From Candidatus Zixiibacteriota bacterium (GTDB taxonomy: Bacteria; Zixibacteria; MSB-5A5; GN15; FEB-12), in the NCBI GenBank assembly GCA_041742355.1, contig JBGSIV010000256.1:1-31154 (forward strand): 31,154 nucleotides of DNA, in the 5' to 3' direction. The first letter of the stretch is position 1, and each line of letters begins with the position of its first letter. A program made the translations under genes and the position numbers. Below, piece after piece: positions 1-31,154 of this stretch. The notes beneath the pieces were generated by a model. That model saw only the letters and a list, made by a program, of their open reading frames with translations, had not been told where the DNA came from and did no database searches.

Positions 1-1
1 G

Positions 2-550
2 ATGACCCGGACCAAGCTGACGGTGGAGATGCCGCCGGCGGAGGACCTGGTCGAACGGATGATCGAGGTGAAACCGGCGCTGGTGGTGTTTGTGGCGGAT
101 CATGTCGACCTCGAGTCGCCGGCATCCGCGATTGATTTCGGATCGCCCGAGGTGGACTTTCGTGATCTGACCGAGCGGTTCAAGGGGGTGGATGTGCCCG
201 CCGGATTCTTTGTGGAGCCGGAGAACAGTCAGATCAAAGGGGCCTCAAAAGCGGGAGCATCGGCGGTATTGGTCGTTTGCTCGGGTTACACCGGGGCGAG
301 GACGGCCGACGAAGCCCAGGCGGAGTTGGATCGACTCGACTCAGCGGGGCGCTACGCGGCGAAAAGCGGGATGAGTGTGCTGTTCGGGCGCGGGATCGGC
401 TATCGGAATATCGCACCCTTGGCCGAACTCGGATATGTCGAGGAATTCGTAATCGGGCATGCCATTATCAGCCGGGGGATGCTGGTCGGATTGCAGGAAG
501 CGGTGCGAGAGATGAAGACACTTCTGCGCGGAGCAGTGCGTCCGCAGTAG
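2..550 (+). CDS. pdxJ: Pyridoxine 5'-phosphate synthase (PdxJ) homologue, 5'-truncated by the window edge, divergent active site
   Basis: Colinear with the PdxJ TIM barrel: TKLTVEM, KP-xx-V, FFVEP (FIDP), G-x-GI-x-Y-x-NI and the typical C-terminus IGHAIISRGMLVGLQEAVREMK. Several catalytic positions are substituted (see findings). Confidence 0.8.
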   Translation: MTRTKLTVEMPPAEDLVERMIEVKPALVVFVADHVDLESPASAIDFGSPEVDFRDLTERFKGVDVPAGFFVEPENSQIKGASKAGASAVLVVCSGYTGARTADEAQAELDRLDSAGRYAAKSGMSVLFGRGIGYRNIAPLAELGYVEEFVIGHAIISRGMLVGLQEAVREMKTLLRGAVRPQ

Positions 551-560
551 GGATAGAGTA

Positions 561-1541
561 ATGGGTGAGACCCGTGAAGTGACAGTGACGGTTCCCGAAT
601 CGGTGGCGAACGAGCGGGTCGATCGGTTTCTGGCCGAGATGGCTGAACTCAATCTGACCCGCAATCGGATTCAGCGGCTGATCGCCAAGGGGCTGATCAC
701 GGTCAACGGGCAGGCGGTCCCGAAACGGCACGAGGTGGTGGCCGGGGACGTGATCGCGCTTGTGATTCCGCCGCCGCCGCCGCGTGAGGCGCTGCCTGAG
801 GACATTCCGCTTGATGTTGTCTACGAAGATGAGCACCTGGCGGTGATCAATAAGCCGGCGGGGATGATTTCGCATCCGGCGCTGGGCCACCACGAAGGGA
901 CGCTGGTCAATGCGCTGGTGCACCGATACGGGACGCTGGCGGCGGGGTCGGCCGAGGACCGTCCGGGGATAGTACACCGCCTCGACCGGGACACCTCGGG
1001 GCTGCTGATGGTCGCGCGCAACGACGAGGTCTACCTGAAATTGCAGAAGCGGCTGCAGGCGAGGGAGATCCATCGGGAGTATATCGCGCTGGTGTGCGGG
1101 CACCTGAAGGAAGAAGAAGGGACGATCGAGGCGTCGATCGGGCGGTCACTGGGGGAGAGAACCAAGATGGCGGTGGACGGGATTCGGGCGCGGGAGGCGG
1201 TGACACACTACCGCCTGAAGGATCGGTTCCGGTCATATGATCTGCTGGAGGTGCGGTTGGAGACGGGGCGGACACATCAGATCCGGGTGCATCTGGCGCA
1301 TGTGGGGCATCCGGTGTTCGGGGATCCGCTCTATGGGGGGCGGGAGTCGTGGCATCGGGGGATGTTTGCGCCGGAGCGTCCGTTAAGCAAACGGCTCCTG
1401 GAGACGTTTCATCGGCAGGCGCTCCACGCGTTCCGGCTGGGGTTTGAGCATCCGGTGACCGGTGAAGAGGTGCGGGTGGAAGCCCCCGTGCCGGAGGATT
1501 TCGCCACGCTGCTGGCGACACTGGACCGCGAGGGGCGGTAG
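561..1541 (+). CDS. rluD: RluA-family 23S rRNA pseudouridine synthase with S4 domain (RluD type)
   Basis: N-terminal S4 domain (RVDRFLA..TRNRIQRLI), VINKPAG, catalytic GIVHRLDRDTSG, LETGRTHQIRVH, GDPLYG, RQALHA. Confidence 0.93.
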   Translation: MGETREVTVTVPESVANERVDRFLAEMAELNLTRNRIQRLIAKGLITVNGQAVPKRHEVVAGDVIALVIPPPPPREALPEDIPLDVVYEDEHLAVINKPAGMISHPALGHHEGTLVNALVHRYGTLAAGSAEDRPGIVHRLDRDTSGLLMVARNDEVYLKLQKRLQAREIHREYIALVCGHLKEEEGTIEASIGRSLGERTKMAVDGIRAREAVTHYRLKDRFRSYDLLEVRLETGRTHQIRVHLAHVGHPVFGDPLYGGRESWHRGMFAPERPLSKRLLETFHRQALHAFRLGFEHPVTGEEVRVEAPVPEDFATLLATLDREGR

Positions 1542-1589
1542 GGGATTTTTGGCCTTCTACAGTCTGTCCGAGTTCGCCTTACGCCATCG

Positions 1590-1618
1590 TTGACATTTCT
1601 ATCCTGTCGCCCTATATA
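1590..1618 (+). promoter_or_regulatory. Sigma70-type promoter for purM
   Basis: TTGACA (1590-1595), 17-bp spacer, TATATA (1613-1618), ending 6 nt before the purM ATG. Confidence 0.7.
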
Positions 1619-1624
1619 AGGGCC

Positions 1625-2677
1625 ATGCCTGAAGACAAGACGAAAAAGAAAGTCACGTACGCCGACGCCGGGGTGTCCATTGCCGCCGGTGATGAGGCGG
1701 TTGCCCGTATTAAGAAGCTGGCGCGGGCGACATTCAACTCCCAGGTTCTCACCGAGATAGGTTCGTTCGGCGGATTCTTCAAGCCGAACCTGGCAGGGAT
1801 TGAATCCCCGGTGCTAATCTCCTCGGCCGACGGCGTGGGGACTAAGCTCAAGCTGGCGTTTATGACCGGCAAGCACGACACGGTGGGGGAGGATCTGGTC
1901 AATCACTGTGTCAATGATATCCTCGTGCACGGGGCACGGGCGCTGTTTTTCATGGATTACATCGCGACCGGCAAGCTCGAGCCGGCGGTGGTGGGGGATG
2001 TGGTGGCCGGGCTGTCGCGCGGCTGCACGAACGCCGGAATGGCGCTATTGGGCGGGGAGACGGCCGAGATGCCCGATTTCTACCAGCCGGGTGAGTATGA
2101 TTTGGCCGGGTTTATTGTGGGCATGGTCGACGAGAAGCGGGTGGTCAATGGAGGCACGATTACCCCGGGGATGGTCTGCCTCGGGTTGCCATCGAACGGG
2201 CTGCACACGAACGGTTACAGCCTGGCCCGGAAGGTGGCGTTTGAGATCGCCGGGAAGCGCCCGGGGGACTACGTGGATATGCTGGGCCAGACGGTGGCCG
2301 AAGCGCTGATGGCGGTGCATACGTGCTACGCGCCATTGGTCCATCGGCTGTTGGCGAAGCACACGATCCACGGCATGGCGCACATTACCGGCGGCGGGTT
2401 GCCGGGGAATCTCAACCGGATCCTTCCCAGCGACTGCGATGCATTTATTACGAAGAATTCCTGGCCAGTGCTGCCGGTGTTTCGCTGGCTGGCCGAGGTA
2501 GGGGATATTGACCGTGAAGATATTTACTCGGCCTTCAACATGGGAATCGGGTTCGTGCTGGTTGTGGCGCGCGAGGATGCCGAGGCAATCGCCGCGGATA
2601 TCCGCACGTTTGGCGGCGAAGTCTATCGGATCGGCGAGATCCGTGAGGGATCGGGCAAAGTCCGTCTGACCGAGTGA
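1625..2677 (+). CDS. purM: Phosphoribosylformylglycinamidine cyclo-ligase (AIR synthetase)
   Basis: TYADAGV, DGVGTKL, VNDIL, GGETAEMP, YDLAGF, SNGLHTNGYSL, AHITGGG, FNMGIG motifs. Confidence 0.98.
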   Translation: MPEDKTKKKVTYADAGVSIAAGDEAVARIKKLARATFNSQVLTEIGSFGGFFKPNLAGIESPVLISSADGVGTKLKLAFMTGKHDTVGEDLVNHCVNDILVHGARALFFMDYIATGKLEPAVVGDVVAGLSRGCTNAGMALLGGETAEMPDFYQPGEYDLAGFIVGMVDEKRVVNGGTITPGMVCLGLPSNGLHTNGYSLARKVAFEIAGKRPGDYVDMLGQTVAEALMAVHTCYAPLVHRLLAKHTIHGMAHITGGGLPGNLNRILPSDCDAFITKNSWPVLPVFRWLAEVGDIDREDIYSAFNMGIGFVLVVAREDAEAIAADIRTFGGEVYRIGEIREGSGKVRLTE

Positions 2678-2767
2678 ACTCACGATCCATTAGGCCTGTT
2701 GTTAGCACTATGTTCTGTACATGACCCCGGAACCGGAATCTGAGCAAGCGATGGAGATCTCAAGACT

Positions 2768-3997
2768 ATGGTAAAGAGAGTAGTGCTGCTGGTGTGCGAC
2801 GGTCTGGCAGACCGTCCGATCAAAGAATTCGGCCACAAGACACCGCTGGAAGCGGCTCATACACCCTTTCTGGATCGGCTGGCGAAAGAATCAATCTGCG
2901 GCATGGTGCACACGCTGGGGAGGGGGCGGGTTCCCGGATCCGATGTGGCGCACCTTGAAATCATGGGATACCCGATCGAGGAGTTCTATGCAGGGCGCGG
3001 GCCGATTGAGGTGGCCGGGCTGGGGATGAAGCTCAAGGGAGGCGATGTCGCGCTGCGGGGGAATTTCGGGACGGTCGATAAGGACTGGAATATCACGGAT
3101 CGCCGGGCGGGCCGGATCAACCACGTTGCGCCGCTGTGCGAGGCGATCGACGGGATCGAGATAGACGGCGTGAAGTTTATCGTGCATCCCGGCACGGGGC
3201 ATCGGGCGGGCGTGATCATGCGCGGGGAGGGATTGTCGGACAAAATCGTCGATGCCGATCCGCACGCTCCGGATGTGCCGGTGCGGACAGTGACGCCGAC
3301 GGCGGATACGCCGGAAGCAAAACGCACGGCCGAGGTGCTCAACAAGTTCTTGAAGAAGGCGCACGAGGTGTTGCGCGGGCACGAGATGAATACGCAGCGC
3401 GAGAAAGAGGGGAAACCGCCGGCGAACTTTCTTCTGGTGCGCGGGGCGGGGCAGCATATCCATGCGCCGAGTTTCGATGAACGGTACGGCCTCAAGGCGT
3501 GCTGTATCGCCGGTGGCGGGCTCTACAAGGGGATCGGGGCATTCCTGGGAATGGACGTTATCGATGTTCCCGGGGCGACCGGGTTGCCGGTGACCGATGT
3601 CAAGGCAAAGTTCTCTGCCGTGCTGGAAAAGCTCAACGCATACGATTTTGTGTTCGTCCATGTGAAAGCGGCTGATTCGCTCGGCGAAGACGGCAACGCG
3701 CAGGGGAAGATGGAGTTCTGCGCCAAAATCGATGAAGCGGCGAAGATCCTGGTTGATGGGTTGCCGGAAGATGTGCTGTTTGTGGCGACGGCAGACCACA
3801 CGACGCCGTGCGAAATGAAGGCGCATGCCGCCGATCCGGTACCGATCATGTTCCATGGCGATAATGTCCGGGTGGATCAGGTGGCGGCGTTCGGCGAGAC
3901 AGCGTGCGCGCAGGGGGGATTGGGGTTTATGCTCGGGCGGGAGATCATGCCGCAGGTGATGAACTATCTCGGCAAGCTGCATCTGGAAGGGGCGTAA
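2768..3997 (+). CDS. apgM: 2,3-bisphosphoglycerate-independent phosphoglycerate mutase, archaeal (ApgM) type
   Basis: DGLADRP, TPLEAAHTP, PGSDVAHL (phospho-Ser), GRGPIE, DRRAGRI, FVHVKAADSLGEDG, TADHTTP, HAADPVP. SD GGAG upstream. Confidence 0.92.
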   Translation: MVKRVVLLVCDGLADRPIKEFGHKTPLEAAHTPFLDRLAKESICGMVHTLGRGRVPGSDVAHLEIMGYPIEEFYAGRGPIEVAGLGMKLKGGDVALRGNFGTVDKDWNITDRRAGRINHVAPLCEAIDGIEIDGVKFIVHPGTGHRAGVIMRGEGLSDKIVDADPHAPDVPVRTVTPTADTPEAKRTAEVLNKFLKKAHEVLRGHEMNTQREKEGKPPANFLLVRGAGQHIHAPSFDERYGLKACCIAGGGLYKGIGAFLGMDVIDVPGATGLPVTDVKAKFSAVLEKLNAYDFVFVHVKAADSLGEDGNAQGKMEFCAKIDEAAKILVDGLPEDVLFVATADHTTPCEMKAHAADPVPIMFHGDNVRVDQVAAFGETACAQGGLGFMLGREIMPQVMNYLGKLHLEGA

Positions 3998-4015
3998 GAG
4001 GGACGGCAATTGTGG

Positions 4016-4052
4016 GCCGGCGATCCGGTTAGTCCGGGTTGCCGGCTTTTTT
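4016..4052 (+). terminator. Intrinsic terminator after apgM
   Basis: GCCGGCGATCCGG / TTAGT loop / CCGGGTTGCCGGC (13 bp including 2 G-U pairs) followed by TTTTTT. Confidence 0.85.
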
Positions 4053-4066
4053 GTATCAGGAGGGGG

Positions 4067-4108
4067 CGGGGCAAAAGGCTTGTTTGCCCCGTGTCGCCTA
4101 GCTACTTT
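4067..4108 (+). promoter_or_regulatory. Possible lnt promoter overlapped by a 9-bp inverted repeat
   Basis: CGGGGCAAA (4067-4075) / TTTGCCCCG (4083-4091). TTGTTT (4080-4085), 17 bp, TACTTT (4103-4108). Confidence 0.35.
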
Positions 4109-4170
4109 GAGACACGAGAACGACCAGTGGAAGAATCCGACAACAATTTGACTGACGGAAATCGACAGTA

Positions 4171-5769
4171 GTGGGTATATTCAAACGCATCTGGCGGGTG
4201 ATTCTGCCGGAAGATGTCAATCTGCGCTGGCGGCGGCTGGAACTGGCCGGCTGGGCTTTTGTCCTGTCGACCGCGTTCTATCCGGAGGTGTGGGGGTTCC
4301 TCGCCTGGTTCGCTCTCGTCCGGCCGATAATGATTCTCACCAGGCTCGACGGCAGAGCGTTGTTCGGAGCAGCCTACTTTTTCGGGTTCTTCTTTAATCT
4401 CTTCACGATCTACTGGGTGGCGCTGGTAACGCCGCCGGGGATGGTCACGGCGGTGGCGATTGTCGGGCTGTACTATGCCATCATGCTGTACATGTTCGCG
4501 AAACTCCACCACTGGAAGCCCTGGGCGGGCTACCTGGCGCTGCCGTTTTTGTGGACTGGGCTGGAGCATTTCCGAACGCTTTCTGAGTTCGCCTTTCCGT
4601 GGTCGGATCTCGCCTATACGCAGGGGTACTACCTGTGGATTCTGCAGATCGTGTCGGTGATCGGCGCACACGGCCTGACCTGGCTCATTGTCGCAGTCAA
4701 TGTGCTGCTGGTACAGGTCTTCCGGAAGCAGCTGACGTACGAGCGGCGCATCGTATCGGGGATGGTGTCGGTGGCGGTGGTTGTGCTGCTGCTCGGATTC
4801 GGATGGATCATCATGCCGAGATATCCGGTGGAGGGGAAGTTCGGGGTGGCACTCCTTCAGGCCTCCGTGCCGCTGGATGTGAAGTGGTCGAAAGAGAGCG
4901 TAGTCGAGAATTTTGAGTTGCACCGCAAGCTGGCTGAGTCGGTGGACACCACGGAGGTCGGGCTCTTTGTCTGGCCGGAAACGGCGGCGCCGTGCTACAT
5001 GACGCACGATCGTAACTGCCAGGAGATGGTGGGGGAGATCGCGGCGGCGACCGGCCGCCCGCACTTTGTCGGGTCGCTGGCGTACGAACTGATCAGGGGG
5101 AAATTCCGGCACTTCAATTCGTCGTTCCACTTCGATTCGTCGGGGCAGCTGCTCTACCGCTACGATAAAGCGAGGCTCGTTCCGTTCTCGGAGCATGTTC
5201 CCTACCAGGATTACCTGCCGTTTCTGGAGAAGCAGTTCCTCCGCAAGTACCTCACGTTCATCGACACGTACGGGGTGCAGTGGTGGTCGGATTTCTATCC
5301 CGGGGACTCCTCGCAGGTGTTTTCGACCGGCGAGGTAATTTACGGCCCGCTCATCTGTTTCGAGGTGGCGTTTCCGGAGTATGTGCGGGAGTTCGTGCTG
5401 AAAGGGGCGCAGTTCCTTGTGGAGATCACCAACGACACCTGGTTTGAGCGGTCGGTCGGGGTGCACATGCACTCGCGGATCTTCGTCACGCGGATGATTG
5501 AGAATCGGTCGTGGGGGGCGCGGTCGGCCAACAGTGGGCTGACATACATCGTGGATGACTATGGACGGATCCGTGAGTCGATCGATTTGTACGCGGTGGC
5601 GGCGGTACAGGGGAAAGTCGGACTTCTGGACAGCTACTCGATATTCACCCGGGTCGGAGATGTGGCCGGCCGGGTGTCGTTATTGCTAACCGGCCTTCTA
5701 CTGGGTATATTCATCGCGGTATGGTTCAAACGAAGAATCTCACGCAGGTTGCAGCGCGCCTCCTCGTAG
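4171..5769 (+). CDS. lnt: Apolipoprotein N-acyltransferase
   Basis: Multi-TM N-terminus, FPWSDLAYTQ, nitrilase triad WPET / YDKARLVPFSE / ICFE, ITNDTWF, SANSG, C-terminal TM. Confidence 0.96.
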   Translation: MGIFKRIWRVILPEDVNLRWRRLELAGWAFVLSTAFYPEVWGFLAWFALVRPIMILTRLDGRALFGAAYFFGFFFNLFTIYWVALVTPPGMVTAVAIVGLYYAIMLYMFAKLHHWKPWAGYLALPFLWTGLEHFRTLSEFAFPWSDLAYTQGYYLWILQIVSVIGAHGLTWLIVAVNVLLVQVFRKQLTYERRIVSGMVSVAVVVLLLGFGWIIMPRYPVEGKFGVALLQASVPLDVKWSKESVVENFELHRKLAESVDTTEVGLFVWPETAAPCYMTHDRNCQEMVGEIAAATGRPHFVGSLAYELIRGKFRHFNSSFHFDSSGQLLYRYDKARLVPFSEHVPYQDYLPFLEKQFLRKYLTFIDTYGVQWWSDFYPGDSSQVFSTGEVIYGPLICFEVAFPEYVREFVLKGAQFLVEITNDTWFERSVGVHMHSRIFVTRMIENRSWGARSANSGLTYIVDDYGRIRESIDLYAVAAVQGKVGLLDSYSIFTRVGDVAGRVSLLLTGLLLGIFIAVWFKRRISRRLQRASS

Positions 5770-7934
5770 CGCTCACGGTCCTACTGCCGATGGCGGCGCA
5801 GGCACAGGTTACCTGGGAGACGCTCACGTCGTTCCGGTCGATCCGCCGGCTGGCGGTAATCGATGACACGCTGTATGCGGCGACCTCGGGCGGTCTGCTC
5901 CGCGTAAGCGAGTTCGTCTCACCCGGCCGGCAGTTCATACATACCGATGGCCTCGGCACGACTGACCTGCGTGATATCGAGGTCGATGCAACCGGCATGG
6001 TCTGGCTGGCCGGATTTGGGCGGCTGGTTCGTTTCGATCCGGTTGATCCTCGGCAGTATCTCTTCCGCGACCGCGACGGCAACCAGCTCTCGCTCTTCTC
6101 TATAGAAAATGACGGCGACTACATCTGGACGGGCACGAGCATCGGGTTGGTGCTTTTTTCCAAGACGGCCGATGGCGGGCAGATTGAGGATAGCTACACG
6201 CGGTTCGGCGGGTTGAATCCGTCACCGACGGTGTTCGATATCGAACTGCGCAACGACACGCTCTGGATTGCAACATCGTCGGGCCTGGCGGTGGCGCCAT
6301 CCGCCGATCCGGTGCTGCTGAAATCGCCGCTGACCTGGCTGACATTCGACGTGGGAGATTACCCGGAGCTGGGGAATGATACGGTGCGGTCGGTGGAGGC
6401 ATACGGGGATGACATTTACGTGGCGACTTCGAAGGGGGCGTTCCGATTTGCCGCGGATCCGGCCGACACGGTGTTTGAACCGGTAGCATTTGCCGCGGGA
6501 CGGGTGGTGACGGATCTCGTGGCGGAAAATGATTCGCTCTTTGTCTACCACTCCGGCGGAATCGGGGTCGTGACGGAGGGGGGTTCGGCGAGCCTTCCAA
6601 CGACAGGGTTACGTCGAGCAGCAGTAACCGGTGTCAGTTGGGCAGGGCGGCGCTGGGTGGCGATGAGCGACAGTGGGCTCTATGCCTGGACGGGTGCGGC
6701 CTACGAGGAGTACCGGTATACCGGTTCGCCCGGGAACGACGTGCGGACAATCGCGTATGGTCCCGATGCAACGCTCACGGCCGGATTCGGCGACAAGGTG
6801 TACGCGCAGTACGATGGCGAACAATGGACGCCTCGAGCATTCAACGCGCGCGACGGGACGATGGATCTGCTGGTCGGACCGGACGGAAATGTCTGGGCGG
6901 CGACCTGGGGAGAAGGGTTGTGGCGTCTGTCGCCGGACACGACGATCAACTACGACGAACAGAATTCGACGCTGACGGGAATTCTGAACGGGCCGCGGTA
7001 TGTCGTGGTGCGCAGTCTTGCGACCGACGGAGTGAACCTGTTCGCGTCCCTGTTCCAGGCGGCCAACGGGGCGACCGCCGGCTGGGTGCCGTTCGCACAG
7101 GCGGGTGATTCAGCGGCGTGGCGGACGCTTGGCGCGACCGACGGCATTACCAACGACCTGATAACCGCGATCGGCTACGGGAAGGGACAACTGACGTTCG
7201 GCACGATGTCGGTCGGAATTTACATGTGCGATCTGGGCAGCGACCCGTACACGGGGACCACCCCCGTGGTTCGTCATTACACCGACGACAACTCGCGGCT
7301 GCTCTCAAATTCGATTCGGGTGATTACGTATGCGCCGAACGGCGAGGCCTGGATCGGCACAAACCTCGGGATCTCGCGCTGGGATTCGGGTATCGAGCGG
7401 CTGGTCGACGTGACGTTGCCGGCGGGCGTGGGGACGGATGTGTCGTCGATCGTGTTCGACCGGCGGGGAAACGCCTGGGTCGGAACGCGGGGCGGCCTGG
7501 TACGGCTGGATGCCACCGGCGGCGAGCCTGAGGTTTATACGACGGCCAACAGCGAGCTGGTTTCGGATGATGTCCGCGACCTCTGGCTCGATCTCGACCA
7601 CGGGCGTGTGTACATCGCGACGGCCGGGGGGATTTCAATCCTTCAGACGCAAATCAGCGTGTTGACCGGGGCGATCAATGAGGTGGTGCCGGTACCGAAT
7701 CCATTCATCATTCGTTCAGACGAGGACCGTCTGACGTTCAACCTGGACCGTCCGGCAACGGTCAGCATATTCTCGGTCGCTGGGGAGTCGGTGGCTGAGT
7801 TTTCCATCAATCGTCCCTGGGATGGTCGCAACGACCGCGGCCAGCCGGTGTCATCCGGAGCGTACATCTACGTCATCACGGACGAAGCCGGGGCGGTTCA
7901 CCAGGGCAAGATTCTTCTTATTCGCAAGCGATGA
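5721..7934 (+). CDS. PorZ-like secreted beta-propeller protein with C-terminal FlgD-Ig/T9SS-type domain
   Basis: Signal peptide (..LLPMAAQA|Q), repeated propeller blades (LWIATSSGL, AWIGTNLGI, AWVGTRGGL, VYIATAGGI, YTTANSELVSDDV) and CTD VPNPF...WDGRNDRGQPVSSGAYIY...GKILLIR. Length and architecture match PorZ. Confidence 0.75.
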   Translation: MVQTKNLTQVAARLLVALTVLLPMAAQAQVTWETLTSFRSIRRLAVIDDTLYAATSGGLLRVSEFVSPGRQFIHTDGLGTTDLRDIEVDATGMVWLAGFGRLVRFDPVDPRQYLFRDRDGNQLSLFSIENDGDYIWTGTSIGLVLFSKTADGGQIEDSYTRFGGLNPSPTVFDIELRNDTLWIATSSGLAVAPSADPVLLKSPLTWLTFDVGDYPELGNDTVRSVEAYGDDIYVATSKGAFRFAADPADTVFEPVAFAAGRVVTDLVAENDSLFVYHSGGIGVVTEGGSASLPTTGLRRAAVTGVSWAGRRWVAMSDSGLYAWTGAAYEEYRYTGSPGNDVRTIAYGPDATLTAGFGDKVYAQYDGEQWTPRAFNARDGTMDLLVGPDGNVWAATWGEGLWRLSPDTTINYDEQNSTLTGILNGPRYVVVRSLATDGVNLFASLFQAANGATAGWVPFAQAGDSAAWRTLGATDGITNDLITAIGYGKGQLTFGTMSVGIYMCDLGSDPYTGTTPVVRHYTDDNSRLLSNSIRVITYAPNGEAWIGTNLGISRWDSGIERLVDVTLPAGVGTDVSSIVFDRRGNAWVGTRGGLVRLDATGGEPEVYTTANSELVSDDVRDLWLDLDHGRVYIATAGGISILQTQISVLTGAINEVVPVPNPFIIRSDEDRLTFNLDRPATVSIFSVAGESVAEFSINRPWDGRNDRGQPVSSGAYIYVITDEAGAVHQGKILLIRKR

Positions 7935-8860
7935 ACACAGTCTGTTATCGTGGGACAGACGTACCGGAAGAGATGGTGCGCGCGCTGGCGGGCCGTTCTT
8001 TTCTCGCATCGGCGTCATTTGCCTCGATCTGGGCCGCACGGGGAGGGAGCCGGGTGGTCTGGGGTCTGGAGGAACAGGGGAGGTTGGTGGCCGCACTTCC
8101 GGGAGTGGAGTTCGGCCGGCGGCCGCTGCGGCGGTTTATGGCGATGCCGAACGGGCTGTACGGGCGGCTCTGTATCGCCGAGGAGTTTCGGCCGGAGCGG
8201 GATCGTATCGCGGCGGCGTTACTGGAGGCAATCTCCGGTGACGAGTACGTGAAGTCGTACGTGTTTGATTTCTTCGGTGAAATCTTACCGGAGGCGGTGC
8301 GGGCGCGGGCAGAGAGCCAGGTCGCGATTCTCGCCGATATTGGCGCACCGGACTGGCGGCCGCCCGACCGCAACCTGCGGCAGGAGATCCGGAAAGCGAC
8401 GCGCGGGGGGCTTTCCGCCCGCCGACTGGACTGGTCGATTGATCGGGATAGCTTTCTGAAACTCGTGCAGAATATTGAAGGGCTTCAAGGAAGGAAGACC
8501 CGGTACTCCGAGGCGTTCTGGGAAGGTCTGGCCTGTGTCGCGCAGGCGGACGACCGGGTGTGCTGGTACATGGCGGAGCACGAAGGCACCCCCGTGGCAA
8601 CGCACATTTACTTTGTCGAAGACGAAATGCTGTTTGCGTGGCAATGGTACTATGATCGCCGGTTCTCGGTGCTCAAAGCCAACCAGTATTTGGTCAACCA
8701 CGCGTGCCTGGAGGCCAAAGCCCGAGGGGTTCAAACGCTCAATCTGGGAGCAACGCCAAAGGGCGCAGAAGGAACGATGTTTTTCAAGCGGCGCTGGGGC
8801 GGGTACCCACGGACGTACACACACCTGGCCCTTCGCCGGGGAATCGGGCGGTGGCTGTGA
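7931..8860 (+). CDS. GNAT-fold FemAB-related / Acetyltransf_6 acyl- or aminoacyl-transferase
   Basis: NLRQEIRKATRGG, ANQYL..HA..EA..RG..TLNLG...GTMFFKRRWGG signatures of FemAB-like GNATs. ATGA overlap with the upstream gene. Confidence 0.75.
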   Translation: MNTVCYRGTDVPEEMVRALAGRSFLASASFASIWAARGGSRVVWGLEEQGRLVAALPGVEFGRRPLRRFMAMPNGLYGRLCIAEEFRPERDRIAAALLEAISGDEYVKSYVFDFFGEILPEAVRARAESQVAILADIGAPDWRPPDRNLRQEIRKATRGGLSARRLDWSIDRDSFLKLVQNIEGLQGRKTRYSEAFWEGLACVAQADDRVCWYMAEHEGTPVATHIYFVEDEMLFAWQWYYDRRFSVLKANQYLVNHACLEAKARGVQTLNLGATPKGAEGTMFFKRRWGGYPRTYTHLALRRGIGRWL

Positions 8861-9930
8861 CGGATTCGCCGCTTCGCATACTGGTGCTGGCCGATGCTCG
8901 GTCGTTCCACACGGAGCGGTTTGTGGCGGAGGTGCGCAATCAGGGTTGCGAAGTAATGGCGGGATCGCTCGAACCGGGGGAAATGGAGTGCCGCCGGTTG
9001 CGTCGGCGGGGTCCGATCAGTTCGATTGCGTATGCACTGGCGCGGCGGGAAGTGGAGGACCTGATCAGATCGTTTCGGCCCGATGTCATCAGTGCGCATT
9101 ACGCGGCCGGGTACGGCTACCTGATGAGCAGGGTGAAGCACGATGGGATCCCGGCGACACTGCATGTGTGGGGATCGGATGTGCTGGTCGTGCCGAAGAA
9201 GTCGTGGCTGCACAGGCGCAAGGTGGTGGCAGGACTGAGTGCGGCCGATCACATCTTTGCCGATTCGCAGTATCTGGCCGACGCGGTGCGGTCGCTGGTT
9301 CCAACAGAAGCGCTGAGCGTGTCTCCATGGGGGATCGAGCGGCGGCACCTCTTCCTGCACAAGCGCGACTATGCGCCGCGGCGGCCGCTCGCAGTGATCG
9401 TGCCGCGTCTGCACGAACCGATCTACGACAATCTCTTCATAGTTGAAGCGCTGCAGGAAGAGATCCGGGCCGAGCGGATTCGGATCACGTTTCCCGCTTT
9501 TGGATCGAAATTCCGCGACTTTCGGGCGAGAGCGGATGCACTGACCGGCGGGCGTGTGCGGTACTACGAGAAATTGCCCCGACCGGAGTTCCTCACGTTT
9601 ATGGCGACGCACGATGTCTACCTCTCGGCGGCGCAGTCGGATTCCTCGCCGGTAACCCTGATCGAGGCGATGGCGCTCGGGTTGATTCCGGTCGCGGCAG
9701 ACATACCCGGGGTGCGGGAGTGGCTGACGCCGGAGAGCGGGTTGGCCTATCGACCGAAGGACGCTGTCGGGCTCCGGGCGGTCGTGCACAGGCTGACGGA
9801 TTCTGACGAGCCATATGAGGGGATGCGGCGGGCCAACCTCGGGCGGGTGGAAGCGCTGGCGGTGTTCGAAGATAATGTTGCTTCGCAACTGGCGGTTATG
9901 CGTACGTTACACCAGAGGGTCGCCCGATGA
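8857..9930 (+). CDS. Glycosyltransferase family 4 (GT-B)
   Basis: Start re-called at GTG 8857 (GTGA overlap; MTDSPLRILVLAD). FRPDVISAHY, HVWGSDV, SDSSPVTLIEAMALGLIPVAADIPG. Confidence 0.88.
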   Translation: MTDSPLRILVLADARSFHTERFVAEVRNQGCEVMAGSLEPGEMECRRLRRRGPISSIAYALARREVEDLIRSFRPDVISAHYAAGYGYLMSRVKHDGIPATLHVWGSDVLVVPKKSWLHRRKVVAGLSAADHIFADSQYLADAVRSLVPTEALSVSPWGIERRHLFLHKRDYAPRRPLAVIVPRLHEPIYDNLFIVEALQEEIRAERIRITFPAFGSKFRDFRARADALTGGRVRYYEKLPRPEFLTFMATHDVYLSAAQSDSSPVTLIEAMALGLIPVAADIPGVREWLTPESGLAYRPKDAVGLRAVVHRLTDSDEPYEGMRRANLGRVEALAVFEDNVASQLAVMRTLHQRVAR

Positions 9931-11180
9931 AGAGAGTACTGCTGGTTTGCTACTATTTCCCGCCACTGGGCGGAGCGGGTGTAACGCGTCCGCTGGCGTT
10001 ATTTCGCCACTTGCCGGAGTTCGGCTACGAGTGCCACGTGCTCACCGTTAAGCCGGTGGCCTACCGATCATTTGAGCCGGATCTGTTGGAGGGATTGCCG
10101 GTTGACCGTATCTACCGCTCCGGATCATCCGATCCCCAGCGGTTGATGTACCTGCTCGGGGTTCGCCTGGTGAAGGATCGGACAATCAGGGGGACACGGA
10201 CGATTTCCGATCGGTACTTCCCCGATCCGAAGATCGGCTGGGTACGTCGGGCAGTAGCCCTGGGGCGCACGCTTCTATCGAATCGGGATTACGATGCGAT
10301 TATTTCGACCTCGCCGCCGATTTCGGCGCACCTCGCGGCGCGCAAACTCAGCCGGGAGTTCGGGCGGCCGTGGATTGCGGACTTCCGTGACTTCTGGGGG
10401 ATTCAGCCGCCGGAACGGGTGTTCGCGGACCATCCCTCGCGGCTGCGACGGGCGCGCAAGCTCCTCGAAGCGATCCAGGCCGAAGCGACCGACCTCACTG
10501 CAGTCAATCCGACGATCGGAGGGTATGTCGGCGCCCCCCACGTCGTATACAACTGCTATGATGATATTCTGGCGCAAGGGTGGCGGATTCCGACGGACTC
10601 CCGTTTCATTATTGGCGTGCTCGGGGCGATCAACGACACGACGCCCATTGCTCCGCTTCTGCGAGTGCTGGATCAGCTTCGACGGGAGCGGCCGGATCTC
10701 TTCGCCCGGATAATGGTGCGGCAGGTCGGGGAGGCGGATCCCGCGTGGTTGAACGAGCAGCTCGAATCGTACCGCCTGCACGATCGGTTCGAGTTGTACG
10801 GGTGGCAATCGCGGCGGGAGACGGTGAATCTGCTTTCGGAAACATCGCTCATGTACCTCGGAGTCGGATCGGAGCATGACCGGGGGTTGTCGACCGGACG
10901 GGTCTACACGATGTTGTCGTCGGGCCGCCCGGTGCTCGCGTACGCGCCGCCGGATTCCGAGCTGCGGCGCCTGATCGAGTCGACGGGAGGCGGATTCACG
11001 TTCTACGAACCGGTGCTCGATCCGGCGGTCGCACATCTGGCCGGGCTGGTGGAGGCGCACGGCCGCGGTCAGGCGGCGGTGATGCCGCGCCCGGCGTACG
11101 CCGAACCCTACGGTTCGCGGAAGATGGCCGAGCAGTTCGCGGCTATTCTCGGCCGCTACGCCGCACCGGCGTACCGGTAG
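9927..11180 (+). CDS. Glycosyltransferase family 4 (YYFPP..GG / WIADFRD subtype)
   Basis: MKRVLLVCYYFPPLGGAG, PDPKIGW, DAIISTSPP, PWIADFRD, SGRPVLA. ATGA overlap with the upstream gene. Confidence 0.85.
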   Translation: MKRVLLVCYYFPPLGGAGVTRPLALFRHLPEFGYECHVLTVKPVAYRSFEPDLLEGLPVDRIYRSGSSDPQRLMYLLGVRLVKDRTIRGTRTISDRYFPDPKIGWVRRAVALGRTLLSNRDYDAIISTSPPISAHLAARKLSREFGRPWIADFRDFWGIQPPERVFADHPSRLRRARKLLEAIQAEATDLTAVNPTIGGYVGAPHVVYNCYDDILAQGWRIPTDSRFIIGVLGAINDTTPIAPLLRVLDQLRRERPDLFARIMVRQVGEADPAWLNEQLESYRLHDRFELYGWQSRRETVNLLSETSLMYLGVGSEHDRGLSTGRVYTMLSSGRPVLAYAPPDSELRRLIESTGGGFTFYEPVLDPAVAHLAGLVEAHGRGQAAVMPRPAYAEPYGSRKMAEQFAAILGRYAAPAYR

Positions 11181-11185
11181 TCGGG

Positions 11186-13471
11186 CTAGTGCAGGAGGAC
11201 CATCTTGCGCGTCTCCACGAAATCCTCACTGGACATTCGGTACAGGTAGACCCCGGAAGCGGCCGCAGTGCCGTGATTGCTGCGGCTGTCCCAGGTAACG
11301 ATGTGGCTGCCGGCGGAGAAGATTCGATCAGCCAGCGTGCGCACCTGCCGACCGGCGATGTCATAGATCTCGATGACGACGCGGGCCCGGCGCGGCAGGT
11401 CAAAGGTGATAGCTGTGGAGGGGTTGAACGGGTTGGGGAAATTCTGATTGAGCGTGAACCGGGAGGGGAGCGTGCCGTCATCCGGGTCATCGGTGTCGGT
11501 CGCGAGGCTGGGTGTGTAGGTAGTGCGCCCGATGTTGTGGCCGGTGGTGGCGGCGGCAATAGTATAGGTGCGGCCGAAGGAGAAGTCGTAGCGGAGGGGT
11601 GCACGGCCGGTGTTGTCGGTTACGGCAGCGGCGACGCGGCCGGAGTCGGTGGAAACGATGACGGTGCAGTTGGAGATGAATCCACGGCTGTCGCGGATGA
11701 CGGCGACCGGGTGTTCGGGCGTCAGGTCTATCGATATCAACATGCTGTCCGGGATGCCGGTATAGATGCGAAGGCTGGGGTCGCCATAGAAGTTCTGGCC
11801 GTAGGCGAGATCCTTGTAGTACGGGAACGCCAGTTTGGAGCGGGCCATGGCATGGGCCGCCGGGCGATCGGGGTGGGCGAAGAGGGTATCGAAGAAGGCG
11901 CGCTGCAGGTAGTGGCTCATGCCGACCCAGCCCCAGCGAGAGTAGGCGACAAAGGCCACCGCGCCGGAGTGCGGCTGGGCCAGGGCAGAGGCGACGAGAT
12001 TCGGGTTGGTGTAGACAAACGGCGGGGCGTCCTGATCGAAGCCGCCGTTGTCGCAGGCGAGGGAGTAGTACAGGCCAACACGGTCGTTCGGCGCAAGCGA
12101 GTCGAGCGGGGCATTGGTGCCGGTCGGGGGTTCGGTAATGATGTATGACTTGGGCCACTCGTTGTAGGCGGCGGTGCGCACGCCAAAAGCGTCGGGGCGG
12201 CCGTGGGCAAGAATGTTGACGATCCCGTAGCCCTCCGAGAGCATCCCGATCATGTCGGCCGCGCTGCCGTTGGTGGGAGCGGGGTTGTCCCCCGAGGGGG
12301 CTTCGACGCCGTTTATGGTGTCGAGTTCGAAGGTGGGAGGGTAGGCGCCGGCGATGAGCGCGTGCTGGCCGCCGCGATAGTCGCGCATTTCATCGGAGCA
12401 GAAAAAGAACGCACGGTTGAGGTAGGCGCGATCGATGCCTTCGAGCGTTTCGTAGGCGATGAGCTTCTCGGTATAGGCGGACAACTGAGCGGCGGTGTGG
12501 AACGGGAGACGGCCGACCAGTAGTTCAGGAACCCAGTCGGCGCGGTCGGTGTATGGCTCGCCCCAGACGCCGTCATTGTCGACATCCCAGTCGCCCGTCA
12601 GGTCGGCGAAGTAGAGGTCACATAACTGCAGGTCATGCAGGTCGGGTTGGGTGGTGGCGGTGGCGGCGTAGGCGTAGCGGATGGGCAGTACGGTTTCGTC
12701 GCCGACCAGGAGAACATACTGCCCGCCATCGCCGTGGAAGCCCGTGAGATACTCGCGCAGCCGCTCGGCGTCGTCCCGGCCCGAATGGGCGGCGAGTATC
12801 GAAGCGATATCGACTACCGCGGCGGTGATTCCGATCGAGGTCTTGTACGCGGCGAGGCGCTGGGCTTCGGCGGCGAGGGCAGCGCTGGTGATGATGACGT
12901 AGTCCGGTGCGGCATCCGCACTCAGGCAGCGGGCTGGAAGCCGGTCGTTCCCAAGGTCGACGGCCGAGGGCGGCAGCAAGTCGCTTCCGGCCAGCGGTGA
13001 GTCGCCACGGTTGAGAGTCACGGTTTCGTGGAAGCGGAGTATCCCGGTGGAGTCGGTCGTGACCGGGAAGAGGATTATTCGGGCGTAGCGGCCACCCGGC
13101 GTTTCGATCAAGTCGATGGAGATGGGGGTGCGGCCGGGGAGGGCGTCGCGAAGCGGCGCCGCCGGCAGAGCGTGTTTGGGATCGAGCGCGGTCGGTTGAT
13201 CGTTGATAATGTCGGTCTCTAATTTGACCAGAGCCACACTCGGGGCGAGGTCGAACCGAATGGCCGACGGATCTTCCTCGGCGGACAGGGGGACATACGT
13301 CAGCAGGACCGGCAGGGAGAGACGGGCGGAGATGGCCGTTTCGCCGCACCCATCAAGACGCACAGAGTAGACGCCGTTCTCATTCGCTACCCGGGGTATA
13401 CCGAATCGGACGGTTGCCGCATCGGATCGGGTACACAGCACAGCCAGGACAATCAGGATCAGCCGGTTCAT
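11186..13471 (-). CDS. Gingipain-family (C25) cysteine peptidase with propeptide, Ig-like domain and FlgD-Ig/T9SS CTD
   Basis: Signal peptide, DYVIIT, YVLLVGD, CDLYFADLTGDWD, VGRLP, catalytic His in ILAHG and Cys in SLACDNG, NFYGDPSL, CTD LNQNFPNPFNPST...WD...SGVYLYRM...KMVLL. SD GGGAG. Confidence 0.9.
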   Translation of the reverse strand: MNRLILIVLAVLCTRSDAATVRFGIPRVANENGVYSVRLDGCGETAISARLSLPVLLTYVPLSAEEDPSAIRFDLAPSVALVKLETDIINDQPTALDPKHALPAAPLRDALPGRTPISIDLIETPGGRYARIILFPVTTDSTGILRFHETVTLNRGDSPLAGSDLLPPSAVDLGNDRLPARCLSADAAPDYVIITSAALAAEAQRLAAYKTSIGITAAVVDIASILAAHSGRDDAERLREYLTGFHGDGGQYVLLVGDETVLPIRYAYAATATTQPDLHDLQLCDLYFADLTGDWDVDNDGVWGEPYTDRADWVPELLVGRLPFHTAAQLSAYTEKLIAYETLEGIDRAYLNRAFFFCSDEMRDYRGGQHALIAGAYPPTFELDTINGVEAPSGDNPAPTNGSAADMIGMLSEGYGIVNILAHGRPDAFGVRTAAYNEWPKSYIITEPPTGTNAPLDSLAPNDRVGLYYSLACDNGGFDQDAPPFVYTNPNLVASALAQPHSGAVAFVAYSRWGWVGMSHYLQRAFFDTLFAHPDRPAAHAMARSKLAFPYYKDLAYGQNFYGDPSLRIYTGIPDSMLISIDLTPEHPVAVIRDSRGFISNCTVIVSTDSGRVAAAVTDNTGRAPLRYDFSFGRTYTIAAATTGHNIGRTTYTPSLATDTDDPDDGTLPSRFTLNQNFPNPFNPSTAITFDLPRRARVVIEIYDIAGRQVRTLADRIFSAGSHIVTWDSRSNHGTAAASGVYLYRMSSEDFVETRKMVLLH

Positions 13472-13514
13472 TCTTACTTACTCCCTGTTTCAGCTTGAAT
13501 CCCCCGCTACAAAG

Positions 13515-13531
13515 TGCAAGGCCGGGGCCGG
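13515..13531 (-). promoter_or_regulatory. Candidate sigma54 (-24/-12) promoter for the C25 gene
   Basis: Minus strand CCGGCCCCGGCCTTGCA has GG-N10-GC spacing and TTGCA, 10/13 matches to YTGGCACGNNNNTTGCW, about 45 nt upstream of the ATG. Confidence 0.3.
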
Positions 13532-13824
13532 TTACCTGAAATGGGCCTGCATGAGTAAGATCCTCAGGCCGTTTGGGATGGGCGGGGGAGGAAGGATCTC
13601 GGCGGAGGGAGGGGCAGGTATAGAGGGGGCAACTGGAGATCAGGCCCCACACATCGTGGGGGGAGGTTCGTTTCCCACAACATGTCGTCGATGGAATTCT
13701 TTTCCCGGGGATGGATCTTGGGTCCCATGGGGTTCTCGTTATGCAAAAAGTTGAGTCTTGCTTAGCGATTGGCAGGAGTGAACTTAGGACCACTCTTTTT
13801 GTGGGGAAGGTTTCCAAAAAACTC

Positions 13825-13854
13825 TTGACTTGGTGGGAAAAAATGTGATATATG
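13825..13854 (+). promoter_or_regulatory. Candidate sigma70 promoter of the dcw cluster
   Basis: TTGACT (13825-13830) followed after 18 bp by TG-n-TATATG (TATATG at 13849-13854), in an AT-rich patch. Confidence 0.55.
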
Positions 13855-13863
13855 GATACGTTC

Positions 13864-13890
13864 TTGGGTGAAAGTGGAGAAAAGTGGAGG
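13864..13890 (+). promoter_or_regulatory. MraZ-binding direct repeats (dcw boxes)
   Basis: TGG cores at 13865, 13875 and 13885 (10-nt period): TTGGGTG, AAAGTGGAGA, AAAGTGGAGG. Matches known MraZ GTGG repeat boxes. Confidence 0.75.
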
Positions 13891-13899
13891 AATCGCCTG

Positions 13900-14376
13900 G
13901 TGAGTGGCTTTATTGGCCAGTTTCCGACCACGCTGGATGACAAAGGGCGCTTTGCCCTGCCGGCCAAGCTGCGCAATGTAGCGGGGCCATCCGGCAAGCC
14001 GATTCTGGAAGGCACGATTGTGCTGACGAAGGGCCTGGAAGGGTGCCTGAGTCTGTATCCGGAAGCGGAGTGGGCGGAGATCCAGAAGCGTCTATCCTCG
14101 CAGAATTTTACCCATGCAGATTTCCGGTACTTCAGCCGCCGATTCTATTCGATGGCGGCAGCCGTGTCACCGGACCGCAGCGGTCGGATTCTGATCCCGG
14201 CGAATTTGATCGCCGAGGCGGAATTGAAGAAGGATCTGCTGCTGATCGGTGTCAACCGGATGATCGAGATTTGGAGCCCGGCGCTCTATGACAAGTATGT
14301 CCATGAGTATCCGGGCAGTTTCGAAGATGTAGCCGAGCGACTTTACTCCGGTCCCGGTAACGATGGGCAGCAGTGA
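13900..14376 (+). CDS. mraZ: Division/cell wall cluster transcriptional repressor MraZ
   Basis: Start re-called at GTG 13900 (SD GGAGG 13886-13890; MSGFIGQF). Two SpoVT/AbrB repeats LDDKGRFALP and PDRSGRILIP, GLEGCL, IEIW. Confidence 0.95.
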   Translation: MSGFIGQFPTTLDDKGRFALPAKLRNVAGPSGKPILEGTIVLTKGLEGCLSLYPEAEWAEIQKRLSSQNFTHADFRYFSRRFYSMAAAVSPDRSGRILIPANLIAEAELKKDLLLIGVNRMIEIWSPALYDKYVHEYPGSFEDVAERLYSGPGNDGQQ

Positions 14377-15307
14377 TCGCAGCCACGTGCCGGTTCTCGT
14401 TGAGGAGGTCGTCCGGATGCTGGCGACGCGTCCCAACGGGGCGTATCTCGATCTGACGGTCGGCGGCGGGGGACACCTGAAGGCTCTGAGTGGCCGGCTG
14501 GACGCCGAGGCCCGCTTCTATGGGATCGATCGGGATCCCGAGGCCGCGACCACAGCCCGCACCAACCTCGCCGAGTTGCCACAGCACGTCACGATCGTCA
14601 ACGCTTCTTATGTGGAGGCGGAGGCGGTCGCCGCCGGTTTTGGCGACGCGCTCTTTGACGGCATACTGATCGACCTGGGTTTATCGAGCCTGCAGCTCGA
14701 TGATCCCGGCCGGGGATTTACGTACCGCTTCGATGGTCCTTTGGATATGCGGTTCGATCCGCGGTCGGAAGGTCCGACTGCGGCGGATCTGGTCAATTCG
14801 CTGGAAGAGAAAGAACTGATAGATCTCCTCCGCACCTACGGAGAGGAGAGCCGGGCCAGGCGGCTGGCCGAGGCGATAGTCAGGGAGAGACGAGCGAGGA
14901 TGGTTCTCACCACGCGGCAGCTTGCGGACATTGTCGAACGGGTCGTGCCTCAGCGTGATATCAACAAGACGCTCGCGCGCGTCTTCCAGGCGCTGCGAAT
15001 AGCGGTCAACGGCGAGCTGCAGGCGCTTGAAGCGGCGTTGCCGCCGCTAATAAATCTGCTTTCCGCGGGCGGGCGTCTCGCGGTCATCTCCTACCACTCC
15101 CTCGAGGACCGTCTGGTCAAGAGGCTTTTCCAGTTCGAAGCGAAGGGCTGTATCTGCCCGCCCGAGAGTCCCATCTGCAATTGTGGGCATATCCCCCGGC
15201 TGCGCGTGGTGACGCGCCGTCCGGTCGTGCCGACGCCCGAGGAGATCAGGTTCAACTCGCGGGCGCGGTCGGCGAAGCTTCGTGTTGCGGAGAGGTTGGG
15301 AGCATGA
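14363..15307 (+). CDS. rsmH: 16S rRNA m4C1402 methyltransferase
   Basis: HVPVLVEE, DLTVGGGGH, DLGLSSLQLD..RGF, PLDMRFD, FQALRIAVN, ISYHSLEDR, RSAKLR. Confidence 0.97.
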   Translation: MGSSDRSHVPVLVEEVVRMLATRPNGAYLDLTVGGGGHLKALSGRLDAEARFYGIDRDPEAATTARTNLAELPQHVTIVNASYVEAEAVAAGFGDALFDGILIDLGLSSLQLDDPGRGFTYRFDGPLDMRFDPRSEGPTAADLVNSLEEKELIDLLRTYGEESRARRLAEAIVRERRARMVLTTRQLADIVERVVPQRDINKTLARVFQALRIAVNGELQALEAALPPLINLLSAGGRLAVISYHSLEDRLVKRLFQFEAKGCICPPESPICNCGHIPRLRVVTRRPVVPTPEEIRFNSRARSAKLRVAERLGA

Positions 15308-15801
15308 AGAAAACGATACGGAACTTCAAGGAAACCGTCGAAATACAGTCCTCGTTCTTCGTCCGGTTGCGCACTAACCGCTACCTGCCGGTGGGGATGC
15401 TGTGCGCGGGGGTTCTGACCGCGGCGTGTATTCACATCTGGCAGCGGGTGCATGTGCTCCACCTCGTGCAGGAGGTCGGCGTTCTCCGGCAGGAGAACTA
15501 CGTGCTGGCCGACGATGTCCGCAAGGTGTACTCGGAGACCTCGGCGATGGCGATGTCATCGCGGATCCGGACTTTTGCCGCGGACTCGCTCGGGCTGCAG
15601 ATGGTGGCGGCGGATTACATGTTCACGCTCGTGCCGCGCGACAAGGAGACGCAGGTCGAAACGCAGGATATCAACAAGGTGCTTGCATCGGCAGCCGCTC
15701 GCCTCTGGGAGTATGTGCCGCGCGTGTCGCAGACCGAGGCGACTGCGGGGGAACTGCGCAACCCGGCCATCGATTCTCTGGCCAACGGGGGGGATGACTG
15801 A
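15304..15801 (+). CDS. ftsL: Cell division protein FtsL-like
   Basis: Start ATG 15304 (ATGA overlap). Lies between rsmH and ftsI; basic N-terminus, one TM, heptad coiled coil, SSRIRTFAADSLGL motif. Confidence 0.7.
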   Translation: MKKTIRNFKETVEIQSSFFVRLRTNRYLPVGMLCAGVLTAACIHIWQRVHVLHLVQEVGVLRQENYVLADDVRKVYSETSAMAMSSRIRTFAADSLGLQMVAADYMFTLVPRDKETQVETQDINKVLASAAARLWEYVPRVSQTEATAGELRNPAIDSLANGGDD

Positions 15802-17882
15802 TGCACCGGACCCGGACAGAACGGATTCGGCTCGGTTTTCTCTTCGCGGGGATCTGCTTCTTCTTTGCGATCGTCGCCGCTCGCCTGGTTCACCTCCAGA
15901 TCATCCTCCACCCTCAGTACAGCGAGATCGTTAAGAAGCAGTCCTCGGGCACAATAGACATACCGGCGGAGCGCGGCCTGGTCTACGATCGTTACGGGCG
16001 CGTTATCGCCAATAACGTGTGGCGTTACTCAATGTACGTGTGGGCGGTGAACCAGCAGGAGCTGGAGGGTGTCGCGAGATATCTCGAAAGAGTCTTGCGG
16101 ATGCGGAAGGGGACGGCGCGCAAGGAATACGGGCTGGAGATTCGGAAGTTCAAGTATATCGAGCGGCAGATAGACGACAAGCTGGCAGAGCATATTCGGG
16201 AAACGGCCCCCGAGGGGCTGCACCTGCTCAAGGAGGCCCAGCGCATTTACCCGTACGGCCTCGTCGGCAAGCAGGTAGTCGGGTTCACCGACATCGACAA
16301 CAAAGGGCAGGGCGGGTTGGAGTACGCTTTCGACAGCCTGCTGTCGGGAACACCCGGCAAGGCCTATACGCGACGCGACGGTTTGCAGGCGATTTACCGG
16401 GTCGAGGAACAGGCAGTGGTGAAGCCGGTGCCGGGGGACGGCCTGGTGCTGACAATCGACATGAGCCTGCAGGAGATCGTCGAGCGGGAGTTGCGGGCAG
16501 GCGTGGAAGAGCACCGTGCAAAGGGGGCGATGGCGGCCTTCGTCGATTGCCGCACGGGGGACATTCTCGCGATGGCCCACTACGATCCAAACGAGGAACT
16601 GCCGGAGAAGCCGATCAAACCGCGGGCGATAAGTGACCAATTCGAGCCAGGGTCGGTGTTTAAGGCGTTTACGGCGGCAGCCGCGCTCGATGCGGGAGTC
16701 GTGGACTTTGACAGGTTGACTGACTGCGAGGGGGGAGCGTGGAGGATGGACCGCGGGCGCGTCCTGCACGACGACAAGAAGCACGGAATGCTGACGTTCC
16801 GCGAGATTATCGAGCTGTCCAGCAACATCGGGACGGCCAAGTATGCGCTGGAAGTGGGCGGGGAAGGGGTGTACCAGGCGGCGCGAAATTTCGGATTCGG
16901 CAAGCGCTACAATATCGGTCTTGGCGGGGAAGGAGCCGGGACCGTCTACAACGCGAAGAAGTGGACCCAGGGGGCAACGGCAACGCTGGCGATGGGGCAT
17001 GCGGTGGCTGTCAACTGCCTGCAGATGGCCAATGCGTTCGCGGCGATTGCCAACGGCGGCGAGCTCCTGAAGCCGCACCTCGTGCTGTGCACGATTGACC
17101 CCGAACAAAAAGCCTCCCGTCGGGCCGAGCGGGAAGTGCTGCGAAGAGTCATGGAAGGAACCTCGGCGGACAGCCTGGCCTCGATCCTGCGCGGCGTCGT
17201 TGAGAGGGGGACAGCCACGAAAGTTAATTCGAAGGCTGTCGCCATCGCCGGCAAGACAGGAACCGCCGAGATTCCCGACCTGAAAACCCACCGCTACCTC
17301 AAGAACAAGTTCATCGCCAGCTTCGCCGGGTTTTTCCCGTACGAGAAGCCGGCGGTGGCCGGAATTGTAGTGTTCATCGAGCCCGAGCCGATTCACTACG
17401 GCGGGTACACGTCGGGACCGGTCTTCCGGAGGATCGCCGAGCAGTACATGATTCTCAATCCCGATCTGTTCGAGGTAAACAACCAACTGCTGGTGGAACG
17501 TCCGGCCCAGCAGAACGGCACGATCGAGGTGCCGAATTTTGTCGGGCGGCAGCTTGCCGACGCGTTCGAGGCGGCCGAAGACCGGGAGGTCACGCTTCGG
17601 GCCAACCGCGAGGAGGGCGTCATCGTCTGGCAGTACCCGCCGGCTGATCGTCTCATGTTCCGGGAAGACGCGGTGATCGTGGCGGTGGAATCGCCGGCCG
17701 AGCCGGGTTTTCGGATGGCGGATTTGAAAGGACTGTCGATACGTCAGGCCGCGGCGTTTCTGCAGTTCGCCGGTATAAAGTGCAGAATTAGTGGGCGCGG
17801 CAAGGTCATCAATCAATCAATCAGTCCGGGCGAGCCGGCCGGGTCAGACGTGGTCTGCCAGCTGGATTGCCAACCTATGTAG
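15801..17882 (+). CDS. ftsI: Class B penicillin-binding protein FtsI/PBP3 with two C-terminal PASTA domains
   Basis: N-terminal TM, RGLVYDRYG, RIYPYG, GLEY, LTID..LQ, EPGSVFK (SxxK), SSN, GKTGTA. PASTA repeats VPNFVG.. and MADLKG.. Confidence 0.95.
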   Translation: MHRTRTERIRLGFLFAGICFFFAIVAARLVHLQIILHPQYSEIVKKQSSGTIDIPAERGLVYDRYGRVIANNVWRYSMYVWAVNQQELEGVARYLERVLRMRKGTARKEYGLEIRKFKYIERQIDDKLAEHIRETAPEGLHLLKEAQRIYPYGLVGKQVVGFTDIDNKGQGGLEYAFDSLLSGTPGKAYTRRDGLQAIYRVEEQAVVKPVPGDGLVLTIDMSLQEIVERELRAGVEEHRAKGAMAAFVDCRTGDILAMAHYDPNEELPEKPIKPRAISDQFEPGSVFKAFTAAAALDAGVVDFDRLTDCEGGAWRMDRGRVLHDDKKHGMLTFREIIELSSNIGTAKYALEVGGEGVYQAARNFGFGKRYNIGLGGEGAGTVYNAKKWTQGATATLAMGHAVAVNCLQMANAFAAIANGGELLKPHLVLCTIDPEQKASRRAEREVLRRVMEGTSADSLASILRGVVERGTATKVNSKAVAIAGKTGTAEIPDLKTHRYLKNKFIASFAGFFPYEKPAVAGIVVFIEPEPIHYGGYTSGPVFRRIAEQYMILNPDLFEVNNQLLVERPAQQNGTIEVPNFVGRQLADAFEAAEDREVTLRANREEGVIVWQYPPADRLMFREDAVIVAVESPAEPGFRMADLKGLSIRQAAAFLQFAGIKCRISGRGKVINQSISPGEPAGSDVVCQLDCQPM

Positions 17883-17891
17883 GAGGCGGCC

Positions 17892-19376
17892 ATTTTACTT
17901 CGCGAACTCGTCAAAGGAATTGACGGGGCGGTGATCAGCGGTGATCCCGACGTGCCGATCGAGCATATCGAGTATGACTCGCGGCTCGTCCAGCCGGGCT
18001 GCCTGTTTTTCGCCGTGACCGGGTTCAAGCGCGACGGTTACGACTATGTCGCGCAGGCGAAGGACAGGGGGGCGGTGGCGGTGATGGGCGAGCGCGAAGG
18101 GTGCGATCTGGTGTCGGCCCATGTGCAGGTGCCCGATATCCGTCTGGCCATGGCTGACACGGCCGCGGCGTTCTACGAATACGCCGGTATGAAGCTCAAG
18201 GTAATCGGTGTCACCGGGACCAACGGGAAGACCACGACCTGCTACCTGCTGCGAAGCATTCTTGAGGCGCGCAACAAAACGACCGGGCTGATTGCCTCGA
18301 CAGTCTATGACACGGGCAAGGAGAAGTTCCATGCCGAGCGCACCACGCCGGAGGCGCTTGATTTGCAGCGGCTGTTCTTCCTGATGCGCAAGAACAACTG
18401 TGTCAACGCGGTGATGGAGGTTTCATCGCACGCCCTCGAGCTGAGGCGGGTCGAACACATCAATTTCCGCGTCGGAATCTTCACGAACCTGACCCGCGAC
18501 CACCTCGATTTCCACGGGACGATGGAGTCATACCTCGCCGCGAAGAAGAAGCTGCTGGCGAAGCTCGAAGGGGAGTTGTCGTACGCGGTGATCAACCTGG
18601 ATGTCCCGGAGTTCCGCCCGCTCTTCGCCGAACTGAAGTCCTCGTACATGAGCTATTCGCTTTCGGACGAGGCTGCGGACGTCTATGCCGCTCGCTACGA
18701 AATCGAGCCGGGGCGGACGGTGTTCGATCTGGTTTCGCCGATGGGAACGCGGACCGTGACGCTGCGTCTGCCGGGGCGGTTCAACTTGATGAATGCGATC
18801 GCGGCGGCTTGCGGCGGATTGGCGGCGGGCGTGGATCTGGACAACGTCGTGCTTGGCCTGGAGAACGCCACGGAGGTGCCGGGGCGGTTTAACCGGGTGG
18901 ATTCCGGGCAGCCGTTCTCGGTGTTTGTCGATTTCGCCCATACGCCGGATGCGATCGAACGGCTCTGCCAGTCGGCCCGCGAGGTAACGACCGGGCGGCT
19001 GCTGATTCTGTTCGGGTGCGGCGGCGACCGTGACCGCGGCAAACGTCCGCTGATGGGAACGGCGGCGACGACGAGCGCTGATTTTGCCGTGGTAACGAGT
19101 GACAACCCCCGCTCGGAAGATCCACTGGCCATCATTGCAGATATCCGGCCGGGCTTGCAGGGAACGAACCACACGATCGAGCCGGATCGCCGACGGGCGA
19201 TCGCGATGATCTTCGGCATGGCCGAGCCGGCGGACACCGTGCTCTTGGCCGGCAAAGGGGCGGAGAATTACCAGGAAATAAGAGGTGAGCGGCACCACTT
19301 CGATGACCGGGAAGAGGCGCGGGCGGCGCTGGCTCACATGGGATACACCTCAACCGATTCAACTGCGCGGACGTGA
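17892..19376 (+). CDS. murE: UDP-MurNAc-L-Ala-D-Glu:meso-DAP ligase; probable ATT start (first canonical start is GTG 17931)
   Basis: YDSR, GVTGTNGKTTT, TTPE, MEVSSH, TNLTRDHLDFH, DFAHTPD, FGCGGDRD, DNPR (meso-DAP specificity), AGKG. Confidence 0.96.
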   Translation: MLLRELVKGIDGAVISGDPDVPIEHIEYDSRLVQPGCLFFAVTGFKRDGYDYVAQAKDRGAVAVMGEREGCDLVSAHVQVPDIRLAMADTAAAFYEYAGMKLKVIGVTGTNGKTTTCYLLRSILEARNKTTGLIASTVYDTGKEKFHAERTTPEALDLQRLFFLMRKNNCVNAVMEVSSHALELRRVEHINFRVGIFTNLTRDHLDFHGTMESYLAAKKKLLAKLEGELSYAVINLDVPEFRPLFAELKSSYMSYSLSDEAADVYAARYEIEPGRTVFDLVSPMGTRTVTLRLPGRFNLMNAIAAACGGLAAGVDLDNVVLGLENATEVPGRFNRVDSGQPFSVFVDFAHTPDAIERLCQSAREVTTGRLLILFGCGGDRDRGKRPLMGTAATTSADFAVVTSDNPRSEDPLAIIADIRPGLQGTNHTIEPDRRRAIAMIFGMAEPADTVLLAGKGAENYQEIRGERHHFDDREEARAALAHMGYTSTDSTART

Positions 19377-20770
19377 TAGCTTTGCGATTCGACCAACTAG
19401 CCGCTGTGACCGGCGGACAGATCTACAGCGCTGCGGACAAGAGCGCAGCGATGTTTCGAGGTGTCTCGATCGACAGCCGGACACTTGCCGACGGCGAGCT
19501 GTTCGTGGCCATCCGGGGCGAGAAGTTCGACGGTCACCAGTTCATCGCGCAGGCGATTGCCAAAGGGGCGGCCGGCGTGATCGCGCAGTACGACTACCCG
19601 GGGCTCGACCAAATGGGGCAGAATGTCCCGATCGTGGTCGTTCCGGACAGCCATGAAGCAATGATCGTGCTGGCGAAGCAGTATCGCCACGCGATCAACG
19701 CGCGCTTCATCGGCATCACTGGGTCGAACGGCAAGACAACGACGAAAGAGCTGACGTACCGATTGATCGAAGCGTTGGAACCATCGGCCTACCGTTCGCC
19801 GGGAAACCTGAACAACCTGTTCGGTGTGCCGCTGACGTTGTTCAAGGTGCCGGGCGATTGCCGCGTGGCGGTGCTGGAGATGGGAATCTCCACGCACGTG
19901 GAAATGCCACGGCTGGTCGAGATTGTCGAGCCGGATGTGGTGGCGATCACCAATGTCAGTGCGACGCACCTGGAGTTCCTCGGGACGATCGAGGCGGTGG
20001 CGCAGGCGAAGCTCGACCTCGTGCGATCCTCGCGGCCCGATGTTCCCGCCATTATCAATGCCGATGATCCGGTACTTATGAAAGAGGCGGCGCGAATCCG
20101 CCAGAACTACGTGACGTTCGGGCTTCACGACCATGCCGACTTCCATCCCGATCGATGGGAGATCGGCAACGATGGTACGACGATGGTTGTCCTTGAGGGG
20201 CATCGCTTCCACCTGCCGTTAGTAGGGAAGCACCAGGTGTACAATCTCACCGCGGCGTATGCGATTGCGCGCACGCTCGGCTATGATTACACGATTGTCG
20301 ACACCGAAAAATTAGTGCTCGAGACCGCGCCGATGCGCGGGGAGTATGTCCAGAGGGGCGGGGCGCGGATCCTGGTCGACTGCTATAACGCGAACCCGGA
20401 GAATGTCAAGGCAGGGCTGGCGGGATTCTTCGCGATCGGCGGAGAGCACCGGCGCGTGGTAGTGCTCGGAGACATGCTTGAACTGGGGGTGGATTCACCG
20501 CGGTACCACCGTGAGATCGGCGCGGCGCTGGCGCAGTACCCGTTTGACGCAGCTGTGTTTGTCGGGCCGCTTTCGGCAGAAACGCTCGAGGGCGCGGTGG
20601 CCGCCGGCGGCAACCGCCGGCACATGCGGCACTACCCCGATGCAAAGGCGTGTGCGCGGGAGATCGCCGGCCTCATCGAAAACAACGATCTGGTCTATCT
20701 GAAAGCATCTCGTGGTATCGGACTGGAGGAGGTCTTGCGCGGTTTGAGTGATCCGGGGGAGGAGAAGTAG
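19373..20770 (+). CDS. murF: UDP-MurNAc-tripeptide:D-Ala-D-Ala ligase
   Basis: IDSR, FDGH, ITGSNGKTTTKE, NLNN..GVPLTL, VLEMG, DCYNANP, LGDMLELG, KASRG. Confidence 0.97.
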   Translation: MIALRFDQLAAVTGGQIYSAADKSAAMFRGVSIDSRTLADGELFVAIRGEKFDGHQFIAQAIAKGAAGVIAQYDYPGLDQMGQNVPIVVVPDSHEAMIVLAKQYRHAINARFIGITGSNGKTTTKELTYRLIEALEPSAYRSPGNLNNLFGVPLTLFKVPGDCRVAVLEMGISTHVEMPRLVEIVEPDVVAITNVSATHLEFLGTIEAVAQAKLDLVRSSRPDVPAIINADDPVLMKEAARIRQNYVTFGLHDHADFHPDRWEIGNDGTTMVVLEGHRFHLPLVGKHQVYNLTAAYAIARTLGYDYTIVDTEKLVLETAPMRGEYVQRGGARILVDCYNANPENVKAGLAGFFAIGGEHRRVVVLGDMLELGVDSPRYHREIGAALAQYPFDAAVFVGPLSAETLEGAVAAGGNRRHMRHYPDAKACAREIAGLIENNDLVYLKASRGIGLEEVLRGLSDPGEEK

Positions 20771-21858
20771 TGCTGTACCATCTGCTTTTCCCGCTCTCCG
20801 AGCAGGTCTCGGGATTGAATCTGTTCCGGTACATTACGTTCCGGACTGCCGGCGCGACGGTGACGGCGATCTTCATCTGCCTCATCCTCGGGCCGTTCTT
20901 CATCGGGCTGCTAAAGAAGTACCAGGTGAAGGAGAAGATTCGCGCCGAGGGGCCGGCATCTCATCAGAAGAAGGCGGGTACGCCGACAATGGGCGGGCTG
21001 ATTATTCTCTCGGGGATAATCATTCCGACGCTCCTCTGGTCGGATCTGTCCAATTTCTACGTGCTGATGGCGGTGCTGGTGACGGCCTGGCTGGGGCTTC
21101 TCGGCTACCTCGACGACTACTCGAAGGCGATCAAGAAGCAGTCGAAGGGAATGGTGGCGCGCAAAAAATTCATGGGCCAGGTCGCGCTGGGGATCGTGTT
21201 CGGCGGACTCCTGTTGTGGGTGGCGCCGAGAGGACTGTACAACGGGCAGACGGACATTCCCTTCTTCAAGAACCTCGTGCTCGACCTTGGATGGCTCTAT
21301 ATCCCGTGGATGATTGTGGTCCTGACGGGATCCTCCAACGCGGTCAATCTGACCGACGGCCTCGATGGCCTGGCGATCGGTTTGAGCGGGCTGGCCTTTG
21401 TGGCCTTTGGCGGGATCGCCTACCTCTCCGGCCGCCTGGATTTCTCCAGCTACCTGCAGATTGTCTATCTGCCGGGAGCGGGCGAGCTGACGATTTTCTG
21501 CGGCGCGGCGATCGGTTCGGCACTGGGATTTCTCTGGTTCAATTCGCATCCAGCGGAAGTCTTCATGGGGGATACCGGGTCGCTCGCGCTGGGGGGCGCG
21601 CTCGGGGCGATCGCTATCATGCTCAAGAAAGAACTCCTCCTGGTGATAGTCGGCGGCGTCTTCGTGATGGAAGTGCTGTCGGTGATCATCCAGGTGCTTT
21701 CCTATAGATACCGCGGGGGGAAGCGGGTGTTCAAGATGGCGCCGATCCACCACCACTTCGAGCTGCTCGGCTGGGCCGAGGAGAAAGTCGTGGTGCGGTT
21801 CTGGATACTCGGCGCGCTGTGCGCCCTGGCTACCCTGGCGACCTTAAAGGTGCGGTGA
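20770..21858 (+). CDS. mraY: Phospho-N-acetylmuramoyl-pentapeptide transferase
   Basis: KAGTPTMGG, LDDY, NAVNLTDGLDGL, FMGDTGS, MAPIHHHFE; about 10 TM segments. Confidence 0.98.
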   Translation: MLYHLLFPLSEQVSGLNLFRYITFRTAGATVTAIFICLILGPFFIGLLKKYQVKEKIRAEGPASHQKKAGTPTMGGLIILSGIIIPTLLWSDLSNFYVLMAVLVTAWLGLLGYLDDYSKAIKKQSKGMVARKKFMGQVALGIVFGGLLLWVAPRGLYNGQTDIPFFKNLVLDLGWLYIPWMIVVLTGSSNAVNLTDGLDGLAIGLSGLAFVAFGGIAYLSGRLDFSSYLQIVYLPGAGELTIFCGAAIGSALGFLWFNSHPAEVFMGDTGSLALGGALGAIAIMLKKELLLVIVGGVFVMEVLSVIIQVLSYRYRGGKRVFKMAPIHHHFELLGWAEEKVVVRFWILGALCALATLATLKVR

Positions 21859-21862
21859 TACG

Positions 21863-23254
21863 ATGACGGTGGAAGAAAAGATTCGTGGACGGAGAGTAGG
21901 GATTATCGGCATGGCCCGCTCCGGTCAGGCGGCGGCGCTTCTCGCCAAGGAGATGGGCGGGATTCCGTTTGTGACCGATGCCGGCCGCCGCGACAAGCTG
22001 GCGGTGGCGGTCATGCAGCTTGAGAAGTCGGGGATTCCGTTCGAAACCGACGCGCACACCGATCGCATCCTCGACAGTGATTATGTCGTGATCTCACCCG
22101 GCATCCCGCTGACGGCGGCGATTGCCCGGAACGTGCAGGCCCGCGGAATCCCGATCTTCTCGGAGATCGAGTTCGCTTCGTGGTTCTGCCGCGGGCGGAT
22201 TGTCGGCATCACCGGCTCCAACGGGAAAACCACAACGACGACCCTGACCGGCGAGATTTTCCGGGAAGCCGGATTCGACACGTATGTCTGCGGCAATATC
22301 GGGCGGCCGTTCGCCGAGATCGCTTCGAACGTGTCGGCCGACAGCGTGGCCGTGGTCGAGGTTTCCAACTTCCAGCTTGAGACAATCGCCGATTTCCAGC
22401 CGAACGTGGCGGCTATTCTCAACATCACGCCCGACCACCTCGACCGTCACGGTTCGATGGAGGAGTACAAGAAGACCAAGTACCGGATTACCGAGAACCA
22501 GAGCCGCGACGACGTGCTGGTGACGAACCTCGACGATCCGGTATCGGCGGCGGATGCAGTCAGGACCGAGGCGGCGCGGGTGTACTTCACGGCGGGTCAG
22601 GATCCGCGCGCGACGACATTCGTGCGGAGCGGAGTGCTTTGGTGCCGCCACGAGGGGCGTGAGCGCGAGGTGATCCCAGTCAGAGAGATCCTGATTCCCG
22701 GTCCGCACAATTTGCAGAATGCCGCGGCCGCGGTGGCGATGGCGCTGCGTTTCGGGATCGAACCGCCTGTCCTGCGGAAGGTCCTCGCGACGTTTCCCGG
22801 TGTCGAGCACCGGCTGGAGCGGGTGAAGAGCGTGGCCGGTGTGAGTTTTGTAAACGACTCGAAAGCGACCAACGTCGACTCGGTGTGCTTCGCGCTGCAG
22901 TCGATTGATACGCCGATCTACCTGATTCTGGGCGGGCGCGACAAGGGCGCACCCTACGAGCCGATCGTGCGCTTCGCGCGCGACAAGGTCAGGGGGATCG
23001 TGGCGATCGGCGAAGCAAAAGATAAGATCTTCAGGGAGCTAGGACAGCTTTTCCCCGTACAGTTCGCTTCGACGATGGATGAGGCGGTTCACAAATGTTT
23101 CGAGCAGGCCCGTCCCGGTGAGACAGTGCTCCTGTCGCCGGCCTGCGCCAGCTTTGACATGTTCGACAACTTTGAACACCGCGGCCGGGTTTTCAAGGCC
23201 GCGGTCGCCGATCTGAAGAATGGTAAGAAAAACCACAACGCGGTCGTCATCTAA
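21863..23254 (+). CDS. murD: UDP-MurNAc-L-Ala:D-Glu ligase
   Basis: SPGIP, ITGSNGKTTTT, GNIG, EVSNFQL, NITPDHLDRH, HRLE, NDSKATN, LSPACASFD. Confidence 0.98.
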   Translation: MTVEEKIRGRRVGIIGMARSGQAAALLAKEMGGIPFVTDAGRRDKLAVAVMQLEKSGIPFETDAHTDRILDSDYVVISPGIPLTAAIARNVQARGIPIFSEIEFASWFCRGRIVGITGSNGKTTTTTLTGEIFREAGFDTYVCGNIGRPFAEIASNVSADSVAVVEVSNFQLETIADFQPNVAAILNITPDHLDRHGSMEEYKKTKYRITENQSRDDVLVTNLDDPVSAADAVRTEAARVYFTAGQDPRATTFVRSGVLWCRHEGREREVIPVREILIPGPHNLQNAAAAVAMALRFGIEPPVLRKVLATFPGVEHRLERVKSVAGVSFVNDSKATNVDSVCFALQSIDTPIYLILGGRDKGAPYEPIVRFARDKVRGIVAIGEAKDKIFRELGQLFPVQFASTMDEAVHKCFEQARPGETVLLSPACASFDMFDNFEHRGRVFKAAVADLKNGKKNHNAVVI

Positions 23255-24332
23255 GGGCCGGTTCGACGAGCGGCTCCTGATTGCCTACCTGCTCCTGATC
23301 CTGTCGGGGCTGGTGCTGGTGTATTCGACATCGTCGATGCTCGCCGAGAGCCGCCATGGATCGCACCTGTACTTCATCGGGCGGCAGTTCGTCTGGGCGA
23401 TCCTGTCGCTGATTGCCATGGCGGTCGTCTGCCGGATCGACCTGGAACGGTGGGCGGTCTACTCCTGGCCGATGTTCATGGTCGTGCTCGGCCTGCTCGC
23501 GCTGGTGTTCGTCATGCCCGCCCGCAACGGTTCACACCGCTGGCTGTTTTTTGGCCCGATGACGGTGCAGCCATCCGAACTCTTTAAGTTTGTCATGATC
23601 TACTTCCTGGCCTGGTCGCTGGCGAATCCGAACCGCGATCTGACCAAGCTGAAGCAGATGATGCTGCCCTACGCGCCGATGATCGGCGCCGGACTCGTGC
23701 TCATCGTGCTCGAGCCGGACCTCGGGCAGACGATCGTGATATTTGCCACGGTGCTGGGGCTGTTCTTCCTGGCCGGTGCGAAGATCAAGCACCTGCTGAT
23801 GGCGACGGTGCCGTCGGCGGCTGCGGCGGCTTTCATGGTGTTCGTGATTGGCTACAAGAAGGCCCGTGTCATGGATTACCTTGGCGCCGTGTTCGATCCG
23901 CTCCAGGGCAGCTACCAGTCCAAACAGGCGGCGCTCACACTCGGCGCCGGAGGTGTACTCGGCACGGGTCTTGGCGACGGCCGTCAGAAGCTGTTCTTCC
24001 TCCCGTATCCACACACCGACTTCATTTTTGCCGCGTCAGGCGAGGAGGTCGGGCTGGTCGGCCTGGTCTTCCTGCTCGGGCTGTACGCATACATACTTTT
24101 CCGCGGATTCAAGATTGCCGCCGAGCAGCCCGACCGGTTCGGCTTTTTGCTCGCATCGGGTGTCGTGCTCTCGCTGTTCATCAATGTCGCGGTGAATATC
24201 GGCGTGGTGACGAGTCTCCTCCCGGTGACGGGGCTTCCGCTGCCGTTCATGTCGTACGGCGGTTCGTCGCTGCTCATCTCGAGCATGGCGATCGGCGTGC
24301 TGATCAATCTGTCGCGGAGGGTGCGGGCATGA
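23220..24332 (+). CDS. ftsW: SEDS peptidoglycan polymerase FtsW
   Basis: RW, QPSELFK, EPDLG, YQSKQ, GGVLGTGLG, LPYPHTDFIF, TGLPLPFMSYGGSS. Confidence 0.96.
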   Translation: MVRKTTTRSSSKGRFDERLLIAYLLLILSGLVLVYSTSSMLAESRHGSHLYFIGRQFVWAILSLIAMAVVCRIDLERWAVYSWPMFMVVLGLLALVFVMPARNGSHRWLFFGPMTVQPSELFKFVMIYFLAWSLANPNRDLTKLKQMMLPYAPMIGAGLVLIVLEPDLGQTIVIFATVLGLFFLAGAKIKHLLMATVPSAAAAAFMVFVIGYKKARVMDYLGAVFDPLQGSYQSKQAALTLGAGGVLGTGLGDGRQKLFFLPYPHTDFIFAASGEEVGLVGLVFLLGLYAYILFRGFKIAAEQPDRFGFLLASGVVLSLFINVAVNIGVVTSLLPVTGLPLPFMSYGGSSLLISSMAIGVLINLSRRVRA

Positions 24333-25468
24333 CGACGCGGGAGTATCGGATCATTTTTGCCGGTGGCGGCACAGGGGGGCATCTGTTCCCGGCAATCGCG
24401 ATTGCCGATCGCATCCGCGAATTGCTGCAAGGGAAGAACCCGATCGAAATTCTCTTTGTTGGGACAACGCGCGGGATCGAGTATCGCATCCGCGAGAATC
24501 TCGGGTACCCGCTGCAGATAATCAATGTGCGGGGGCTGGTGCGGTCGTTCTCGCCGGTAAACCTGCTGGTGCCGTTCGTGCTGGCAGGAGCGCTCCTGAA
24601 AGCGTGGCTGCTGCTCGGGCGATTCCGCCCGGACGTCGTGGTCGGGACCGGCGGGTATGTGGCGTTGCCGGTGCTCAAAGCGGCGGCGTGGCGCAGAGTC
24701 CCGACCGTGCTGCAGGAGCAGAACTCGTTCCCCGGCATCACGACGCGGCAGGGAGCGAAACGGGCGCGGCGGATCTACCTCGGGTTTGACGGTGCGCGGA
24801 AGCACCTGCAGACGGACGCGCATATGATCACTACCGGCAATCCGGTGCGGCGGACATTGACCGAGGGGAAGCGCGAGGATGCGATGAAAGCGTTCGGCCT
24901 CGATCCCCGGAAGAAGACGATTCTCGTGCTCGGCGGAAGCCAGGGCGCGCGAGGAATAAATCAGGCCGTGCAGCGGAGTCTCGAAATCGGCTCACTGGCG
25001 GACGGCTTCCAGGTGTTGTGGCAAACCGGCAAGAGGGACTACAAGGATGTCGCTGCTTCGGCAGGCAGTAAGGTTTCGGGCTGCTCCCTCTTTCCGTTTG
25101 CTCACAATATGGCTGAAGTGTATGCGGTCGCCGATCTGGCAGTGGCACGGGCCGGGGCACTGACCCTGGCCGAACTCGCGGCCTGCGGGATCCCGGCAAT
25201 TCTGGTGCCGTATCCGCATGCCGCCGGCGACCACCAGCGCAAGAACGCCCGTGACCTCGCCGATGCGCGGCTGGCCCGCGTAATTGATGAGAACGATCTG
25301 CCACAGCATGACCTGATCGCCGAGGCGATTGCGCTTTTGCAATCGGACGAGTATCGGGCAATGAAAGAGAAGCTGGATCGCGCCCGGCGCGACCGGAAGC
25401 CGGCGGTCGATCAAATCGCCGAGGACATCATCGAGCTTATCACAACCGAAAGAAAGGCGAACGTGTGA
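24329..25468 (+). CDS. murG: Lipid II GlcNAc transferase
   Basis: GGGTGGHLFP, GTGGYV, QEQN, GNPVR, GGSQGA, RAGALTLAE, HQRKNA. Confidence 0.98.
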   Translation: MTTREYRIIFAGGGTGGHLFPAIAIADRIRELLQGKNPIEILFVGTTRGIEYRIRENLGYPLQIINVRGLVRSFSPVNLLVPFVLAGALLKAWLLLGRFRPDVVVGTGGYVALPVLKAAAWRRVPTVLQEQNSFPGITTRQGAKRARRIYLGFDGARKHLQTDAHMITTGNPVRRTLTEGKREDAMKAFGLDPRKKTILVLGGSQGARGINQAVQRSLEIGSLADGFQVLWQTGKRDYKDVAASAGSKVSGCSLFPFAHNMAEVYAVADLAVARAGALTLAELAACGIPAILVPYPHAAGDHQRKNARDLADARLARVIDENDLPQHDLIAEAIALLQSDEYRAMKEKLDRARRDRKPAVDQIAEDIIELITTERKANV

Positions 25469-26904
25469 AAGCCGCAGTCGTTACCACCTCCAGGGAAATA
25501 TTACCTTTTGCCAACAATACACTGATGTTTGGAAAAATTCGAAAGCTGTACTTCGTCGGGATCGGCGGCTCCGGAATGTCCGGTATCGCTGAGATACTGC
25601 ACAACCTCGGGTTCGAGATCAGCGGGTCGGACCAGACGCCGTCGGATATCACCCGCTACCTCACCGAACGGGGCGTGCGCATTTACGACAGCCACGACGC
25701 CGCCAATATCCGTGAAGCCGAAGTGGTGGTAATCTCGTCGGCGGTGGGCGAGGCCAACCCTGAGGTGGTTGAGGCGCGGCGGCTGGGGATCCCTGTGATC
25801 AAGCGGGCGGAGATGCTCGGCGAGCTGATGCGGCTGAAGTTTTCGATCGGGGTGGCCGGCACGCACGGCAAAACCACGACGACTTCGATGGTCGGGCGGA
25901 TCCTGCAGACGGGCGGGCTCAAGCCGACGATCATTGTGGGCGGGGTGGTGGCCGAACTGGGCACCGGCGCGGCGCTCGGCGGCGGCGAGTACCTCGTGGC
26001 CGAAGCGGATGAGTACGACAAGTCGTTCCTCTCCATGTTCCCGACGATGGCGGTCGTGACCAACGTCGAGCCGGATCACCTCGAGTGCTACAACGGCATG
26101 GAGGATTTGACTAATTCGTTCCTGACCTATATGAACCGCGTGCCGTTCTACGGCTCGGTCGTGCTGTCGGCCGACAACGATAATCTCATCCATCTCCGTG
26201 AGCGGCTGACACGGCCGTTCGTGACCTTCGGTTTCTCCGTGGATGCGGATTACCGCGCGATGGAGATGAGGATGGAGCCCGGGCGGTCAGTCTTCTCGGT
26301 GTTTCGCCGGGGGCAGTTGCTCGGGGAGATCATCCTGCGGGTGCCGGGAAAGCACAATGTAGCTAATGCACTGGCGGCGGTCGCGGCGTGCACCGAGCTG
26401 GGTGTTCCGTTTGAGATCATCGCCGATGGTCTGCGCGGGTTTACGGGAGTCGGCCGCCGGTTCGAGTATGTTGGTGAAGTCAACGGGATCACGGTGGTGG
26501 ACGACTACGCGCACCACCCGACCGAAGTGGAGGCGACCTTGCGGACGGCCAAGGATGTGTACGGCCGCCGCGTCATCGTTGTATTCCAGCCGCATCTGTT
26601 CACGCGCACGCGGGAATTCGTCGGCGAGTTCGCCGATGCTCTCGCAATCGCCGACAAGTGCCTGCTGGTGGATATCTATCCGGCGCGGGAGAAACCGATC
26701 GAAGGTGTGGTCTCCGAGATCATCCAGACCAATGCGGCCGAGAAGGGGATTGGCGATTTCACCTGTATCGGCCAGCGGACGAATGTGCCGGAGGCCGTGG
26801 CAAAGGTAGCCCGGCCGGGCGACCTCGTGATTACGATGGGCGCCGGCTCAATTACCCTTGAACGCAAAAACATTCTGGAAGCGTTGAAGAAACAATGCAA
26901 GTAA
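25465..26904 (+). CDS. murC: UDP-MurNAc:L-Ala ligase (alternative start ATG 25525)
   Basis: FVGIGGSGMSG, RAEML, GTHGKTTT, EADEYD, DHLE, GVGRRF, DDYAHHPTE, FQPH, MGAG. GTGA overlap with the murG stop. Confidence 0.97.
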   Translation: MKAAVVTTSREILPFANNTLMFGKIRKLYFVGIGGSGMSGIAEILHNLGFEISGSDQTPSDITRYLTERGVRIYDSHDAANIREAEVVVISSAVGEANPEVVEARRLGIPVIKRAEMLGELMRLKFSIGVAGTHGKTTTTSMVGRILQTGGLKPTIIVGGVVAELGTGAALGGGEYLVAEADEYDKSFLSMFPTMAVVTNVEPDHLECYNGMEDLTNSFLTYMNRVPFYGSVVLSADNDNLIHLRERLTRPFVTFGFSVDADYRAMEMRMEPGRSVFSVFRRGQLLGEIILRVPGKHNVANALAAVAACTELGVPFEIIADGLRGFTGVGRRFEYVGEVNGITVVDDYAHHPTEVEATLRTAKDVYGRRVIVVFQPHLFTRTREFVGEFADALAIADKCLLVDIYPAREKPIEGVVSEIIQTNAAEKGIGDFTCIGQRTNVPEAVAKVARPGDLVITMGAGSITLERKNILEALKKQCK

Positions 26905-27692
26905 ACGGGAAGAGATTCCGCCTGACGGCGCTGGTGCTGCTCGTGATCGGGCTGGTATTGACCGTGACCGTGAACTTCACCGACGCCTGCCGCCTGCGGG
27001 CGGTGACGCTCGACGGCAAGCCGGTTGAGAACTGGCAAGCGAAGTTCAGCATGTTGCGATCGGCTCCGCTGAGTTCGCAACCGGTGGATCGCCTGGCGAA
27101 GCAGTTGCTGGCCGACGCCGACGTATTCAAGGTCGACGTTACGTTCAAGCTGCCGGGAGAGATCGATATCCGTACCAACGAGTTCGAGCCGGTCTGCTTC
27201 GTGCTCGGCCAGGAAACGGGCAAGCTGTTTGGATTAAACAGCCGGGCGCGGCTGATTGCCCTGGACTACGAGCGTATCGTCTGGGAACAGCCGGTTTTCA
27301 CTGGCCTGGTGACCGGGGCGCTGCACTCATTTTGCAAGGATCCCCGGGTGGTGCTGGTGCTCGACCAACTGGAAGAACTGCGGCATGCGCGGGCCGACCT
27401 GTACCGGCTGGTCGACGAGATTGATTTCAGCGAGAAGGATTTCCTGACGGTGGCGATTGCCGGGCTGCCGTACCGGCTGACCGCGCGGGCCGATCGGCTC
27501 AACGAGGATTTTGACCGGTTCGTGGAGTTCACCCGCAACTACCAAACGAATCTCACCGGCGTCGAGCGGGTTGATTTGCGGTACGACGAAATGATTATTT
27601 GCGCCCTCTCGAAAGAAGAGATGAAGCGGCGCGAAGAAGAAGCGAAAGAGAAGGCGAAACTCGCCGCCGATTCGCTGAAGGCGATGGACTGA
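26895..27692 (+). CDS. ftsQ: Cell division protein FtsQ/DivIB-like
   Basis: Lies between murC and ftsA; short basic N-terminus, one TM, POTRA-like V.V...LPG.I.I...E..P, C-terminal VDLRY. Confidence 0.8.
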   Translation: MQVNGKRFRLTALVLLVIGLVLTVTVNFTDACRLRAVTLDGKPVENWQAKFSMLRSAPLSSQPVDRLAKQLLADADVFKVDVTFKLPGEIDIRTNEFEPVCFVLGQETGKLFGLNSRARLIALDYERIVWEQPVFTGLVTGALHSFCKDPRVVLVLDQLEELRHARADLYRLVDEIDFSEKDFLTVAIAGLPYRLTARADRLNEDFDRFVEFTRNYQTNLTGVERVDLRYDEMIICALSKEEMKRREEEAKEKAKLAADSLKAMD

Positions 27693-27699
27693 ACGGATT

Positions 27700-28926
27700 A
27701 TGGCGACCGAAAACATCATAGCGGCTCTTGACATCGGTACGACCAAGATTGTGTGTGTGGTCGGCGAGATGGACAGCGACGGCCGTCTTTATGTGATCGG
27801 TCACGGCCAGTGCCAGTCGGAGGGACTCCGCCGCGGTGTGCTGGTCGATATGGACAAGACGATGCGGTCGATCCGCAAGGCGGTCGACGATGCCGCGCTG
27901 GTTTCCGGCACGGAGATCGACCGGGTGACGGTCGGAATCGCCGGGGAGCATATCCGGTCGATCAACTCGCACGGGGTGATTGCGGTTAACCGGGCGGACA
28001 ACGAAATCACGATGGCCGATGTACAGAAGGCGGTCGACGCGGCGCGAACGGTGTCGATTCCGGTCGACCGCGAGATCATCCACGTGATCCCACAGGAGTA
28101 CGCGGTCGATGACCAGACCGGGATCAAGGATCCGATCGGAATGTCCGGGGTGCGGCTCGAGGTAGAGGCGCATATCGTGACCGCCTCGGTGACCACGGCC
28201 CGGAACATCTACCGGGCGCTGGAGCGGTGCGCACTCGATGCGGATCATATCGTACTCGAATCGCTGGCGTTGTCCGAAGCGCTGTTGACGCCGGAGGAGA
28301 CGCGCAACGGGGTAGTGGTGGTCGATATCGGCGGCGAGTTGACCAATATCTCGATTTTCCATGAAGGGGCGATCCGGCACACGGCTACGGTGGGGCTGGG
28401 GGGCCGGAACGTTACCAACGACATAGCAATCGGCCTGCGCACGACGGTGGAGCAGGCGGAGTCGCTGAAGCTGGCCCACGGCGCCGCGCTGGCGTCGATG
28501 GTCGATGCCGAGGAAATGATCCAGGTCGAGAGTGCGGCGGGCGGCGGCCCGAAGGAGATTTCGCGCAACGTGCTGGCATCGATTATCGAGCCGCGAATGG
28601 AAGAGATCCTCGCGCTGGTGATCCGCGAACTGCGCCGCGCCGAAGTCGAGGACATCCTGGCGTCCGGTATGGTTATTACCGGCGGCGGATCAAGACTGGC
28701 GGGGACGATCGACCTGGCCGAACAGATGCTCGATATGCCGGTGCGGTCGGCCTCGATTCGGGGCTTCGAGAGTATTCCGGATGAGTTGAACAATGCCTGT
28801 TATGCGACCGCGCACGGTCTGCTGGTCTACGGCTTCCACAACGAGCCGGAGGCGACCAGCACGACCTCGGGTAAGGTGCGCGGTATTCTGAAACGGTTCG
28901 AAAGGTGGATTTCAAATCAGTTTTAA
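27700..28926 (+). CDS. ftsA: Cell division protein FtsA
   Basis: [50 protein letters not shown]. Confidence 0.98.
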
Positions 28927-28951
28927 TGCTACATCTCCATGGAGGAACCCG

Positions 28952-30265
28952 ATGACTGATCACAAGCACACCTTCAATTTCGCCGAAGACTTCATTGGCT
29001 ATGCCAATATCAAGGTCGTCGGCGTCGGCGGCGGAGGCGGCAACGCCATCAACCGCATGATTGAAGCCCGGCTCCAGGGTGTGGAGTTCATTGCGATCAA
29101 CACCGATGCGCAGGTCCTCGACAGCAATCGGGCGGACAAGAAGGTCCAGATCGGCCTTGATCTGACGGGCGGACTCGGCGCCGGGGCGAATGCCGAGGTT
29201 GGCCGCAAGGCGGCCGAGGAGAGCCGGGCGCAGATCGCCGAAGCAATGGGCAAACCGAATCTCGTCTTCATTACGGCGGGTATGGGCGGTGGCACCGGGA
29301 CCGGTGCCGCTCCGGCGGTGGCGGAAATCGCCCGCGAAGCGGGCGCGCTGACGGTGGCTATTGTCACCAAACCGTTCCGCTTCGAAGGCCCGCACCGCGT
29401 GAAGCGGGCCGACGCCGGCCTCGATGAGCTGCGCTCCAAAGTCGACACGCTCATCACGATCCCCAACGAGCGACTGCTGCAGATTGTCGATCGCAAGACG
29501 CCGCTGGTGGACGCGTTCAAAGTCGCCGACGAAGTTCTGCACCAGGCGACCAAGGGTATTTCGGACCTCATCACGATTCCCGGCCTGATCAACTGCGATT
29601 TCGCGGATGTGCGCACGGTCATGCTGGAGCGCGGCGACGCCCTCATGGGGACCGGGTACGGCAAGGGAGAAGAAAAGGCTATCGACGCCGCGCAGCAGGC
29701 GATTTCATCGCCGCTGCTGGAGAATGTCTCGATCTGCGGCGCGCGCGGCGTGCTGATCAATGTGACTGGCGGCGAAGACATGACGCTCTTTGACGTCAAT
29801 ACCGCAACCTCGCTCATCTATGAAGCGGCGGGCAATAACGCCAATATCATTTTCGGGGCGGTGATCGATCCGACGATGAACGACGAGATGCGGGTGACTG
29901 TGATCGCGACCGGGTTCGGCGCGGCCGACGCCAAGCGCGTACAGGTTGAGCGGGAAGAGCTGGAGCGGGTGGTGCGCGAAACGCCGGCCGGTAAGCCGAT
30001 GTCCCTGTTCCCGGAAACGGTCGAGCAGGTCGAGCCCGAGCTGCAGATGCGGCGGGAGCCGGTTGAGATCACTCCGCCGGTGGAAGAACCGGTGGCGGCG
30101 GCAGCCGACACCGGCGGTGTGCCGGACTACTTCGGCGAACCGATCGGTGGAAACGGTCACGGGAACGGGAATGGACACGGCAAAGTCAGGCCGCGAGTTC
30201 CTCTGTTCACGGATTCGGATCGGACAGTGCCGGCGTATCTGCGCCGCCTGACCGACGAGCGCTAG
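28952..30265 (+). CDS. ftsZ: Cell division GTPase FtsZ
   Basis: [27 protein letters not shown] tubulin signature, NCDFADV, IIFGA, C-terminal peptide VPAYLRR. Confidence 0.99.
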
Positions 30266-30267
30266 AG

Positions 30268-30645
30268 GATAGCCTGCCGCCGATTGGGACTTCCTCAGGT
30301 ATGGCATCCGGCGGCAGGACTGTTGAACCCCCCCGGCAAGCGGGGATTCCGACGCACATTGTAGTGACAGGATCGCTCCGGCATTCCGGGGTGGCTCTCT
30401 GAATACGAATTGGTCTCGCCCTGTACCGGGCGTGACCGGAAATTGGCCGGACAACAACCGGGCAACCGACAACGAAGAGGAAAAACAACTGAAGAGTGAT
30501 CTGGGGACGGTTATCAGCACGCTCCACGGCCGGTGATCGTTCTAACACCCAAGGACCATACATCATGGAATAGGGCGAAGGCTCTATTGTACTTGGTTCC
30601 TCCACAGTGCCGCCGGCCAAACTACCCTGCCGGCGGTATTTTTTT
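30268..30645 (+). ncRNA. Candidate structured non-coding RNA or long structured 3' UTR downstream of ftsZ (family unknown)
   Basis: About 380 nt with no convincing ORF, filled by a chain of about 7 hairpins with several G-U pairs and an A-rich linker, ending in a terminator. Confidence 0.4.
30607..30645 (+). terminator. Intrinsic terminator ending the dcw/ftsZ transcript
   Basis: GTGCCGCCGGC (30607-30617) / 11-nt loop / GCCGGCGGTAT (30629-30639) followed by a T-run to 30645. Confidence 0.85.
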
Positions 30646-30650
30646 GGGGT

Positions 30651-30679
30651 TTGCGGAAAAGGATAACCAGGTATATTAT
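30651..30679 (+). promoter_or_regulatory. Sigma70-type promoter of the terminal lipoprotein gene
   Basis: TTGCGG (30651-30656), 17 bp, TATTAT (30674-30679). SD AAGGAGG at 30704-30710. Confidence 0.55.
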
Positions 30680-30716
30680 TGTCAGAGGTGAAGATTGACG
30701 TCGAAGGAGGGACCGT

Positions 30717-31148
30717 ATGCGCACAGTGATCGGGCTGCTCGGATTGTCGTTGCTGATGTGGATGGCGACGACAGGCTGCGAGGATGATCCGCCGGACGAA
30801 CTGCTTTCGGTGACGGTGGTCGATCGGATACTGGCGGCGGGAGCCTATCGGACCTGCTGGGATCAACTGGACAACAACGGGGATCCGGTTCCGGCAAGGG
30901 GCTACTCGGTCTGGGTGGAATCGGGCAACGGCTGGGACACGTCGATGCTCTTCCATATCTACTCGGAGGCGGTACACGTCCCGTCGCCCGGCTGCGACAG
31001 CGTCAATGTCAAGAAGGGCGTACCCGAGCACTATGGGGCAAGGTTGAACGACTCGGTCTTCGCGCCGGGGGATTCGATCATGATCGACTTTGACGTCCCA
31101 ACAGAGGATTCGATCACCGTACGCATCCACGAATTGGGGCCCATTTAG
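30717..31148 (+). CDS. Lipoprotein with an FlgD-Ig/T9SS-CTD-like domain, apparently circularly permuted
   Basis: Strong SD, signal peptide with lipobox TTG|C21, DRILAAGAY...WDQLDNNGDPVP...Y motif and C-terminal IDFDVP...ITVRIHELG. Confidence 0.75.
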   Translation: MRTVIGLLGLSLLMWMATTGCEDDPPDELLSVTVVDRILAAGAYRTCWDQLDNNGDPVPARGYSVWVESGNGWDTSMLFHIYSEAVHVPSPGCDSVNVKKGVPEHYGARLNDSVFAPGDSIMIDFDVPTEDSITVRIHELGPI

Positions 31149-31154
31149 GCCGTT

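Follow-up and report, generated by a model that had tools for sequence, protein, structure and literature searches.

Does the locus that holds a PorZ-like gene in an uncultured member of the Zixibacteria also encode the enzymes for the glycan to which proteins of a type IX secretion system (T9SS) would be anchored? The genes lie in a window of 31,154 nucleotides (the whole stretch of DNA that was analysed), and an initial annotation had proposed that a PorZ-like propeller protein, a VimA-like GNAT, two GT4 glycosyltransferases and a C25 protease form such an anchoring locus. According to the papers cited, PorZ binds acceptor LPS and PorU (PMC8545088) and keeps its CTD (PMC11285876), VimA transfers Ser or Gly onto a deacetylated diamino-uronic sugar (PMC7468200), and the roles of VimA, VimE, VimF and PorZ are treated in PMC7468200, PMC13086638 and PMC8545088; the linking sugar of T9SS cargo has been described for three oral species, and other routes probably exist (PMC11969387). 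Our literature search, with subscription journals largely outside its coverage, returned nothing on this locus and nothing joining Zixibacteria with type IX secretion. Comparisons of sequence, and analogy with characterised systems, suggest that the locus may build and present an aminoacyl-glycan acceptor for PorU, a reading to which we assign a probability of roughly 0.6.

The six genes, their overlaps and the 5-nt convergent gap claimed in the initial annotation were all recovered. The ORF list of the window places the six ORFs at the same coordinates (Table 1), and direct reading of the sequence gives an lnt/porZ overlap of 49 nt, an ATGA at 7931, a GTGA at 8857, an ATGA at 9927, and the stop codons of the convergent GT4b and C25 genes 5 nt apart. 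The dcw cluster starts 0.4 kb past the C25 gene, and the named homologues closest to the window genes are from Zixiibacteriota. A new transcription unit likely begins at lnt, to judge from the terminator-like hairpin that precedes it; promoter-like sites showed no excess (4 against 3.3 in shuffles).

Table 1. Features of the locus, with positions in the window.
Feature	Position	Strand	Evidence
Terminator-like hairpin and T-run downstream of apgM	4014..4058	+	15 pairs, 10 G-C; consensus match only
lnt, apolipoprotein N-acyltransferase	4171..5769	+	TIGR00546 252 bits, cut-off 133; lnt-porZ 56/56 scorable loci
porZ	5721..7934	+	NF052228 130 bits; two beta-propellers between a signal peptide and a C-terminal T9SS CTD
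FemX/FemAB-fold GNAT, predicted aminoacyl transferase	7931..8860	+	PF13480 over cut-off; profile hits, hhalign, tree
GT4a glycosyltransferase, not VimF-like	8857..9930	+	PF13477 over cut-off; hhalign to VimF P 4.5
GT4b glycosyltransferase, VimF subfamily	9927..11180	+	hhalign, reciprocal best hit, tree; Pfam hits weak
C25 cysteine peptidase, gingipain-like, own CTD	11186..13471	-	PF01364 and FlgD_ig CTD; NF033707 90.7 bits, cut-off 420

Sequence and predicted structure together indicate that the gene following lnt encodes PorZ. Its best NCBIfam model is T9SS_PorZ, NF052228, whose curated cut-off of 260 bits it does not reach; this model under-scores the Zixibacteria clade, because the cut-off is passed in 2 of 101 phylum genomes, and a PorZ match is present in 100/101. 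The protein has the PorZ arrangement of two propellers with a CTD at the C-terminus. A reciprocal test with a profile built from 21 Bacteroidota PorZ-type proteins ranked the window gene first (E 1e-100, next match 5e-19), as did a search with Porphyromonas gulae PorZ as single query. The predicted model (pLDDT 89.8) finds its best Foldseek match in PDB 5M11 at TM 0.69, against 0.34 for sensor propellers, and in VIA-align the Z scores are tied, at 29.9 for 5M11 (rmsd 5.7, 671 residues) and 30.6 for the sensor 3V9F (rmsd 19.2). Sequence search places sensor propellers above PorZ because of their repeats. The propeller was rejected as a two-component sensor on the grounds that PorZ gives a single long stretch, fits the fold better and returns the reciprocal hit. 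The reciprocal best hit and the fit to 5M11 bear out the original assignment.

The adjacent C25 peptidase had been cast as a sortase-like partner of PorZ, with an intact His/Cys dyad and a CTD of its own. The dyad and the CTD stand: the 761-aa protein contains a C25 catalytic domain (PF01364, 169 bits), H423 and C473 are invariant in 26/26 aligned homologues, and C473 occupies the column of the Cys in the FDVAC motif of RgpB. H423, which falls in an invariant HG motif, we take to be the catalytic His by analogy with gingipains. The partnership is not supported. In structure comparison the protein matches RgpB (Z 39.1, rmsd 3.1, 391 residues) and Kgp (Z 36.8) better than PorU (Z 17.3, rmsd 12.9), and it does not have the full PorU architecture; its low NF033707 score, its gingipain-like fold and the presence of a true PorU on another contig led us to reject it as PorU. 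It could still be a part of the machinery, working with PorZ either as an additional short sortase or as a maturation protease, the reading closest to the initial annotation; the gene was found in 87/101 genomes, as a single match in 86 of those 87, and it lies within 12 kb of porZ in 76/86, with its dyad invariant. We consider such a role highly improbable, since the fold is RgpB/Kgp-like rather than PorU-like, PorU is present in every genome, the gene is on the opposite strand, the linker before its CTD is acidic as in cargo, and the gene was not found in 14/101 genomes, among them a single-contig assembly and, from the same genus, an assembly of 7 contigs. We predict from sequence and models that the C25 is a gingipain-like T9SS cargo and not PorU. 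By a measure chosen after seeing the data, the acidic linker precedes the CTD in 24/26 C25s, 26/62 CTD ORFs and 0/34 PorZs, and its absence from the PorZs agrees with the retention of the CTD by PorZ. A stricter cleavage-motif test was not discriminating (7/64 CTD ORFs and 7/34 PorZs, background 5.6%).

Among the T9SS genes named in the initial annotation, the genome search found sprA, porV and porU, and did not find porKLMN. PorU is over cut-off in 101/101 genomes with one match each; that of this genome, on contig G000:C126, has 1303 aa and scores 643 bits, and its His/Cys dyad aligns with that of PDB 6ZA2. SprA occurs in this genome and in 41/41 genomes examined. Genes of lipid A synthesis are present in this genome, and lpxC was found in 41/41. 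There are eight PorV-family matches elsewhere in the genome, the PorV beside porU being 924 aa and split, and about 70 ORFs (70 counted) carry a C-terminal CTD. SprA, PorV, PorU, PorZ and CTD cargo of the canonical T9SS are all present by these searches, and the same profile searches detected neither the PorL/PorM motor nor the PorK/PorN ring. GldM was matched in 0/101 genomes; GldM, GldN and GldL were each matched in 0/4, with the P. gulae positive control matched; and GldK was over cut-off in 0/41, in a screen that had no positive control. All these searches for ring and motor genes could miss very divergent homologues. A GldK match in this genome was rejected, as it aligns with no more than the C-terminal part of the model and another family scores better.

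The comparisons do not support the GNAT as the VimA orthologue that the initial annotation had suggested. Window GNAT and P. gulae VimA both match PF13480, and TIGR03019 below cut-off, the FemAB-like GNAT fold of VimA is present, and hhalign gives P 96.4 against VimA and 98.1 against the VimA family. The VimA query itself does not retrieve the window GNAT, a profile of 120 VimA-family sequences does not match it at E<=1, and the window GNAT profile gave no match in three named genomes. A tree places it in a separate clade (87/97) outside the VimA clade; a topology uniting all porZ-linked GNATs in one clade was not rejected (p-AU 0.126). These comparisons lead us to predict a distant VimA relative with aminoacyl transferase activity, and its profile matches include FemX and aminoacyl-tRNA-dependent synthases. 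In the PDB profile search FemX-type lipid II transferases came out on top, and these matches, with the position between lnt and the dcw cluster, would suit an enzyme whose substrates are peptidoglycan precursors (lipid II in the case of FemX) or lipoproteins, while the glycosyltransferases serve a separate glycan. We consider this very unlikely; the FemX matches are weak, with E from 4e-8 to 6e-5, and glycosyltransferase genes accompany the GNAT gene in the chain in every case, joined in nine relatives by a VimE-type carbohydrate deacetylase gene.

GT4a was tried as VimF and rejected on its hhalign score. GT4b aligns with VimF over 386 columns (P 99.6, E 2e-23), is the reciprocal best hit of P. 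gulae VimF, and falls in one group with it in the tree (86/95). The VimF-like N-terminal pattern that the initial annotation had noted for the second GT4 proved sound, the P. gulae protein beginning MKRVLIFAD. A first genome scan for vimF gave no match and a second gave five, of which that of P. gulae alone is vimF and the other four are short chance frames; the Neolewinella genomes reached via the second scan served as GT4b comparators. Two Neolewinella genes from capsule/EPS clusters (E about 1e-50) outscore VimF (5e-21) with the GT4b profile, and the tree does not resolve the order of capsule/EPS genes and VimF within the subfamily, VimF being on a long branch. By these sequence comparisons, the VimF subfamily is not specific and also holds capsule-locus enzymes. 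Grouping of the GTs with O-antigen/EPS enzymes had been named as evidence against an anchoring role, and for GT4b it is found in part, as close relatives lie in capsule/EPS loci.

Gene order was compared over 63 relative loci, with counts taken over scorable loci, and was conserved. The lnt-porZ adjacency is kept in 56/56, the GNAT is directly 3' of porZ in 57/60 (58 with L072), and porZ is followed by the GNAT-GT4-GT4 block of the window type, with a VimF-subfamily GT, in 46/59. In a further 9/59, porZ is followed by a VimA-clade GNAT (clade support 98/94) and a VimE-like deacetylase, and the next GT4 lies outside the VimF subfamily in the tree. The exceptions are L045, where the block after porZ is missing, and L091, where the GNAT is missing. 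Two different enzyme sets thus fill the slot after porZ, each with vim-operon-related parts, and neither copies the vim operon whole, since the window type is without VimE and has an extra GT4, and the VimE type is without a VimF-subfamily GT4. Synteny alone is weak evidence because the housekeeping neighbours purM and mraZ are also conserved, but the order goes beyond chance because it recurs across the phylum. The linkage of porZ to the GNAT-GT block is conserved on this sequence evidence, and lnt, its constant upstream neighbour, is a candidate for association with the pathway.

O-antigen loci are usually variable, and this block holds a single position throughout the phylum; where the enzyme set has been replaced, a FemX-fold GNAT and a GT recur in the new set, now with VimE-like and VimA-clade genes, and the genes overlap porZ directly. 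These features speak against an ordinary envelope glycan locus, in which the GNAT and GT4s would make or decorate a conserved LPS or capsule unit without any particular link to cargo anchoring, and sit behind porZ only by virtue of a stable purM/lnt-dcw neighbourhood. That explanation, which we regard as unlikely, draws on the conserved purM and mraZ flanks, on the GT4b-like enzymes of capsule/EPS loci, on L130, where a true VimA-family gene and VimE belong to an O-antigen-type cluster at a distance from porZ, and on the 21 Bacteroidota porZ loci, none of which has such neighbours within 1.5 kb. PMC7468200 likewise describes VimA relatives as widespread with EPS and Wbp clusters.

The wbp-like genes that an anchoring sugar would call for, which the initial annotation had singled out, were found in the genome. 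A WbpB-like gene is clear (E 2e-110 to 3O9Z), WbpE-, WbpD- and WbpA-like genes are assigned by family only, and these genes lie on separate contigs. Two results count against the anchoring reading. The WbpB query matches only 64/101 genomes, and within the four families of the VimE type it matches 1 of 9. In addition, vimE was not found in this 93.8% complete genome; VimE-like matches occur in 26/101 genomes, none over cut-off.

As a whole, the anchoring-glycan locus first proposed is supported in part: its PorZ and its VimF resemblance hold and the gene order is conserved, its C25 partner and its VimA orthology are not supported, and porKLMN were not found. In the reading we favour, an aminoacyl-glycan acceptor built and presented for PorU, the GNAT would, by analogy with Porphyromonas, transfer an amino acid to a free amino sugar, with aminoacyl-tRNA as the probable donor; without VimE, the amine of that sugar might come straight from a DegT/WbpE-type aminotransferase. 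A short terminal unit, carried on LPS, would be assembled by GT4a and GT4b, the latter contributing the aminoacyl sugar. PorZ would bind this unit, and PorU would use its alpha-amine as acceptor, so that secreted proteins exchange their C-terminal signal for the glycan; the C25 encoded by the convergent gene would be gingipain-like cargo. We advance more tentatively, and with some doubt, a wider proposal, that Zixibacteria have a stripped T9SS of SprA, PorV, PorU and PorZ without PorK/L/M/N, with acceptor-glycan genes chained to porZ and at least two interchangeable chemistries, one VimE-dependent and one VimE-free.

Candidate linker enzymes adjoin porZ across a whole uncultured phylum, which makes the chemistry approachable in vitro with three soluble proteins. 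If the wider proposal is true, the locus already lists the genes needed for a new protein-to-LPS linker, and it is evidence that neither export through SprA nor anchoring by the sortase requires the known motor. With PorU in 101/101 genomes, SprA in 41/41 and GldM undetected in 101, how is a SprA translocon driven without a motor?

Among the closest known systems is the PorU-PorV-PorQ-PorZ attachment complex of Porphyromonas gingivalis (PorZ 5M11, PorU 6ZA2), with which the window genome shares the fold and domain order of PorZ, a PorU with a His/Cys dyad beside a PorV-family gene, SprA, and many type A CTD proteins. Unlike in that complex, porZ here is chained to lnt and glycan enzymes, PorK/L/M/N were not found, and the PorV beside porU is split. 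The C25 shares the pro-region, His/Cys catalytic domain, Ig-like domain and CTD of the gingipains RgpB and Kgp (1CVR, 4IEF, 4RBM), but at 16-18% identity and as a mostly single-copy, conserved gene of an environmental phylum. The Wbp/Vim pathway and vimA-vimE-vimF operon of P. gingivalis and Tannerella forsythia, as given in PMC7468200 and PMC13086638, resemble the window in that a GNAT of FemX fold precedes a GT4 of the VimF subfamily; WbpA/B/D/E-like genes lie elsewhere in our genome, and nine relatives carry a VimE-like gene at the corresponding position. Unlike that operon, the window genome is without VimE, with an extra GT4 in its place, and its GNAT is outside the VimA clade. The N-alanyl-deoxyhexose linker of Prevotella intermedia (PMC11969387) provides a precedent for PorU anchoring via an aminoacyl sugar without VimA or VimE.

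The six open reading frames of the locus and the junctions claimed for them (a 49-nt overlap, three four-base overlaps and a 5-nt gap) could all be read in the sequence as the initial annotation had described them. A terminator-like hairpin separates lnt from the upstream apgM, and mraZ, recognized by Pfam, lies downstream within what is presumably the mraZ-ftsZ cell-wall cluster. A 143-aa ORF near the window's end starts like a lipoprotein and matched neither Pfam nor NCBIfam. As contig C256, the window belongs to a genome of 4.37 Mb (G000) that is 93.8% complete. GT4b has its named close homologues mostly in Zixiibacteriota, the phylum that also supplies the atlas clusters nearest to the GNAT.

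Coordinates of features in the window, its genome (G000) and related loci
Feature	Location	Strand	Remarks
Terminator-like hairpin	window 4014-4058		between apgM and lnt
lnt	window 4171-5769	+	
porZ	window 5721-7934	+	
GNAT	window 7931-8860	+	
GT4a	window 8857-9930	+	
GT4b	window 9927-11180	+	
C25 peptidase	window 11186-13471	-	
143-aa ORF	window 30717-31148	-	
PorU	G000:C126		1303 aa, 643 bits; adjoins PorV-family gene
porU cluster	G000:C126:605-10587 (L112)		
Polysaccharide cluster	G000:C107 (L111:8634-17022)		
Exosortase cluster	G000:C66 (L113:4239-9554)		
GT2	L041:9628-10503		
Asparagine-synthase-like	L044:3357-5174		
Asparagine-synthase-like	L046:13965-15809		

The propeller protein is PorZ, as had been suggested, by its fold match to the PorZ structure 5M11 and by PorZ-profile search. 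T9SS_PorZ was its top NCBIfam model, at a sub-cut-off 130 bits (cut-off 260). When solved structures were searched by sequence, hybrid two-component sensors outranked PorZ; the sensor matches were many short repeats, whereas that to 5M11 was a single stretch (profile positions 167-721). The AlphaFold model (pLDDT 89.8) had 5M11 as its best Foldseek match (TM 0.69, versus 0.33-0.35 for sensors), and VIA-align tied 5M11 and a sensor in Z, with an rmsd of 5.7 over 671 residues for 5M11 versus 19.2 over 546 for the sensor. The window gene was retrieved at E 1e-100, and the runner-up gene at 5e-19, by a profile built from 21 PorZ-type proteins of Bacteroidota; PorZ matches occurred in 100/101 phylum genomes.

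Gene order was compared among 63 porZ-centred loci, a non-random set of best matches plus a few chosen for a nearby VimE-like match or family coverage; counts refer to loci with enough flank, and kin among them are not independent. The order is kept among relatives, with lnt upstream of porZ in 56/56 scorable loci, a GNAT directly after it in 57/60 (58 counting L072, overlooked by the distance rule) and the order GNAT-GT4a-GT4b complete in 46/59. A GNAT and a VimE-like gene follow porZ in 9/59. Exceptions are L091, which lacks the GNAT, L105, where another GT replaces GT4a, and L045 (G024:C43), where all that follows porZ is a fragment of GT4b together with genes unrelated to the block, which is broken or moved. 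Because purM and mraZ are also conserved flanks, gene order alone is limited evidence. Within 1.5 kb of porZ in 21 loci of Bacteroidota, the phylum of P. gulae, no match to lnt, GNAT, GT4a, GT4b or Vim genes was found. Many loci contain an extra GT2, GT-C or (twice) asparagine-synthase-like gene: between GT4b and C25 lie a GT2 in many relatives (for example L041), an asparagine-synthase-like gene of the WbpS amidotransferase family in L044 and L046, and GT-C membrane genes (PMT_2) in the distant relatives L094, L096, L099, L101 and L108. The G000 porZ locus has neither a GT2 nor an asparagine-synthase-like gene, and a GT2 homologue is on contig C121.

The GNAT, initially proposed as VimA-like, is not supported as a VimA orthologue. 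It shares PF13480 and a sub-cut-off TIGR03019 match with VimA and aligns with the VimA family at P 98.1, but a VimA-family profile search did not retrieve the window GNAT, and in a 55-sequence tree, whose outgroup was only four GNATs from G000, 25 window-type GNATs formed a separate group (87/97). The nine GNATs upstream of VimE-like genes grouped with VimA (98/94); a single clade of all porZ-linked GNATs was not rejected (p-AU 0.126). The relatives' VimE-like genes align with VimE at P 97.1, scoring 57 bits on NF053580 (cut-off 440), and the GT4 after them falls outside the VimF subfamily. In one relative (L130, G033:C98), an O-antigen-type cluster apart from that genome's porZ locus holds a true member of the VimA family (E 6e-91), a gene of 856 aa that contains VimE, and a WbpB-like gene. 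Structural matches of the GNAT profile in the PDB are FemX and aminoacyl-tRNA-dependent synthases; a peptidoglycan role is very improbable.

The P. gulae recA-vimA-vimE-vimF locus (L076) served as reference; NF053580 (691 bits) confirms its VimE, a match to a primer motif from the literature identifies vimF, and vimA is assigned from its place in the locus. GT4b aligned end to end with VimF (P 99.6, E 2e-23), vimF was the sole P. gulae match of the GT4b profile, and GT4b was the sole, weak match of VimF in G000 (E 0.009). GT4a was rejected as VimF, its alignment not matching. The proposed likeness of GT4b to VimF holds in the reciprocal match, but is qualified by capsule/EPS-locus genes: in a 34-sequence tree GT4b, VimF and four capsule/EPS-type genes share one group (86/95) with unresolved internal branching, and two Neolewinella genes outscore VimF on the GT4b profile. 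These two sit in what we take to be capsule/EPS clusters. That the locus enzymes make an unrelated envelope glycan, a reading which the capsule/EPS-locus genes favour and the conserved place behind porZ opposes, is rather unlikely.

The predicted secretion components sprA, porV and porU are all present in G000, where eight matches to the PorV family exceed cut-off and 70 ORFs carry a CTD at their end; the genome also has lpxC and three O-antigen ligase/polymerase-family genes. The His and Cys of PorU align with those of 6ZA2. PorU exceeds cut-off in 101/101 phylum genomes, and SprA and lpxC each occur in 41/41. The porKLMN motor and ring were not found by profile search: GldM in 0/101 genomes; GldM, GldN and GldL each in 0/4 (G000 and three single-contig genomes), P. 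gulae being positive in every search; and GldK over cut-off in 0/41, with five weak partial matches and no positive control. These profiles were built on Bacteroidota proteins, and distant homologues can escape them. In the porU cluster, the gene after porU is a PorV-family member of 924 aa, its match split by a long insertion, and an M6-like CTD protein comes next. Elsewhere, an exosortase and EpsI gene beside two other FemAB-like GNATs constitute a second protein-sorting system.

The window C25, initially cast as sortase partner, has a gingipain-like fold (RgpB, Z 39.1, rmsd 3.1, 391 residues; PorU, Z 17.3, rmsd 12.9), and the genome's PorU is on C126. As PorU it was rejected (90.7 bits, cut-off 420). 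H423 and C473 are invariant in 26/26 homologues. The gene occurs in 87/101 genomes, lies within 12 kb of porZ in 76/86 having both placed, and was not found in 14/101, near-complete ones included. We read it as conserved cargo; a part in the machinery, for all its closeness to porZ, would be highly unlikely. Three further C25-family genes are on contigs C50, C20 and C54. An acidic linker precedes the CTD in 26/62 cargo CTD ORFs, 24/26 C25s and 0/34 PorZs (background 11%), by a measure picked after a stricter motif had failed; the pattern fits cleaved cargo versus retained PorZ CTDs (PMC11285876).

We favor, at a probability of roughly 0.58, a reading in which the locus would build an aminoacyl-glycan acceptor, with every catalytic step predicted by analogy. 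The GNAT would attach an amino acid to a free amino sugar, the terminal unit would be assembled on a glycan carried by LPS through GT4a and GT4b, and PorZ would present this unit for use by the C126 PorU. Wbp or Wbp-like genes are present in G000 (a clear WbpB plus WbpA-, D- and E-like genes), and a WbpB query matches 64/101 phylum genomes; vimE was not found in this 93.8% complete genome. A candidate amino-sugar source is the C107 cluster. It contains polysaccharide export, chain-length and hexapeptide acetyltransferase genes, two DegT aminotransferases, a MurJ-like flippase and the closest GT4a paralogue (E 4e-42).

We found no literature linking Zixibacteria to type IX secretion. The window adds SprA, PorU and PorZ phylum-wide without a detectable motor, the removal of C25 from the sortase role and a VimE-free version of the locus, the commoner type. 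In P. gingivalis, a Wbp sugar is deacetylated by VimE, Ser is added by VimA and the product is likely transferred by VimF (PMC7468200, PMC13086638), and PorZ binds the LPS that PorU joins to cargo (PMC7468200, PMC13086638, PMC8545088). P. intermedia anchors by N-alanyl-deoxyhexose without VimA or VimE (PMC11969387). The two GNAT groups, the VimE-like genes and the GT4 placement together indicate that the phylum has two mosaics, which occupy the same slot behind porZ and each hold part of the vim set.
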